Source of the DNA: Bdellovibrio sp.
GTDB lineage: Bacteria > Bdellovibrionota > Bdellovibrionia > Bdellovibrionales > Bdellovibrionaceae
Length of the DNA stretch: 64,000 nucleotides
Assembly: GCA_036676395.1 (NCBI GenBank)
Contig: JAKFCY010000003.1
Coordinates: 288,001-352,000, forward strand
Reading direction: 5' to 3'
Position 1 is the first letter of the stretch; each line of letters starts with the position of its first letter. This document shows positions 1 through 64,000 of the stretch, one piece after another. The translations under genes were made by a program, and so were the position numbers. The notes under the pieces were generated by a model. It searched no databases. It worked only from the letters and a program-made list of their open reading frames with translations, and was not told the origin of the DNA.

Positions 1-1
1 A

Positions 2-133
2 GGAACTATCCGCGCTAAGCACGGTGATTCTATGGGTGAAAATGCAGTTCACGGTTCTGATTCAGTAGCTTCTGCTGAACGTGAATTAGCGATTTTCTTC
101 GATAAACACGAATTAGCTAACTTAAACATGTAA
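2..133 (+). CDS. ndk: Nucleoside diphosphate kinase, C-terminal part (truncated by window)
   Basis: Manual translation [33 protein letters not shown] contains the NxxHGSDS catalytic-His motif; stop TAA at 131-133. Confidence 0.95.
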
Positions 134-138
134 TTTAA

Positions 139-1344
139 ATGAAGAGACAGGATCAAAAAAATCCTATTTCTAAGAAAAGGGACTCTGAATTAGAGTCCCT
201 TTTACATTCTGAACATACCATCACAATTGAAAAATTAGCGGTGGGTGGTTCAGGCATTGGTCGTATTGATTATCAGGATAAAAAATTAGTCGTTTTTATT
301 CCGAAATCTGCCCCTGAAGACCAAGTTCGCGTACGTATTACTCATGTCGAAAAAAACTTTCTTAACGGCGAAATCGTTCAGATTTTAACGCCTAGCCCGT
401 ACCGACGTGAAGCGCCCTGCCCGTACTTTAAAGACTGTGGCGGCTGTTCTTGGCAGCACATTGATGAAAAACATCAAATCACACAAAAAGAATTAATCTT
501 AACTGACCTTTTTAAAAAGTTTTTGCCTGAGCAAAAATATGAATTGTTGCCTTCAGTTGTTGGTGAACAAAAGTTTGAGTATCGCAATCGCATCCAACTT
601 AAACAATTCGGCAAACAACTGGGCTATTTTAAGCCAGAATCCCATGATTTAGTCGATATTGAAGACTGCCTGATCGCCGAAAAGCCTTTACGTGACTGGC
701 TAAAGACAAATAAATCAAAAATTCGCCCTAGCGATAAATTGCGTAAGCATGAATTAAAAATAAATGCTGATGGTAAGGTCGAATTTTACCCGATCGGTGC
801 ACAAAGCGAAGGTTTATCGTTCTCACAGGTGAATCGCTTTGTGAATGCCACATTGGTCGGAACCACTGTTGAACTTGCTAAGACCACACAGGCAAAAACA
901 TTGACTGAATTTTATGCCGGAAGCGGAAATTTTACGTTCGCTTTAGGTCAGATTTCTAAGGATTTACAGATTGACGCAATCGAGCTAAACCCAGATCTGA
1001 CGCAAAAAGCAGTCGAACAAATTAAATTACAAAAGCTTCATAAACAAATCAGATTTTATACGACTAAATCCGAGTTATTTCCTCTACGCAACACGATGTC
1101 GTCCGATCTAATCATGTTAGATCCACCTCGCCAAGGCTGTGAAAAATCACTTTTAGTGAAAATCGCCGAGACAAAACCGAAGTTTTTACTATATATCAGC
1201 TGCCATCCGGTGTCGTTAGTGCGCGATCTTCAGGTTCTGAAACAAAATGGATTTAACTTCGAAATGCGCCATTTACAAATCTTCGATATGTTTCCGCAAA
1301 CTGATCATTTCGAAACTCTGTGCCTTCTTGAATTAGCTCACTGA
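139..1344 (+). CDS. TRAM-domain RNA (uracil-5)-methyltransferase, RlmD/TrmA family
   Basis: N-terminal TRAM domain, CPYFKDCGGC Fe-S motif, FSQVN, YAGSG, LDPPRQG, YISC, DMFPQTDHFE. Confidence 0.9.
   Translation: MKRQDQKNPISKKRDSELESLLHSEHTITIEKLAVGGSGIGRIDYQDKKLVVFIPKSAPEDQVRVRITHVEKNFLNGEIVQILTPSPYRREAPCPYFKDCGGCSWQHIDEKHQITQKELILTDLFKKFLPEQKYELLPSVVGEQKFEYRNRIQLKQFGKQLGYFKPESHDLVDIEDCLIAEKPLRDWLKTNKSKIRPSDKLRKHELKINADGKVEFYPIGAQSEGLSFSQVNRFVNATLVGTTVELAKTTQAKTLTEFYAGSGNFTFALGQISKDLQIDAIELNPDLTQKAVEQIKLQKLHKQIRFYTTKSELFPLRNTMSSDLIMLDPPRQGCEKSLLVKIAETKPKFLLYISCHPVSLVRDLQVLKQNGFNFEMRHLQIFDMFPQTDHFETLCLLELAH
175..203 (+). terminator. Intrinsic terminator-like hairpin downstream of ndk, inside the 5' end of the next ORF
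   Basis: Perfect 12-bp inverted repeat AAAAGGGACTCT-gaatt-AGAGTCCCTTTT. Confidence 0.7.
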
Positions 1345-1387
1345 AGTGTTGACTCAACTAAGCCTTAAAAGGCTTAATTAAAGGAGT

Positions 1388-2152
1388 ATGTTTTTACTTC
1401 GCCTGAGTCTCATCATCTTTTTGTTTTCATCGTGCAAATCGTTCTTTAGTAACGATCGCTCTGAAGAACGTGCGCAATTGCGTCAACAACTGGGCGTTTC
1501 GTACATGCAACAAGGCAACTACCCGTTGGCTTTAAAAGAATTATTAGCCGCCGAAGAATTAGATCCAGAAAATCCGCAAATCCAAAACAATTTAGGTCTG
1601 CTGTATTTCGTGCGTGATAAATTAGAACTTTCTGCCAAGCACTTTGCGCGCGCTTATGAATTAGATAAAAAATTTACCGATGCAAAAAATAATTTGGCTC
1701 GCGTCTACATCGAATTAAAACAATTTGCCATCGCTCAACGTCTACTTGAAGAAGTATTGGCAGATCTAACTTATCAATTTCAGATTAAAGCTGATATGAA
1801 TTACGGTTTATTAGAATTTAACCGTAGCCGGTTCAAAGAAGCTAAAAAGCATTTCAAAAAAGTTTTAATGCAAGATCGTGAAGATTGTTTTGCGCAAGTT
1901 TTTCTTGGACGTTCATTTTTAGAACTTAAAGAAAACAGAGCAGCCGTCGACCAATTAGAAAAGGCGACAACATTCTGCAAAATGGTCGGTATTGACGACG
2001 CTCATTACTTTTCAGCAATCGCTTTATACCGCACTGGCGATAAAGACCAATCTTTGGTTCGTTTTAAAGAACTTTTAAATTTATTTCCTCAAGCAAAATA
2101 TAGAGAACAATCAAAAAAAATGATCGACATCATTGAAAAAGGAACACTATGA
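1388..2152 (+). CDS. pilF: Type IV pilus biogenesis TPR lipoprotein (PilF/PilW/Tgl-like)
   Basis: Lipobox-like FSSC, TPR repeats (NNLGLLY, NNLARVY), position between ndk and rodZ. Confidence 0.75.
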   Translation: MFLLRLSLIIFLFSSCKSFFSNDRSEERAQLRQQLGVSYMQQGNYPLALKELLAAEELDPENPQIQNNLGLLYFVRDKLELSAKHFARAYELDKKFTDAKNNLARVYIELKQFAIAQRLLEEVLADLTYQFQIKADMNYGLLEFNRSRFKEAKKHFKKVLMQDREDCFAQVFLGRSFLELKENRAAVDQLEKATTFCKMVGIDDAHYFSAIALYRTGDKDQSLVRFKELLNLFPQAKYREQSKKMIDIIEKGTL

Positions 2153-3135
2153 AAATCACCGGCGAATTGCTGAAGTCAGAAAGAATCAAAAAAGACTTAT
2201 CCATTCAAGATGTAGCTTACGCATTAAAACTAAGCTCTCGCATTATTCAAGCTATCGAAAATGGCGACACCGATGAACTTCCTGCAAAAACTTTCGTACG
2301 TGGATTTGTTAAAAGTTATGCTGATTACTTAAAAATCGATAGCGATGTCGTATTAAAACAATTTCAAGAAGAAATGGGATCAACGCACCCGGTTCCAAAA
2401 ACTATCGCAGCGCCCGTTGGACAAACAACTGAAACTACAGCACCTATCCCTAATAGTTCAAAAGTAGCTTTCAGACAAAATGTTGAATCGATTAATGGTA
2501 AAAAAATGGAAGGTGGCTTAACGCAAAAGAATGTGATTTATTTTGCCGTAGTCACAAGTTTGGTAATCGTCATTGCCATCATTAATAAAGTTGCTAATCA
2601 TTATCAAAACGAAATACCGCAAGTCACCGACGCTTCTGCTGATGGCGTACCTGTTAACACAGAAGCCATCGTGGCTTCTTCTCCTTCAGTCGTATCGGCT
2701 GAAACAGTTCCTAACGATATCGTTAGTGCATTAAGTTCTTCTAGTACAATCACTGGTGGTGTTGATATCGAAGCTACTGCCACGGCATCTGCAGCGACGG
2801 TCGTGACTAGCACAAAACCGGCAATAGCCGCTTCTGCTGCAGCGACGGCACCAGTTAATAATCAACCGCAAAATACTGCGGCGACTGAAAAATCTAAAGG
2901 CCAATCTGTTGAAGTGCTTATTGAAGCCAAAAAAGATGCCTATATTGATTACGCTAAAGGTAATACTTCTGATTTTAAACGCTTAACTTTAAAAGCGAAC
3001 ACTTACCAAATTTTAAAATCAAAAGTAGGCTTACACCTGCGTGCTGCTGATGGCAGCGCCGTAAGCATTACTGTAAATGGTGTTAGTAAAGGACAAATGT
3101 CTAGCGCGAACAAGTTCGTCGAGATGACATTCTAA
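2149..3135 (+). CDS. rodZ: RodZ-like cytoskeletal/shape protein
   Basis: N-terminal HTH (GELLKSER...FVRGFVKSYADYL), single TM, Ala/Thr linker, C-terminal beta domain. Confidence 0.85.
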   Translation: MKITGELLKSERIKKDLSIQDVAYALKLSSRIIQAIENGDTDELPAKTFVRGFVKSYADYLKIDSDVVLKQFQEEMGSTHPVPKTIAAPVGQTTETTAPIPNSSKVAFRQNVESINGKKMEGGLTQKNVIYFAVVTSLVIVIAIINKVANHYQNEIPQVTDASADGVPVNTEAIVASSPSVVSAETVPNDIVSALSSSSTITGGVDIEATATASAATVVTSTKPAIAASAAATAPVNNQPQNTAATEKSKGQSVEVLIEAKKDAYIDYAKGNTSDFKRLTLKANTYQILKSKVGLHLRAADGSAVSITVNGVSKGQMSSANKFVEMTF

Positions 3136-3139
3136 TATA

Positions 3140-4468
3140 GTGTTACAAAAACGAATTCTTAACCTCCTTGCTATTGTCTTATTTATCAAGCTAGTTTTTG
3201 CATTGATTTTTCCATTAGTCGGTGACGAGGCTTATTACTGGTTCTGGGGTCAAAACTTACAGCTTAGTTATTTCGATCATCCTGGCATGGTGGCTTGGCT
3301 AGCCAGCTTAAGTGATTATTTGCCCATTACTCCCAAATGGGCGGCAACTCGTTTAGTATTCGTTGCTTTAAGTATGGTTACTTTTTATATCTGGCTAAAA
3401 GTTTTTATCCAGCACAGACAACACAGTAAGAATCTCTTACATGAATTAAATATTTTCACGATTTTCTTTATGTTAAATCCATTTCTGGGTTTAGGAAGTG
3501 TCTTAATTACCCCTGATGCTCCTTTATTGCTATTCTGGGGTTTATCTTCGTACTTTGTTTTAAAAATTCTTCGCGAACAAAAATCTGTGTATTACGCTTT
3601 ATTGGGAGTAAGTCTTGGATTGGGTTTTTGTTCGAAATACCATATCGTGCTTTTTCCATTAGTTACAATTGTGGCCCTGTACTTTGAAAAAAACCTTAAA
3701 GTTTTCTTTTCTAAAAAAACTCTGATCACAGTCCTGTTTGGATTATTGTTTTGTCTGCCTGTCTTGATTTGGAATTATCAAAATGATTTTGTGTCTTTTA
3801 AATTTCAAATTAATCATGGTTTAAATGAAGCAAGGCCTTACCAATTCTGGTGGACGTCGACTTATGTGCTAGGTCAGGTTTTACTGTTTAATCCGATTCT
3901 GGTGTTTGCATTGATTTTTAATTTTAAGAAATCACTCTTTAATATTAGTGCTTTAGCACAATGGGCATTTTTTCTTTACAGTTCTTTTAAAGCTAAAGTT
4001 GAAGCCAACTGGCCCCAGACTTCGCACGTTTTAGGTCTGATTGATTTAGATGTAACCCGTAAAAAAATTATTCGTTATTCGCTTTTATACTACGCTGTAA
4101 TCTGGCTGGCGATTCCGGTATTATTTTTTACTGATTTCGGTAAAAATAAAATCGCCCGATTACCGACCAGCCTAACTGTTAATGAAATAGCGCCAGAACT
4201 GCAAAAATACCAGCCTCTTTACGGTCCAACATTTCAGATGTCTTCTTTATTAACATTACTTACAGACATGCCTGTTTATAAATTACATGGTTTAAGCCGC
4301 TATGATTTTTTTGATTCACTGCCAGGGTCACATCCAACTGCAACGTCTTTCTATGTCTTAAAGTACACCTCTTCACCCTGGCCTCTGTTTTATGAAAACT
4401 ATAGCAAAATCAAAGTCTCAGAGTTTCCAAAATTTAATTTAGAAGTGTTCGAATTTCGCCATGAATAG
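3140..4468 (+). CDS. GT-C fold membrane glycosyltransferase (family 39/ArnT-like)
   Basis: DEAYYW, SYFDHP, TPD and SKY motifs; many TM segments. Confidence 0.85.
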   Translation: MLQKRILNLLAIVLFIKLVFALIFPLVGDEAYYWFWGQNLQLSYFDHPGMVAWLASLSDYLPITPKWAATRLVFVALSMVTFYIWLKVFIQHRQHSKNLLHELNIFTIFFMLNPFLGLGSVLITPDAPLLLFWGLSSYFVLKILREQKSVYYALLGVSLGLGFCSKYHIVLFPLVTIVALYFEKNLKVFFSKKTLITVLFGLLFCLPVLIWNYQNDFVSFKFQINHGLNEARPYQFWWTSTYVLGQVLLFNPILVFALIFNFKKSLFNISALAQWAFFLYSSFKAKVEANWPQTSHVLGLIDLDVTRKKIIRYSLLYYAVIWLAIPVLFFTDFGKNKIARLPTSLTVNEIAPELQKYQPLYGPTFQMSSLLTLLTDMPVYKLHGLSRYDFFDSLPGSHPTATSFYVLKYTSSPWPLFYENYSKIKVSEFPKFNLEVFEFRHE

Positions 4469-5642
4469 AATATTTTTAATTCTTACATTTCTATTAATTT
4501 CATTTGTCGTTTACGGCTTTTATATTTCACAATTCGAATTTCGCATTATTCCAATAACGGCAAAAAATGAAGGGCAAGCCACTTTCTTATATGATTACAA
4601 GATTGCTTTCGATGTTTATTCAAATCTATCTTCAGGCTCAGGAAGTGTACTTTCAATTGCAGAAGAAGCTAAAAAAGCACGCTTAGATTTTGTTTTGATC
4701 TCTGACACCAATAGTTTTTACGATCTGGATACCGATAAGTATTTATCGGATATCGGTATTTTATCAGGTGCCAAAGTTCTCGATGGCAAAAGATTATTTA
4801 TCTACTATTCGCCAACAGAAAAATCTTTCTTTCAAAAAACGTCTGCAGATTATGCCAATGATGATAAAGCTTTGATTATCGAATCACATCAGATCAATAC
4901 CCCTTACGAGCTGTCGCAATTAACTGAAAATAAATTCGACGGCATGGAAGTGCTAAATTTTAAAAGCATTGCACAAAAATCATGGATTGAATCTCGTATA
5001 TCTACTATGTGGAGTTTGCTGTATTACCCCTTCAATCCCCGGTTGGCGTTAACTCGGCTATACAAAGAGCCTTCTGCTGAAATTGCAGTTTTCGACCAGT
5101 TATCGCAGTTAAAAAAAGTTAACTTTTTTGTCGGTGCAGAAGCAACGGCGCGTGCGATTCCGTTTGCCGATTGGTTAATAAAATTTCCGAGCTATGAAAT
5201 GAGTTTCAATATCGCAAGTCAGCACGTTTTTTTGACTTCTGAACTTACTGGCGACATCAGTAACGATGCCCAAAAAATCTTGGCAGCCCTAAAGCGTGGC
5301 CATTCATATGTGGCTTTTGACGCTTTAGGCGATCCAACAGGTTTTGAAACTTATATTACAGAAAATCGTAAAAAGTTTTTTACCGGTGATGATATTGTTT
5401 TCACAAAAAATTTACGACTATATTATAAGCTACCTGCAGAACCGATTCCATTCTACGAAGTCGTTCTTTTTAAAAATGGTCAGCGTATAGATCATTTAAA
5501 TACTTTTGAAGGTTTGTTTGCGATTGATTCACCGGGTGTATATCGAATTCAAGTGCGCCTGAGCCCTACGTTTCCCCTACCTGATGCGACCAAGTGGATT
5601 ACCTGGGTTTATACCAATAATTTCTACGTTAATCCTCGCTAG
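4461..5642 (+). CDS. Membrane-anchored PHP-fold protein with degenerate metal ligands
   Basis: N-terminal TM; PHP-like pattern (LDFVLISD, FDGMEVLN, ILAALKRGHSYV), C-terminal GVYRIQV beta domain. Confidence 0.6.
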   Translation: MNRIFLILTFLLISFVVYGFYISQFEFRIIPITAKNEGQATFLYDYKIAFDVYSNLSSGSGSVLSIAEEAKKARLDFVLISDTNSFYDLDTDKYLSDIGILSGAKVLDGKRLFIYYSPTEKSFFQKTSADYANDDKALIIESHQINTPYELSQLTENKFDGMEVLNFKSIAQKSWIESRISTMWSLLYYPFNPRLALTRLYKEPSAEIAVFDQLSQLKKVNFFVGAEATARAIPFADWLIKFPSYEMSFNIASQHVFLTSELTGDISNDAQKILAALKRGHSYVAFDALGDPTGFETYITENRKKFFTGDDIVFTKNLRLYYKLPAEPIPFYEVVLFKNGQRIDHLNTFEGLFAIDSPGVYRIQVRLSPTFPLPDATKWITWVYTNNFYVNPR

Positions 5643-5985
5643 GATTAGCGATAATAATTTCGATATCAGTTGCTGGTGCTTCAGGAATTTCTACCTGGCA
5701 GGCTAATCTTTCATTATCTGCAAAACTTCTTTCATGTGCACGTTCAGCTTCTAATTCTTCGCGTGGCTTTAAAGTTTCAAGCCCTTTTGTCACGATAATT
5801 CGGCACGTTGTACAGCTGGCAAAACCGCCACACGACTGACTAATGCCAATTTTGTTAGCGTTTAACAAGTCCAATAAATTTTCTGTTTGTTTAAGTTCGA
5901 TTTCAGCAACAACGCCTAATTTCGCATCGTTGTATTTTAAAACTGTCAGTGTTTTTGTTGATACGCCCACACCTATATGTAACAT
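5629..5985 (-). CDS. 2Fe-2S ferredoxin (adrenodoxin/ISC type); start uncertain (ATG 5985 or GTG 5970)
   Basis: SCGGFASCTTC...RLACQ motif; the longer ORF overlaps the exonuclease gene. Confidence 0.85.
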   Translation of the reverse strand: MLHIGVGVSTKTLTVLKYNDAKLGVVAEIELKQTENLLDLLNANKIGISQSCGGFASCTTCRIIVTKGLETLKPREELEAERAHERSFADNERLACQVEIPEAPATDIEIIIANPSED

Positions 5986-5992
5986 ATATTGT

Positions 5993-6604
5993 ATGAGATT
6001 TATAGCTTTTGACTTAGAAACTACTGGAACTGTACCTGGCGTAGATAAAATTGTAGAAATCGGTGCCGTACTTATCGATAACGGCCAAGTAGAAGCCGTT
6101 TTTTCAACTTTAATTAATCCGTTAATTCCGATTCCGCCTGGAGCAACTGCGGTGAATAAAATCACTAATGAAATGGTTGCCGGCAAACCTTTAATCGAAG
6201 ACGTATTAAATTCATTCGCTGAATTTTGTGGTAACAATGTAATGGTGGCTCACAACGCGCCGTTTGACTGTCAGTTCTTAGTTGCAGATATCAAGCGATT
6301 TGAATCGTTAGCTCCACAAGGTGTTGTAGTAGATACATTACCAATGGCGCGCAAACTTATCCCTGGTTTAGCTAATTATAAATTAGGAACATTAGTTCAG
6401 CATTTCAAAGTTCAAGCTTCTGAATTTCATAGAGCCGAAGAAGATGCGACTTATTGCGGAATGGTTTTCTGGGAAATGGTTAAACGTTTATCAGTAGGTA
6501 ACCGCGCCCCACAAATTGAAAATTTAATTCAATTAACAGGCAAGACTGAATTCAAATTTCCACAAATCGAACGTCAGCCAAAACAAATGGGTTTCTTATT
6601 CTAA
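5993..6604 (+). CDS. DEDDh 3'-5' exonuclease (DnaQ-like)
   Basis: AFDLETTG, AHNAPFD, HRAEEDA; start reassigned to ATG 5993 (MRFIAFD). Confidence 0.9.
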   Translation: MRFIAFDLETTGTVPGVDKIVEIGAVLIDNGQVEAVFSTLINPLIPIPPGATAVNKITNEMVAGKPLIEDVLNSFAEFCGNNVMVAHNAPFDCQFLVADIKRFESLAPQGVVVDTLPMARKLIPGLANYKLGTLVQHFKVQASEFHRAEEDATYCGMVFWEMVKRLSVGNRAPQIENLIQLTGKTEFKFPQIERQPKQMGFLF

Positions 6605-8224
6605 TTACTCTTTAGCTTTGTGAGCGATCGGATAACGACGTCCACGCCCAAATGAATGCTCCGACATTTTTAAAATTGGCGGCGCCTGCCATCTTTTAAA
6701 TTCAGTTTTCATCAATTGTTTAATCAACCATTTTTCGGTTTCAGACTTAGCCTGTTTTTTCTTTTCAACAATATTTTGAACCGCTTTATCCAATAATTCA
6801 TACGCTGGCAGGCTGTCTTGGTCTTTTTGATCAGGACGTAATTCTGCACTTGGCGGCCTACGGATAATAAAATCTGGAATGATTTCAATTTCTTTATTGT
6901 AGTGTTCACAAAGATCTACGATTTGTTTTTTTGTTAAATCACCTAATGGCGCAAGCCCACCGCACATGTCTCCGTAAAGAGTCGCGTAGCCGGTGGCATA
7001 TTCTGATTTATTTCCCGTCGTTAATAATAAACTTCCGGTAAAGTTTGAATAAGCCATTAAAAACAAACCACGGATGCGTGATTGTAAATTTTCGTGCATT
7101 AGCCCAAATTGTGAAACTTCAAATTCTTCATCTAAAATCGTTTTGATAAATTCGAAGGTCGATTGAATAGAAATTGATTTTAATTCAGAACCTAAGTTTA
7201 AAGCTAATTGCCTAGCATAGGTCATGCTTAATTCAGCGTTGTACTGCGTGGGCAGCGCGAAGAGCTTAACATTGTTTGAACCAAATGCATCTACTGCAAG
7301 GGCCGCCACTAAAGCTGAATCAATACCGCCTGATAAACCTAAATGAACTTTATTAACACCAATTTTTTGGCCGTAATCTTTTAAGCCAAGAACTAATGCT
7401 TTTCTTAATTCTTCAGTCGGAGAATCAAACTTATGGCTTGGACTCCAAGTTTCTAAAGTGTTTAGATCAATCACGTTTGTGTCTTCGGCAAACGATTGCG
7501 CTTTAAATAAAATTTTATCTTTTGGTGAAACCAAGAAGCTTTGCCCATCGTAAACAATTTCATCCTGAGCGCCGACTAAATTTACATATAACAACGGAGC
7601 TTTAAAATACTTTGCAGTTTGTGTGGCTACAAACTGGCGTTTTTTAAATTTACCCGTGTGAAACGGCGAAGCGCTCATGTTGATAACTAAATCGATTTTC
7701 TTTTTAGGTACTTTTAATATTGGATTTTCAGCATAATCAGAGCCTTCTTTCGTTGGCCACGCCCACATATCTTCACAAATGGTTAAGAAAAATTTTTTCT
7801 TTCCTATTTGAAAGTAGTTTTGCTTCATATCACCTTGTTCAATAAAGCGGGCTTCATCAAATACATCACCTGTCGGCAGTAATTGTTTTCTGAATGTTTT
7901 AACGATTTTATTTTTCTTACATAAAAAGACCGAATTGAAATACGGGCGGCCTTTTTTGTTTTTGTTTTTTTCAAAACCACCCACGAGAACGTGCACGCCT
8001 GCTGGGATCGCTTTTAAAATTTGTTTTAAAGCTTTGTCTTGCTGGGTGATTAAAACTTCGCGTTCTAATAAATCAAATGGGTGATAACCAAAAAGCGAAG
8101 CTTCTGGAAATACAATGAGTTCCGCTTTTTTTTCAGCCAGGGTTTTAATATGGGAAATGATTTTTTCGGCGTTGTAACCGAAATCAGCTAGATTCGAATT
8201 AATTTGTGATAGGGCTATGCGCAT
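6605..8224 (-). CDS. nadE: Glutamine-dependent NAD+ synthetase
   Basis: Nitrilase domain (FPE, ICED) plus GLSGGIDS, TTGNKSE, PPSAELRPDQKD; start MRIALSQ at 8224. Confidence 0.95.
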   Translation of the reverse strand: MRIALSQINSNLADFGYNAEKIISHIKTLAEKKAELIVFPEASLFGYHPFDLLEREVLITQQDKALKQILKAIPAGVHVLVGGFEKNKNKKGRPYFNSVFLCKKNKIVKTFRKQLLPTGDVFDEARFIEQGDMKQNYFQIGKKKFFLTICEDMWAWPTKEGSDYAENPILKVPKKKIDLVINMSASPFHTGKFKKRQFVATQTAKYFKAPLLYVNLVGAQDEIVYDGQSFLVSPKDKILFKAQSFAEDTNVIDLNTLETWSPSHKFDSPTEELRKALVLGLKDYGQKIGVNKVHLGLSGGIDSALVAALAVDAFGSNNVKLFALPTQYNAELSMTYARQLALNLGSELKSISIQSTFEFIKTILDEEFEVSQFGLMHENLQSRIRGLFLMAYSNFTGSLLLTTGNKSEYATGYATLYGDMCGGLAPLGDLTKKQIVDLCEHYNKEIEIIPDFIIRRPPSAELRPDQKDQDSLPAYELLDKAVQNIVEKKKQAKSETEKWLIKQLMKTEFKRWQAPPILKMSEHSFGRGRRYPIAHKAKE

Positions 8225-8615
8225 GGTGATCCTCACATTGGGCAGCATCTTGTTCTGATATTAGAATACGCCCTGTGAAGCCATCTTGGTAGCCATGTTG
8301 AAACAAAATTTTTGTTTCAGGAAATTTCCAGCAAAAATAACCCGATCCGTTATCAAAATCAGCTAACCATAACCCCTTTGGGCGTAAGCCTAAGCGCTCA
8401 AGTTTGTTTTGCCATTTTTCAATGATTTGATTGATACGAGTCTGAAGATCGCGAGAAGCATCGTTGTGTTTATCTTGTAAGGCTTCTACACAGCCCATAA
8501 GATACTTCACTTCTTTGCTTGAATCTTCAGTAATACGGTAAACTAGGGGTAGAATTTCTTCTGCTTCCGCATATGTGAATAGTCTGTTTTTTTGAACGTT
8601 GAAAATCTCGATCAA
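8199..8615 (-). CDS. DUF2203-like conserved hypothetical protein
   Basis: FTYAEAEEILP, GLWLADF, CWKFPE, HGYQDGFTGR pattern. Confidence 0.75.
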   Translation of the reverse strand: MIEIFNVQKNRLFTYAEAEEILPLVYRITEDSSKEVKYLMGCVEALQDKHNDASRDLQTRINQIIEKWQNKLERLGLRPKGLWLADFDNGSGYFCWKFPETKILFQHGYQDGFTGRILISEQDAAQCEDHHAHSPITN

Positions 8616-8716
8616 TTTGTGTCCCCTGCCAGAAATTTATCTCTCTTTTATTTGCCATCTGAGATAAAGTTTCAACAAGGAAAACTGTGATTGTATATTA
8701 TATAATGACTAAAAAG

Positions 8717-9694
8717 TTAGCTGTCGGAATTCGAGTAATTCATGAGCTGTCCTCCGAAGAAAATAACCAGGGCCACAATAATACCGATAATCAAAAGCCA
8801 CTTCAGCATTTTACCAAATCCCCAGCTTGATTCTTTCGTTTCTTCTATTATGAATTTCTTCTCTGGTGGTGGCTTCACTAAGCCCGAGCGTGGACCACTT
8901 GAACCGCCACCATCGGCCTTAGCAATGGCTCTTGCAGTGACCTTACGTTTGTTCGTGCTGCGTGTAGATTGATTCAACAGCTGCTCTGCGTCTTGTCCTA
9001 ACAATTTGCGTGTACGCGAAGCGTCTCTGTAAATAATACGCGATTGACGGGGCCTGCGCTTACGACCGTTACCACCGGCTTCGTCGCCTTCGCTGTCATC
9101 TTCAATTAATCTAGAACGATTAGAACCTGCGCTAGCATAGCCATCTGCACCTCTGCGGCCCGATCGTTTGATCTGGCCTTCGTCATACGGAGAACTTCCG
9201 CTACCGCCGCCCTTACCTACAGCATCCTTATCTTTATCTGCACCGCCATCTTTGGAAGACTTACTGCTTGCGTTGTCGTTGGCATTCGATGAATCGTTAT
9301 CAGATTTTGATCCAGATTTACCTCCGCTATTTTGACTGGCTTGATTGCTGGTGCTGCCACCAACCGGCGGACGACCATCAGCAATTGTAAAGGGTTTAAA
9401 TCCTGATTCACATTTGTATCCAGAAGTTAAATGTTCTTTTAACCCACTGCCGTCACTAAAACTTGTCGACCCAGATACACCTAATGCAGGTAACTCGCCA
9501 TGCGCCATTAAACATTCAGTATACAAACCTAAATAATTATTTATGAAGGTGTTCATTCCAGTGAACGCACCTTTCATAATAACAATCAGACCCACTGCAA
9601 TTGATACAATTAAAATGTATTCGACGACGGCCTGGCCACTATTGCGACCACGCAAAATCGAACGTCTTGTTTTTACTTCTAGCTCTTGTTTCAC
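8717..9694 (-). CDS. Prepilin-motif (Flp/TadE-like) protein with low-complexity middle and C-terminal TM
   Basis: Basic leader then GQAVVEY-hydrophobic helix; Ser/Gly-rich linker; C-terminal hydrophobic helix. Confidence 0.6.
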   Translation of the reverse strand: MKQELEVKTRRSILRGRNSGQAVVEYILIVSIAVGLIVIMKGAFTGMNTFINNYLGLYTECLMAHGELPALGVSGSTSFSDGSGLKEHLTSGYKCESGFKPFTIADGRPPVGGSTSNQASQNSGGKSGSKSDNDSSNANDNASSKSSKDGGADKDKDAVGKGGGSGSSPYDEGQIKRSGRRGADGYASAGSNRSRLIEDDSEGDEAGGNGRKRRPRQSRIIYRDASRTRKLLGQDAEQLLNQSTRSTNKRKVTARAIAKADGGGSSGPRSGLVKPPPEKKFIIEETKESSWGFGKMLKWLLIIGIIVALVIFFGGQLMNYSNSDS

Positions 9695-9702
9695 CTATGA
9701 AC

Positions 9703-9729
9703 TTATCGGATGATTAGTTCAATTGGTGA
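9703..9729 (-). promoter_or_regulatory. Putative sigma28 (FliA) promoter of the pilin-like gene
   Basis: TCAC-N15-TCCGATAA on the minus strand versus consensus TAAA-N15-GCCGATAA. Confidence 0.5.
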
Positions 9730-9734
9730 AAAAT

Positions 9735-10883
9735 ATGAGACGATTTTTATTAGTTTTTTCTAGCGGTATTTGTTTAGTTTGTATCAATATGGCACACGCT
9801 CAGTCTGGTTCGGCGCCACCCTCATCAACTCCGCCTGTACAAGTTACGGTTCCGACCTTTAATCCGGGCAGTCCTCAAGGTGTTCAACAACCTATTCAAA
9901 ATGGAAATTCCGGGGCTCCGGCTACTGGCGCAGCTGCTCCTGTAGGAAAATATTACGAATATCTTTCATACTGTCGCCAGCCTTTAGAATTTAAAAATCC
10001 ATTATCAGATGCAGACTTTGCAATGGCACTTGAACCATTTAAAACAACATTCAACAGCAAAAAAACTTTTCCAAATTTAGAAGCTATGGTTGATTTTCTG
10101 ATCAACGAAACACGTACAAAAGAAGCACGTGCAGTCGTTATTGAAAATAAATCTTTATTGACCGTGGCTCAGGACAAAGCTTTACAGGCACGAATTCTTA
10201 TTGCTGACCGCAAATATCGTGAAGCAATTACTGTTTTAGATTCGGTGCCTGACGAAGGCAAAAATGACTTGCTTGTGCTGGTCGAATATTCGCGGGCTTA
10301 TCGCAAGGTAGACAATTTATTCGAAGCCAAAAGCGCTCTACAGGATGCAATTAAAGTCGATAAAAAACATGGCAACAAATACCTTTTAGATTTATGTATT
10401 TTAGAGACTGAAGACTCAAATCACGCTGAGGTTGACGTGGTTTGCGCGAAAGTTTCAAAGATTTTTCCTAAAGATTATTTATCTTTGATTTACATGGGAA
10501 TTTCACTTCGCGAGAGACTCAATTACAAAGAGGCACAGAAATTATTTGAACGTTCAGCGCAGATTGAAAAGAACGAATTTGCACTATCTTGCTTAGGTGA
10601 AGTTTTTTATTTACAGAAAAATTTTGGTAAAGCGATTGAAGCTTTTAAAGCTGCCACAAACATTGAACCAAAATCCGGACGTGCTCAATTAGGTGCTGCA
10701 CAATCTTTATATCAACTGCTTCGTTACGACGAGGCTTTGCCATATTACATTAAAGCCTGCCAGCTTGATAAATCGTCAGCGACTAGATTTCGTGAGGCCC
10801 AGCAGCCTCTAGAAGCCGCGAAGCTAAAGGTTTCTACGGCTTACTACCAGGGCATCCAGCAATGCGGCGGTATTCGTTATTAA
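9735..10883 (+). CDS. Secreted TPR-repeat protein
   Basis: Signal peptide ending AHA-Q, Pro-rich linker, TPR repeats (LGEVFY, AIEAFKAA). Confidence 0.75.
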   Translation: MRRFLLVFSSGICLVCINMAHAQSGSAPPSSTPPVQVTVPTFNPGSPQGVQQPIQNGNSGAPATGAAAPVGKYYEYLSYCRQPLEFKNPLSDADFAMALEPFKTTFNSKKTFPNLEAMVDFLINETRTKEARAVVIENKSLLTVAQDKALQARILIADRKYREAITVLDSVPDEGKNDLLVLVEYSRAYRKVDNLFEAKSALQDAIKVDKKHGNKYLLDLCILETEDSNHAEVDVVCAKVSKIFPKDYLSLIYMGISLRERLNYKEAQKLFERSAQIEKNEFALSCLGEVFYLQKNFGKAIEAFKAATNIEPKSGRAQLGAAQSLYQLLRYDEALPYYIKACQLDKSSATRFREAQQPLEAAKLKVSTAYYQGIQQCGGIRY

Positions 10884-12253
10884 ACGATCCCGCCAATAAG
10901 GTCATATTCCATACTTTCAGTAATTTCAACCTGAACGATATCGCCGATTTTAGCTAAGCCATCATTGATTAATACAACACCATCAATTTCAGGAGCTTGC
11001 TGAGATGTACGGCCTTGTAATAACAATTCAGTTTCTTCGCTGTAACCTTCAACTAATACTTCAACTGTTTTACCAATGAAGGCTTCGTGTTTAGCTTTAG
11101 AAATACCTTGTTGAATCGACATTAAAGCATCATGACGGAAGTCTTTGATATGCTCTTCGATTTGGTCAGTCATTTTTCCGCCTGGAGTGTTTTCTTCAGG
11201 CGAATATTTAAAACAACCCACGCGATCAAACTGCTGCTCAGAAACAAATTTTAATAACTCTTCAAAGTTTTCAGCGGTTTCACCGGGAAAGCCCACGATA
11301 AATTGCGTGCGGATAACTGCATCTGGAATTTCAGTGCGGATACGTTTTAACGCGATTTCAATTTCTTCGCGCGTCATCTTACGGTTCATTTTTTTAAGAA
11401 CGTCGTTATTGATGTGTTGTAATGGCATATCGAAATACTTTACGAACTTTTTGTTCGACTTCATTAAATCGATAAGTTCTTGTGTGATTCCATCTGGATA
11501 TAAATACAACATACGGATCCACTGAATACCGTCAACTTCAGCTAGAGCTTTTAATAGCTCGACTGGGGTCTCTTTAGCTGTTGGGTCTTTGCGACGTAAA
11601 TCCCAACCGTAGTCTGTAAAGTCATGGCTGATAATAATTAATTCTTTAACACCGCCAGCAGCCAATAATTTAGCTTCGTTAACGATATTTGGAATTGTAC
11701 GTGATTGTAAGTTACCGCGAATTAATGGAATTGCGCAAAAGGCACAACGCTTCATACAACCTTCAGAAATTTTTAAGTACGCTCTGTGTTTAGGTTGTGA
11801 ATTTACCCGCGGAGTAGTTTCTTCTTGTAAGTAAGTTGGCAAATTAAAGAACGTTTTCTTTTTATCTCCGGCATCGTGGCTTTTTAAAATCTTAGCGATA
11901 TTTTGAAATTCACCGCTGCCAACAAAAAGATCGGCTTCAGGCAAACCTTCAACTAATTCATCTTTATAACGTTGAGTTAAACAACCAGCCACAACAACTT
12001 TTTTGATTTGGCCCTGTTCTTTTAATGCCGTCATATCCAAAATTCTTTGGATAGATTCTTTTTTAGAGTCTTCAATGAAGCCGCAAGTATTTACAACAAC
12101 TGTATCAGCGTCTTCAGCGTCGGCTACAACTTGATAGCCGTCTTTCATTAATGTACCGGCCATGATTTCGCTATCAACCAAGTTCTTAGGACAACCTAAG
12201 CTGATAAAGTGGACTTTTTTAGGGGCAGTTTCTGGAGTTATTTTTTGGCTCAT
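10880..12253 (-). CDS. rimO: Ribosomal protein S12 methylthiotransferase
   Basis: SLGCPKNLVDSE, NTCGFI, CxxxCxxC radical SAM motif, APEIDG, TRAM domain. Confidence 0.97.
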   Translation of the reverse strand: MSQKITPETAPKKVHFISLGCPKNLVDSEIMAGTLMKDGYQVVADAEDADTVVVNTCGFIEDSKKESIQRILDMTALKEQGQIKKVVVAGCLTQRYKDELVEGLPEADLFVGSGEFQNIAKILKSHDAGDKKKTFFNLPTYLQEETTPRVNSQPKHRAYLKISEGCMKRCAFCAIPLIRGNLQSRTIPNIVNEAKLLAAGGVKELIIISHDFTDYGWDLRRKDPTAKETPVELLKALAEVDGIQWIRMLYLYPDGITQELIDLMKSNKKFVKYFDMPLQHINNDVLKKMNRKMTREEIEIALKRIRTEIPDAVIRTQFIVGFPGETAENFEELLKFVSEQQFDRVGCFKYSPEENTPGGKMTDQIEEHIKDFRHDALMSIQQGISKAKHEAFIGKTVEVLVEGYSEETELLLQGRTSQQAPEIDGVVLINDGLAKIGDIVQVEITESMEYDLIGGIV

Positions 12254-12933
12254 TGGCTTACGACCTCATCAGATTTAAGAGCATTGTATTTAAATAGTTT
12301 AGAAGAAATTTCTGTAGTGAAGCTGGGCTTTTCAAAATTGATTTGAATTTCAGAGCCCACATCGTCTGTATAAGAAAGCTGAGTTAACGTTTTATCTTCT
12401 TTTGAAAAAGACAGCGTCATATCTTTTAACGTTTTAGCTTTGTCTTCAAGTTTTAGGATTAAAGACTTTTTGTCGCTAGAAACTGTTTTGGTTTTAAAAT
12501 TTGCAAAAAACCTTTTTGGCTGGCCAAACAAATCTGACAACAAACCTAATTGATTTTTACTGTTCACCTTTAAGAAAATAACTTTTCTTTTGCCGTCTGG
12601 ATCAAGTTCTTGATCCGGGTAGGCGATTAAGTAAGCCTTTTTGCCATCAAAAATCATTTCTGATTTTTTTTCGCCCTCAACAGATAAGTTCAATTTGCCC
12701 AATTGATGAGTCATGACACCTTTATCAGTTGTTTTCGTGCCCAAAACTTTTTTTTCGGTTTGCATTTCAAGTTTGATTTGCACACCAGATTTTTGATTAT
12801 ATTTTTGCAAGATCTTTTCAGCTTGTGCTTGATCACTAACGGCTTTTTTTGCTAACGCCAGTGATGTGAACGGCATTAATAACATAGCCGGCAACAAAAC
12901 AAAAAATAGACGAATTTGAGAGAGAAATTTCAT
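12250..12933 (-). CDS. lolA: LolA-family outer-membrane lipoprotein carrier
   Basis: Signal peptide, beta-rich fold with IFDGKK motif, typical position upstream of rimO. Confidence 0.65.
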   Translation of the reverse strand: MKFLSQIRLFFVLLPAMLLMPFTSLALAKKAVSDQAQAEKILQKYNQKSGVQIKLEMQTEKKVLGTKTTDKGVMTHQLGKLNLSVEGEKKSEMIFDGKKAYLIAYPDQELDPDGKRKVIFLKVNSKNQLGLLSDLFGQPKRFFANFKTKTVSSDKKSLILKLEDKAKTLKDMTLSFSKEDKTLTQLSYTDDVGSEIQINFEKPSFTTEISSKLFKYNALKSDEVVSQ

Positions 12934-12952
12934 GCTCTTGGTATATCAGATT

Positions 12953-13633
12953 TTACTCAAATTCGATAGTCATAGTTTCTCGCCGAAACGCAGTCCAGAG
13001 TTCGATGTTTTTGGGACACACTTTTAATGTTTTTAAAACGTTATAAGCCGCCTCATACGAGGCCCCCGTAGTCATGACATCATCTACGACAACGATCGTC
13101 TGGCCTGAACGCATTTGCTCTGTAAATTCTTCATTCAGATTAAAGCTAATTTTACGCCGTTGTTCTTTGGTTTTCGTCTTTTGCTCAGTGACATCCGCAG
13201 TGTCGATCCTTAATAAAGGCAGCACCGATCCACCACATTGTTCTGCTAAAGCCTGTGCAAAAAACAGCGAATGTTTGCGGTTTTTGCGACTTGGAATCGG
13301 TATAAAAATAATTTTTCGGTCTATTGAAATTTCTTTTAGCGAAATAAAATAACGGGCAATTTCACACCACAACGGTTCGGCGATCGGAGACTTTAACAGA
13401 TAGACGTATTTTGAAAGAATATCGCTTGCTCCAGGAATCCATTTAAACAAATAGCGAAACCGTAAGCCGGATTTTTCTAATTCTTCGGCTTGGTCTGCTG
13501 ACGCTAAATACTGATCTAAAATATGATATTCGCACTTTAAACAAAGTCCGCGAGCATGCACGACCAAGGATCCGCAGCCGACACAATCAATGATCCATAA
13601 CCGATAAAGCCAAAAACGTAAATTCTTCCACAT
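12953..13633 (-). CDS. comF: ComF-family phosphoribosyltransferase-like protein
   Basis: CxxC...LCxxC zinc ribbon, IPIP, VVVDDVMTTGAS PRPP motif. Confidence 0.8.
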   Translation of the reverse strand: MWKNLRFWLYRLWIIDCVGCGSLVVHARGLCLKCEYHILDQYLASADQAEELEKSGLRFRYLFKWIPGASDILSKYVYLLKSPIAEPLWCEIARYFISLKEISIDRKIIFIPIPSRKNRKHSLFFAQALAEQCGGSVLPLLRIDTADVTEQKTKTKEQRRKISFNLNEEFTEQMRSGQTIVVVDDVMTTGASYEAAYNVLKTLKVCPKNIELWTAFRRETMTIEFE

Positions 13634-13670
13634 CGTGTGGTAGAACTTTGCAATTATTTGGCCGGATTAA

Positions 13671-14141
13671 TTAAATATTGTGATACGGAATGCGTTTGAT
13701 AATTGTAAAACCGCGATAGATTTGTTCAAGCGCTACAGTTTCAGCGACTAAATGATTCATCACCATTTTTGAGAGTGAAACTTTAAGCTGAGCGCGACTT
13801 TTTACATCCTCAGAAACGCCAAACGCCCCACCGATAATAAACACTAAACGTTTTTTACCAGACATTTGTGCGGCTTCGATTTGTTTTGAAAACTGAATGG
13901 AATCCAGATCTTTGCCTTTTTCATCAAATAAAATTACATAATCGTCGTTTGTGATTTTTTTTAGTAAATCTTCTGATTCTTGTTTTTTCTTTGCGGCCGC
14001 ATCATCACGATCGGATTTAGATGATTTCAACGAAACCACCTCGAATGGGATATAGGGATTTAATTTTTTAGTGTAAGTGGCAACCGCATGATCAAACCAT
14101 TCTTCTTTGGCTGTTTTGAAGTCAAATAGAACGGCTTTCAT
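13671..14141 (-). CDS. rlmH: 23S rRNA pseudouridine-1915 N3-methyltransferase
   Basis: FIIGGAFG, SLSKM, EQIYRG, PYH SPOUT motifs. Confidence 0.95.
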   Translation of the reverse strand: MKAVLFDFKTAKEEWFDHAVATYTKKLNPYIPFEVVSLKSSKSDRDDAAAKKKQESEDLLKKITNDDYVILFDEKGKDLDSIQFSKQIEAAQMSGKKRLVFIIGGAFGVSEDVKSRAQLKVSLSKMVMNHLVAETVALEQIYRGFTIIKRIPYHNI

Positions 14142-14143
14142 AA

Positions 14144-15163
14144 TTATTTTGATCCGGTTTTATCAGTAAGAGTAAACTCTTTACCGTCTTTCCAAAGTTC
14201 TTCCATACGGTATTCTTGACGAACGAAATCGTAGAATAAATGGACGATCAATGGACCGTAATCCACAACAACCCAACGGCCTTCATCAACACCTTCAACC
14301 CCTTGTGGGTAAACGTTGAATTCTTCTTTAACGGCCTGAATTAAGTTTTCAGCCATTGAAGCCGCATGACGCGTGCTCGTGCCTGAAGCGATTAATGTAT
14401 AGTCTGTTGTTGTCGAAGTTTCGCGAATATCGTAACCACGAACCGCGATGCCTTTTTTATCAAATAAAACCTGAGCGCAGAAATCAGTAAATTTTTTGTA
14501 ATCGCTGATTTTAGCATTCGCTACGCGGTAAAGTTTGTGTTCTTTGATATAGCTTTCTACCGCTAGTGGTAAAAACTTATCAACAGGACGGCCAACTCGT
14601 AATTTTTTGCGCAATTCAGAAGATGCGATATCTAAATCTTGTAAAGTTAAGAATTCTATTGAACGGCCAGTTGTTAATTCAACTGCGCCAAAGTCACTTT
14701 CAGCAACTAAACCTGATAAAAATGCCGGAAACTCGTTTTCAGTTTCTGGAATTTGGTAACCCGGACGAGTTGTTACAACAATATTTACTTCAGAAAGAAT
14801 TTTTTTATAGTCTTTCCATTCGTTTAACGTTTCAAAATTATCTGCACCGATGATTAGGTATAAATCTTTTGATTCGTAAGTTTTACGTAATTCTTTGATT
14901 GTATCGATTGTGTAGCTTTTGCCACCGCGTTTTAATTCGATATCATCAATGTAGAAAGCATTGCCATAAGTAGCAAATGCCAACTGCGCCATTTTTAAAC
15001 GGTGTTCGTCGGCCGCTGTTTCTGTCGGAACTTTTAATGGATTTTGACTGTTTGGGATAATGTGGATTTTATCAAAACCCATCTTTTTTTGTACGGTTGT
15101 TAAGCTGTTAACGTGACCATTATGGGGAGGATTAAAACTTCCTCCGAAAATTCCGATTTTCAT
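14144..15163 (-). CDS. nadD: Nicotinate-nucleotide adenylyltransferase fused to ribosome silencing factor (NadD-RsfS)
   Basis: FGGSFNPPHNGH, SYTIDT, IIGAD, ASSELR; C-terminal ASGTSTRH...WVVVDYG.IVHLF...R..Y..EELW (RsfS). Confidence 0.93.
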   Translation of the reverse strand: MKIGIFGGSFNPPHNGHVNSLTTVQKKMGFDKIHIIPNSQNPLKVPTETAADEHRLKMAQLAFATYGNAFYIDDIELKRGGKSYTIDTIKELRKTYESKDLYLIIGADNFETLNEWKDYKKILSEVNIVVTTRPGYQIPETENEFPAFLSGLVAESDFGAVELTTGRSIEFLTLQDLDIASSELRKKLRVGRPVDKFLPLAVESYIKEHKLYRVANAKISDYKKFTDFCAQVLFDKKGIAVRGYDIRETSTTTDYTLIASGTSTRHAASMAENLIQAVKEEFNVYPQGVEGVDEGRWVVVDYGPLIVHLFYDFVRQEYRMEELWKDGKEFTLTDKTGSK

Positions 15164-15166
15164 TCT

Positions 15167-16228
15167 CTATACCTGTTCTTTATCAGTGTCGTTGTCTTTA
15201 ATTTTTGAAGCTAAGACTTTTTCAGCAAGCACTTGTAAAAGCTCGTTAATGTTCTTACCCGTAACGCCTGAAATAGCGTAACCAGTTACATTAAATTTCT
15301 TTTTAAATTGCTGTTTAATTTTTTCAAGTTGATCTGCTGATAACAAATCAATTTTGTTAAATACTAAAATTTGTTCGCGCGATGATAACGGAAAAAATCC
15401 GTCTTTGTCTTTGCTCATCTCATCGTATTTTTCGATTTCAAAATTGATATCTTGGTAATCTTGAAGCGGATCACGGCCACTCATGCCAGATACATCCACG
15501 ATATGAACAAATAAACTAGTGCGTTCAATATGTTTTAAAAATTGAATTCCTAAGCCGACACCTAAATGCGCGCCTTTAATTAAACCTGGGATATCAGCTA
15601 CTACGAAATTTGAATAATCGCCCACTTTAACAACGCCTAAGTTTGGCGTTAAAGTTGTAAATGGATAATCAGCAATTTTAGGTTTAGCTGCAGAAATACG
15701 AGAAATTAATGTTGATTTACCTGCATTCGGAAAACCAATAATACCCACATCAGCAATAAGCTTAAGTTCTAAAATGATTTCTTTAGTGTGGTTGTCTTCG
15801 CCCGGTTGAGCATATTCAGGGGCTTGGTTTACGCTGGTTTTAAAAAACGCATTACCTTTACCGCCACGGCCACCTTGTAAGAAATTGATCTCATTAAGTT
15901 CAGTTAAATCAAACATAACATCATTTGTTTCAGCATCACGAATGATTGTTCCTTCTGGAACGATCATCACGATGTCAGCGCCATGATGGCCTGAACAATT
16001 CGATGCACCACCGTTTTGGCCATTTTCAGCGTGATATTTTTTATAAGGCTTATAGTCGACTAAAGAGTTGATGTGCTTAGAGGTTTTAAAGATAACATCG
16101 CCGCCTTTACCGCCATCGCCGCCATCTGGGCCACCACGAGGAGCAAAAGATTCACGACGGAACGTAACAGCACCCGGGCCACCACGACCAGAAGCAACAG
16201 TGATTTTAACTTCATCAACAAATTTCAT
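15167..16228 (-). CDS. obgE: GTPase ObgE/CgtA
   Basis: MKFVDEV start, Gly-rich Obg domain, GFPNAGKS, DIPG, NKID. Confidence 0.97.
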   Translation of the reverse strand: MKFVDEVKITVASGRGGPGAVTFRRESFAPRGGPDGGDGGKGGDVIFKTSKHINSLVDYKPYKKYHAENGQNGGASNCSGHHGADIVMIVPEGTIIRDAETNDVMFDLTELNEINFLQGGRGGKGNAFFKTSVNQAPEYAQPGEDNHTKEIILELKLIADVGIIGFPNAGKSTLISRISAAKPKIADYPFTTLTPNLGVVKVGDYSNFVVADIPGLIKGAHLGVGLGIQFLKHIERTSLFVHIVDVSGMSGRDPLQDYQDINFEIEKYDEMSKDKDGFFPLSSREQILVFNKIDLLSADQLEKIKQQFKKKFNVTGYAISGVTGKNINELLQVLAEKVLASKIKDNDTDKEQV

Positions 16229-16232
16229 ATGT

Positions 16233-16279
16233 CCTTTGCGTGCCTTCGGCACGACCCCTTTGCATGCCTTCGGCATGAC
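16233..16279. repeat. Tandem 23-nt palindromic repeats (period 24)
   Basis: CCTTTGCGTGCCTTCGGCACGAC and CCTTTGCATGCCTTCGGCATGAC; each has a 6-bp stem, with a compensatory change between copies. Confidence 0.85.
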
Positions 16280-16298
16280 GAGACTCGATTTAAACAAT

Positions 16299-16322
16299 AA
16301 AAAAGGAGCCTTCAAGGGCTCC
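16299..16322 (-). terminator. Intrinsic terminator after rpmA
   Basis: Minus strand GGAGCC-cttgaa-GGCTCC followed by TTTTTT. Confidence 0.8.
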
Positions 16323-16355
16323 CTCTTTATGCGAATGTTGTAATTGAACTACTTA

Positions 16356-16616
16356 TTACGCAGTTTTTGGGTAAACGCTAACTTTAAATTTATCTTTCGA
16401 AAATCTTTCAAATTTAACGTGACCTAAAATCACAGCGTAAATCGTGTGATCACGGCCCATTTTTACGTTGTTACCAACATGGAATTTTGTACCACGTTGA
16501 CGGATGATAATTGTTCCTGATTGCACTAATTGGCCACCGAAACGTTTAACACCTAGACTCTTTGCCTGTGAATCCCGACCATTCTTGGTACTACCACCAG
16601 CTTTTTTACTTGCCAT
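16356..16616 (-). CDS. rpmA: 50S ribosomal protein L27
   Basis: [16 protein letters not shown]...RQRGTKFH. Confidence 0.98.
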
Positions 16617-16643
16617 TGTATACTCCGATTTCTCTTAAATTAA

Positions 16644-17246
16644 TTATTTCGTTTTCTTAGTTGTTTTTTTAGCGGCTTTTTTAGCTGCTGTTTTCACTGA
16701 GCGTTTAGAAGTAGCTTTTTTAGGAGCTGCTTTCGCTGTGGCTTTCTTCTTAGGAGCAGCAGCTTTTTTAGCTGGAGCAGCCTTAGGAGCAACACCGTGA
16801 GCTGCTGCGCGGCCTAAACCGATGCCTGCTTCTGCACGAGCGCGTGAATCTTCAATTTTAGTTTGGATACGTTCAGCACGTAATGCTGTCATATCTTTTA
16901 CTACTGGTTTGCCTTCTGCTTTAGAAGATTGGCCATCTGGACCCGCGATAGCTTTAATGAAAATTTCAGTGAAATCTTGTTTGTGAGTTCCAAATTTACG
17001 GTAGCCTTGACGACGACGTTTTTTGAAAACGTACACTTTACGAGTGCGGGCTTGCTTAGTAACAACAACTGTAACACCAGCGTTTTTAACTAACGGAGAT
17101 CCCACGTGAGTTTTATCACCACCAACTAGTAATACTTCGTTGATTGTGTATTCTGCGCCAAGAGCTTGTTCAACCTTGTCGATTTGTAAAACATCGCCGG
17201 CTTGAACTTTATACTGTTTGCCGCCTGTTTTAATAATTGCGTACAT
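16644..17246 (-). CDS. rplU: 50S ribosomal protein L21 with Lys/Ala-rich C-terminal extension
   Basis: MYAIIKTGGKQYKV; about 100 extra residues including KKAAAPKKKATAK. Confidence 0.97.
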   Translation of the reverse strand: MYAIIKTGGKQYKVQAGDVLQIDKVEQALGAEYTINEVLLVGGDKTHVGSPLVKNAGVTVVVTKQARTRKVYVFKKRRRQGYRKFGTHKQDFTEIFIKAIAGPDGQSSKAEGKPVVKDMTALRAERIQTKIEDSRARAEAGIGLGRAAAHGVAPKAAPAKKAAAPKKKATAKAAPKKATSKRSVKTAAKKAAKKTTKKTK

Positions 17247-17484
17247 TCTTATACTCCTTGATTGGATTAACTTGTCTTAAATAAGAGTGATCGTTAAATC
17301 ATTTTTGGTCTGACCCTGTCAAAGCCAAATGTTTTTATTTCAGTCTAGATTTTTCTTACTCTTAGCGACATGTCATATGTAGTTTAATTCGATATGGATG
17401 ATAATTACCGCATTATTAATACCTATTTAATATATTTTACGAATTACTATTGCTATTATTAACAATCTCTGTTGTTATTGCTTC

Positions 17485-18591
17485 ATGGATGTTATCCATA
17501 AAAGAAGGATCGCCCCTCCCTTAAAGGCCCCTTTAAAAAAGAACCTATTTTTACTTTCTCCCCGTCAAACGGGAAAAAGCTCATATCTGAAGGCTTTGCC
17601 TTCAGTAGATTTGTATCTAAACTTGCAAGAGGCAGATACGTTTCGAAAACTCTCATTTCAAAAAAACATTATTGAAAAGTTATTAACTCCAGACATGAAA
17701 ACTGTGGCGTTAGATAATGTTCACCGCTTACCTTCGCTGTTAGATCAGGTTGAGCACTTAAATAAAACACAGAACGTGCATTTTATTTTGTCGGCCTCAC
17801 AACAGATGAAAAAACATCGCGCCCTGGCAGCTGAAAATGCTGATACAGTTTCACTTTTGCCGTTTTGTTATGAAGAACTTCAGGCTGGTTTTAACTTAGA
17901 TCAAATTTTAAATTTTGGTTCACTACCTTCTGTTTATGATTTTCAACATAAGGCTGTGCTTTTAAGTGATTATGTCGGTTTGTTATTTCAAGCTGACTTT
18001 ATTCAGTCAGGAAAAATTCGTAAGATCGAAAATTTTTCGCGTTTTTTAAACGTGGCTGCCGAATACAACGGCCAGTTTTTACATTATGAAGAAATTGCTA
18101 AACTTTGCGAAGCGCCGGCACGCACTGTACGAGAGTACTTTGAACTGCTAAAAGAGATGCACCTAGGTTATGAAATCCAGTGTACGACATCGCGTAAAGG
18201 CGCCAAACGCTCTAAGTTTTATTTTTTCGATATCGGTGTGGTGAACGCCCTGAAAAATGATTTTAATATCGAACAGGATTTTGAAAAATCTGAAGCCGCT
18301 TTAAAACACCTTATTCTAACCGAGCTTATGGCTTATAAAAATTATCGTAAGCCCGATATGAAAATTGAATTTTGGTGTGATTATCAGGGTAACGAAATTG
18401 ATTTTTTAATTAATAATGAAACCGCCATTGAAGTGCGCGGCACTAAATCTGTGAATAGCCAGCATTCGCGCCGGCTTAAAAAATTCACGACTAAATTTTC
18501 AGTGAAAAAATCGTATCTGATCAGCCGCGACCCACAAAGCTTAAACGTTGAAACGTTTTTAAAAGACTTGTGGCGCGATAAAGTGATCTAG
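17485..18591 (+). CDS. AAA_14/DUF4143-family ATP-binding protein with degenerate motifs
   Basis: SPRQTGKS Walker A, FGSLP, KFYFFDIG, EIDF...AIEVR. Confidence 0.8.
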   Translation: MDVIHKRRIAPPLKAPLKKNLFLLSPRQTGKSSYLKALPSVDLYLNLQEADTFRKLSFQKNIIEKLLTPDMKTVALDNVHRLPSLLDQVEHLNKTQNVHFILSASQQMKKHRALAAENADTVSLLPFCYEELQAGFNLDQILNFGSLPSVYDFQHKAVLLSDYVGLLFQADFIQSGKIRKIENFSRFLNVAAEYNGQFLHYEEIAKLCEAPARTVREYFELLKEMHLGYEIQCTTSRKGAKRSKFYFFDIGVVNALKNDFNIEQDFEKSEAALKHLILTELMAYKNYRKPDMKIEFWCDYQGNEIDFLINNETAIEVRGTKSVNSQHSRRLKKFTTKFSVKKSYLISRDPQSLNVETFLKDLWRDKVI

Positions 18592-19121
18592 TAATTAGTA
18601 ATAAACGGTGCTGGCGATGGTAATGGCAATTGATCCATATCTGCCGGGTACTGAACATATTCTTTTGAACATGTGAAGGCCGCATTACCTGCGTTATCAA
18701 CAGCTGCATAAAATGTCTGAGCGACTATTCCGCATTCTAAGCTAAACGGATTAGTGGCTTTACAGATTTTTTTCATGTTCGTTAAAAACTGATTATCGCA
18801 GTCTAATTTAGATTTATTACTTGTCGTTGGTTCGTGGTGATAACACAGATCGTGAATGATACAGGCTTTGAAAAATAAGGTTTTGTATTTTCCTTCGGGC
18901 GCTGAGCAACCATTGAAATACATCACTTGGCCTTCAGCATTTTTCTGCTTACACGCTTCGCCCATTTTAACATTACCAGTTGCGGGACAAATCCATTCAG
19001 GAACAATTTCTCCCCCGGTTTGGATGCAGTATTCAGTTAATTGCTGATCCGCGTATGCCGCTGAAGTTAATGCAAAAGTAAACGTTAGAACAAGCGTAAG
19101 GCTTACCAAAAGTTTTTTCAT
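18588..19121 (-). CDS. Secreted Cys-rich phospholipase A2-like protein
   Basis: Signal peptide; CIIHDLCY followed by CDNQFLTNMKKIC. Confidence 0.7.
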   Translation of the reverse strand: MKKLLVSLTLVLTFTFALTSAAYADQQLTEYCIQTGGEIVPEWICPATGNVKMGEACKQKNAEGQVMYFNGCSAPEGKYKTLFFKACIIHDLCYHHEPTTSNKSKLDCDNQFLTNMKKICKATNPFSLECGIVAQTFYAAVDNAGNAAFTCSKEYVQYPADMDQLPLPSPAPFITNY

Positions 19122-19133
19122 ATAATTTCCCTG

Positions 19134-20648
19134 TTAATTATCGAAAATTTCGTATTGTTCTAAGTGGTACGCGGTTTCGATCTTAAAGGCAATCGAATGT
19201 CCAAAGCGCTTTTCCAGGTGTTCCAAAGTTTCATTTTCGACTTCGTAAATCCAATCCACGATTTGGGCGTGGCAATGTACGATTAAATTGCGCTTCGTGT
19301 TTTCTGTCAAACCCACTTCACGTTCGATTTCGCGAAATATTTCATTAGCAATTGTGGCTTTACGTTTAATATATCCCTTACCATCGCAATAAGAGCATGG
19401 TTCGCACAGAGTTTTTACAAGGCTTGGGCGAATACGTTTACGGGTCATTTCGACCAGTCCAAGCTCAGACATAGAGGTCACATTGGTACGTACACGGTCT
19501 TTTTTAAGCTCTTCTTGCATTGCTTGCAGAACTTGTTCACGGTGTGATTCTTTTTCCATGTCGATAAAATCGATAATGATAATACCACCCACGTTACGCA
19601 CGCGCAATTGATGGGCAATCTCTTTAACCGCTTCTAGATTGGTTTTTAAGATGGTGTCTTCTAAATCTTTTTTACCCACGTAGCTTCCGGTATTTACGTC
19701 GACGACAACTAAAGCTTCAGCTTCATCAACAACGATGTAACCACCCGATTTTAACCAAACTTTACGTTCAGTGGCGCGTGAAATATCTAAATCAATATCA
19801 TACAAATCAAAAAGCGGTTTTTTTTCGCCGTAGTGAATAATGTTCTGTTTGTACTTTGGCATTAATTGGGTCACAAACTTTGAAACTTTTTTATAAACTT
19901 CTTCGTCATCAACCCAAACTGTCGTGACGTCTTCGCTCATCAAATCACGTAATGCGCGCAGCTCAACATCAAGCTCTGCATGCACTAAGCCTGCAGTTTT
20001 TTTCTTTTCGTAATTTTTTTGAATTTCTTTTCCTAAACGATCTAAGTATTCAATATCTGAACGAAGGGCTTCTTCGGTCGCACCTTCGGCAGCAGTTCTT
20101 ACGATCACGCCCCCGTTAGGATTAATTTTTTGCACTAGCCTTTTAAGGCGTTCTTTTTCATTTTCTTCTTCGATTTTGCGCGAAATACCAATGTGTTTTA
20201 CATACGGCATGTACACGATACCACGACCTGGTAACGAAATATGTGTCGTGATACGGGCGCCTTTTGTTCCCAATGGATCTTTTGCCACTTGCACCATAAG
20301 ATGTTGGCCTTCTTTAATTAAATCCTGAATGGGAGTTTTAATATCACGGCTTGATCTGTAGTCCTGATTGTCGTCTTGAGGCTTATGATCATCGTCATCA
20401 GCAAAAAATTCTTTGCCTTCTTCAGTTAAGATATCTCCCACATACAAAAAGGCTGCTTTCTCTAGACCAATGTCGACGAAAGCCGCTTGCATGCCCGGAA
20501 GTACTCTAGTTACGATCCCACGGTGAACAGTCCCGACCCAGGTCGGTGAAGACTTACGTTCAACTTTTAAATCCATCAAAATCCCAGACTCGACATAGGC
20601 CACGCGTGTTTCTAACGGTCGAACATTAATTAGAATTTCTGCTGCCAT
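19134..20648 (-). CDS. rng: Ribonuclease G (Rne/Rng family)
   Basis: VLPGMQAAFVDIG, KGARITT, VDVNTG, GGIIIIDFIDM. Confidence 0.95.
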   Translation of the reverse strand: MAAEILINVRPLETRVAYVESGILMDLKVERKSSPTWVGTVHRGIVTRVLPGMQAAFVDIGLEKAAFLYVGDILTEEGKEFFADDDDHKPQDDNQDYRSSRDIKTPIQDLIKEGQHLMVQVAKDPLGTKGARITTHISLPGRGIVYMPYVKHIGISRKIEEENEKERLKRLVQKINPNGGVIVRTAAEGATEEALRSDIEYLDRLGKEIQKNYEKKKTAGLVHAELDVELRALRDLMSEDVTTVWVDDEEVYKKVSKFVTQLMPKYKQNIIHYGEKKPLFDLYDIDLDISRATERKVWLKSGGYIVVDEAEALVVVDVNTGSYVGKKDLEDTILKTNLEAVKEIAHQLRVRNVGGIIIIDFIDMEKESHREQVLQAMQEELKKDRVRTNVTSMSELGLVEMTRKRIRPSLVKTLCEPCSYCDGKGYIKRKATIANEIFREIEREVGLTENTKRNLIVHCHAQIVDWIYEVENETLEHLEKRFGHSIAFKIETAYHLEQYEIFDN

Positions 20649-20675
20649 ATTGGGACTCCTAGACGATTCGCTTGT

Positions 20676-20702
20676 TAACTTATCTGACAGTTTTACCGAA
20701 TA
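20676..20702 (+). promoter_or_regulatory. Putative sigma28 promoter of pilT
   Basis: TAAC-N15-ACCGAATA. Confidence 0.55.
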
Positions 20703-20733
20703 TTAGTTTGTTAAGCAATGCGAGGATAAAACA

Positions 20734-21810
20734 ATGGCTACAATTGACGATCTATTTCGATTAATGGTTGAGCAAAAAGCATCGGATTTGCACGTGACGA
20801 GCGGCGCACCTCCCTATCTTCGCGTTCACGGGATGATGTCTCCACTGAATTACAGACAATTGACAAGCCAAGACGTACAAGGCTTGATCTTTGAAATCCT
20901 AAATGAAAAACAAAAAAAGGCCTTCGTTGAAAAATGGGAGCTCGATTTTGCTTACGTATTAGAAGGTGTGGGGCGTTTTCGTTGTAACATCTTCATGCAG
21001 CGTAAAGGTTTAGGCGCTGTGTTCCGTACGATTCCTGAAAAAATTAAATCTGCGACAGAGTTAAACTTGCCGCAAACGATTGTTGATCTGGTTGAACATG
21101 ACCGCGGACTTGTACTAGTTACCGGCCCAACAGGTTCGGGTAAATCGACGACTTTAGCTGCGATGATTCAACATATCAATGCGACACGTGAAGCGCATAT
21201 TATTACAGTTGAAGATCCGATCGAGTTTGTGCACCCAAATTTAAAATCATTAGTGAATCAACGTGAGGTTGGCGCACATACAAAGTCTTTCTCGAATGCT
21301 TTAAAAGCCAGCTTACGTGAAGATCCAGATATTATTCTGGTGGGAGAGCTACGTGATTTAGAAACTATTTCTTTAGCTTTAACTGCTGCAGAAACTGGTC
21401 ACTTAGTTTTCGGAACACTTCATACAAATTCAGCTGTAAAAACAATCGATCGTATTATTGACGTTTTTCCGGCAGGCCAACAGAGCCAAATTCGAGCGAT
21501 GTTAGCAGAATCTTTACGTGGGGTTGTGGCCCAGTCGTTATTTACCCGCGCCGATAAAATGGGACGCGTTGCCGCTTTTGAAGTCATGAAAGGCACGCGC
21601 GCCGTTGCGAATTTAATTCGTGAAGGTAAAAATCATCAAATTGCTTCTATTATCCAAACTAGTGCCGCTCAAGGGATGATGTTATTTGAAAAATCACTGG
21701 ATGACCTTGTTAAAAAAGGTCAGATCACTGCTGCCGATGCGAACTCTTTCTTAGGTAAAGAACCAGGAGCGGGCCTGCAAGGCGGCCCATCTGGAAAAAA
21801 AGTTGCCTAA
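20734..21810 (+). CDS. pilT: Type IV pilus retraction ATPase
   Basis: ASDLH, GPTGSGKST, EDPIEF, LREDPD, GTLHT, ANLIRE. Confidence 0.95.
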   Translation: MATIDDLFRLMVEQKASDLHVTSGAPPYLRVHGMMSPLNYRQLTSQDVQGLIFEILNEKQKKAFVEKWELDFAYVLEGVGRFRCNIFMQRKGLGAVFRTIPEKIKSATELNLPQTIVDLVEHDRGLVLVTGPTGSGKSTTLAAMIQHINATREAHIITVEDPIEFVHPNLKSLVNQREVGAHTKSFSNALKASLREDPDIILVGELRDLETISLALTAAETGHLVFGTLHTNSAVKTIDRIIDVFPAGQQSQIRAMLAESLRGVVAQSLFTRADKMGRVAAFEVMKGTRAVANLIREGKNHQIASIIQTSAAQGMMLFEKSLDDLVKKGQITAADANSFLGKEPGAGLQGGPSGKKVA

Positions 21811-21837
21811 CTCTTAGATCGGATGTCAAATTGAACC

Positions 21838-22545
21838 ATGACATCCGACACTAAAAATTTATCTCCAGAAGACATTGCCCAATACATCGATCACACGTTG
21901 TTAAAACCTGAAGCTACACGTGCGCAAATTCAAAAACTTTGCGAAGAAGCTTTAACTCACCGTTTTTATGCGGTTTGCGTAAACTCATCGATGATTTCTG
22001 TGTGCAAAGAAATTTTAAAAAATAGTTCTGTTAAAATCGCTGCCGTAATTGGTTTTCCTTTAGGCGTTTGCGATACTTCAACGAAAGTATTTGAAACTAC
22101 GCGCGCCCTAAACTTGGGTGCCACTGAAATTGATATGGTTGTACACTTGGGCGCTGTAAAATCACAAGACTGGGCATATATCGAAAAAGATATTAAAGAA
22201 GTTGTCTTAGCGGCACAGGGTCATCCGGTAAAAGTTATTTTAGAAACTCACATGTTAACTCAGGATGAAAAACAAAAAGTTTGTGAAATTAGTTTGTTGG
22301 TCGGCGCACACTTTGTAAAAACAGCAACAGGATTTACCGGCGGTGGTGCTACGGTGGAAGATGTCACTTTAATGAAATCCATTGTACAAAATAAAGCGCA
22401 AGTTAAAGCCAGTGGCGGCGTGCGTGACTTTGCTACGGCTGTAAAAATGATTCAGGCAGGAGCAACGCGTATCGGAACTAGTTCTGGTGTGGCGATTGTG
22501 ACAGCTGGCAAAGCCAACAATGAATCTGGAAAAACAGGTTACTAA
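21838..22545 (+). CDS. deoC: Deoxyribose-phosphate aldolase
   Basis: IDHTLLKP, GFPLG, KVILET, VKASGGVR, RIGTS. Confidence 0.97.
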   Translation: MTSDTKNLSPEDIAQYIDHTLLKPEATRAQIQKLCEEALTHRFYAVCVNSSMISVCKEILKNSSVKIAAVIGFPLGVCDTSTKVFETTRALNLGATEIDMVVHLGAVKSQDWAYIEKDIKEVVLAAQGHPVKVILETHMLTQDEKQKVCEISLLVGAHFVKTATGFTGGGATVEDVTLMKSIVQNKAQVKASGGVRDFATAVKMIQAGATRIGTSSGVAIVTAGKANNESGKTGY

Positions 22546-23858
22546 TGCTACCTGCAGAAATAATTAAGAAAAAAAGAAATGGCTTTGAGTTAACTGAAAA
22601 AGAAATTTCAGATTTTATTTTAGGTTACACACATGGAACAGTTCCAGATTATCAAATGTCAGCTTTGTTAATGGCGATTTATTTTAAAGGCATGACAACT
22701 TCTGAAACATTATCGTTAACAAGAACTATGTTACATTCAGGCATCGTAGTTGATACTTCATCTATTCCCGGCTTTAAAGTTGATAAACATTCAACTGGTG
22801 GCGTTGGCGATAAAACTAGTTTGATCTTAGGCCCGGTAGCAGCAGCTTGCGGCGTGTACGTACCGATGATTTCAGGACGCGGTCTTGGTCACACTGGCGG
22901 AACACTCGATAAGTTAGAATCCATTCCCGGATTTAACACCCAACAAAGTTTAGAAAATTTTATTCGTATTACAAAAGAGCTTGGTACTTGTTTTATCGGT
23001 CAAACCAAAGACATCTGCCCTGCAGATAAAAAAATCTATGCCCTTCGTGATGTCACAGCCACTGTTGAAAGTTACCCATTAATTTGTGCCAGTATCATGT
23101 CGAAAAAAATTGCTGAAGGCATTGATGGTTTAGTTCTAGATGTAAAGTTTGGAACTGGCGCTTTTATGAAAACTGCAGAAAATGCACATGAACTAGCACG
23201 TAAGTTAATGGCGATCGGTGAAGGCTACGGCAAAAAAGTTGTATCATTAGTCACTTCGATGGATCAACCGCTTGGTCGCTTCGCTGGTAACGCCTGGGAA
23301 GTCTTTGAGTGTGTTGAGATCATGAAAAATAAAAAACATCTCGGCGTCGATGGCCATGATATGTATGAAGACACACGCGAACTTTCATTACAGCTTTCTG
23401 CCCATATGATCCATTTATCAGGAAAAACCAATTCGGTTGAAGATGCTTATGCACTAGCGCTAGATGCTTTAGTTTCTGGTCGCGCTTTAGAAATTTTTGA
23501 TAAGATGTGTGGAAAACAAGGTGGAAATCTAGCGAACCTTAGTTTTTCAAAAAAACAATTTCCGGTCGTTGCTACAGCTAGTGGTTTTGTTTCTGCCTTT
23601 AATGTAGAAAAAGTGGGAATCGCCGGCATCGTGCTTAAGGCCGGCCGCAGAATCACAGAAGATGTGATTGATCCATTAACTGGTATTGAGTTTCATAAAA
23701 AAACCGGCGATCCAATTAAAACTGGTGAAACATTATTTACAATTCACTGTGATAACGAATCATTAGTTGCTGAAACCACAAAATTTTTAAATGAAGCTGT
23801 TACCATCTCTACACAAAAACCTAATCAACATAAATTAATTAAAGAGGTTCTATTATGA
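22545..23858 (+). CDS. pdp: Pyrimidine-nucleoside/thymidine phosphorylase
   Basis: DKHSTGGVGDK, SGRGLGHTGGT, SIMSKK. Confidence 0.93.
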   Translation: MLPAEIIKKKRNGFELTEKEISDFILGYTHGTVPDYQMSALLMAIYFKGMTTSETLSLTRTMLHSGIVVDTSSIPGFKVDKHSTGGVGDKTSLILGPVAAACGVYVPMISGRGLGHTGGTLDKLESIPGFNTQQSLENFIRITKELGTCFIGQTKDICPADKKIYALRDVTATVESYPLICASIMSKKIAEGIDGLVLDVKFGTGAFMKTAENAHELARKLMAIGEGYGKKVVSLVTSMDQPLGRFAGNAWEVFECVEIMKNKKHLGVDGHDMYEDTRELSLQLSAHMIHLSGKTNSVEDAYALALDALVSGRALEIFDKMCGKQGGNLANLSFSKKQFPVVATASGFVSAFNVEKVGIAGIVLKAGRRITEDVIDPLTGIEFHKKTGDPIKTGETLFTIHCDNESLVAETTKFLNEAVTISTQKPNQHKLIKEVLL

Positions 23859-24685
23859 TGAACAATAATAATGTGGTTCAAAATATCACTGATGCTGTTA
23901 CTTACATTAAAAGCCAATCAAAAGTTAAACCGCGTATCGGTATTATTTTAGGTTCAGGACTAGGGCACTTCGTTCAGACTATGAATGTTGAAACGACTTT
24001 TCCGTTTAATGCTATTCCTAATTTTATTCCGACAACTGTTGAAGGCCACTCAGGCAATTTAATCTTAGGTGATATTGATGGTACACCCTTAGTTGTTTTA
24101 CAAGGACGCCTACATTATTATGAAGGCCATGATATGAACACGGTGGTTTTTCCGACACGTGTAATGGCGGCATTAGGTATAGAAATTTTAATCGTTACAA
24201 ATTCTGCCGGTGGTTATGGTGATGGTATGAATGCCGGTGATTTTATGGTGATCGAAGATCACATTAACATGATGGGCACTAATCCACTAATGGGCCCGAA
24301 TATTAAGGCTCTAGGGCCTCGTTTTCCAGATATGACTCAAGCTTACGACAAAGAACTTTTAGCAAAAGCTGAAACTGTTCTGCGCTCACAAAAAGTTTTC
24401 TTTCATAAAGGAATTTATATCGGCGTAACTGGTCCAACTTATGAAACACCTTCTGAAATTCGCATGTTTAAAGGTATGGGCGGAAAAGCAGTAGGTATGT
24501 CGACAGTTCCTGAAGTGATTGCGGCGAACCACATGGGAATTCGCGTAGCAGCCATTAGCTGTATCACGAATTTAGCTGCTGGTATCAGTGCGCATAAACT
24601 TACTCATGATGAAGTAACAGTAACCGCAAAAAGAGTTGAAAAATCTTTTTGCGATTTCTTAAAAGAATTTATCTCTAAGATCTAA
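23855..24685 (+). CDS. punA: Purine-nucleoside phosphorylase (trimeric, family 2)
   Basis: [29 protein letters not shown]. Confidence 0.93.
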
Positions 24686-26070
24686 AACAACGCGTTCTTA
24701 GGCGTTCTTGGGAATGGGATGACATCACGGATGTTTCCCATACCTGTGACATACATCAACATACGTTCAAAGCCTAAGCCATAGCCCGAATGCGGGAACG
24801 TGCCGTAGCGACGTAAATCTGTGTAGAATGTATAGTCTTTAGGTTCTAAACCGACTTTTTTCATCTGGATTTCCAGTAACTCAAGATTATCTTCACGTTG
24901 CGAGCCGCCGATCATTTCACCAATGCCAGGAACTAAAAGATCCATAGCGCGAACGGTTTTTTGATCTGGATTTAGCTTCATGTAAAAAGCTTTAATTTCT
25001 TTTGGGTAGTCCGTTAAGAAAACTGGTTTTTTAAAATGTTCTTCGGCTAAATATCTTTCGTGCTCAGATTGCAAATCCGTACCCCATTTAACCGGGTATT
25101 CGAATTTTTTACCTGACTTCATTAATATATCTACGCCTTCTGTGTATGTTAAGCGTCCGAATTCGTTATTTAAAACGTTATTCAATTTATCGAATAATCC
25201 TTTTTCAACGAATTGGTTGAAAAATGCCATTTCTTCAGGGCATTGCTCCATCACGTATTTAATAATGTATTTTACCATCTCTTCAGCGATATCCATATTA
25301 GCTGATAAATCTGCAAACGCCATTTCTGGTTCGATCATCCAAAATTCTGCAGCATGACGAGAAGTATTTGAATTTTCGGCACGAAATGTTGGACCAAAAG
25401 TATAGATGTTACCAAACGCTGCCGCGAAGGTTTCACCGTTTAGCTGACCACTTACCGTTAAGCTTGTTGTCTTACCGAAAAAATCTTGGCTAGCATCAAT
25501 GTGCCCATCTGCCGTGCGTGGAAGCTTATCTAAATTCATTGTTGTTACGCGAAACATTTCTCCGGCGCCTTCAGCATCAGATCCGGTGATGATCGGCGTA
25601 TGCACAAGCACGAAATTTTTTTCCTGAAAAAATTTATTGATTGCAAACGCTAATACCGAACGCACACGGAAAACTGCAGAGAATGTATTTGAGCGCGGGC
25701 GTAAATGAGCAATCTCGCGCAAAAATTCCATACTGTGACGTTTATTTTGTAGCGGGTAATCAGCATCGGCTTTTTGAAAGATTTCAACTGTTGATGCTTT
25801 CACCTCAAAAGTTTGACCGGCACCTTCTGATTTAACAACCGTACCAACAACTTGAATAGAGCTGGCAATTGAAAGTTTAGTTACATCAGCGAAATTCGAA
25901 AGGCTTTCATCAAAAACAATTTGCACGCCATTAAAAAAGCTTCCGTCATTAAGTTCGATAAAACCAAAACTTTTTTGATCCCGAATTTTTCTAACCCAAC
26001 CGGCTAGCTGGACTTGTTGACCAATTAATTTATCACTCTCTTTAAACAAATTACGCACTGTTTTTTTCAT
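24682..26070 (-). CDS. asnS: Asparagine--tRNA ligase
   Basis: [40 protein letters not shown]. Confidence 0.98.
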
Positions 26071-26298
26071 GCAAGTAACATATCTGATTTACAGGGCGGA
26101 AGCAACAGCCCAAACAAACACTTATAGTTAAACTAAAGGCCGCTTTTAGCTCGCTAAATCATATAAAAAAAGTGGGGTTTTTTTGGTCCAGATTTTCTCA
26201 AAATCGAACGAGCAAGACTTGGTTATGTTTCGCATTTAACCGAAAGGTTCTTAGAAGGTCATCACAAGTAGAGCGGGAATGTACTTGCTGATGCAGAA

Positions 26299-27483
26299 AT
26301 GAGAACAATGCGTAACAATTTACAGATATTTTTATTAGCCCTAGGTCTAGTAATTTTAACCGGTTGCAATAACGGCAAAACGAAAGAATCTGTATTCTCA
26401 GAAAACGCACAATCTTACTGTGAAACTAACACTTTAAAAAATCGCTATGTCGTTCAATGGGAAGATGGCTCAATCACTGTTGAAAAAAGTAAAAACGGTC
26501 AATCTGATGACGAATTCAGAGAAACATTTGTTAAAGATAATTTAGCGTTAATTAAACACGTTGATCGCGATTTTCAAATTCGTGTTCGTCCGATGGCAAA
26601 ATCATCTGATGTACAAGCTTCGGCTACTAATCTAAGTTGGGGCCCAGAACGCATGCAAGCTGATCTTGTATGGGCGCAAGGCTACAAAGGCCAAGGCGTA
26701 AAGGTCGGCGTTGTTGACGGCATGGTTGATCCGTCACATGTGCAACTTTCTAATAGCGTCATTTCAGCAGAGCAATTTAATAATGAAGTAAATGATCCCA
26801 ATTTAAATATTCACGGTACACATGTGGCAGGTATTATAGCTGCTGATCCAAATCTTGGCCCCGTGGGCGGAGTAGCTCCGTCAGCGAAAATTCTTTCGGG
26901 ACAGTTTATCAGCAATGCTGGTGGCGGCTCTTTAGGTGAGGCCATCTTAGCGATGAATTCTGTGGCTAACAAAGGCGCAAAAATTATCAATATGTCTTGG
27001 GGTGGTGCAGGTTGCGTAACCTCATTAAAAGACGCTGTTGAATCTTTATCTAATCGCGGGATTTTAATTGTAACTGCCGCAGGTAATGAAGGTGTAAATT
27101 CTGATTATTCACCGGACTATCCAGCTGCCTTTCGTTTAGCGAATCAAATTAATGTAGCTGCGACGACAATTGATGACCGCTTTATTTCATTTTCAAATCG
27201 CGGCATTCACACTGTGAATGTCGGAGCACCTGGTGTTTCGATTTATTCGACGATTCCGGGTAATCGTATTGATGATATGGATGGCACGAGCATGGCTGCA
27301 CCAATGGTCTCTGGAGCAGCAGCTTTATTATGGAGTGCTGTGCCCGCCGCGACTGCACAACAGATCAAACAGGCGATTTTTTCTTCGGTGGATGTGTATC
27401 CTGAATACCAAGTTAGCACACGTGGCCGTGTTAATGTGAAAAAAGCTTTAGATGCGTTACGTGCGATGCTATCATCGCAGTAA
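26299..27483 (+). CDS. Subtilisin-like S8 serine protease, lipoprotein
   Basis: Lipobox LTGC; triad VGVVD, HGTHVAG, GTSMAAP. Confidence 0.95.
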   Translation: MRTMRNNLQIFLLALGLVILTGCNNGKTKESVFSENAQSYCETNTLKNRYVVQWEDGSITVEKSKNGQSDDEFRETFVKDNLALIKHVDRDFQIRVRPMAKSSDVQASATNLSWGPERMQADLVWAQGYKGQGVKVGVVDGMVDPSHVQLSNSVISAEQFNNEVNDPNLNIHGTHVAGIIAADPNLGPVGGVAPSAKILSGQFISNAGGGSLGEAILAMNSVANKGAKIINMSWGGAGCVTSLKDAVESLSNRGILIVTAAGNEGVNSDYSPDYPAAFRLANQINVAATTIDDRFISFSNRGIHTVNVGAPGVSIYSTIPGNRIDDMDGTSMAAPMVSGAAALLWSAVPAATAQQIKQAIFSSVDVYPEYQVSTRGRVNVKKALDALRAMLSSQ

Positions 27484-28767
27484 ATGCGCGCTAAGTTTAC
27501 TCAATTACTTTTCATTCTTTTTTTTAGTTACCCCTGTTGGGCTTTAGATTTTGATTCAAAAACTGAAGTCTTTCTTGCTGGAAATTCATACTTAACTGAA
27601 TCAGAGTTCGCAGAGAAAAACCAAGTTCTGTATTTTTTAACCAGCGATAATAAAATTAAGCTCAATTCAAAATATGAATTTGCCTTGTCACCTGAAATTT
27701 ATTTTTTAGATAATCAAAAAAAAGAACATAAAGATAAGGCCTTTGTCGATGCCAAAGAACTGGGTTTAAATTATTTTGGTTCAAAATTAAGTTGGACGCT
27801 TGGATTTTTTCAGATGAAAAAAGAGGGCCCTGATGTTTTAGATCCACTGGATTATCAACAGCCAAAAAACTATCTTGATCCTCTACATGCGGGAAAGCTC
27901 TCATTACTCGGAGTAAAAGCAGAACTTGCAGTAAATAATTACCTGACATTCGAAGTGGGTTTTACACCGCAAAATCGTATTCCTGTAATTCCGCAAGAAA
28001 GTTCTGCGTGGTATCCGCGCGAAGGCATTTTGCCTACTGAATCTGACAGCTATTCAATAACTCTTCCTGAAAATCCTGATTACCGCATCAACAATCAAGA
28101 ACGCTCAAAAAATGATTTAAAAAATAATTATATTTTCAAAACAAAGATTACAACCTCTTACACTGATATTGTTTTACAGGTGGCAGAAACCCTTACGAGT
28201 TCTCCTGATATTTCACCGACTTTAACTGGTAATTTAATTTCGGCGTCTCCTGTTTTCACTATTGAGCTGACAAATCCGATTGAATTAGATGTACGCTGGA
28301 AAAAGGTAAAAAACTATGGCGGTGGGTTTAATCTTCCGCTGGAATCATTAGGTTTAATTATTAAAATATTTTCTAATCAGGAAATCAGTGAAAGTAAAAA
28401 AACACTGATGACCACAGTAGCCTTTGAAAAAACATTCGGACAGCTGATCGCGATCTTAGAAACCACAAGCCAACAAATTAATAGTCGTGTCGATAACAGC
28501 AACTTATCAACGATGACTAATCTGTATAAAAATGCACAGGCCTTGGGGCTTCGTTACGCGCCTAATGATAAATTTAGCTTATTGGCCGGTGGCTTATATG
28601 ATTCTGCACAAGGGTCATATGTCGGCACGCTACGCCCGAAATACTTATTCACACAAAATGCCTATGTCGAGTTACAATTGATTGCCGTGGGTGGCAAAGA
28701 AGGCTCACTTCTTTCGTATTTTGATAAAGCCGATTCGGCTTCACTAAAAATTGGCACTAGTTTCTAG
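27484..28767 (+). CDS. Putative outer-membrane beta-barrel protein
   Basis: Signal peptide, amphipathic beta strands, terminal Phe (LKIGTSF); ATG directly follows the protease stop. Confidence 0.65.
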   Translation: MRAKFTQLLFILFFSYPCWALDFDSKTEVFLAGNSYLTESEFAEKNQVLYFLTSDNKIKLNSKYEFALSPEIYFLDNQKKEHKDKAFVDAKELGLNYFGSKLSWTLGFFQMKKEGPDVLDPLDYQQPKNYLDPLHAGKLSLLGVKAELAVNNYLTFEVGFTPQNRIPVIPQESSAWYPREGILPTESDSYSITLPENPDYRINNQERSKNDLKNNYIFKTKITTSYTDIVLQVAETLTSSPDISPTLTGNLISASPVFTIELTNPIELDVRWKKVKNYGGGFNLPLESLGLIIKIFSNQEISESKKTLMTTVAFEKTFGQLIAILETTSQQINSRVDNSNLSTMTNLYKNAQALGLRYAPNDKFSLLAGGLYDSAQGSYVGTLRPKYLFTQNAYVELQLIAVGGKEGSLLSYFDKADSASLKIGTSF

Positions 28768-30242
28768 TCGATCAAACCCAATTCAAAATACAATTTATTA
28801 TCTTTGCTATAATAAATCTTTTTAAGCTGTGCAGAAGCTGTGCTCGTTAATTTTAAAACACTTAAGTTCGCTGTTGCCCAGTTATCACTGAAAAACTTTT
28901 TTGCTGTGGTATCAACGATGCCTGTCGAAATACGCTTTGAACAATCATGGCGATCAAGATAACCCGCATCCCATACCGCGCCCGTTTTAAGTGAAGAAAT
29001 CTTTGTTTGCACTTTGGCTGCATCTGCTATGTTTGAAACCGCTGCCAGATTTGTGCGTAGGTACACCATCGCTTCATTACGCTCCATGACCCAAATACCT
29101 GCTATAGCTGTGATATTAAGGGCATTCACATAACTATCAGGTTTTAATACGATATTCAGCGATTCTAACACGGGCCTAAGAATTAATTCTTGCCCCTTGG
29201 GTATTTTCATCAAGGCAGGCCAAACAAAAAACTGCTTAAAGCGAGATCGTGTAAGTTTATCTAATTCAGAGATACTTTTTGATGAGTATGCAAGTTTTGC
29301 TAACTTTGCCGTTAAACCTTGTTTTAAAAATTCTTGCAGTTCTGTTTTATCGACAATCATCGCCCCATCTGAATTCAGTGTATAATTTGTCACTGCAGTA
29401 AAAGTAATATCAGGATTATTTAAAGAAAATCCGATATCAATATAGTTTTCATTTACCTGCAATAAACTAAATAATGGCGCAGATAACCCCTCAACAGTTA
29501 AGACTTGGTCTTTAATTGCTTTTTCTGCTTTGGCAGCATACTTCTGCAGCTGAACTGCTAACATTGAATTAATTTTTTCTAATAATACGGGTTTGTAAAA
29601 ATCAATGCGCGCAAATTGCTGTAAAATTTCATCAGCTACAAGATCTTCAAAGCCCGAGATATTATCGCATTTAAAATTTTGCACCGTTAATTTGGGCGCG
29701 CCTATGTTGATATCTGTAACCGTTGCTGACATGTCAACATGATCTGCCTTCGCAGAACCGGCAATTCCTGCTCGCACACTAATAGCATCTGTTGCAGTGA
29801 TCAATTTGATATTTTCACAAGATGATTTCACATGAACTTTTAAAATAACGCCGTTAATTTCTTTCACTAAATATGTGTCAATCGCAATTTTTGGAACCGT
29901 GATTTCAAGCTTCGGTGCAACTAGCGCGAAATCAATATTGTTATTTTGAATTGGATTAAAGTTAACTGTTTGCCAGTCTAAATTATATTCAATGTTGTTC
30001 ACAGAAATGGGAATCAAAGATGTGAATGATAATGGCTTTTCATACACACCCTTAAGGGGTTTTTTCTGGACTATTAAATTTTCTAGTGTCTGTTTAAGCT
30101 TTGTTGTTGAAATAAGAAAATGCCCCGAGAGTTTTTGGGCGTGAGTACTTACCGAAAACAATAAAACAAAAATTATTGATAATGCTCTACATGTTTTTTG
30201 TTTTTCGTCCGATAAAAATAAACAGTCCTTGTTTTGTAGCAT
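28764..30242 (-). CDS. Secreted hypothetical protein, possibly BPI/LBP (TULIP)-like
   Basis: Start ATG 30242 with GAGGGA SD; signal peptide ending THA-Q; two beta-rich halves each with long helices. Fold is inferred only. Confidence 0.55.
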   Translation of the reverse strand: MLQNKDCLFLSDEKQKTCRALSIIFVLLFSVSTHAQKLSGHFLISTTKLKQTLENLIVQKKPLKGVYEKPLSFTSLIPISVNNIEYNLDWQTVNFNPIQNNNIDFALVAPKLEITVPKIAIDTYLVKEINGVILKVHVKSSCENIKLITATDAISVRAGIAGSAKADHVDMSATVTDINIGAPKLTVQNFKCDNISGFEDLVADEILQQFARIDFYKPVLLEKINSMLAVQLQKYAAKAEKAIKDQVLTVEGLSAPLFSLLQVNENYIDIGFSLNNPDITFTAVTNYTLNSDGAMIVDKTELQEFLKQGLTAKLAKLAYSSKSISELDKLTRSRFKQFFVWPALMKIPKGQELILRPVLESLNIVLKPDSYVNALNITAIAGIWVMERNEAMVYLRTNLAAVSNIADAAKVQTKISSLKTGAVWDAGYLDRHDCSKRISTGIVDTTAKKFFSDNWATANLSVLKLTSTASAQLKKIYYSKDNKLYFELGLID

Positions 30243-30285
30243 GTGAATCCCTCGTGGATAAACTATTCGGTAGAAAGAAATATTA

Positions 30286-33200
30286 ATGAAGTACTTTGGA
30301 ACAAGATTTATGAAATATTTTAGCAACAAAAATGAAAAAAGTGTGGAATCTTTTATCAAAATTTTTGCACTTTGTTTAGTTGCTGTATTCTGTCTAAGTT
30401 TTTACAGTTTAAAACATCTTTCATCTGAATATAACATCAAACAATTTTTTCCTAAGAAACATGCGTTACTTGAACAAGAGCGTCGTGTCGTTGCGCACTT
30501 TAAGCTGCAAGAGAAATCAAGCCTTGTGCTTATCCTTGAAAATAAGAATGCAGCACCCTGGATGAACCAGAAATTGATTAGTCAGTTGCGTGATTTTGCC
30601 ACAGATATCGAATCACAAAATACTGTAAAAACCCTATACAGTTTAGGCAAGATTCAGGGAACCTTCGAAGTGAATCAGGACTTATACGTAGGAGATCTAT
30701 TTGCGCAAGTGCCCGTAAAATACTGGAAACAAATGATTGCAACGCATCCGATTGCTAAACCAAATTTACTTTCTCAAAGCGGTAAGCAGACATTATTCGT
30801 GATCGAGTTAGCTGAAAATACGCCAGACAAAATGCAGGCGTTTCAAACCTTCATTTCCCATTTGCAAAAAACGAAATACCCAAACATTAAGGTGAATTAT
30901 GCAGGCGTTCCCTTATTACAAAATGATGTCGCAAAACTTTTAAAATCTGAACTGATTCGTTCGGTCATATTCGGAGTATTGGTTTTTATTGGTGTTCTGG
31001 CAGCTATTTTTGCCGGCTGGTCAGGATTAGTGCTTTCAGTTATTAACTTGGTCTTCGTAAATGTTATTAGTCTTAGTCTGTTAGTCTTATTAGGTATTAA
31101 GTTAGATGTTTTATTATCTACGCTGCCCGTGCTGGTCAGTTTAATGACGATTTCATTGACTGTGCATATTTTGTTACGTGTATCTGCAGTGACTGAATAT
31201 CAAAGCAATAACCTGAAAACTAAACTGATCGGTATTATTGAAAATTTGCGATCACACTTTCTGGAATATTTTTTAGCGACCTTAATGCCGGCTATTGGTT
31301 TTGTAATGTTAATGACTTCAGATATCGGTATTATTCACAAATACGGTAAATCCGTATCCACAGTGATTATCTTAAGCTGGTTTTTATCTCAGCTCTTTAT
31401 GATCCCTGCGTTATTGTTTTTACCAAAAGTGGTGCTGCGATCGTGGTCTTCAAAAAAGGCTTTTTGGAGTTTACATCTTCTTAAGTATAGCAATTCAGTA
31501 ATGGCCACTACATATAGTTTCTTAATTTTCGGCATCATTGGTTTTTTCTTTTTAAACTGGAATACCCGTTTATTTGATGATCTTCCTAAAGATAGCGCAA
31601 CTCGAATTAACACTGAAAAAATTGACTCTGTCTTCGGCGGAACAATTCCGGTATCTATTGTTTTATTCGGGCAAGAAAAAACTTGGGTCGATCCGAATGC
31701 AATGAAAAATTTAGATGCCTTATCTAAAGACTTAAAAAAACTGACTTCAGTGGGTTCAGTTATATCGACGGCTGATTTGTTAAAAAAATCTTCGCTTAAG
31801 GGCTCAAGACTTCCTGCGACTACAGCAGAAGCTTCAGAGTCTTTATTTTTATATTCAATGGCCGAAAAAGACCCGACGGCTTCATATTTAAACCAGTTAA
31901 ATTATCTAACTCGCTTAGGGTTAAGATTTAAAGATACTCCGTTTTATACACAACAAGCTGATTTAGAAAAATCCAAATACCTAATTCAAAAATATTTTCC
32001 GAATATTCGCTATAATATATCTGGTATGGGTGTAAGCGCACATCAATTAAATTCAGAGATGTCGAAAGAATTAATTTTTAGCTTTTGGCATGCGATCGTG
32101 GTCATCGGGTTAATTTTAGTTGTCGTATTTCGTTCTTATAAATGGGCTCTTATTGCTTGTCTGCCTAACTTGGTGCCGCCGCTTGCGCTTATTGCCATAC
32201 TAGCTGCAACGCGCACCCCGATTAAGCCAAGTGTTGCCATTATATTTTCAATAGCGATCGGCTTGGCATTTTCTAATACGGTGTACCTGCTTGGAAAACT
32301 TAAAAAAGTAATTAAAGAAAAAAATCTAATAGACTATTTACCGGTAAAGTCTATGCTCGTTTCAGAGATGATTCCTTGTTTATTGGCGACTGTACTTGTG
32401 GCTTCGGGATTTATTGTATTTACGTTTTCATATTTTGAAATGAATAAGATTTTTGGAGTATACATGATTCTTTCAATTTTTGCCGGGGCTTTTGCTGATC
32501 TTATGTTTTTACCCTCTTTTATCAGACGTTATCCAAAATTTTTATTACAAAAACAATCTATGCTACCACCAAAGTTAGTCACGGCAACAACAGCTGCAAC
32601 ATTTTTATTGTTGGTTGTCTTTTCACAAAAATCTTTTTCGGCCTCTGTTGATGTTGATACCTTATTAAAAAAATCAAAAGCATTAATCGCAAGTAAAGAT
32701 GATGTTGCCGACGTTAAAATGAAAATTATTGAAAAAGATGGTTCGGTTAAAGAACGTTCAATGCAAATTAAACGCAAGTTCGGCGCCAAACATATGACCC
32801 TTGTGCGTATGAAGTCTCCTGCAGATCTTAAAGGCACTGCTCTATTAAATGTGATCGAAGGCGGCGAAGAGAACCAATGGCTTTACTTGCCTTCAAGCAA
32901 ACAGGTGCGCCGAATTATGGGGCAACAGAATAAAAAAGCTGGAGTTTTAGGCTCAGAACTTACACCTGAAGATTTAGACATCACCACAGTTAAGGGTTCA
33001 AAAGCGACTTTGGTCAAAGAAGTGAAAGTCGGAAACCAAGCTTTTGCTTTAATTGAAATCAAATCAAATTCAAACACCACTGAATATTCAAAAGCCTTAG
33101 TGTTAGTGTCGCTAAAAAGCAGCTTACCTGCCCGCCTTGAGTACTACGATAAGCAAAATAAAGCCGTTAAACGTGTGGATTTTGAAAATTACATACAAGT

Positions 33201-33342
33201 AGGTGGAGCATATCGCGCTCAGTCAATAAAGGTGCGCAATTTAGTCAATAAAAGAGGCACCGATTTGATTCTTTCAAACATTAAATCAAATTCAGGTCTG
33301 ACTGAAGATGAGTTTTCTCAGCGCGCATTATCACGAGAGTAA
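30286..33342 (+). CDS. MMPL/RND-family transporter fused to a C-terminal LolA-like lipoprotein-sorting domain
   Basis: Two MMPL repeats (NYAGVP, LPNLVP, SIAIGL); C-terminal PADLKGTALL...QWLYLPS.KQVRRI...GSELTPEDL...FSQRAL. Confidence 0.88.
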   Translation: MKYFGTRFMKYFSNKNEKSVESFIKIFALCLVAVFCLSFYSLKHLSSEYNIKQFFPKKHALLEQERRVVAHFKLQEKSSLVLILENKNAAPWMNQKLISQLRDFATDIESQNTVKTLYSLGKIQGTFEVNQDLYVGDLFAQVPVKYWKQMIATHPIAKPNLLSQSGKQTLFVIELAENTPDKMQAFQTFISHLQKTKYPNIKVNYAGVPLLQNDVAKLLKSELIRSVIFGVLVFIGVLAAIFAGWSGLVLSVINLVFVNVISLSLLVLLGIKLDVLLSTLPVLVSLMTISLTVHILLRVSAVTEYQSNNLKTKLIGIIENLRSHFLEYFLATLMPAIGFVMLMTSDIGIIHKYGKSVSTVIILSWFLSQLFMIPALLFLPKVVLRSWSSKKAFWSLHLLKYSNSVMATTYSFLIFGIIGFFFLNWNTRLFDDLPKDSATRINTEKIDSVFGGTIPVSIVLFGQEKTWVDPNAMKNLDALSKDLKKLTSVGSVISTADLLKKSSLKGSRLPATTAEASESLFLYSMAEKDPTASYLNQLNYLTRLGLRFKDTPFYTQQADLEKSKYLIQKYFPNIRYNISGMGVSAHQLNSEMSKELIFSFWHAIVVIGLILVVVFRSYKWALIACLPNLVPPLALIAILAATRTPIKPSVAIIFSIAIGLAFSNTVYLLGKLKKVIKEKNLIDYLPVKSMLVSEMIPCLLATVLVASGFIVFTFSYFEMNKIFGVYMILSIFAGAFADLMFLPSFIRRYPKFLLQKQSMLPPKLVTATTAATFLLLVVFSQKSFSASVDVDTLLKKSKALIASKDDVADVKMKIIEKDGSVKERSMQIKRKFGAKHMTLVRMKSPADLKGTALLNVIEGGEENQWLYLPSSKQVRRIMGQQNKKAGVLGSELTPEDLDITTVKGSKATLVKEVKVGNQAFALIEIKSNSNTTEYSKALVLVSLKSSLPARLEYYDKQNKAVKRVDFENYIQVGGAYRAQSIKVRNLVNKRGTDLILSNIKSNSGLTEDEFSQRALSRE

Positions 33343-33415
33343 AAGCACTAAAACCGTTTGTTTCTTGTAAATTAACCATGGTAAATTCTCTGACTCAGAG
33401 AGAGGTAATTTACCT

Positions 33416-34975
33416 ATGCAAGAAAATGTAATGCAGCTAAAAATTCAAGATCTTGAAAAAAGAAACGACAAAGCATTTGCCGGTGGTGGTGCAGATAAAA
33501 TTGCAAAACACAAACAAGGCGGAAGACTTACAGCACGTGAACGTGTTGAAGTTTTAGTTGATCCAGGCAGCTTCGTTGAAACTGATCGTTTCATGACTCA
33601 TCGTTGTACTAACTTCGGTATGGAAAAAAATAAAGTTCCAGGTGATGGCATCATCACTGGTTACGGCCGCATCAACGGAAAACTGATTTATCTTTCTTCG
33701 CAGGATTTCACGGTTAACGGCGGATCAATGTCTCGCACTCAGGCGAATAAAATTTGTAAAGTGATGGATCTAGCTCTTAAAAATGGAGCTCCATTTATTT
33801 CAATCAACGATTCTGGTGGTGCGCGGATTCAAGAAGGTATCGAATCTCTTGGTGGTTACGCCGATATCTTTACCCGCAATGTTTTATCATCGGGTGTGAT
33901 TCCGCAAATTACCGCAATCATGGGGCCGTGCGCTGGTGGAGCGGTTTATTCTCCGTCGATCACTGATTTCGTATTCATGGTTGAAAACACTTCGTACATG
34001 TTTGTAACTGGTCCTGATGTTATTAAAACAGTAACTCATGAAGATGTGACTAAAGAAGATTTAGGTGGTGCAGTTACTCATTCACAAAAATCTGGCGTAT
34101 GTCATTTCACGGCGACTGATGATAAACACTGCTTATTATTAATCCGCGAATTAATGAACTTTATCCCTTCAAATAACTTGGATGATTCTCCTACTTTAGG
34201 AACTAAAGATACTCCTGATCGCATCAATGAAGCTTTAAATAAGTTGATTCCTGATAACCCGAAAAAACCTTACGACATGTTACAAGTGATTTCAGAAGTT
34301 GTAGATGAAGGTTATTTCTTAGAAGTTCATAAAAACTTCGCACAAAATATTATCGTAGGTTATGCCCGCATGAATGGCCGCCCTGTAGGTATCGTTGCCA
34401 ACCAACCACAAATTTTAGCCGGATGTTTAAATATCGACGCTTCAAGAAAAGCGGCTCGCTTTATTCGTTTTTGTGATGCGTTTAATATTCCAATTGTATC
34501 ATTTGTTGACGTTCCGGGTTTCTTACCGGGCCGTGACCAAGAATGGAATGGAATTATCACTCATGGTGCAAAACTTCTTTATGCTTACGCTGAAGCAACT
34601 GTTCCGAAAGTTACAGTGATTACGCGTAAAGCTTACGGTGGTGCTTACATCGTGATGGGCTCTAAATTATTACGTTCAGATGTGAACTTAGCTTACCCGT
34701 CTGCTGAAATCGCCGTTATGGGCGCTGAAGGCGCGGTAAATATTATTCACCGTGAAAAAATCGCAAAGGCTGCTGACCCTGCTGCTGAAAAAGCAAAACT
34801 CACTGCTGAATATGAACAAATGTTTTCTAACCCGTATGTTTCTGCAGAACTTGGTTACACTGATGAAGTGATCGAACCAGCACTAACTCGTAAACGCGTG
34901 ATTGATTCTTTGGAAATGCTTCGCAATAAACGCGAAATCAATCCACCGAAAAAACACGGAAACATTCCACTTTAA
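33416..34975 (+). CDS. pccB: Acyl-CoA carboxylase carboxyltransferase (beta) subunit
   Basis: [35 protein letters not shown]. Confidence 0.92.
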
Positions 34976-34987
34976 GAAGGGGTCGAT

Positions 34988-36520
34988 ATGCATAGTCATG
35001 AAATTTCAACTCCACAGAATGCCCCGTTTAAAAAGATTTTAATCGCTAACCGCGGTGAAATCGCGATTCGTGTAACTCGTGCTTGCCGCGAGTTAGGAAT
35101 TGCAACAGTGGCTGTATTTAGTGATGCTGATCGCGAAAGTTTACATGTGTTCTTAGCTGATGAAGCTTACCATATCGGACCAAGCCCATCTAAAGAAAGC
35201 TATTTAAATTATAAAAAAATTATCGAAGTTGCAAAAAAAGCTAACGTAGATGCAATTCATCCAGGCTATGGATTCTTGTCTGAAAATCCAGTTTTCGTAA
35301 GAGCTTGTAAAGAAGCCGGCATCACGTTTATCGGACCAACTCCTGAAAATATGGAATCAATGGGAGATAAATTATCTGCGAAAGCTTTAATGAAAAAAGC
35401 TGGTGTTCCTTTGGTTCCGGGATCTGATGGCGGGGTTGAAACTGTTGAAGAAGCTTTAGTTGTTGCTAAAAAAATCGGTTTACCAATCATTATTAAGGCA
35501 ACTGCTGGTGGTGGTGGTAAAGGAATGCGCGTTGTTCGTCAAGAATCAGAGATCGAAAGTGCCTTTCGCGCTTGCCGCTCTGAGGGGCAAAACTATTTCG
35601 CCAATCCTACAGTATATATCGAAAGATTTATTAACGATCCAAAACATATCGAAATTCAAATATTCGGTGATACTCACGGAAACGTAGTTCATTTATTTGA
35701 ACGCGAATGCTCGGTACAACGTCGTCACCAAAAAATTATTGAAGAATCACCGTCTCCATCTGTTCCAATGGATGTGAAACTTAAAATGGGTGATTGCGCA
35801 GTTCGTGCCGCTAAATCAATTGGTTATGTTGGGGCCGGTACAATCGAATTTATTTTTGATAACCAAACTAAAGAATTCTTCTTCATGGAGATGAATACTC
35901 GTTTGCAAGTTGAACATCCGATCACAGAACTTGTTATCGGTGTAGATCTTGTGAAAGAGCAAATTTTTGTCGCCAAAGGTAATGAACTGAGCTTCAAACA
36001 AGAAGACATCAAACAAAAAGGTCATGCCATTGAAGCACGTATTTGTGCTGAAGACCCAACAACGTATAAACCATCACCTGGTTTAATTCGTGCTTGTCGT
36101 CATCCACAAGGGCCATTCTTACGTATCGATTCATATGCTTACCCTGGTTATGAAGTGCCTATCTATTACGATCCAATGATTGCTAAAGTCATCACTTGGG
36201 GTGATACGCGTGAAGAAGCCATTGATCGTATGCAAAGAGCTTTAGCTGAATTCGTATTAACTGGAATTAAAACGAATATCGTTTTACATCGCACTATCTT
36301 AGGCCACCCTAAGTTCTTAGATGGATCATACACAACTCAATTCATTGAAAAGAATTTTGAAGTGTTAGAGCCGCAAATGTTTCGCGAAGTTAACGACAAG
36401 GTATTCTTGATTGCAGCCGCAATTACAGCTTTCGAAGACCGTAAATCAAAAGATGTGCGCAGATACAACGTGCGCTCTAACTGGCGCAGTCTTAGCCGTA
36501 AAATTCAATTAAGAACTTAG
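34988..36520 (+). CDS. accC: Biotin carboxylase subunit
   Basis: ILIANRGEIA, HPGYGFLSEN, ECSVQRRHQK, EMNTRLQVEH. Confidence 0.93.
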   Translation: MHSHEISTPQNAPFKKILIANRGEIAIRVTRACRELGIATVAVFSDADRESLHVFLADEAYHIGPSPSKESYLNYKKIIEVAKKANVDAIHPGYGFLSENPVFVRACKEAGITFIGPTPENMESMGDKLSAKALMKKAGVPLVPGSDGGVETVEEALVVAKKIGLPIIIKATAGGGGKGMRVVRQESEIESAFRACRSEGQNYFANPTVYIERFINDPKHIEIQIFGDTHGNVVHLFERECSVQRRHQKIIEESPSPSVPMDVKLKMGDCAVRAAKSIGYVGAGTIEFIFDNQTKEFFFMEMNTRLQVEHPITELVIGVDLVKEQIFVAKGNELSFKQEDIKQKGHAIEARICAEDPTTYKPSPGLIRACRHPQGPFLRIDSYAYPGYEVPIYYDPMIAKVITWGDTREEAIDRMQRALAEFVLTGIKTNIVLHRTILGHPKFLDGSYTTQFIEKNFEVLEPQMFREVNDKVFLIAAAITAFEDRKSKDVRRYNVRSNWRSLSRKIQLRT

Positions 36521-36533
36521 TAAGGAATTAGAT

Positions 36534-37061
36534 ATGTATTTTGAAGCAGAACTAAAAGATAAAAAATATAAAGTCGATGTTCACGAAGAACGTCATTCTT
36601 GGAAGGTCTCTTTACAACAAGATGGCCAGGACTGGCAGCACTACGATATTTCTAAAACTGATTTTCAGCATGCTGAAGAGTATGTGAGCTTTCTATTTGA
36701 TGGAAAGTCATACCTTATCGACGTGCTCGGACAAGACACTGAATACACAGTATTCATTCGTAATTCGTTTCGTACGATCAAAATTTTCAATGATGAAATG
36801 TTATTACATGAATCATTAAAAAAAGGCGGCGGCGCTGGATCAAACATTGAATTAAAAGCTGGTATGCCAGGTAAAGTGATTGAAATCTTTGTTAAAGAAG
36901 GTGAAATCGTTAAGGCTGGTAAACCATTGTTAATTATGGAAGCCATGAAAATGGAAAATGAAATGCGTGCATCCAGCGATGTTAAGATCAAACAGATCTG
37001 CATCAAGCAAGGCGACTCGGTCGAAAACGGAGCTGTCTTAATTAGATTCGAAAAACCATAA
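36534..37061 (+). CDS. Biotin carboxyl carrier protein
   Basis: EAMKMENE biotinylation motif. Confidence 0.93.
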   Translation: MYFEAELKDKKYKVDVHEERHSWKVSLQQDGQDWQHYDISKTDFQHAEEYVSFLFDGKSYLIDVLGQDTEYTVFIRNSFRTIKIFNDEMLLHESLKKGGGAGSNIELKAGMPGKVIEIFVKEGEIVKAGKPLLIMEAMKMENEMRASSDVKIKQICIKQGDSVENGAVLIRFEKP

Positions 37062-37063
37062 AT

Positions 37064-37094
37064 AAAAAAAGCTCCTTAACCGGAGCTTTTTTTT
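37064..37094. terminator. Bidirectional intrinsic terminator
   Basis: AAAAAAAGCTCC-ttaacc-GGAGCTTTTTTTT between convergent genes. Confidence 0.85.
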
Positions 37095-37118
37095 GCTTTA
37101 AATTTGAAAATCTAAAAA

Positions 37119-37868
37119 CTATAAAGCTGAAAAATTACCTAAACCATCGATATGGTATGAATAAGACTGTGTCTCTTTTTTCAAGATTGTAGAAACCGTC
37201 CAATTAATATTTATAATCATACCAGCTAAAGGATTTGTTGAAGTTCCTTTATTATATACTGATTCAACTGCAGCTTGTACGTTGAATGTGTATAGGTAAG
37301 CTGTTTTAAATTCTTGTGGCTCTACCGACACATAACCAATGTATTTACCTTGGCCTTTATAGCTGCCATTAGTTAGATAAATGATTTTGTAAACTAATTT
37401 AGCCACTTCGACATTGTATAAATTTTTATACGTAATTTCGTAGTATTTAGATTGTGGGTTTTTCCAACCTTCTAACTGTTGCCAGGCTGTAATATTTTGT
37501 GGAACCGCAGACGCTTTTGCCATCTTTTGATAGTTTGCTACTGGTTTTCCTTTTTCTAAAACATTCCAGATTTTTGTACCTATATTAATGATTTTATCGA
37601 CAATGATTTCGACTTGATTCAATTGCCCGATCACTTGATCAAACGGCCCACCAACGCCCAGATCAGCTTCAATAGCTTCACGTTGCAGTGCTGCTTGTTC
37701 TATTTTAAATCGGTTTTTCTTTTGGTATTTTTCGGTGACATCGCGAACTTCGACGTTAAGCGGCGTCAATTGATCCATCATCTCTTGCGAGATGTCGCGT
37801 GGATCAGCGGCGTTAGCTAATATCGGCATTGCAAGACTTGCGAGAACAATAATCGTTAAAAACTTCAT
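37119..37868 (-). CDS. Secreted hypothetical protein
   Basis: Start MKFLTIIV at 37868 with GGGGGA SD; signal peptide ending ANA-A. Confidence 0.75.
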   Translation of the reverse strand: MKFLTIIVLASLAMPILANAADPRDISQEMMDQLTPLNVEVRDVTEKYQKKNRFKIEQAALQREAIEADLGVGGPFDQVIGQLNQVEIIVDKIINIGTKIWNVLEKGKPVANYQKMAKASAVPQNITAWQQLEGWKNPQSKYYEITYKNLYNVEVAKLVYKIIYLTNGSYKGQGKYIGYVSVEPQEFKTAYLYTFNVQAAVESVYNKGTSTNPLAGMIININWTVSTILKKETQSYSYHIDGLGNFSAL

Positions 37869-38062
37869 ACTTCCCCCTGTGGATGTGGGGCCACCATATA
37901 ATTGGGTGTTGTTTATTATCAACAATCTTTGAGCACAATTGTAAAGAATCAAAGATCGTCAAAAAAATTGTCACTCTCGTGCCAACGAGGTTAATTGTCC
38001 CTCCATCGGTTTAAATCATCATGGCATGTTCAATGCTTTAATAGCGCCTGTATAGAGGAACC

Positions 38063-40930
38063 GTGGATCAATCATCACCTAACAAAAACTTAACAGCACT
38101 AAGTTTGAAGCTTACACGTTGGCTTTCTGGGATTGTTTTACTGATTCCTATTGTTGTAACCATTGGCCATGCTTTTGAGATCCCGGTTTTAACTGGTCAA
38201 GTCGGCGAATATCCCCCTATGCGCACAAACAGTTCGCTTGGGGTATTTATTTTATCTCTTAGCATTTTTTTAACATCGATAAAAAATGCGCCGCGATTTA
38301 TTATTGCGCTGGGTGCAGCGTTCACTTTGTTACTCGGAAGCTTGAACTTAGCGGGGCATTTTTTGCCTTTTACGAGCGGGGTGCCGACTCCTCAAGTAGC
38401 GTTAAATTTTATCTTGATGGGAGCTAGTGTAATTATTTATTGTTATCTGCCCCGCCTAATAAGGCTTGCACAGTACATGGTTTTATTTGCTTGTCTTAAC
38501 GCTGAAATTGCAATAACTGGGTATATCTTTAATGCCACCGAGCTTTATGGTTTTCCGATGTACAGACAAAACATGGGAATGTCTGTACCCACTACCGCGT
38601 CTTTTCTTATGCTTGCTTTAGCTATAATTTGTAGTCGCCCAGACGTAGGCTTAACCAAGATTCTATTTCGCGAAAAATCTGCAAGCGGTGCCGTGGCACG
38701 AAAACTTTTTCTGACAGTCATTCTTGGCCCTCTGGTTATCGGCGTAATTACCCACCTGGGTTTGTTTTTTGGTCTTTATGAAGACAAGGCGCATGACGCC
38801 CTGTTTGTTATCCTTTTTATCGCAATGATTATTCGCAATACGTGGCAATCCGTAAAACAATCTGAAATTCAGGAACTGCGAGTCGAACAGGCCTTAATCG
38901 AAAAAAACTTATCTGAAGCAAGGGCCACCGGAATCATTTCTATTTCTGCTGATGCTATCATTTCGATAGATCGCCGCCAAAAGATAGTTCTTTTTAATGA
39001 GGGCGCAGAAAAAATTTTTGGATACAGCAAGGCGGAAATGTTAGGAAACAAATTAGATCAACTTATTCCCGAACGCTTTCGCAAAAATCACCATCACGAC
39101 GTAGACAAATTTTCTTCTGAAAAAAATGCAGCTCGTCGTATGGGCGAGCGTGGCACCACGATTTATGGACTTAGAAAAAATGGAGAAGAGTTTCCGGCCG
39201 ATGCGGCAATTTCAAATATTAACGTCGGTGGAAATCAACTGATGACTGTGACCTTACGAGACATCACTGACAGGGTACGTATCGAAAAAGCACAGAAATT
39301 ATTGGCAGAAGTTGGGTCGGCCTTAGCTGAAGGTGGGCTTAATTTAGAAAAAATGATTCAAAAGCTTGCCGAAGTCTCGGTTAGAAATTTAGGTGATTAT
39401 TGTATTTTAAATATTGCTTGTGCCAGTAATGATTGTGACATTCTAAAAATTGTCGCTAACGACGCAAACAACAACCAAAAGTGCGATGATTTATCGAATC
39501 TTATCAAATCAGGGGCATTTGCGCATTTAATCGCTCAATCTGAAGAATCTTTAATAATTGAAAATGTAACCGATTACCAACGTTCGCTATTAGCTGGCAA
39601 CGAAACTGAATTACAAACGTTGCACAATTTAAATCTGATCTCATTGATGTCTGTTCCTTTAATCGCCAAACAAAAATATATTGGCACCCTGGTAATAATA
39701 TCAGCCACGCAGAATCGTCGTTATCATGATCTTGATTTACATTTGGCCGAAGCAGTTGCCCTGCGCGCAGCTCTATCGATCGAGAATTCTCATCTTTACA
39801 ATGAATCTCAGAAAGCCATCACCAGTCGTGAAGAAATTTTAGCCATCGTCTCGCATGATCTAAAAAGTCCACTAACCACAATTAAATTAATCGGCGAAAC
39901 ACTGCAGCTACTTGATTCTCCAGACAAAAAAACTTGCGATTCATTCGCAAAAAAAATTAGCAAATCTGTCAAACAAATGCAGGTGCTTATCGGTGATTTA
40001 TTAGATTTTGCCAAAATCCAAAGTGGTTCTTTTTCAGTCAGCAAACAAAGCGAAAATCTTTTGGATGCACTTCGGGAAACCACTGAGTCAGTCCAAGCAC
40101 AAGCTGAAGCTAACCATCAAACTTTGGTTATGGATTTTGCAGCTGACTTACCGAAAGTAACTATTGATCTGCCGCGAATAGTTCAAGTCATATCAAATCT
40201 ATTAAGTAACGCCATAAAGTTTACTCCTGCGAGTGGCACGATTAAAATTTCGGCCGTTGTTCTTAAATCCGATATCTTAGTCTCTGTTTCAGATACAGGC
40301 CCAGGAATTGCCCCTGAAAATTTAACTAAAATCTTTGATCGCTTCTGGCAAGTTGATTCTGCGAAACACAAAGGCAGCGGCTTAGGTTTATCAATTGCTA
40401 AAGGAATTATTCAAGCCCATGGCGGGAAAATTTGGGCTGAAAGCGAATTGCAAAAAGGAACTACTTTTTATTTCACCTTACCAATAGTTTATGCAGAAAA
40501 AACTGAATTTGCTCGTCGTATTATCGACATGTCAAATTCTTCAACTAGCCTTTTACATGGCCAGCACATTTTAGTTGTCGATGATTCGCCGGATAATCTA
40601 TTTTTAATAAAACATTTACTTGAAAGTATGGGGGCAGAAGTTTCTGTGGCAGATAATGTAAAAACAGCATTATCGCGTATTAAGTTTTCTTTGCCTGATG
40701 TTTTGTTTACAGACATCGAAATGCCTGAGGAAACTGGTTACGATCTGCTTTCTCAATTACGTGAATCTACTGATTCGCAGAACAACCCAATACCGGTCGT
40801 TGCATTAACTGGGCACGAAGATAAACAAGAGCTCGATAAAATCAAGGCTGCCGGTTTTGATTTATGTTTGTCAAAACCTATTAATTTAGAAAAATTAGTT
40901 TCGGCTATATTACAATTTACAAATCACTAA
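38063..40930 (+). CDS. Hybrid sensor histidine kinase (TM-PAS-GAF-HisKA-HATPase-REC)
   Basis: PAS FNEGAEKIFGY, SHDLKSPL, NLLSNAIKFT, DTGPG, GSGLGL, LVVDD...DIEMP...SKP. Confidence 0.93.
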   Translation: MDQSSPNKNLTALSLKLTRWLSGIVLLIPIVVTIGHAFEIPVLTGQVGEYPPMRTNSSLGVFILSLSIFLTSIKNAPRFIIALGAAFTLLLGSLNLAGHFLPFTSGVPTPQVALNFILMGASVIIYCYLPRLIRLAQYMVLFACLNAEIAITGYIFNATELYGFPMYRQNMGMSVPTTASFLMLALAIICSRPDVGLTKILFREKSASGAVARKLFLTVILGPLVIGVITHLGLFFGLYEDKAHDALFVILFIAMIIRNTWQSVKQSEIQELRVEQALIEKNLSEARATGIISISADAIISIDRRQKIVLFNEGAEKIFGYSKAEMLGNKLDQLIPERFRKNHHHDVDKFSSEKNAARRMGERGTTIYGLRKNGEEFPADAAISNINVGGNQLMTVTLRDITDRVRIEKAQKLLAEVGSALAEGGLNLEKMIQKLAEVSVRNLGDYCILNIACASNDCDILKIVANDANNNQKCDDLSNLIKSGAFAHLIAQSEESLIIENVTDYQRSLLAGNETELQTLHNLNLISLMSVPLIAKQKYIGTLVIISATQNRRYHDLDLHLAEAVALRAALSIENSHLYNESQKAITSREEILAIVSHDLKSPLTTIKLIGETLQLLDSPDKKTCDSFAKKISKSVKQMQVLIGDLLDFAKIQSGSFSVSKQSENLLDALRETTESVQAQAEANHQTLVMDFAADLPKVTIDLPRIVQVISNLLSNAIKFTPASGTIKISAVVLKSDILVSVSDTGPGIAPENLTKIFDRFWQVDSAKHKGSGLGLSIAKGIIQAHGGKIWAESELQKGTTFYFTLPIVYAEKTEFARRIIDMSNSSTSLLHGQHILVVDDSPDNLFLIKHLLESMGAEVSVADNVKTALSRIKFSLPDVLFTDIEMPEETGYDLLSQLRESTDSQNNPIPVVALTGHEDKQELDKIKAAGFDLCLSKPINLEKLVSAILQFTNH

Positions 40931-41538
40931 ATCTTTTTTAGTAATTCTTCTTTTTTAGCTGTGTATTCAGCTTCTGAAAGGGCGCCTGATTGATATAGCT
41001 TGTGTAGGTCTTCGATAACTTTTGACACATCTGCTGATTGTGAAGAAGACACCGTAGATGTTGTCGTGTTCACTGAACTTGCCGCATTTGAAACTTCTGC
41101 TGAATCACCAGCTAAGCGATTAAAAATAACTTTAACTTCAGCTAACCAAACTTGAAAATAATTTAAATCTGGCGCGTCTTGGTTGACCACAACACTTTCA
41201 GCAATCATATCGTGGAGTGTTTGGCGTCTAGCCGTAAATAAGTTCATTAAATAACCAATACCCAAAACAAAACCAGATAAAATACTGCAAAAATATCTAA
41301 TGTAAGATTGTTTTAATGTTAAACGTTCACCCGTTTCAGATAAAACAACCATTCTCATCATGGCTTTTCCAGGTGTGCCTTTTAACGGTGATGCTTCAAA
41401 AACCGGTTTATATAATAAGCCAAGAACAAGCCCGCCGACATAAGGAACTAATGTTCCTAAGATAGCCGCTGGAATTAACATAATTAATGCATCAATAACT
41501 GTGGCCATAAAACGTCGCCAAAAACCTGAATAAACCAT
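40927..41538 (-). CDS. RDD-family membrane protein with C-terminal SHOCT domain
   Basis: GFWRRFMATVID, TPGK, RQTLHD; LYQSGALSEAEYTAKKEELL. Confidence 0.88.
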   Translation of the reverse strand: MVYSGFWRRFMATVIDALIMLIPAAILGTLVPYVGGLVLGLLYKPVFEASPLKGTPGKAMMRMVVLSETGERLTLKQSYIRYFCSILSGFVLGIGYLMNLFTARRQTLHDMIAESVVVNQDAPDLNYFQVWLAEVKVIFNRLAGDSAEVSNAASSVNTTTSTVSSSQSADVSKVIEDLHKLYQSGALSEAEYTAKKEELLKKI

Positions 41539-41548
41539 TTAAATCTCC

Positions 41549-42334
41549 TTAGTTCTCAAAACTCTCTGTTAACGCTTTTTTCTTTTCAAAAAAGCCAACA
41601 ATTACAATTGATATTTCATACATCACCCAAAGAGGTACCATAAGTAAAATCATACTTAAAGCATCTGGCGGGGCAACAACCGCAGAAACAGCGGTGATAG
41701 CGACTACTGCATATTTCTTTTTTTCTTTTAAAAATCTTTGCGAAACCAGACCGACCATTCCCAAGAACGTGATCACGACAGGCATTTCAAAAGTTAATCC
41801 AAACACTACGGCAGTTTGAGTGAAAAATCCAAGATAGTGGTCAATCGTAATCATTGGTTTATCGACATCGCCACCAAAGGTCATTAAAAATTTAAAGGCC
41901 ATTGGCAAGACCACGAAATAACTAAAAGCAACGCCTAAGCAAAACTGCAGTGTTCCGAAAAAAATAAAGCCTGTCGCCATTTTTCTTTCATTGCGGTAAA
42001 GGGCTGGCGCAATGAATTTCCAAAGTTGATATAGCCATAACGGAGCAGATAAAACTAATCCCGCAACAAAGGCGATTTTAATATGCGCCATAAATTTATC
42101 AATGGGCCCAGTATAAACTAAGCCGCCGCTTGGTAAATACGGTTGAATGGGCTTACGAATAACATCAAAAAGTTTTTCGCTGAATCCCCATGCCAAGCAA
42201 GTTCCAAAAAAAATAGCGTACGCTGCGCGTGTTAAGCGAAAACGTAATTCTCCCAGATGTTCAATCAGAGACATGTTTTTTTCTTCTTCGGTAGCAGCTG
42301 CTGTTTTAGGTTCTGGATTAGGATTTGGATTCAT
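41549..42334 (-). CDS. tatC: Twin-arginine translocase TatC
   Basis: MSLIEHLGELR, YQLWKFIAPALY, FEMP, PPD. Confidence 0.96.
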   Translation of the reverse strand: MNPNPNPEPKTAAATEEEKNMSLIEHLGELRFRLTRAAYAIFFGTCLAWGFSEKLFDVIRKPIQPYLPSGGLVYTGPIDKFMAHIKIAFVAGLVLSAPLWLYQLWKFIAPALYRNERKMATGFIFFGTLQFCLGVAFSYFVVLPMAFKFLMTFGGDVDKPMITIDHYLGFFTQTAVVFGLTFEMPVVITFLGMVGLVSQRFLKEKKKYAVVAITAVSAVVAPPDALSMILLMVPLWVMYEISIVIVGFFEKKKALTESFEN

Positions 42335-42605
42335 CGGATTTTTCTGCCGCTACTTCATCTAAGTTTGTTACTGGCGCAGAAGGAGTTGCTTGCTGTTGCG
42401 CTTGCTGCGGTGGTGTTGGCTTGTGTTTTAATAAATCTGAAGGTCTGAGTTCAGCTTCTTTTTTAAGTTCATCAAAGACTCCCGAGGTGCTTCGGCGCAA
42501 ATCATTAAACATGCGACCAATATTGCGCATAACTTCAGGAAGCTTCTCTGGTGGGATAACGATAATCAAAATTATTCCAAGAATAAGTAAATGGCTAAAA
42601 CTCAT
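42318..42605 (-). CDS. tatB: Twin-arginine translocase TatB (TatA/B family)
   Basis: Short TM followed by PEKLP and an amphipathic helix, upstream of tatC. Confidence 0.85.
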   Translation of the reverse strand: MSFSHLLILGIILIIVIPPEKLPEVMRNIGRMFNDLRRSTSGVFDELKKEAELRPSDLLKHKPTPPQQAQQQATPSAPVTNLDEVAAEKSDESKS

Positions 42606-42620
42606 GTAATCAGTTTTAAC

Positions 42621-43235
42621 TTAGGCTTTATTAAGTTTCAATTGTTCTTTTGGCAGGGTCACAATGCCCAATTGAGTTAGCTTTTCGCGAGCCATTTCAG
42701 AACCTGTTTTCAGATACAAGTCATAAAGGCGTAAGACGTTCTGATCGGCCTGTACGGCTGACTTTTCACTCATATAGCTTAGCACTTCTACAAACTCTAT
42801 AAAGCGCTTAGAAAACGTTTTATAGACTTCGCTCAAGTGGTCTTCTTTAGTCCAGGTCGCTAAGTTAAAATACGCGGCCGAGCCCATTTCAGAATAATAA
42901 TCAATGTCGACTAACTTCTTTTGCAATGAATCGCCAAAAAATCCCGCTAGGTATAGCGAACGATCTGCCAGCGTTTTCATGATTTCTTTTTTGCGTGTAT
43001 TTTCTGAATTCATCGCAATCAAATACATTTCAGCTAAAGTTTCAGGAGGATTTTCGCTGTTTTCGCCATGCGTACTATGCGGTGTAAACAAATTACGTGA
43101 ATCAAGATAGTGTTTAAGCATATGAATAAGATACGTTTCCAAATGTGGATACGATTTTACTTTTCTTTGCTCTAAAGCTTCTTTCAAAGCTTCGGAGAAA
43201 TGCTGCTCCGGAGAAATAAATAAAAATGCACTCAT
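42621..43235 (-). CDS. Conserved hypothetical protein
   Basis: 204-aa ORF co-oriented with tatBC; ADRSLYLAGFF...DYYSEMG..AY pattern. Confidence 0.75.
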   Translation of the reverse strand: MSAFLFISPEQHFSEALKEALEQRKVKSYPHLETYLIHMLKHYLDSRNLFTPHSTHGENSENPPETLAEMYLIAMNSENTRKKEIMKTLADRSLYLAGFFGDSLQKKLVDIDYYSEMGSAAYFNLATWTKEDHLSEVYKTFSKRFIEFVEVLSYMSEKSAVQADQNVLRLYDLYLKTGSEMAREKLTQLGIVTLPKEQLKLNKA

Positions 43236-43259
43236 AGCTTGTGTCTCATCTTAATATAC

Positions 43260-43286
43260 TTATCGGCCTTGATCTAGTCGGGCTTA
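43260..43286 (-). promoter_or_regulatory. Near-consensus sigma28 promoter
   Basis: TAAG-N15-GCCGATAA on the minus strand. Confidence 0.75.
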
Positions 43287-43339
43287 ACGTAAAAGTGGCT
43301 CTCAGCGCAATTCTTGGCCTAGGTCGGGTTAAACCGACT

Positions 43340-43366
43340 TAATTCTGTTTCATAATAGTCCGATAA
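43340..43366 (+). promoter_or_regulatory. Putative sigma28 promoter of cpaF
   Basis: TAAT-N15-TCCGATAA. Confidence 0.65.
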
Positions 43367-43372
43367 GCTCTT

Positions 43373-44419
43373 ATGTTGAATTACGGCCCTCTAAAATCAT
43401 TATTCACCTCGGATGACATGAGTGAAATCATGGTCAACTCTTGGGATCATGTTTTTGTCGAACATAAAGGATGCCTTGTACGCACAGCTGCACGCTTTAT
43501 GGATGCGCGCGAATTTCAGGATTTAGTTTTTGCAATACTAGCGCATGATAAACAGGATTACAGCAAAACATATTCGTTTGATGGCATCTTGCCTGAAGGT
43601 CATCGTTATAATATTACTTTGCCGCCCCTGAGCCCTAAAGGACCAACGTTAACGATTCGTAAATTTTTAGAGAAAAATTTTTCTTTAGATCAGATGATTG
43701 CTTCTGATTTTTTATCTGACAAAACAGCACGCTTTTTAAAATTAGCTGTCGAAGCCCGATTAAATATCGTAGTGTCTGGCGGTACCGGCACTGGTAAAAC
43801 TTCATTTTTAAATACACTGGCAAGTTTGATTCCAGAAGATCAACGTGTTGTTTCGGTCGAAGATACACAAGAACTTAGACCGACTCATGTTAATTGGATT
43901 TATCTTAAAACAATTAAAAATGAGCAAACAAAAGTCACTGCTAAAGACTGCGTTTACAATGCCTTACGGATGCGGCCAGATCGCATTATTGTTGGCGAAT
44001 GCCGCGGTGGTGAAGCTTTTGATATGTTACAAGCCATGAACACAGGTCACGAAGGTTCAATGACTTCGATTCATTCTAATTCAGGTAATGATTGTTTGGC
44101 TCGCTTAGAAACCTTAATTAATGTGGCTAATCCCGATATGCCCCTAAAAATGGTGCGCACACAAATTAGCGAAGCTGTTGATTTAATTGTGCAGCTTAAA
44201 CGTTTACCTGATGGTCGCAGACAAATTTCTGAAATCATCGAATTAACCGGAATGGAAGCTGATATCATCACCCGTTCGCCGATTTTTACCCGCACAAAAT
44301 CAGCAAAACTAGATGTGACTGGTTATGTGCCAGATGTCATTCAACGAATTAACTATCAAAGCAAAAAGATTTCGCCGCAATTTTTTGATCCAAACACCCA
44401 GCTTAAAAAATCTAGCTAG
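43373..44419 (+). CDS. cpaF: CpaF/TadA-family pilus assembly ATPase
   Basis: [41 protein letters not shown]. Confidence 0.9.
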
Positions 44420-47030
44420 GCTGTTTTTTACCCACAACACTGGTGATATGCGCCTGACTGAAAAGTCTTTGCGCTACACGTTTTACATCATCAGATGTAA
44501 TGCCATTGTAGATTTTATCAATGTGTAAAGATTCATTAAAATCGTTTCCATAAAAATCATCAAAAGCGATCGTGTTACATAAAGATGATTTTCTCTGTAA
44601 CCCGATATCATTTTGCCCGATTAAATATCTTTGCGCGCGCTTAAGTTCTTCATGCGGCACTTTGTGGGTGCGAATTTTATCAAATTCAATATGAAACATT
44701 CTAATCGCTTTTTCTACTTTATCAGGCGAACACGCAATATATCCACCGAAATAGCCGCACTCTAAACTTTCCATACGAATTGGCGAAACTGAATAGGCTA
44801 AAGAATTTTTATCACGCAGTTCAATAAATAAACGGCCACCCTGGCCAGCCATGATGGCCTGAATCACATGCAAAACATAACGATCTGGGTCGGTGATGTT
44901 GATACCTTGCCAGCCAACGATCACATGCGACTGTTCTTTGTCTTTTTCAATAAAATAACTTTTGTTTTCTGTTATTGGTTTAAATTCTGTCGTCGGCAAT
45001 AACTTCGGTGTGCGCTTAAAAGATTTTTCTAAACGTTCAATACTGTCTATCCAAGTTTTTTGATCAAAATCACCAACTACAACTGCTAGCATATTATTTG
45101 ATGATTTAACTTTATCTAAGTAGTTCGTTAAATCAATTGCATGAATATTATTCGTTGTTTCAATCGTGCCCAACTGATCATAAGACACGGGGTGATTCGG
45201 AAACATGTTTTTCACGAATTGTTTTCCGCATAAATATGAAGGCTGATCTTCTTTTGAATGAATTTGTCTTTGCATCGCCTGGCGTTCACGATCAACAACC
45301 GCAGGCACAAAATCAGGCTCTAAAAATAATTCTTCCATAAGGCCAACAATTTTGTTTTCAAAGGGCTTCATATAATCTAATGAAAAACCAACCGTGTTTT
45401 TACCGCTAAATGGCGAAAGGCCCGCTGCAGATTCTTCAATTAGTTGTAAAATTTGTGATTCTGATTTTTGTTTTGTTCCACCCAACCAAGAGCGACCTAA
45501 TAATTCAGAGGTGCCCATTTTATCAAGTTGTTCGATGCGGGCACCGCCGCCTAATAATATTCGCGCCGACACTGTTGGTATTTCTAGCGATTTTTCAAAA
45601 ATCACGCGCGTTCCGTTATTTGTCGTAACAACTTCAATGCCGGATTTATCGGTTTTTTTAATCTCTTTAAAAACAATTTTAGGAATAGCTACTTTTTTAT
45701 TTTTAACTTTTTTTGCTGGCTTTTCTTTTTTCTGACTTGCAATAATTTGTAACCAAACTTTGTGTGAATCTTTTAAGATATCAACAAATTCAGTTTCTTT
45801 TTTTGGCCCCAGCACCGTGTAGCTGGCTACTTTTGGATCAAAGTATTTTTTTGCAACCCGCATAACATCTTTTGGTGTAATTTTTTGAATCGTTTTTAAA
45901 TACTTTTCATGGGCTAAGCTATCGTTCATGTAAAATTGTGATGAACCAATTTTACTGGCAATCCCATCTACTGTTTCGATTGAATAAAACTGCTCAGAAG
46001 AGATATTAATGATGGCTTTACGAATTTCTTCCCAACAAACTTCTTCTTTTTTGATTTTTTCGATCTCTTGATAAATACCTTCGAAAGCCAATTTTGGATC
46101 TTGTTCTAATACTTTAAAGCTTAACGCTAATAAGCCTGGATCTTGGGGGGTGTAACTATAACTTGAAACACTGCTGACTAAACTTGATTGCAAACGCAAT
46201 TTTGAAAATAATCGACTGGTTTCGCCTTGACCTAAAACCATCGCCATCACATCAAGTGCCGGAACATCTTTATGCTTAATCGCCGGCGCTGGAAAGGCTA
46301 GATTGTAGTTACTATCTTTTAAATCTTTAGTTTTAGCCTTGTATGTGACTTTAGTGGCTTTTGGTTCTTTCGTGCGTATAATTTTTTTCAGTTTATATGG
46401 CATAAATGTAGAAAAATATTTATCGACATTTTGGCGCATTTCTTTTTCATCAAAATCGCCCGACACAATCAGACACATGTTCGATGGCACATAACGCGAT
46501 TGATAAAAACTTTTTAGTTTTTTGACTGGCCATGCGCGAACATTTTTTTCATAACCAATAACTGGAATACCATAAGCATGTTTTTTAAATACTGAGCTAA
46601 ACAGCAGTTGTGAAGATTGCCGCCCCGGAGAATCTTGTCCCATTTTAATTTCTTCACAAACAACTTCGCGTTCACTATGGGTTTCGTCGGCATCAAATGT
46701 GGGGTGACCCATCATTTGCGAAATCACATCGAGTGCCACATCCTGAAAAGTTTTTGAAATTGTGACATAAAACACTGTTTGATCAAACGAGGTGTAAGCG
46801 TTCAATTCACCGCCCGAGGCCTCTACAATAGACGCAATTTCACCGACTTTGTATTTGTGAGTGCCCTTAAACACCAAATGTTCAATAAAATGACTTATAC
46901 CTTCTTCGCCTTTTTTTTCATCGGCGCTTCCGGTCTTTACCCACATCTGCACGCTCACCACAGGAGATTTATGGCTAGGAATAAGAATTACTTTAAGCTT
47001 GTTTTTGAGTTGAAATTTAACCTGTTTCAT
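44412..47030 (-). CDS. M16 (pitrilysin-family) zinc peptidase, two-module
   Basis: HFIEH inverzincin motif, NAYTS, ELRDKNSLAY. Confidence 0.92.
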   Translation of the reverse strand: MKQVKFQLKNKLKVILIPSHKSPVVSVQMWVKTGSADEKKGEEGISHFIEHLVFKGTHKYKVGEIASIVEASGGELNAYTSFDQTVFYVTISKTFQDVALDVISQMMGHPTFDADETHSEREVVCEEIKMGQDSPGRQSSQLLFSSVFKKHAYGIPVIGYEKNVRAWPVKKLKSFYQSRYVPSNMCLIVSGDFDEKEMRQNVDKYFSTFMPYKLKKIIRTKEPKATKVTYKAKTKDLKDSNYNLAFPAPAIKHKDVPALDVMAMVLGQGETSRLFSKLRLQSSLVSSVSSYSYTPQDPGLLALSFKVLEQDPKLAFEGIYQEIEKIKKEEVCWEEIRKAIINISSEQFYSIETVDGIASKIGSSQFYMNDSLAHEKYLKTIQKITPKDVMRVAKKYFDPKVASYTVLGPKKETEFVDILKDSHKVWLQIIASQKKEKPAKKVKNKKVAIPKIVFKEIKKTDKSGIEVVTTNNGTRVIFEKSLEIPTVSARILLGGGARIEQLDKMGTSELLGRSWLGGTKQKSESQILQLIEESAAGLSPFSGKNTVGFSLDYMKPFENKIVGLMEELFLEPDFVPAVVDRERQAMQRQIHSKEDQPSYLCGKQFVKNMFPNHPVSYDQLGTIETTNNIHAIDLTNYLDKVKSSNNMLAVVVGDFDQKTWIDSIERLEKSFKRTPKLLPTTEFKPITENKSYFIEKDKEQSHVIVGWQGINITDPDRYVLHVIQAIMAGQGGRLFIELRDKNSLAYSVSPIRMESLECGYFGGYIACSPDKVEKAIRMFHIEFDKIRTHKVPHEELKRAQRYLIGQNDIGLQRKSSLCNTIAFDDFYGNDFNESLHIDKIYNGITSDDVKRVAQRLFSQAHITSVVGKKQPS

Positions 47031-47045
47031 CTATAACATCCTTCT

Positions 47046-48215
47046 ATGTCTGAACAGTTTGGCGTCTACATTCATATCCCGTACTGTATTCAGCGCTGTT
47101 CATACTGCGACTTTGCCACCTATGTGCAGTCAGAAATTTTAGTTCCCGAAAGATACGTAGCTTTAGTCAAAGAAGAAATCCCTTTAAGAAAACATTATTT
47201 TGGTTTCTCAAAAGACACCGAAAAAAAATTAAATACGGTGTACTTTGGCGGGGGAACTCCCAGCCTGATTTCTTCTGACCTCATTGTAGGCCTGATTTCT
47301 GAACTCAACAAGCATGGGTTAACAACTGGTCCTGATGCAGAAATCACAATTGAAATAAATCCAGCCACGATTGATGAACGCAAAATAGAACATTATTTAT
47401 CGGCTGGGGTTAATCGCTTTAGCGTTGGGGCACAAACGTTTCATGATCGCCTATTGAAAATGGTGAAGCGTGAACACAATGCGAAACAGACCTTGCAGAC
47501 TTTAGACCTGTTAAAACGCTATAAATTAAACTTCTCGTTCGATTTACTTTTTGCGTTACCCACCCAAACTGTCGAAGAATTAAAATCCGATGTGGAAATG
47601 GCTGTGGAAATCGGCTCATCACACATTTCGCCGTACTGCTTAACGGTGCCCGAAGCGCATCCACTTTCAAAAAATCGGCCACTTGAAGATGAACAAGTTG
47701 AAATGTTTGATATTATTCATCAACACTTGACTGCAAAAAACTTCAATCGCTATGAAATTTCTAATTACAGCTTGCCGGGTAAAGAGTCTCGTCATAACCG
47801 CTTATATTGGGATGATCATTCTTACTGGGGCTTGGGTTTAAGTGCCCATTCTTATTCAAGAACGTCTCAGTGGGGCCACAGATTTTGGAACCCAAACAAT
47901 ATCGATGTTTACGAAAAACAAATTCGCCAAGGCTTAGTTGATTTACCCGATAATCAAATTGAAACCTTGCAAAAACATCAGGCTCTTACCGACTTTTGTC
48001 ATACCTCACTGCGCGTTGCAGAAGGCGTTTCATTCGCGCGCCTAGAACGCAAGTTCGACGCGATAGCGTGCAGTAAAGTTCTAGAAATCGCGCAGCCGAT
48101 GCTAGAACGTAAGCTTTTAAAGCTAGAAAATAATCATTTAGTGCTCACCCATCGCGGAGTGCTAATCAGTAATCAAATATTTGAGAAATTCACCTTTTTA
48201 GCTGAAGACATCTAG
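47046..48215 (+). CDS. hemW: Radical SAM heme chaperone HemW
   Basis: YIHIPYCIQRCSYCDF, YFGGGTPS, YEISNY, HNRLYW. Confidence 0.93.
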   Translation: MSEQFGVYIHIPYCIQRCSYCDFATYVQSEILVPERYVALVKEEIPLRKHYFGFSKDTEKKLNTVYFGGGTPSLISSDLIVGLISELNKHGLTTGPDAEITIEINPATIDERKIEHYLSAGVNRFSVGAQTFHDRLLKMVKREHNAKQTLQTLDLLKRYKLNFSFDLLFALPTQTVEELKSDVEMAVEIGSSHISPYCLTVPEAHPLSKNRPLEDEQVEMFDIIHQHLTAKNFNRYEISNYSLPGKESRHNRLYWDDHSYWGLGLSAHSYSRTSQWGHRFWNPNNIDVYEKQIRQGLVDLPDNQIETLQKHQALTDFCHTSLRVAEGVSFARLERKFDAIACSKVLEIAQPMLERKLLKLENNHLVLTHRGVLISNQIFEKFTFLAEDI

Positions 48216-48277
48216 TTGACATTTCTAGGATAGAACTCACACTTTAAAGGTTAATATTTTTGAATATGCGAGGATCT

Positions 48278-48835
48278 ATGACAGAGGATAAAAATACAAA
48301 ATCTGAAACTCAAAATGGGACGACCGGCAACGGTGAAGCCAGCGCTGAGGGCAACGCTACTGTTACACCAATCAAGTCTGAATTAGAGCAAGCTCAAGAA
48401 GACGTGCAAAAATGGAAAAACGAATATTTATATTTGCGCGCAGAATTTGATAATTACAAAAAGCATGCGATCAAAGAAAGATCTGATTTATTAAAATTCG
48501 GCATCGAAAGAATCGCTCGCGATATTTTAGAAGTTATGGATAATTTCGAACGTGCCTTACAAACAAAAGTAACGGCTGAAAATATTCCCACTTATAAAAC
48601 TGGTGTTGAAATGACAGCAAAAGAGTTAAAAGAAGCTCTGACAAAACATGGTATTCAAGAAGTGCCTAGTGAAAATCAGCCTTTTAATCCTCAAGTGCAT
48701 GAAGCGATCAGCTCTGAACCTACAACCCAGGTTGCCGAAGGTCACATCACTAAAGTATTTAAAAAACCTTATAAACTTCATGATAAAGTGATTCGTATGG
48801 GTCAAGTTATCGTAGCTACAGCGCCAAAAGCATAA
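48278..48835 (+). CDS. grpE: Nucleotide exchange factor GrpE
   Basis: [26 protein letters not shown]; start ATG 48278 with AGGA SD. Confidence 0.95.
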
Positions 48836-48836
48836 A

Positions 48837-49826
48837 ATGAGTAAAAAAGATTTTTATCAAGTATTGGGTGTTACTAGATCATCAACTGCAGATGAAATTA
48901 AAAAAGCTTATCGCAAGCTTGCAATGCAGTATCACCCAGATAAAAATCAGGGCAACAAAAAGGCTGAAGATCAGTTTAAGGAGATTTCTGAAGCCTACGA
49001 AGTTCTAAGCGATACAGAAAAAAGAAAAAATTACGATACTTTCGGTCATGCCGGTGTGAACGGTAATCCGTTCGGTAGCGCTGGTGGCCAACAAGGCAAC
49101 CCCTTTGGCCGCGGTGGTGGCGGCAATCCGTTCGGCAATGCCGACATTAATGATTTATTTGGCGACATCTTTGGCGAGGCTTTTGGTGGCGGTGCTCGCA
49201 CTCGATCATCACAACAGCAACGTCCTCGTCATGCCAGCAAAGGTGCAGACCTTCGCTACACATTAACAATTACTTTTGAAGAAGCGGCTACTGGCACTGA
49301 AAAAGTAATTAGCTTTGTTCGCCAAGTTGGGTCCCGCGAAGAAGCTGCAAAACTTTCTGTGACGGTTCCGGCCGGAGTCAAAGAAGGCCAACGTCTAAAA
49401 CTGACTGAAGAAGGCGATAAACCCTCTTCTGGAACCGCAGGCGACCTTTACGTTATTATTAATTTACAAGAGCATTTATTGTTTAAACGCGAAGAAGCAG
49501 ATGTGATGTTAGATCTTCCGGTTAAATACACAGAAGCCATTTTAGGAACAGAAGTTGAAATTCCGACCTTATCTGGTAAAGCCCAAATTAAAATTCCTGC
49601 CGGAACTTATTCTGGTCAGGTTTTACGATTAAAAGGAAAAGGTTTTCCTCGTATCGGTGGCATCGGCAACGGTGATATGTTGGTGCGTCTATTGGTAGAT
49701 ACACCATTAAAAACCAACACCCGTCAAAAAGAGCTTCTCGAAGAACTAAACCGCTACGCCGAAGAAACCCCACTAGTAAAAACTTATAAAGAAAAATTAG
49801 AATCTTTGTTGAGGTCGCGAAAATGA
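48837..49826 (+). CDS. dnaJ: J-domain chaperone, class B (no zinc finger)
   Basis: HPD motif, G/F-rich region, C-terminal domain; no CxxCxGxG repeats. Confidence 0.85.
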
Positions 49827-51292
49827 TTAAAAAATTAAGTTTAGCTGCTGCCGCAGCCATCGTATTTCATGGCTGCTCAAGCACTCCATCTATTGAAACA
49901 CGTCACAAAACGATACCTTCAAAAAAAAATGAATACGTCAAAGTCGAAAAAAGCTCTACACAGGCACCTACTTCGATTTACGCTCCTGCACCGGTAATTG
50001 CTGCGGCAACACCGCCACCAGAAATAGTTACAGCTCCTCCGGCAGTGGTCATTCCCCCAGTGCAAAATTTTAATTTAGACGAAGAAAAAACCGACAAACC
50101 CAGATCGACAGTAAGTTATGATTCTGACGCGCAAAAAATTGGAGTTATTCTTCCGATCACTGGCAAAAATGCCAGCTTAGGTCAACGCACTTTAAATGCT
50201 ATTCGCTTAGGTCTTGGCCTTGACGATAAAAATCCTTCATTTTCAATTCACATATACGATAGCCAAAGTAATCCCGATGTTGCGGCTCAGGGCGTAGAAA
50301 AACTTTTACGTGATGATCATGTCATTGCAGTTTTGGGTGGTTTAAGCGCCAAAGAAGCCCAAAATATTTCAGCTAAGGCTGAGTTTTTTCAGGTTCCATT
50401 TTTTTCGTTCTCACAAAAATCAGGTCTAACAGATTCGACCGAATACACTTTTAGAAATTCTGTAACCCCTGAAATGCAAGTAGCAAGGCTTCTGCAACAC
50501 GCTTTTAAAAACATTAATGCGAAACGTTTTGCCATCCTTTACCCGAATGATGCTTATGGAGTTGAATTTGCCAACAAATATTGGGATTTGGTTTTAGCTG
50601 GCGGCGGAGAAGTTGTAGCCGCTCAAGCTTATGACCCGAAAGATACAAATTTAAATATTTACGTGCAAAAACTAGTCGGCACTTATTACACCGATGCACG
50701 CTCTGAAGAGTTCAAAGCTCGTCAAAAAGAAATCGCCGAAAAAAAGAAAAAACAAAAAGAAACAGAACCTGCAAAGAAAAAAAATACTCGTGAACATGAA
50801 GCACAAGAAAATATTTTACCTGCAATAGTTGATTTCGATGTCTTGTTTGTGCCTGATAGTGGAAAAGCTTTAGGTCAAATCATGGCTTTTATGAAAAATA
50901 ATGATGTCGCGCAAATGACTTACCTGGGCACTAACTTGTGGAATACTCCGGATTTGTTTCGCCGTGTTGGAACCAACACCAGCAGCGTATTTTTTGTTGA
51001 TTCTACATTTACTCCTGAAGAACAAAAAAAATCTGACTTTCACGAGAAATATTTCGCTAAGCATGAAGAAGATCCAACTATTGTTGAAGCTCAAGTGTAC
51101 GAAGCAGCTAAAATATTACGCGATATCATTGGTAACAGCTCTATTAGTCGCAGTTCGTTAGCCTACCAGTTAGGTATCTTAGGCCGCAAAAGCGGCGCCT
51201 ACAGCGAAATACGTATGAATAACAATCATGAAATTGAACGCCCATTGCATATCTTTAGCTTGACCGAAGGGTCTATTCAGAAAACAGAATAG
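49823..51292 (+). CDS. LpoA/LppC-like lipoprotein (type I periplasmic-binding fold)
   Basis: Lipobox [32 protein letters not shown]. Confidence 0.75.
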
Positions 51293-51445
51293 ACTTTAGT
51301 CCATAATATCCACATTATAAGAATTTTTTGCGGCATTTTTAACCTGCCGCTAACCGTTTATTCCCCCTACCGCATCCAATGTCCAAGAACTAGCACAATA
51401 GTCTAGTCCTAAAAAATGCATAGAGCATGGTGGAGGGGTATTCAG

Positions 51446-51838
51446 ATGAAAAAGGATTTTTTATCAGAACAAACAATTCAGGTATGTAGAACAAAACTTT
51501 TAGATCTTAAAAGCCAGTTTTTGAATCAAGCAAAGACGATGGCTGCTAATTTCAATATGGTTGATAAATCACGCGGCGACGAAAGTGATCTGTCTGCAGC
51601 CCACCAAGAAGAGCATAATTTTTTAATCGCCCAAACACGCATGAAAGCTCAGCTAGTAGAAATAGAAATGGCCCTGAGCCGCATTGAGAGCGGTAACTAC
51701 GGCATCTGTGAAGAAACTGATGAGTTAATTGAAACAGAGCGCCTATTGGCTATTCCATGGACACGCCTGAGTATAGAAGGTGCAGAAATCCGTGAGTCGC
51801 AAACAAAAAAAGCAGGCAAAGGCTATCTTGCTTTTTGA
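51446..51838 (+). CDS. dksA: DksA/TraR-family regulator lacking the 4-Cys zinc finger
   Basis: DESDLS coiled-coil tip; YGICEETDELIETERLLAIPWTRLSIEG has one finger Cys. Confidence 0.8.
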   Translation: MKKDFLSEQTIQVCRTKLLDLKSQFLNQAKTMAANFNMVDKSRGDESDLSAAHQEEHNFLIAQTRMKAQLVEIEMALSRIESGNYGICEETDELIETERLLAIPWTRLSIEGAEIRESQTKKAGKGYLAF

Positions 51839-52013
51839 TTCTACAAATTACAGAAATCGTTTAAGATTCTGCGATCCTAATGCTTTAGCGCAGCAATGAA
51901 AATCAAAGTGTCGCAGTGTTTTTTGATGACAGAAATCTGTCTTAAGATAATTATCCCCCTCGATTCGGAACTATTCAACATGTCAGCTGACGTTGGTCAG
52001 TGAGGGGGATTTG

Positions 52014-52409
52014 GTGAAAAAAACCGAGAATTCAGAAACATTAATTATGTCGCCAGAACTGACTATCATCAGAGATTCATTACTATTGCAAAAAAGCGAA
52101 ATTTTAAATCGTGATAACGAATTTAAATTAGCGCAATTAGATGTAGCGAAACTTTCAGATGAAGGTGATCAGACTGCGCAAGAACAACAAAACAATATTT
52201 CAATTCAGCTGCACGAACGCGAGAGAATGTCTCTGGTGCACATTGAAAAAACTCTTTCAAAATTTGCTACTGGTACCTACGGTGAATGCGAATCTTGTGG
52301 TGATGACATCACGATCAAGCGTTTACAAGCTAGACCTTTAACTCCTTTTTGCATCAATTGCATGGAAGAGCACGAAGAGCAGTCGCATCACTCTGGACTA
52401 ATCCAATAA
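52014..52409 (+). CDS. dksA: DksA/TraR-family regulator with C4 zinc finger
   Basis: DEGDQT tip; YGECESCG...RLQARP..FCINC; GAGGGGG SD before TTG/GTG. Confidence 0.85.
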   Translation: MKKTENSETLIMSPELTIIRDSLLLQKSEILNRDNEFKLAQLDVAKLSDEGDQTAQEQQNNISIQLHERERMSLVHIEKTLSKFATGTYGECESCGDDITIKRLQARPLTPFCINCMEEHEEQSHHSGLIQ

Positions 52410-52584
52410 GCGGTCGTTTAATTCCAGCCTTTAGTAACTAAGAAAACAGTATGTTTTCTCATGGAATGAGACCTGCTGACATGGATGTCAGTCTTGTTTT
52501 TGACAATTTCTTTAAATCCAGACTTAAATTCATTTAAGCCGCTCCATTTTGCTCCGATTAGGTTTGTAAGAAACAGGAGCCGAC

Positions 52585-55005
52585 ATGACATTTGACAATC
52601 AACCAGTTGAAGTACCGCAAACTCTACCGATGTTACCAGTAAGAGATATCGTTGTATTCCCATACATGATCATCCCTTTATTTGTTGGCAGAGAATCTTC
52701 TATCAGATCAGTTGAAGATGCTTTAGCTAAAAATCGCCTTATCTTTTTAGCATCGCAAAAAGATATCGCTGAAGAAAATCCTACGCCAGACACAATCTAC
52801 AAAGTTGGTACTGTCGCAAAAATTATGCGCATGAGAAAACTTTCTGATGGCCGTGTAAAAATCCTGATTCAAGGTGAAGCGAAAGCGCAAATCACTTCTT
52901 TCACAAAAACAACTGGCAGCTATGAAGTAGCTATCGAAAAAATCGAAGACAAAGGCACGACTTCAACTCCTGCTGAAATCGAAGCTTTAATTCGCACAGC
53001 GAAAGAGTCGATCGAAAAAATCATCGCTCTTGGTAAAGCTTTATCTCCTGATATCTTATTAGTATTAGATGATGTGACTGATCCAGGTCGTATCGCAGAT
53101 CTTATCGCAAGCAACTTGGGCGTAAAAGTTCAAGAAGCGCAAAAAGTTCTAGAAACAGTAGACGCAAAAGAACGCCTCTCCCTAGTGTGCACAATCTTAG
53201 CTGCTGAATTAGAAGTTTTACAGGCGCAAGCAAAATTACGCGGTAACTCTCGTGATGACCAACACAAAAATCAAAGAGAAAACTTTTTACGCGATCAAAT
53301 GAAAGCTATAAAATCTGAACTTGGTGAAGCTGGTCAGCAAGATTCAAAAGCTGAAGAGATGGATGAACTACGCGCTAAACTTATGGCGTGCGGAATGCCA
53401 GAACCAGTTCAATCTGAAGCTTTAAAACAATTAACCCGTTTAGAGCGAATGCATCCGGATGCTTCTGAAGCAACTATGGTTCGTACATACTTAGACTGGA
53501 TGGTTGATCTTCCGTGGAGCAAACAAACTGAAGATATCCATGATTTAAAACATGCAATGCAAGTTTTAGATGATGATCACTATGAATTACAAAAAGCTAA
53601 AGACCGTGTAATGGAATTTTTAGCTGTAAGAAAGTTAAAAACGACAATGAAGGGTCCAATCCTTTGTTTCTCTGGTCCTCCGGGCGTAGGTAAAACTTCG
53701 CTAGGTCGCTCAATTGCAAAAGCAATGGGTCGTGAATACTTCCGTATCGCACTTGGCGGCGTAAAAGACGAAGCTGAGATTCGTGGTCACAGAAGAACAT
53801 ACGTAGGAGCAATGCCAGGTAAAATCGTGCAAGCTTTACGTCAATGTAAAACTAAAAATCCGGTTATCGTGTTAGATGAGATCGATAAAATGGCTTCAGA
53901 TTTCAGAGGTGATCCAGCTTCTGCAATGTTAGAGGTGTTAGATCCAGAACAAAACACAACTTTCCGTGATAACTATTTAAATGTAGATTTCGATTTATCG
54001 AAAGTTCTATTCATCGCAACAGCAAACGTGGTTGAAAACATTCCGCCAGCTTTACGCGATCGTATGGAAATGATCTACATCCCTGGTTACACTGAAAATG
54101 ATAAATTATTTATTACTAAAAAACATTTGATTAGCAGACAAATGGAAGCCAACGGAGTTACATCAGATAATATTAAATTTACTGATGAAGGTATCAAATT
54201 CTTAATCGCAGGATACACACGCGAAGCCGGATTACGTAACCTTGAAAGAGAAGTTGGTTCTGTTTGCCGCAAGGTTGCTAAAAAAGTTGTGATGAATGAA
54301 TCAAACTTTGTTGAAGTGAATGAAGTAACAGTACCAGAATTACTTGGTCCTCCACGTTTCTTACGTGATGAAAGAATGCTTGAGCCATCTGTTGGTGTTG
54401 TTCAAGGTCTTGCTTGGACTCAAGCTGGTGGTGAAGTACTTTTAATCGAAGCACTTAAAATGAAAGGTAAAGGCAGTTTAATGCTTACCGGACAATTAGG
54501 TGATGTGATGAAAGAGTCTGCTCACGCAGCGATGTCTTATGCTCGTGCTCATATGGACGAACTAGGTATCGATCAAGAAATGTTTGAAAAATTTGATATT
54601 CACGTGCATTTACCTGCAGGTGCAATTCCGAAAGATGGTCCTTCTGCCGGTATCACGTTAACTACAGCCTTGGTCAGCTTGTTAACTGGAACACCAATCA
54701 GAAATGACATCGCTATGACTGGCGAAGTGACTTTACAAGGTCGCGTCTTACCTGTCGGCGGTATCCGTGAAAAGTGCTTAGCGGCACTTAACTTAGGAAT
54801 CACTAACGTGATCATCCCTATGGCTAACGGAAAAGATCTTGAAGACATCCCACAAATTTTCAAAGAGAAGATGAATTTCATCTTAGCAGAAAATTTAGAT
54901 GAAGTTTTTGCAGTAGCTTTCGAGAAATCAGAGCGCTTCTCAAAAACTAAAACCGGAGCCAACAAATCTCCGAAAAAAGGCAAAGCTACATCAGCGGCGG
55001 CTTAG
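52585..55005 (+). CDS. lon: ATP-dependent Lon protease
   Basis: LPVRDIVVFP, GPPGVGKTS, LDEIDK, PKDGPSAG. Confidence 0.98.
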   Translation: MTFDNQPVEVPQTLPMLPVRDIVVFPYMIIPLFVGRESSIRSVEDALAKNRLIFLASQKDIAEENPTPDTIYKVGTVAKIMRMRKLSDGRVKILIQGEAKAQITSFTKTTGSYEVAIEKIEDKGTTSTPAEIEALIRTAKESIEKIIALGKALSPDILLVLDDVTDPGRIADLIASNLGVKVQEAQKVLETVDAKERLSLVCTILAAELEVLQAQAKLRGNSRDDQHKNQRENFLRDQMKAIKSELGEAGQQDSKAEEMDELRAKLMACGMPEPVQSEALKQLTRLERMHPDASEATMVRTYLDWMVDLPWSKQTEDIHDLKHAMQVLDDDHYELQKAKDRVMEFLAVRKLKTTMKGPILCFSGPPGVGKTSLGRSIAKAMGREYFRIALGGVKDEAEIRGHRRTYVGAMPGKIVQALRQCKTKNPVIVLDEIDKMASDFRGDPASAMLEVLDPEQNTTFRDNYLNVDFDLSKVLFIATANVVENIPPALRDRMEMIYIPGYTENDKLFITKKHLISRQMEANGVTSDNIKFTDEGIKFLIAGYTREAGLRNLEREVGSVCRKVAKKVVMNESNFVEVNEVTVPELLGPPRFLRDERMLEPSVGVVQGLAWTQAGGEVLLIEALKMKGKGSLMLTGQLGDVMKESAHAAMSYARAHMDELGIDQEMFEKFDIHVHLPAGAIPKDGPSAGITLTTALVSLLTGTPIRNDIAMTGEVTLQGRVLPVGGIREKCLAALNLGITNVIIPMANGKDLEDIPQIFKEKMNFILAENLDEVFAVAFEKSERFSKTKTGANKSPKKGKATSAAA

Positions 55006-55030
55006 TTTATAAAATTATAATGTTCAAACG

Positions 55031-55063
55031 AAAAGGCTCAGGTTATTACCCTGGGCTTTTTTT
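55031..55063. terminator. Intrinsic terminator after lon (possibly bidirectional)
   Basis: AAAAGGCTCAGG-ttattac-CCTGGGCTTTTTTT. Confidence 0.8.
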
Positions 55064-55079
55064 CTTTTACGCAAATTTG

Positions 55080-55328
55080 TTACCCTTTTTTAGTTTCCCT
55101 AATCAAGTCACGAATTAAAACCTTCTTACCTTTAAGCTTCGTCAGCCCGTCCGCAATTTGCTCTAGCGCCAGCAATGTTGGGTTCGCCCCTTCTTTTTTA
55201 TAAGCATAAAGCTGTGTGTACACGACACCAATTTGATTGGCCAAATCAATAATCGAATGCTCTCCTAAAAGCTCTTCAAATCTTAACTGTGTTTTGGGTT
55301 TTTTATCTGTGCTCAATTTTGACTTCAC
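55080..55328 (-). CDS. XRE/Cro-like HTH transcriptional regulator
   Basis: SIIDLANQIGV...YKKEGANPTLLALEQIADGL pattern; 82 aa. Confidence 0.8.
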   Translation of the reverse strand: MKSKLSTDKKPKTQLRFEELLGEHSIIDLANQIGVVYTQLYAYKKEGANPTLLALEQIADGLTKLKGKKVLIRDLIRETKKG

Positions 55329-55338
55329 GCTTAATCTG

Positions 55339-55388
55339 AATATATGTTTAAAATTATATTTGTTATACTATAACTTTAAACATATATT
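55339..55388. promoter_or_regulatory. Long inverted repeat, probable operator in the divergent promoter region
   Basis: AATATATGTTTAAAATTATA-N10-TATAACTTTAAACATATATT, 19/20 complementary. Confidence 0.7.
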
Positions 55389-55409
55389 ATTGCAAGCCGA
55401 GGAAAAAGC

Positions 55410-55832
55410 ATGAATAACAATGAAAAGTTTTCTAAATCAAAAGATATGATTCTGAGCATTAAGCCTCCTTATGCAAACTTAATTGTTGATGGCGTGAAGA
55501 CGATTGAATTAAGACGTCGCTTTCCAGAAAACCTTCCTCAAGGCACTAAAATATATGTTTATTCAACATCTCCCCAACAGGTCGTGATTGGAGAATGTGA
55601 GATTAAAGAAATCATTAAGAGGCCACTTGCTACATTGTGGTCAGCCGCCGCTATCGAGGCGATGATTTCTAAAAAAGATTTTGACGACTATTTCACTGGC
55701 TTAGAAGAGGGATATGGGGTCCGCGTCTGGAAATTTAAACGGTACGAAAAGCCTAAAAGCTTAACATCTTACTTAGGAAGTAAGGCAACTGCTCCACAGT
55801 CCTATAGATACGTACCTGAGATTGAGGCGTAA
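55410..55832 (+). CDS. Stand-alone ASCH-domain protein
   Basis: ILSIKPPYANLIVDGVKTIELRRR (GxKxxExR), YVYSTSP...IGE, APQSYRY. Confidence 0.88.
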   Translation: MNNNEKFSKSKDMILSIKPPYANLIVDGVKTIELRRRFPENLPQGTKIYVYSTSPQQVVIGECEIKEIIKRPLATLWSAAAIEAMISKKDFDDYFTGLEEGYGVRVWKFKRYEKPKSLTSYLGSKATAPQSYRYVPEIEA

Positions 55833-55839
55833 AATATAA

Positions 55840-57651
55840 ATGAATATTAGCCTGTTGATAGATACGAATGTCGCTATCCAGCTCGAAGAAGCAGGTACCG
55901 ACGGCGAAATTAAGGGATCATTTGCCCTATTACATTCCCAGGTGCTTAAGCATAAAATATCAGTACTTATCCATCCTATATCTGTAGAGGATGTAAAAAA
56001 TGATAAAAATGAGGCTCGTAAAAAAACTACATTATCACGCCTCAATAAGTATCCTTTTTTGCAGTCGCCTCCGACGCCAGTAGGAAACCAGTTAGAGGAA
56101 CTATTTGGCGGTCTTTCAAAGACAAATGATGTTGTAGATGCGAATATTCTCTTTGCTGTCTATAAAAACTGTGTCACTTACCTAGTTACAGAAGATCTTG
56201 GTCTACACAAAAGAGCTAAAAATTCGGGATTGGATGACCGTGTTCTTTCTGTGGCCGAAGCTTTAGATTGTATTAATCGGACATACGAACCATCAGCGGT
56301 GCACTTCCCAGCCATAAGAGAAGAATATACATATAATATCGACATAAATGATCCAATTTTTGATTCTCTAAAAGAAGATTATGACGAATTTGTTCAATGG
56401 TATCAAAAAAAGTGTTGTGAAAAGCAAAGAAAGGCTTGGATTATCGAAGCAGATAATCGTCTTGCGGGCATTTGTATTTATAAGCATGACGATACACAGG
56501 AACACAGTGGTATTGATCTACCATCAATGAAACTAGCTACGTTTAAAGTTTCCGATGATTTCAAAGGTGCTAAATATGGTGAGCTTCTTTTGAAAATGGC
56601 GTTAGGTTATGCCTATAAAAATGGAATAAAAACAATTTGGGTTACTGCGCGGCCTAAGCAAATAGTATTAATTCAGTTTCTTAAAGATTTTGGTTTTAGT
56701 GCGCATTCTGAACTCGCCGGCGAGGATATGATTTTTTATAAGCAGTTGTTCGTGCCGAACGGAACTCAGTCAATGCCACCTTTAGAATTTCACATTAAAT
56801 TTAGCCCCCACTACCTTGATCATAAGCATATCAATAAGTACGCAATCCCGATTAAACCAAAATATCATGATTTATTGTTTCCGGAAATATCTCCGCAAAT
56901 ATCCTTGGGCACGGGTGTTCCCGGCAATACGATTAAAAAAGTTTATATTTCTCAGTCAAAAATTAATGAATTAGCAATTGGATCATTGATTTATTTCTAC
57001 CGTTCATCGCCAGAACAATATTTAACCACAATCGCTGTTGTTGAACGATGCAGAAGAATGTCGGATTTAACTGCTATTGCAAGTGCAATTGGGAAAAGAT
57101 CAGTTTATTCCTCAAAAGAAATCGAAGAGATGGTTGCAGAAAACAAAGAAATACTTATTATAAATTTTAGACTAATTGGGCATTTTAGAAAATTTATTAC
57201 ATTAAAAGAATTGGTTTCTTCTAATATTTTTAGTGCTGCACCTCAGTCTATTACTGGTCTATCTGAAGATGTCTATACTAAACTTAAAGATTTTTCTCCA
57301 GTCGCACGCCATCCATTCGATATTGAAATGAAACTTAGCCCGGAGCCATTTGCAGTAACTATTTCTGGGCAAAAAACTTTAGAAGTAAGAATACATGATG
57401 AGCGCCGAAAATATTTAAAGCCCGGCCAAATAATTCGTTTTGTAAATAGCGAAAACGGTAAAGAGGAACTGTTTGCAACAGTTATAAGTATTCGACTCTA
57501 TTCAAGTTTAGATCAGTTAGTACAACAAGAAGATATCAGAAAAACCGGTGGATTATATACTGATCCAAACGATTGGTTAGAAAAACTTAAAAAATATTAT
57601 CCTGACGGTGGCGAGGGTATGGCAATTGAAATTACCAAGCTAAATTTCTGA
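55840..57651 (+). CDS. Multidomain PIN - GNAT acetyltransferase - PUA/ASCH-like - ASCH protein
   Basis: LIDTNV, NDVVDA, LVTEDLGL (PIN); KLATFKVSDDFKGAKYGELLL...FGF (GNAT); IPIKPKYH...IYFYRS...APQS (PUA/ASCH-like); SGQKTLEVR...KPGQIIRF (ASCH). Confidence 0.82.
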   Translation: MNISLLIDTNVAIQLEEAGTDGEIKGSFALLHSQVLKHKISVLIHPISVEDVKNDKNEARKKTTLSRLNKYPFLQSPPTPVGNQLEELFGGLSKTNDVVDANILFAVYKNCVTYLVTEDLGLHKRAKNSGLDDRVLSVAEALDCINRTYEPSAVHFPAIREEYTYNIDINDPIFDSLKEDYDEFVQWYQKKCCEKQRKAWIIEADNRLAGICIYKHDDTQEHSGIDLPSMKLATFKVSDDFKGAKYGELLLKMALGYAYKNGIKTIWVTARPKQIVLIQFLKDFGFSAHSELAGEDMIFYKQLFVPNGTQSMPPLEFHIKFSPHYLDHKHINKYAIPIKPKYHDLLFPEISPQISLGTGVPGNTIKKVYISQSKINELAIGSLIYFYRSSPEQYLTTIAVVERCRRMSDLTAIASAIGKRSVYSSKEIEEMVAENKEILIINFRLIGHFRKFITLKELVSSNIFSAAPQSITGLSEDVYTKLKDFSPVARHPFDIEMKLSPEPFAVTISGQKTLEVRIHDERRKYLKPGQIIRFVNSENGKEELFATVISIRLYSSLDQLVQQEDIRKTGGLYTDPNDWLEKLKKYYPDGGEGMAIEITKLNF

Positions 57652-57879
57652 TAGCATCGATTATCTAAATCAAAACGGAACTTATGCTGCCTTTTAATTT
57701 ATAAATGTTGTTAATTCGAGTAAACAACTCAGCGTAAAAACATTGAGCTTTTTACAAGGTGTGGTTCCAGTGTAAAACCACTTATCATTTCGATTTCAAT
57801 TAGTAGTTAGTGCGTTTTCAATTACAAAAATTATTTTTAAAAATTATGGTTTTTCGAATGCATCGTTTATAGATGCGCC

Positions 57880-59085
57880 ATGCGCTCAATATCAGCACTC
57901 TTAATTTTTTTATCTCTTCCCGCTTTCGCTCAATCAGACTTTTCTTTTAAACAAAGATATGTTGGTGAATTTCAATTTATTCAAGAAGATAAATTTAAGA
58001 CGGTAAATAATCTTACGCCCTACCAGCGTAAATCTTTTGATCTAAAAGCCATCGAAGCTGAATACGAAATTCAGTTAAATCCTAATAATAAATTCGAATT
58101 CGAAGTTGAATATGAACATGGCGGTGTGGGCTCTGCTGTTGAGTTTGATAATTTCGAAGAATTCGGTGAGTTCGAAACCGAAGTTGAAAAAGGCGGAGAA
58201 GTTGTTGTCTCTGAAGCTTTTCTCTTAAAAAAGCTTTCACCAAAAACAGAATTATATATAGGTAAGTCTCCAGTAGGGATCACGCTGAATAATGCGATGA
58301 ATTCTCCGCTTATGTATTCTTCGAATGAGGCTTCGCAGTTAGAAGCGCGCATTGTTCCGCAAGAGTGGAACGAAATGGGCCTGCAAACTAAAACACGTCT
58401 TGGCGACTGGAGTATCTACGCCGGTATCGTGAGCGGTTTAAATTCTGAATTTTTTCGTAAGTACAATTGGGTTGGCGGCGGATACCAAAAACAATTCGAA
58501 AATATCAACGCCGATCAATTAGCCTACACGGCTGGTCTTGAATGGGGTGATGTGATTTGGGGCCGCGGGATCAGCGTTCATTATTATGAAGGTGATACAC
58601 AAAAAAACCGTTACAAACTAGATAAACTGACTGTTCCAGCTACTGTGCGCATCTACACCGCGATGGCTCAGTGGAAATTTTTTGATCGCGTAGGAATCGT
58701 TACTGAGCATATCCGAGGCACGTTGCAAAACTCTGAATCTGTTGCTTTAGCTAATGCTACTTTAAGTGGTGTGGCTAAACCAAAAAGCTTTGCCGCGCTT
58801 GGATCACAAGCAGCACTTCAGATGTATCAATTAAATGTAGATGTAACAGACACGTTAAATATTTTTAGTCAGTACGAACACGTAAATACTTTTATGCAGG
58901 TTGAAGGAACGATCGCAAAAGACCCCCGTTATGATGTGATTCAGAATGGTTATGGTTTCGCTTACAAGCTGGATGAAATCACGCATATCAAAGCTCATTA
59001 TTATAAAGAAAAAACAAAATTAGAAGCGCTTCCGGAAACTACGCACTTTGTGCTGAGCTTTAATCTGGATACCGCTGAATTTTAA
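57880..59085 (+). CDS. Outer-membrane porin-like protein of the iron-uptake operon
   Basis: Signal peptide ending AFA-Q, acidic EVEYEHGG...EKGGEV metal-binding-like motif, terminal Phe. Confidence 0.7.
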   Translation: MRSISALLIFLSLPAFAQSDFSFKQRYVGEFQFIQEDKFKTVNNLTPYQRKSFDLKAIEAEYEIQLNPNNKFEFEVEYEHGGVGSAVEFDNFEEFGEFETEVEKGGEVVVSEAFLLKKLSPKTELYIGKSPVGITLNNAMNSPLMYSSNEASQLEARIVPQEWNEMGLQTKTRLGDWSIYAGIVSGLNSEFFRKYNWVGGGYQKQFENINADQLAYTAGLEWGDVIWGRGISVHYYEGDTQKNRYKLDKLTVPATVRIYTAMAQWKFFDRVGIVTEHIRGTLQNSESVALANATLSGVAKPKSFAALGSQAALQMYQLNVDVTDTLNIFSQYEHVNTFMQVEGTIAKDPRYDVIQNGYGFAYKLDEITHIKAHYYKEKTKLEALPETTHFVLSFNLDTAEF

Positions 59086-59098
59086 CTAAGGAGAAGAA

Positions 59099-60184
59099 AT
59101 GAAAATCATGAACCTAGTGCTTAGCACTCTATTATTCGGTGCTGTTGCATCAGCCGGAACACTTGAAAAACAAGTGATCGAAAACGTTTCTAAAAACGTT
59201 ATTCTGCAAACTTATAAAGATCTTTCTGATCGTTCAGCAGACTTATTAACTGCTGTTAAACAATTAGAAGGCAACCGCACGCAAGCAAATTTATTAAACG
59301 CACAAAATGCTTGGGTTGCTGCTCGTGCCCCATGGGAAGCTTCTGAATCTTTTTTATACGGCCCAGTTGATTCTTTAGGTATTGATCCAATGATCGACAC
59401 TTGGCCTTTAAGCCGCATCGATTTAGATTCTGTTTTACATTCTGGTAATACAATCAATTCTGATTTCGTTAGAAACTTGGGTGTAAACTTACAGGGTTTT
59501 CACACATTAGAATATTTATTATTCGGTGATGGCATTCATACTAACACAAAAGAAGTTTCAAGCTTTACGCAAGCGCAATTTGATTACTTAATCGCTACTG
59601 CGGTTTTACAAGCTGAATACACTCATAAATTACATTACGCTTGGACTACTCAAGCTGATCCAGATGACGCTTCTCAACCAGGCTTTATCGATGTCATCTC
59701 TAAACCAGGCTTCGACAATCCAATTTATTCTTCTGAACAAGCTGTTATGTTTGAATTCGTCAATGGTATCTTAGGCATTTTGGACGAAGTGGCTAACGGT
59801 AAAATGTCTGATCCATTGGGCGGCGATATCGCGCATGCTAATGTTGAGTTAGTTGAATCTCCGTACTCTTGGAATTCATTATTAGATTTCGAAGACAACA
59901 TCCGCAGCGTTTACAACGTTTACACAGGCTCTTACGGCGGCAGCAAAAAAGGCCCTGGTCTTAAGGAAGTTATTGCGCAAACTAACCCTGAATTAGCAAA
60001 TCGTGTTGAAGCAAGAATTCTACAAGCTATGGGTAAAATCAAAGCTATTGCTGGCGACAACAACACACCTTTCAATAAAGCAATTTTAGATGCTCAGGGC
60101 CGTGTTTTAACAACTGAGGCGATCAATGACTTAAATGGTTTATTCCAATTAGTTGAGAGCGAAGTATTACCAATTTTTCAATAA
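59099..60184 (+). CDS. Imelysin/IrpA-family (M75) iron-regulated protein
   Basis: AWVAARAPWE.SE, IDTWP, GFHTLEYLLF, VESPYS. Confidence 0.9.
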   Translation: MKIMNLVLSTLLFGAVASAGTLEKQVIENVSKNVILQTYKDLSDRSADLLTAVKQLEGNRTQANLLNAQNAWVAARAPWEASESFLYGPVDSLGIDPMIDTWPLSRIDLDSVLHSGNTINSDFVRNLGVNLQGFHTLEYLLFGDGIHTNTKEVSSFTQAQFDYLIATAVLQAEYTHKLHYAWTTQADPDDASQPGFIDVISKPGFDNPIYSSEQAVMFEFVNGILGILDEVANGKMSDPLGGDIAHANVELVESPYSWNSLLDFEDNIRSVYNVYTGSYGGSKKGPGLKEVIAQTNPELANRVEARILQAMGKIKAIAGDNNTPFNKAILDAQGRVLTTEAINDLNGLFQLVESEVLPIFQ

Positions 60185-60195
60185 TCAGGATTTAT

Positions 60196-61680
60196 ATGAA
60201 GATTTCTTTGTTCTTAACATTTATTTTCTTAAGTTTAACTTCTCAAGCTGAAATAATTTTTGATGATAGCTTTGTTAGGCAAAGAAATCTGGGTGGTGAT
60301 GGTACATATGTTGCCAACTTCGGCACTACTGTTTCATTTAAACAACCGGTGACAACCATGCCGCCAGAATTACAGGAAAAACACATTGTGGGCGATGGCT
60401 TATTCGAAAAAAACTTTTCTGATGATCCTACCCGTTCAGATTATGGATTAGGTCCTGCTTACAATAATATTAGCTGCGCCAGCTGTCATATCCGTGACGG
60501 CCGCGGTTCTTTGCCTGTTATCTCTGCCAATAATGCGTGGACAAAGCTTGGCCAAAACGAAGCTATTTTTCTTCGTATTAGTGTTGAGTCTTACGTTTCT
60601 AAAAATCTGCACGGCGAACCGACTGCTGTTCCAGGTTACTCAACCCAATTATTTCACCTTGGCAGTTATCATTTACGCCAAAATTCACCAAACACAGGCC
60701 AAGCCGAAGTTTGGATGAAATATGAATACTCAACTTTTACTTATCCCGATGGACAAGTTGTTAAAATTAAAAAACCTATTTTTCAAATTAGAAACCCTTA
60801 CGATTTATCAACTGATGAATCAGGAAATTCAACAAGCCGTCTGTTTCAAGATGATGTTCGCACAAGCCCGCGCATGACTCCGCCCATGATCGGTTTAGGT
60901 TTATTAGAAGCTATCGAACAAGATGATATTATCGCCTTAGCTAATCGCGATTTATCAGCCTGGGGTGTGCATGGGCGACCAAACTGGGTTTACGATATTG
61001 AAAAACAAAAAAATAATTTTGTCGATGTTTATAGCCTAGGGCGTTTCGGCTTAAAGGCAAATACACCTTCGGTGTTACACCAAGCCCTGGGGGCTTTTCG
61101 CGGTGACATGGGCGTGACAAATTCATTTTTTCCTGATGAAAGTATCGCCGGAACACCATTGATCGAAAAAATTCTTCCGTCGTTAAAAAAAGAAGTAAAT
61201 ATCAATGATGAAGATGCTCTAGACACTGTATTTTATTCGCAAACTTTAGCCGTGCCTTCCCGTCGCAAAGAATACTTAGAAGCTGACATCGTTGCCGGCG
61301 GTAAGAATTTCAAAAATGTTGGCTGTACAAATTGCCATCAACCTGAATTCATAACTGGCAAACATTCTATCGAAGCTTTAAGTTTTCAAAGAATTGCTCC
61401 ATACACAGATTTATTATTGCACGACATGGGCGAAGGCTTAGCTGATAACCGTCGCGATTTCCAGGCCTCTGGCCGCGATTGGAAAACTCGCGCACTATGG
61501 GGAATCGGCTTAACTAAAACAATCAATGCCCGCGGTGGCTTTTTACATGATGGCCGCGCAGCTACTATCGAAGAAGCCATTCTATGGCATGGCGGCGAAG
61601 CACAAATCAGTCGTGATAAATTCGCAAGTCTGCCAGCTAATGAGCGTGCTCAAGTTATTAAATTTATCAACTCACTTTAG
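60196..61680 (+). CDS. Di-heme oxidoreductase (DHOR family)
   Basis: GLGP..N..SCASCH, GLGLLEA, CTNCH, YTDLLLHDMG, LHDGRA, AILWHGGE. Confidence 0.92.
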   Translation: MKISLFLTFIFLSLTSQAEIIFDDSFVRQRNLGGDGTYVANFGTTVSFKQPVTTMPPELQEKHIVGDGLFEKNFSDDPTRSDYGLGPAYNNISCASCHIRDGRGSLPVISANNAWTKLGQNEAIFLRISVESYVSKNLHGEPTAVPGYSTQLFHLGSYHLRQNSPNTGQAEVWMKYEYSTFTYPDGQVVKIKKPIFQIRNPYDLSTDESGNSTSRLFQDDVRTSPRMTPPMIGLGLLEAIEQDDIIALANRDLSAWGVHGRPNWVYDIEKQKNNFVDVYSLGRFGLKANTPSVLHQALGAFRGDMGVTNSFFPDESIAGTPLIEKILPSLKKEVNINDEDALDTVFYSQTLAVPSRRKEYLEADIVAGGKNFKNVGCTNCHQPEFITGKHSIEALSFQRIAPYTDLLLHDMGEGLADNRRDFQASGRDWKTRALWGIGLTKTINARGGFLHDGRAATIEEAILWHGGEAQISRDKFASLPANERAQVIKFINSL

Positions 61681-61690
61681 AGGTTAGAAA

Positions 61691-61999
61691 ATGTTAAGCG
61701 TTTTATTATTGTTTTCAAATTTAGCTTTCGCAGATGATTTAGTTTTTAAGATCGAACTTAAAAACCGCACGATGGTGCCAAATGAAATCGTTGTGGCGCC
61801 AAACACTCCTTTTACCATCGAAGTTGTTAATACAGATAACACAGCTGAAGAATTTGAAAGTAACAGTTTAAAAATTGAAAAAATTATTCCACCAAAACGT
61901 TCGGCAAAATTTAAAGTTAAACCACTAGCCGCCGGCGAATACGAAATCTTTGGCGAATTTCATATGGATACTTGCCAAGGTAAGGTCATAGTAAAATGA
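61691..61999 (+). CDS. Cupredoxin-domain protein (FtrB/EfeO N-terminal type)
   Basis: EEFES, GEYEIFGEFH motif; signal peptide. Confidence 0.85.
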   Translation: MLSVLLLFSNLAFADDLVFKIELKNRTMVPNEIVVAPNTPFTIEVVNTDNTAEEFESNSLKIEKIIPPKRSAKFKVKPLAAGEYEIFGEFHMDTCQGKVIVK

Positions 62000-62628
62000 A
62001 CTGGGCGGCATTCTCAATTGTTTTGCGCGAAAGCTTAGAAGCTTTATTAATCATTGGTATTTTAACATCGGTATTAAAAAAAGATCAGAACACGACTAAG
62101 AAACACTGGATGTTTTTAATTTTCGGCGTACTTGCAGGCGTTTTTGTAAGTTTAGCTTTAGGAATGTCGATCATGTTCTTGCCAGACGCAGTTCCAGAAT
62201 CTGCAATGAACTATATTGATGTTGGATTTCCATTAGTTGCGGGTTTAATGATTATTCATGTTATGTGGTGGATGCATAAAAATGCCAAGACAGTTAAATC
62301 TGACTTAACTGAAAAAGTAGAAAATGCTTTAAGCAAACAAAGCCTTATCAGCTTATTGTTAATCAGTTTTTTGGCCGTGGCCCGTGAAGGTTTAGAAACT
62401 GTTTTATTCTTAAGCGGTGAGCTCATCGAAGCAACTTCAGACAAATTATTAAATCTAGGTGGTCAAATCGCTTTGGCTGTTATCGTTTCTTACGTCATTT
62501 ATTTTATTTTGCAGAAGTCTTTAGGAAGTTTACATTTCAAATGGTTTTTCAGAGTAACGAACGTCTTGTTATTTGCAGCGGCAGTTCAATTACTTTATAC
62601 GGCCTATAATAAATATCAGTATATCTAA
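61996..62628 (+). CDS. FTR1-family iron permease (short form)
   Basis: Two RExxE motifs (LRESLE, AREGLE), multiple TMs. Confidence 0.88.
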   Translation: MNWAAFSIVLRESLEALLIIGILTSVLKKDQNTTKKHWMFLIFGVLAGVFVSLALGMSIMFLPDAVPESAMNYIDVGFPLVAGLMIIHVMWWMHKNAKTVKSDLTEKVENALSKQSLISLLLISFLAVAREGLETVLFLSGELIEATSDKLLNLGGQIALAVIVSYVIYFILQKSLGSLHFKWFFRVTNVLLFAAAVQLLYTAYNKYQYI

Positions 62629-63099
62629 TTAATAATCTAAGTTTTGATTCGAAGAATAAGCCACATGATTTGGGTTATTCTTTAGGTTTAAGCGTTGATT
62701 CTCAGATTCAAGAACGCGAACTAAGGTACGTAAATCAGAAATTTCTTCCTTTAACGCTACAATCTGTTCTTCTTTTTCTTGTAACACTTGGGTGTAGGCT
62801 TTTTTCAGATCCGTTAATAAACGGTTGGCTGCCGTAATCACTGACTCGCCTTGGGCGTTCTCTTGTTTGGCAAACTCAGCAGCAGAAGAATCACTTTTTA
62901 GGGAGGGGCGATGGGCTTCTGTACTGAACGTTTTATCTTCGACAATTGTTGTTGTTGTTGTAGCTGTTGGGTCTGTGTCGAAAATAAAATACTTGCCGTC
63001 ATCCAAGCGGTACTGAATGTCCTCAGCTTTAATCCGACGTCTTAACGTGGAAATACTCACTTTATGTTTCATTGAGTATTCAGCTAAAGGTAACCACAT
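62629..63099 (-). CDS. Hypothetical protein with N-terminal HTH-like region and C-terminal coiled coil
   Basis: LAEYSMKHKVSISTLRRRIK; LQEKEEQIVALKEEISDLRTL. Confidence 0.7.
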   Translation of the reverse strand: MWLPLAEYSMKHKVSISTLRRRIKAEDIQYRLDDGKYFIFDTDPTATTTTTIVEDKTFSTEAHRPSLKSDSSAAEFAKQENAQGESVITAANRLLTDLKKAYTQVLQEKEEQIVALKEEISDLRTLVRVLESENQRLNLKNNPNHVAYSSNQNLDY

Positions 63100-63303
63100 T
63101 CTATGTGCCTCCGGGTTGACTACTCAAGCCTAACACAGCCGAAAGGCTTGTCAAATAAGGATTCTAGACTTTTTTCAATCCAGACTTTTGACGTGGATAT
63201 CCAAAGATTTGCGTCATTTTTTGTGCAAAATGCGTGGATATCCACGACCAAGGTGTGGTTTAGGTGCCTTTACACTAGACCTTGATCGTGCTTAACTAGC
63301 CTT

Positions 63304-64000
63304 ATGTCTGTGAATATTCACGATAAAAAAAAGATTGCCCTGGTTCTTAGCGGTGGCGGAATAAAAGCTGCGGCATTTCATATTGGTGTATGTCTAGCGC
63401 TTAAAGAAAAGGGAATTGCCTTTGAGGGCGGAACTAAAGAATCGGTGCAAATTCGAAATACCAAGGGGCCAAAGATTCAAACCTATGTTGGCTCTAGCGC
63501 TGGGGCTTTTGTTAGCTCGGTTTTGGCTTCTGGCAGGTCAATCGAGTCTTTAATTACGGCCTTTCAAGTCGGCGCCGGCGATTCACCGTTTTACTCTTTG
63601 CCTGAAGACGAAGTGATTAAACCTATCGGTTACCGCCATATGTTTAATATTAACAGTGCCCGTTTACTTAGTTTTTTACCCGAAGCTCTGTTTAAAAAAT
63701 CGATCTTAACCGGTGGTTTAGAGGTCTTTTTAAAAGAGGGCTTTAAGTTAAACGGACTATTTAACACCAACGGTATCGAACGTTATTTACGTAAATATGT
63801 TTTAGACGAAAATGAGTTCTCACGCTTGGGCGTCGAGCTTTACATTGTTGCAACTCAGCTGAATCATTCACGCAAGGTTGTTTTTGGTAACTACTTAGAA
63901 AACAGAAAAGATTCTGAGGCTTTATATATTGGTTCATCTAAGGTTTCGGAAGCCGTGGCCGCTTCAACCGCCCTACCGCCAGTATTTGCACCGTATCCGA
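63304..64000 (+). CDS. Patatin-like phospholipase (runs off window end)
   Basis: Manual translation MSVNIHDKKKIALVLSGGGIKAAAFHIGV...YVGSSAG. Confidence 0.9.
   Translation, partial: MSVNIHDKKKIALVLSGGGIKAAAFHIGVCLALKEKGIAFEGGTKESVQIRNTKGPKIQTYVGSSAGAFVSSVLASGRSIESLITAFQVGAGDSPFYSLPEDEVIKPIGYRHMFNINSARLLSFLPEALFKKSILTGGLEVFLKEGFKLNGLFNTNGIERYLRKYVLDENEFSRLGVELYIVATQLNHSRKVVFGNYLENRKDSEALYIGSSKVSEAVAASTALPPVFAPYP

Follow-up and report, generated by a model that had tools for sequence, protein, structure and literature searches.

Genes resembling those analysed here have been catalogued in two places. PDC-M11 is one of 145 ‘guilt-by-embedding’ phage defence candidates, systems defined by lying within BREX, DISARM, and type I restriction–modification (RM) loci (Payne et al. 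2024, bioRxiv 10.1101/2024.01.29.577857). Bell, Wolf and Koonin (2020, BMC Biol 18:159, PMC7641849) describe a (PIN)-GNAT-EVE + ASCH operon, which they credit to Iyer et al. (2013, NAR 41:7635). According to their account, the GNAT-EVE protein has an ASCH partner, HTH-ASCH fusions and an ASCH-HsdS fusion occur, and the operons are frequently embedded in type I RM operons. We found no experimental study of any family member in the literature, and the passages of Bell et al. on this family state likewise (PMC7641849).

The biochemistry of the ASCH fold is better documented. In a recent preprint (bioRxiv 10.64898/2026.02.27.708502), all 19 of the 19 ASCH proteins assayed, including ZmASCH from Zymomonas mobilis, are reported to strip N4-acetylcytidine (ac4C) from tRNA of E. 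coli in vitro, and a Lys and a Glu were essential in the proteins that were mutated (TthASCH, EOLA1, and the ASCH domain of TRIP4). For ZmASCH, activity was confined to tRNA in vitro; the protein neither hydrolysed free ac4C nor lowered cellular ac4C in E. coli (same preprint). The first activity reported for ZmASCH was the cutting of single-stranded RNA (PMC5615036).

The three-gene cassette beside lon

In a genome of Bdellovibrio sp., a three-gene cassette lies beside lon within the window, i.e., the whole stretch of 64,000 nucleotides that was analysed. An HTH gene is divergent from a two-gene operon encoding a small ASCH protein (ASCH1) and a protein of 603 aa. The features of the locus are:

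55030-55062, + strand: intrinsic terminator of lon (terminator scan); the acquired segment begins directly after it
55063-57734, no strand: strain-specific insertion of ~2.7 kb (edges ~ +/-30 bp), containing exactly the three genes
55080-55328, - strand: ORF with GTG start for the 82-aa HTH protein P0124, putative repressor of the divergent promoters
55339-55388, no strand: inverted repeat, putative operator (20-nt arms 55339-55358 and 55369-55388, 10-nt spacer)
55410-55832, + strand: ORF for ASCH1 (P0122, 140 aa), PDC-M11B, ZmASCH-type
55840-57651, + strand: ORF for the 603-aa protein
55840-56295, + strand: PIN nuclease domain, residues 1-152 (AF2 fold and Foldseek neighbours)
56302-56751, + strand: GNAT acetyltransferase domain, residues 155-304 (Pfam Acetyltransf_1, 4.9e-8)
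56830-57300, + strand: ASCH/EVE-like domain 3, residues 331-487, putative base reader
57325-57651, + strand: ASCH2, residues 496-603 plus stop, fused C-terminal domain of PH0355/DUF3850 type

The preliminary description had placed a three-gene unit between the lon terminator and an iron operon, and the ORFs were found there, with the ASCH1 and 603-aa genes on the same strand and 7 bp apart (55833-55839). Downstream of the cassette follow a gene for a 401-aa protein and then imelysin and di-haem oxidoreductase genes. The window copy is solitary between lon and this iron-related operon, outside any defence island.

The cassette is accessory, horizontally acquired DNA placed just after the lon terminator. 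Homology to two relatives (G018 and G061) ends at 55005-55007 and to a third (G036) at 55062, and BLASTN homology picks up again at 57735. The near-identical relative G018 (Lon 100% and 401-aa protein 99% identical) has an empty site, where lon and the 401-aa gene are ~190 bp apart, versus ~2.9 kb in the window; in a diverged relative, represented by a metagenome contig, the equivalent of position 54984 is joined to that of 57760. The GC content of the insert is 0.361 versus 0.389 for the window. The cassette was found in none of 36 same-genus genomes and, elsewhere in the order, in one of 24. Acquisition as a single unit, already suspected from the sequence, is borne out by insertion boundaries that take in exactly the three genes. 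The codon usage invoked earlier held up in part: ATA is enriched in the 603-aa gene (23.2 vs. 1.2 per 1000 in lon), while AGA is not raised there (16.6 vs. 16.1 per 1000) and a raised GAG usage is confined to the two small genes (~36 vs. 13.6 per 1000).

Relation to PDC-M11 and domain composition

In PADLOC, the 603-aa protein matched PDC-M11A (PDLC04421; 2.6e-139, 463 bits), residues 4-479 aligning with profile positions 2-477 of 486, and ASCH1 matched PDC-M11B (PDLC04425; 5.8e-34). The preliminary description had regarded the cassette as an undescribed system that could not be assigned to a named one. This reading is rejected, because the pair is already catalogued as a candidate anti-phage system and its architecture is described in PMC7641849. 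The cassette is almost certainly a horizontally acquired copy of the candidate module PDC-M11, or (PIN)-GNAT-EVE + ASCH.

The likeness has limits. Both window proteins match the PDC-M11 models strongly and their genes are adjacent on one strand, but ASCH2 (496-603) and the HTH gene fall outside the definition, and no BREX, DISARM, or type I RM system encloses the window copy. The PDC-M11A models stop at residue 479-486 of the 603-aa protein, and PADLOC gave no match over the ASCH2 region. Similarly, the cassette shares with the operons of Bell et al. a fusion of an N-terminal PIN, a central GNAT, and a C-terminal PUA-like domain, an adjacent ASCH gene, an association with HTH proteins, and, in relatives, RM or defence neighbours. 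It differs in that its HTH protein is encoded by a separate divergent gene and not fused to ASCH, that it has no AAA_17 gene and an extra PH0355-type ASCH, and that its domain 3 is sub-threshold for Pfam EVE and structurally closest to ZmASCH; the type I RM or defence association, frequent but not obligatory in those operons, was not found around the window copy. What the window copy has in addition is the fused ASCH2 and the separate divergent HTH gene with its 20-nt inverted-repeat putative operator.

The 603-aa protein is composed, in order, of PIN, GNAT, domain 3, and ASCH2, and comparisons by Pfam, structure, and Foldseek uphold the PIN, GNAT, and two PUA/ASCH-type domains recognized by eye. 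A Pfam search of the window protein gave no PIN match; among 45 relatives, PIN_3 was matched in seven and PIN_12 in four. Folded by itself with AF2 (pLDDT 94.7), the N-terminal domain had as listed Foldseek neighbours almost exclusively PIN nucleases, including the PIN domains of VapC, FitB, SMG6, and Rrp44 (best E 7.6e-4, TM 0.47-0.57). Across 62 sequences, N10, E16, D100, and D119 never vary and D8 rarely does; the motifs first read as PIN acidic residues (DTN, D..D, and TED) correspond to D8-T9-N10, D100, and E118-D119, and are conserved.

The GNAT domain superposes on Ard1 (VIA, Z 16.6) and, at tied scores no more than 1 Z away, on Naa60 and RimI. Its G247 and E248 are invariant, and G243 and K245 nearly so. 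The structural neighbours of the domain, with tied scores, span acetyltransferases of protein N-termini, GNATs that act on small molecules, and AtaT, a toxin that acetylates tRNA. We identified 543 homologs of the 603-aa protein, nearly all ~490-500 aa long among the matches listed, and database searches for the four-domain form with fused ASCH2 found no other protein.

Toxin–antitoxin systems were considered as a home for these domains. The GNAT fold is that of the toxins in TacAT, AtaRT, and ItaRT (AtaT, 6GTR, is among the Foldseek matches, E 1.2e-5), and the PIN fold that of VapBC (VapC11, VapC15, and FitB are among the matches). In the window, however, the toxin-type domains are fused with PUA-like domains in one protein whose partner is an ASCH protein, and Pfam and NCBIfam searches of the three cassette proteins gave no match to an RHH/DUF1778-type or VapB-type antitoxin. 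A type II GNAT toxin–antitoxin system was rejected on these grounds, as was VapBC, to which the resemblance is in fold only.

ASCH1 matches Pfam ASCH (2.5e-8) and ZmASCH (PDB 5GUQ, 1.8e-15). The motif G-x-K-x-x-E-x-R is intact (G28, K30, E33, R35), with K30, E33, and R35 each kept in 77 of 78 family sequences, and Y51 and S131 are the equivalents of ZmASCH Tyr47 and Ser128. The two proteins are thus homologs, and domain 3 has the same fold; the ZmASCH entries (PDB 5GUQ, 5GUS, 5Y6B, 5Y6C) are titled ‘helix-turn-helix domain-containing protein’, whereas window ASCH1 is a stand-alone domain. With YqfB and the other ASCH ac4C amidohydrolases (PMC6972931; bioRxiv 10.64898/2026.02.27.708502), ASCH1 and ASCH2 share the fold and the octapeptide G-x-K-x-x-(E/T)-x-R in its ‘GKER’ form; those erasers are stand-alone, unlinked to GNAT or PIN, and YqfB is of the Thr (‘GKTR’) type. 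ASCH1 retains the Lys/Glu dyad required for N4-acetylcytidine deacetylation, and this activity is predicted for it.

Domain 3 departs from this pattern. It superposes on ZmASCH 5Y6B over 139 of 139 residues (VIA, Z 15.2, rmsd 2.3 A) and aligns with the ASCH1 family in hhalign (probability 96.4%, E 1.1e-9), but an invariant Y369 aligns with ASCH1 E33 and places a Tyr at the position of the catalytic Glu, so that the octapeptide is absent. Pfam EVE matched this region in 21 of 45 relatives and not in the window protein at E 0.01; the domain is homologous throughout the alignment of relatives. By these alignments, domain 3 and ASCH1 are paralogs, the former lacking the catalytic Glu and being a putative reader.

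ASCH2 resembles the PH0355/PF0455 ASCH proteins (PDB 2Z0T, 2.5e-7; 1S04, 8.1e-6), and matches Pfam ASCH at E 0.0048, short of the curated cut-off. This second ASCH, fused here, was seen alongside a PDC-M11-type module at just three loci out of 81, and the G-x-K-x-x-E-x-R motif is intact in all three copies (window, L013, and L015). The AF2 model is poor over ASCH2 (pLDDT 40-68). Taken together, the catalytic centres of PIN, GNAT, ASCH1, and ASCH2 all look intact.

These centres bear on a proposal made in PMC7641849, where the module counters phage toxins: PIN-GNAT-EVE would detect acetylated aminoacyl-tRNAs produced by prophage- or phage-encoded GNAT-EVE proteins, PIN would degrade them, and ASCH would regulate. 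The proposal draws on differing distributions, since PIN-GNAT-EVE is found close to host defence loci but GNAT-EVE in prophages (PMC7641849), and the conserved PIN residues suit it, but it leaves unexplained both an apparently active GNAT loop and the hydrolase motif of the ASCH partner. We regard it as improbable.

Relatives, their neighbourhoods and the HTH gene

The family spreads over 342 loci in bacteria and archaea, counted in one genome per species, and the clades of the core tree are taxonomically mixed. Of 80 related loci, 77 have a neighbouring ASCH1 gene on the same strand, two have a convergent one, and one has none. Natural fusions join the core to ASCH1 (P0093), HTH to ASCH1 (seven loci), and ASCH1 to AAA_17 (two loci); by analogy, the HTH-ASCH1 fusion is laid out like a DNA-binding antitoxin.

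The window HTH protein has eight homologs (69–91% identity) that start at an equivalent position. It had been called XRE-type, a label to which its atlas neighbours, Cro/C1 HTH clusters (0.94), lend a little weight; the Pfam search gave no significant match, and NCBIfam RstR was matched below cut-off (E 0.007). The arms of the inverted repeat are complementary at 19 of 20 positions. A 20-nt arm with at most one mismatch arose in none of 2000 shuffles, where the maximum was 16, and the repeat is therefore non-random. Its HTH-proximal half-site recurs upstream of an HTH homolog in another locus (L088), and the repeat overlaps promoter-like hexamers on both strands, which are consensus matches only. 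Through this putative operator, the HTH protein would repress both divergent promoters.

Such an arrangement invites comparison with a plain addiction module, a selfish toxin–antitoxin pair without an anti-phage role, in which PIN and/or GNAT would be the toxin, ASCH1 would bind it stoichiometrically, and the HTH protein would autoregulate. The gene pairs of relatives are tight and often overlap, HTH or RHH genes adjoin or are fused to ASCH1, PIN and GNAT are common toxin folds, and the cassette is a small accessory insert with no mobility genes. The cassette has no VapB- or RHH-type antitoxin homolog, though, the conserved catalytic residues of ASCH1 favour enzymatic over purely steric neutralisation, and defence-island neighbourhoods of several relatives suggest more than addiction. 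We therefore consider plain addiction unlikely.

As to these neighbourhoods, six of the 16 loci scanned have a known defence system no more than 6 kb away, as a raw count: type IIG RM with SIR2-HerA, type IIG RM with TIR, Gabija, AbiE, type I RM, and Hachiman. In seven of the 16, PADLOC found nothing nearby, and in three a lone or non-specific match. The defence or toxin–antitoxin setting proposed in the preliminary description fits the neighbourhoods of these relatives.

The company of RM genes recalls a discriminator akin to RM, in which GNAT acetylates a base of host DNA as a self mark, the PUA-like domains read modified or unmodified DNA, and the nuclease attacks nucleic acid of an invader that differs; ASCH1 would then be a DNA reader or specificity factor and not an eraser. 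Self-marking by base acetylation was proposed by Iyer et al. (2013), as relayed in PMC7641849. Consistent with this scheme, the module directly adjoins RM genes of type I or type IIG in three loci (L012, L014, and L023), Payne et al. recovered PDC systems by their position inside BREX, DISARM, and type I RM loci, and PMC7641849 reports frequent type I RM embedding, HTH-ASCH fusions, and the flipping of modified bases by EVE, SRA, and YTH relatives. The ASCH-HsdS fusions reported there point to ASCH1 as a DNA reader and speak against an eraser role. On the other hand, PIN domains are chiefly RNases, no RM genes flank the window copy, and the near-invariant Lys/Glu/Arg of ASCH1, tied to amide hydrolysis in the ASCH preprint, would be superfluous in a pure reader. 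A lone self-marking insert of 2.7 kb would also be hard to gain without self-killing, unless the mark were written fast. This scheme, too, strikes us as unlikely.

A mobile module of RNA modification or turnover outside any conflict, e.g., conditional writing and erasing of tRNA ac4C with an RNase, would agree with the in vitro action of ASCH proteins on tRNA ac4C, with the proposal that ZmASCH controls cellular RNA levels (PMC5615036), and with a window copy devoid of defence neighbours. A housekeeping role would predict synteny and conservation, however; the module is instead patchy and horizontally scattered, and defence neighbours exist in relatives. This makes the idea very improbable in our estimate.

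A possible acetylation-based conflict module

Overall, the best explanation is a PDC-M11 copy working as an acetylation writer/reader/eraser conflict module, for which we see a roughly even chance. The more specific mechanism, reversible acetylation of nucleic acid by a module built like a toxin with an enzymatic antidote, is put forward tentatively. GNAT would move an acetyl group from acetyl-CoA to a nucleic-acid target, candidates for which are N4 of cytosine (in tRNA, RNA, or single-stranded DNA) and aminoacyl-tRNA. Domain 3 would place GNAT on the target, binding without hydrolysis as its catalytic Glu is lost. PIN would be a second, RNA-cutting effector. Free ASCH1, joined here by the cis-fused ASCH2, would strip the acetyl mark via the Lys/Glu dyad, and this erasure would keep the module harmless until an invader upsets the balance. 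The writer, reader-eraser, and effector logic sketched in the preliminary description fits the conserved catalytic residues.

Some observations weigh against this mechanism: the tie in score among protein, small-molecule, and tRNA acetyltransferases as GNAT neighbours; the restriction of ZmASCH, the closest solved relative of ASCH1, to deacetylating tRNA in vitro, as the ASCH preprint reports, and its first described activity, which was RNA cleavage and not deacetylation (PMC5615036); the ASCH-HsdS fusions mentioned above; and the window copy without defence neighbours, along with the 7 of 16 loci of relatives without a PADLOC match nearby and the three with a lone or non-specific one.

The cassette can also be set beside a known two-part system with a different chemistry. 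In DarTG, a phage defence system, the DarT toxin ADP-ribosylates DNA and the DarG macrodomain antitoxin removes the mark. The logic proposed here resembles it by analogy, as a nucleic-acid-modifying toxin with a mark-erasing partner; there is no kinship in sequence or fold, and the chemistry would be acetylation, not ADP-ribosylation. Membership in DarTG was rejected, as PADLOC matched the three cassette proteins to PDC-M11 models alone, with no DarT or DarG match. A bolder and rather doubtful extension is an immune system by reversible acetylation, the acetyl counterpart of DarTG, in which the dead ASCH paralog guides the GNAT writer, ASCH erasers reset the mark, and PIN executes. The mark would be an N4-acetyl or similar acyl group on cytosines, in the RNA or DNA of either the invader or the host. 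On this reading the four-domain window protein, with a second eraser in cis, would be a self-limiting writer, reader, eraser, and effector in a single polypeptide.

As a genome feature, the window instance is a further accessory copy of a catalogued candidate. The family is widespread and has been picked out three times by comparative genomics, and the 2026 ac4C-deacetylase result for ASCH proteins (bioRxiv 10.64898/2026.02.27.708502) gives it a concrete, testable mechanism. That mechanism is sharpened by the finding that the free partner nearly always keeps the dyad and the fused paralog has lost its Glu, while the other catalytic centres look intact. If the writer/eraser reading is true, the family would bring a new chemistry into immunity by nucleic-acid modification and offer a natural system to write and erase acetylated bases.

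Gene layout and domain anatomy

The cassette consists of an 82-aa helix-turn-helix (HTH) gene that is divergent from a two-gene operon encoding a 140-aa ASCH protein (ASCH1) and a 603-aa protein with PIN, GNAT and two PUA-like domains. ORF calls confirmed all three reading frames where the preliminary description had placed them.

Features of the lon region (window positions)
51993-52409, DksA/TraR-type zinc-finger protein gene, just 5' of lon
52585-55005, lon, upstream of the cassette
55030-55062, lon intrinsic terminator (terminator prediction)
55080-55328, minus strand, 82-aa HTH gene (ORF, GTG start)
55339-55358 and 55369-55388, inverted repeat in the 81-bp divergent intergenic region, 20-nt arms 19/20 complementary, 10-nt spacer (putative operator)
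55410-55832, plus strand, 140-aa ASCH1 gene (ORF)
55840-57651, plus strand, 603-aa gene (ORF), starting 7 bp past the 140-aa gene
57880-61680, 401-aa gene, imelysin gene and di-haem oxidoreductase gene, downstream of the cassette ('iron operon')

The four domain calls made by eye for the 603-aa protein were borne out by Pfam, fold and profile matches, with the refinement that its two PUA-like domains represent different subfamilies of ASCH. An AlphaFold2 model, built from an alignment of 45 relatives, has high confidence over residues 1-485 (pLDDT mostly >90); the final 115 residues, to which the alignment contributes nothing, are modelled poorly. The GNAT fold spans residues 155-304 and is matched by Pfam (4.9e-8); in structure comparison Ard1 comes out at Z 16.6, and many GNATs tie with it (within 1 Z). 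Across the family alignment, two residues of the GNAT loop (G247, E248) are invariant and two more (G243, K245) almost so. The structural neighbours do not point to one substrate over another.

Because full-length fold searches were swamped by GNAT matches and a Pfam search of the window protein gave no PIN match, residues 1-153 were folded separately with 62 relatives (pLDDT 94.7). Among the Foldseek matches listed, almost all neighbours of this segment are PIN nucleases, namely VapC11, VapC15, FitB, PAE2754, SMG6, the Rrp44 PIN, an SSU-processome PIN, and a PIN-like RNase P (best E 7.6e-4, TM 0.47-0.57). Residues N10, E16, D100, and D119 are invariant in the 62-relative alignment, D8 and T9 nearly so, and Pfam recognizes PIN_3 in 7 and PIN_12 in 4 of the 45 relatives. 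Since the only match of the PIN-alignment profile to PDB sequences is weak (the PIN protein 1O4W, E 0.2), the assignment rests on fold, the relatives' Pfam matches, and conserved residues.

ASCH1 is recognized by Pfam (ASCH, 2.5e-8) and shows clear homology to ZmASCH, the Zymomonas mobilis ASCH protein of known structure (5GUQ, 1.8e-15). The lysine, glutamate and arginine of its octapeptide G-x-K-x-x-E-x-R (K30, E33, and R35) are each kept in 77 of 78 partner ASCH1 sequences, as is Y51 (77/78), with Y94 at 78/78 and S131 at 75/78; Y51 and S131 align with ZmASCH Tyr47 and Ser128. Statkeviciute et al. (2026, bioRxiv 10.64898/2026.02.27.708502) report that all 19 ASCH proteins assayed, including ZmASCH, strip ac4C from E. 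coli tRNA in vitro, and that the motif Lys and Glu are essential in the mutated TthASCH, EOLA1, and TRIP4 ASCH domain. Kim et al. (2017, PMC5615036) describe a Mg-dependent cleavage of single-stranded RNA by ZmASCH that involves Tyr47 and Ser128.

The region behind the GNAT domain (domain 3, residues 331-487), called EVE by Pfam in 21/45 relatives, is a paralog of ASCH1. It superposes on 139/139 ZmASCH residues (Z 15.2, rmsd 2.3 A), and a profile-profile alignment with ASCH1 (probability 96.4%, E 1.1e-9) brings together the motifs IPIxPxYH/SIKPxYA, FYRS/IYSTSP, and PPQS. At the position of the catalytic Glu, domain 3 carries a family-invariant Tyr369 and, on the strength of this sequence pattern, can be read as a putative binding module derived from an ASCH enzyme. 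The last domain (ASCH2, residues 496-603) matches the Pyrococcus ASCH proteins PH0355 (2Z0T, 2.5e-7) and PF0455 (1S04, 8.1e-6), and is barely alike to the small ASCH1 (E 0.038).

A catalogued family with a second ASCH domain

The cassette had been called a candidate undescribed conflict/modification system, a claim of novelty that fails, as both operon proteins match a named PADLOC candidate and the architecture appears in Bell et al. 2020. In PADLOC-DB, residues 4-479 of the 603-aa protein match PDC-M11A, a model of 486 positions (2.6e-139), and ASCH1 matches PDC-M11B (5.8e-34). Bell, Wolf and Koonin (2020, PMC7641849) describe EVE fused to the C-terminus of GNAT, often with an N-terminal PIN, in operons that nearly always encode an ASCH protein as well and, in many cases, an AAA_17 ATPase; they credit the first description, and a proposal of DNA-base acetylation, to Iyer et al. 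2013, and state that these modules had no characterised member. Literature searches found 'PDC-M11' in defence inventories only and 'GNAT-EVE' only in the Bell et al. paper and its preprint; further searches brought up no experimental study.

A word-indexed search returned 543 homologs of the 603-aa protein. Among the 120 listed, query coverage never exceeds 83% and lengths are nearly always 470-535 aa, so the last domain is absent from the canonical protein. Scanning one genome per species with a sequence pattern gave 342 loci, 80 of which were fetched (three being exact duplicates of others). An ASCH1-type gene lies on the same strand, within about 150 bp of or overlapping the gene for the PIN-GNAT-EVE core protein, in 77/80 loci, and is convergent in two (L035, L038). 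The single locus without a neighbouring ASCH1 gene, L010 on a Candidatus Berkiella contig (core gene 9995-11461), encodes the nearest neighbour of the window's core protein on a quick tree (SH-aLRT 94), across phyla. The ASCH1 gene precedes the core gene in one major clade, made up of Bdellovibrionota, alpha-, and gammaproteobacteria, and follows it in the second, which includes archaea, Desulfobacterota, Chloroflexota, and others.

Natural fusions confirm the functional link between core and ASCH1. The 653-aa protein P0093 joins the core to ASCH1 (7e-13), seven loci encode an XRE-HTH-ASCH1 fusion, and two Campylobacterota loci carry ASCH1 with a C-terminal AAA_17/adenylate-kinase-like P-loop domain (L030, 1091-2032; L031, 3076-4008). 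A second, stand-alone ASCH1 gene lies upstream of the core gene in L031.

ASCH2 accompanies the module in only 3 of 81 loci. In the window it is fused; in L013, which is the same locus as in comparison genome G060, a separate downstream gene with an overlap encodes it; in L015 its gene is convergent. The full motif is intact in all three copies. All three loci fall in one 9-row subclade of the quick core tree (SH-aLRT 92), alongside six loci without ASCH2, and the association may have a single origin. PADLOC models gave no match for ASCH2, and a word-limited search of a 5.8-billion set found no fused form among its 331-1056-aa proteins. An exhaustive HMMER search with ASCH2 gave 627 matches, a family in which the domain mostly stands alone in proteins of about 110-120 aa; among the best 150, 34 longer ones were Pfam-scanned and none is a PIN-GNAT-EVE protein. 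The partners fused to these 34 include Macro, GNAT, NUDIX, metallophosphatase, CYTH, HD, a DNA-alkylation-repair domain, tRNA methyltransferase, and TIR, a range that suits a domain handling modified nucleotides. A candidate fused form from the representative library, P0250 (586 aa), was rejected as TIR-DUF6273-ASCH; its ASCH domain is of the PH0355/DUF3850 type, which places the ASCH2 subfamily in another conflict-type setting.

An acquired insert, its regulator and its neighbourhoods

The 603-aa protein is single-copy in its own genome, and was found in none of 36 same-genus genomes and in 1/24 other genomes of the order; Lon is present in 40/40 same-genus genomes. In the relative G018 (L004), whose Lon is 100% and whose 401-aa protein is 99% identical, a gap of about 190 bp separates the two genes, versus about 2.9 kb in the window, and BLASTN homology ends at 55005 and restarts at 57735. 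The site is also empty in G061 (L005) and holds a different 1.2-kb insert in G016 (L006), encoding an 89-aa XRE-like and a 253-aa HTH_3-Peptidase_S24 (LexA/CI-like) protein; in G036 (L007), lon is followed by unrelated genes. The downstream junction of lon (window 55005-57880) is therefore a variable spot in the genus. In a metagenome run, a contig of an about 6% diverged relative joins 54984 to 57760, and fragments identical to the cassette occur in the same run at low depth. Composition differs modestly (GC 0.361 in the insert versus 0.389 in the window; ATA 23 per 1000 in the 603-aa gene versus 1.2 in lon). The insert contains no integrase, transposase or other mobility gene and no significant terminal repeat; a 17-nt, 82% inverted repeat at its edges (55065-55081 and 57723-57739) was discarded as within chance, since these 2.8 kb of AT-rich DNA hold 25 pairs of this kind. 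The 401-aa gene has no Pfam family and occurs in 4/40 other same-genus genomes (three at 84-99% identity, one at 41%), a rarity by which the 'iron operon' also looks accessory in the genus.

The 82-aa protein has no Pfam HTH match, and its earlier assignment as XRE-type is kept as no more than a lead, with NCBIfam RstR (E 0.007) below cut-off and Cro/C1 HTH clusters at 0.94 in the atlas. The inverted repeat of the putative operator exceeds chance, as none of 2000 shuffles of the intergenic region reached a 20-nt arm with at most one mismatch (longest, 16), and it is overlapped on both strands by promoter-like hexamers, which are consensus matches only. In close relatives, non-homologous small genes for DNA-binding proteins occupy the same spot: L013 has an RHH gene, L017 a divergent 84-aa HTH_3 gene, and L008 a short RHH-like ORF. 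The window HTH has only eight close homologs. One of these, in L088 (39-293, 78% identity), keeps the proximal half-site of the putative operator and is followed at 400 bp by a type IIG restriction-modification (RM) gene (698-2803; Eco57I, N6_Mtase, and HSDR_N domains); only 38 bp of contig precede the HTH gene, so any divergent neighbour falls outside it. The pairing suggests that HTH and putative operator form a portable regulator common to different defence cargos.

Wider neighbourhoods were scanned with PADLOC (E <= 1e-10). The scan took ORFs of 250 aa or more located no further than 6 kb from the core gene, and covered 101 of 215 selected ORFs in 16 of 34 full-flank loci. Clear known defence systems occur in 6/16 loci, a raw count without background control.

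Known defence systems near the core gene in fetched loci
L012, type IIG RM, SIR2-HerA, PDC-S23
L014, type IIG RM, PDC-S35/TIR
L015, Gabija
L017, AbiEii
L023, type I RM, all three subunits
L029, Hachiman HamB, HEC-05/06

Three loci gave a lone or non-specific match only (L026, L028, and L034) and seven gave none; the window cassette has no defence system among its neighbours. The embedding among RM genes, together with ASCH-HsdS fusions, lends support to a rival reading, in line with Iyer and Bell, in which the module is a restriction-like system that marks self.

A possible reversible acetylation module

From the observed anatomy, conservation, and context, we infer that a reversible acetylation module is the most economical reading. 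The GNAT domain would act as a writer tethered to domain 3, a dead-eraser reader, and the PIN RNase as the effector. The antidote would come from one or two active ASCH erasers, and a repressor would keep expression low. The preliminary description had proposed a GNAT writer, an ASCH reader-eraser, and a PIN effector, a reasonable logic whose ASCH part has since been backed biochemically; its novelty is what did not hold. The HTH-ASCH1 fusions share the layout of a DNA-binding antitoxin and so support ASCH1 as the neutralising partner. For the predicted complex between ASCH1 and residues 1-488 of the 603-aa protein, the scores were 0.00, 0.81, and 0.00. Against the acetylation module stand, besides self-marking, a detoxifier acting against GNAT-EVE, as put forward by Bell, a plain addiction module, and an RNA-modification module with no role in conflict. 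Under any of these readings, the cassette is a variant, with a fused second ASCH domain and a separate HTH gene with a putative operator, of a catalogued and widespread candidate system.
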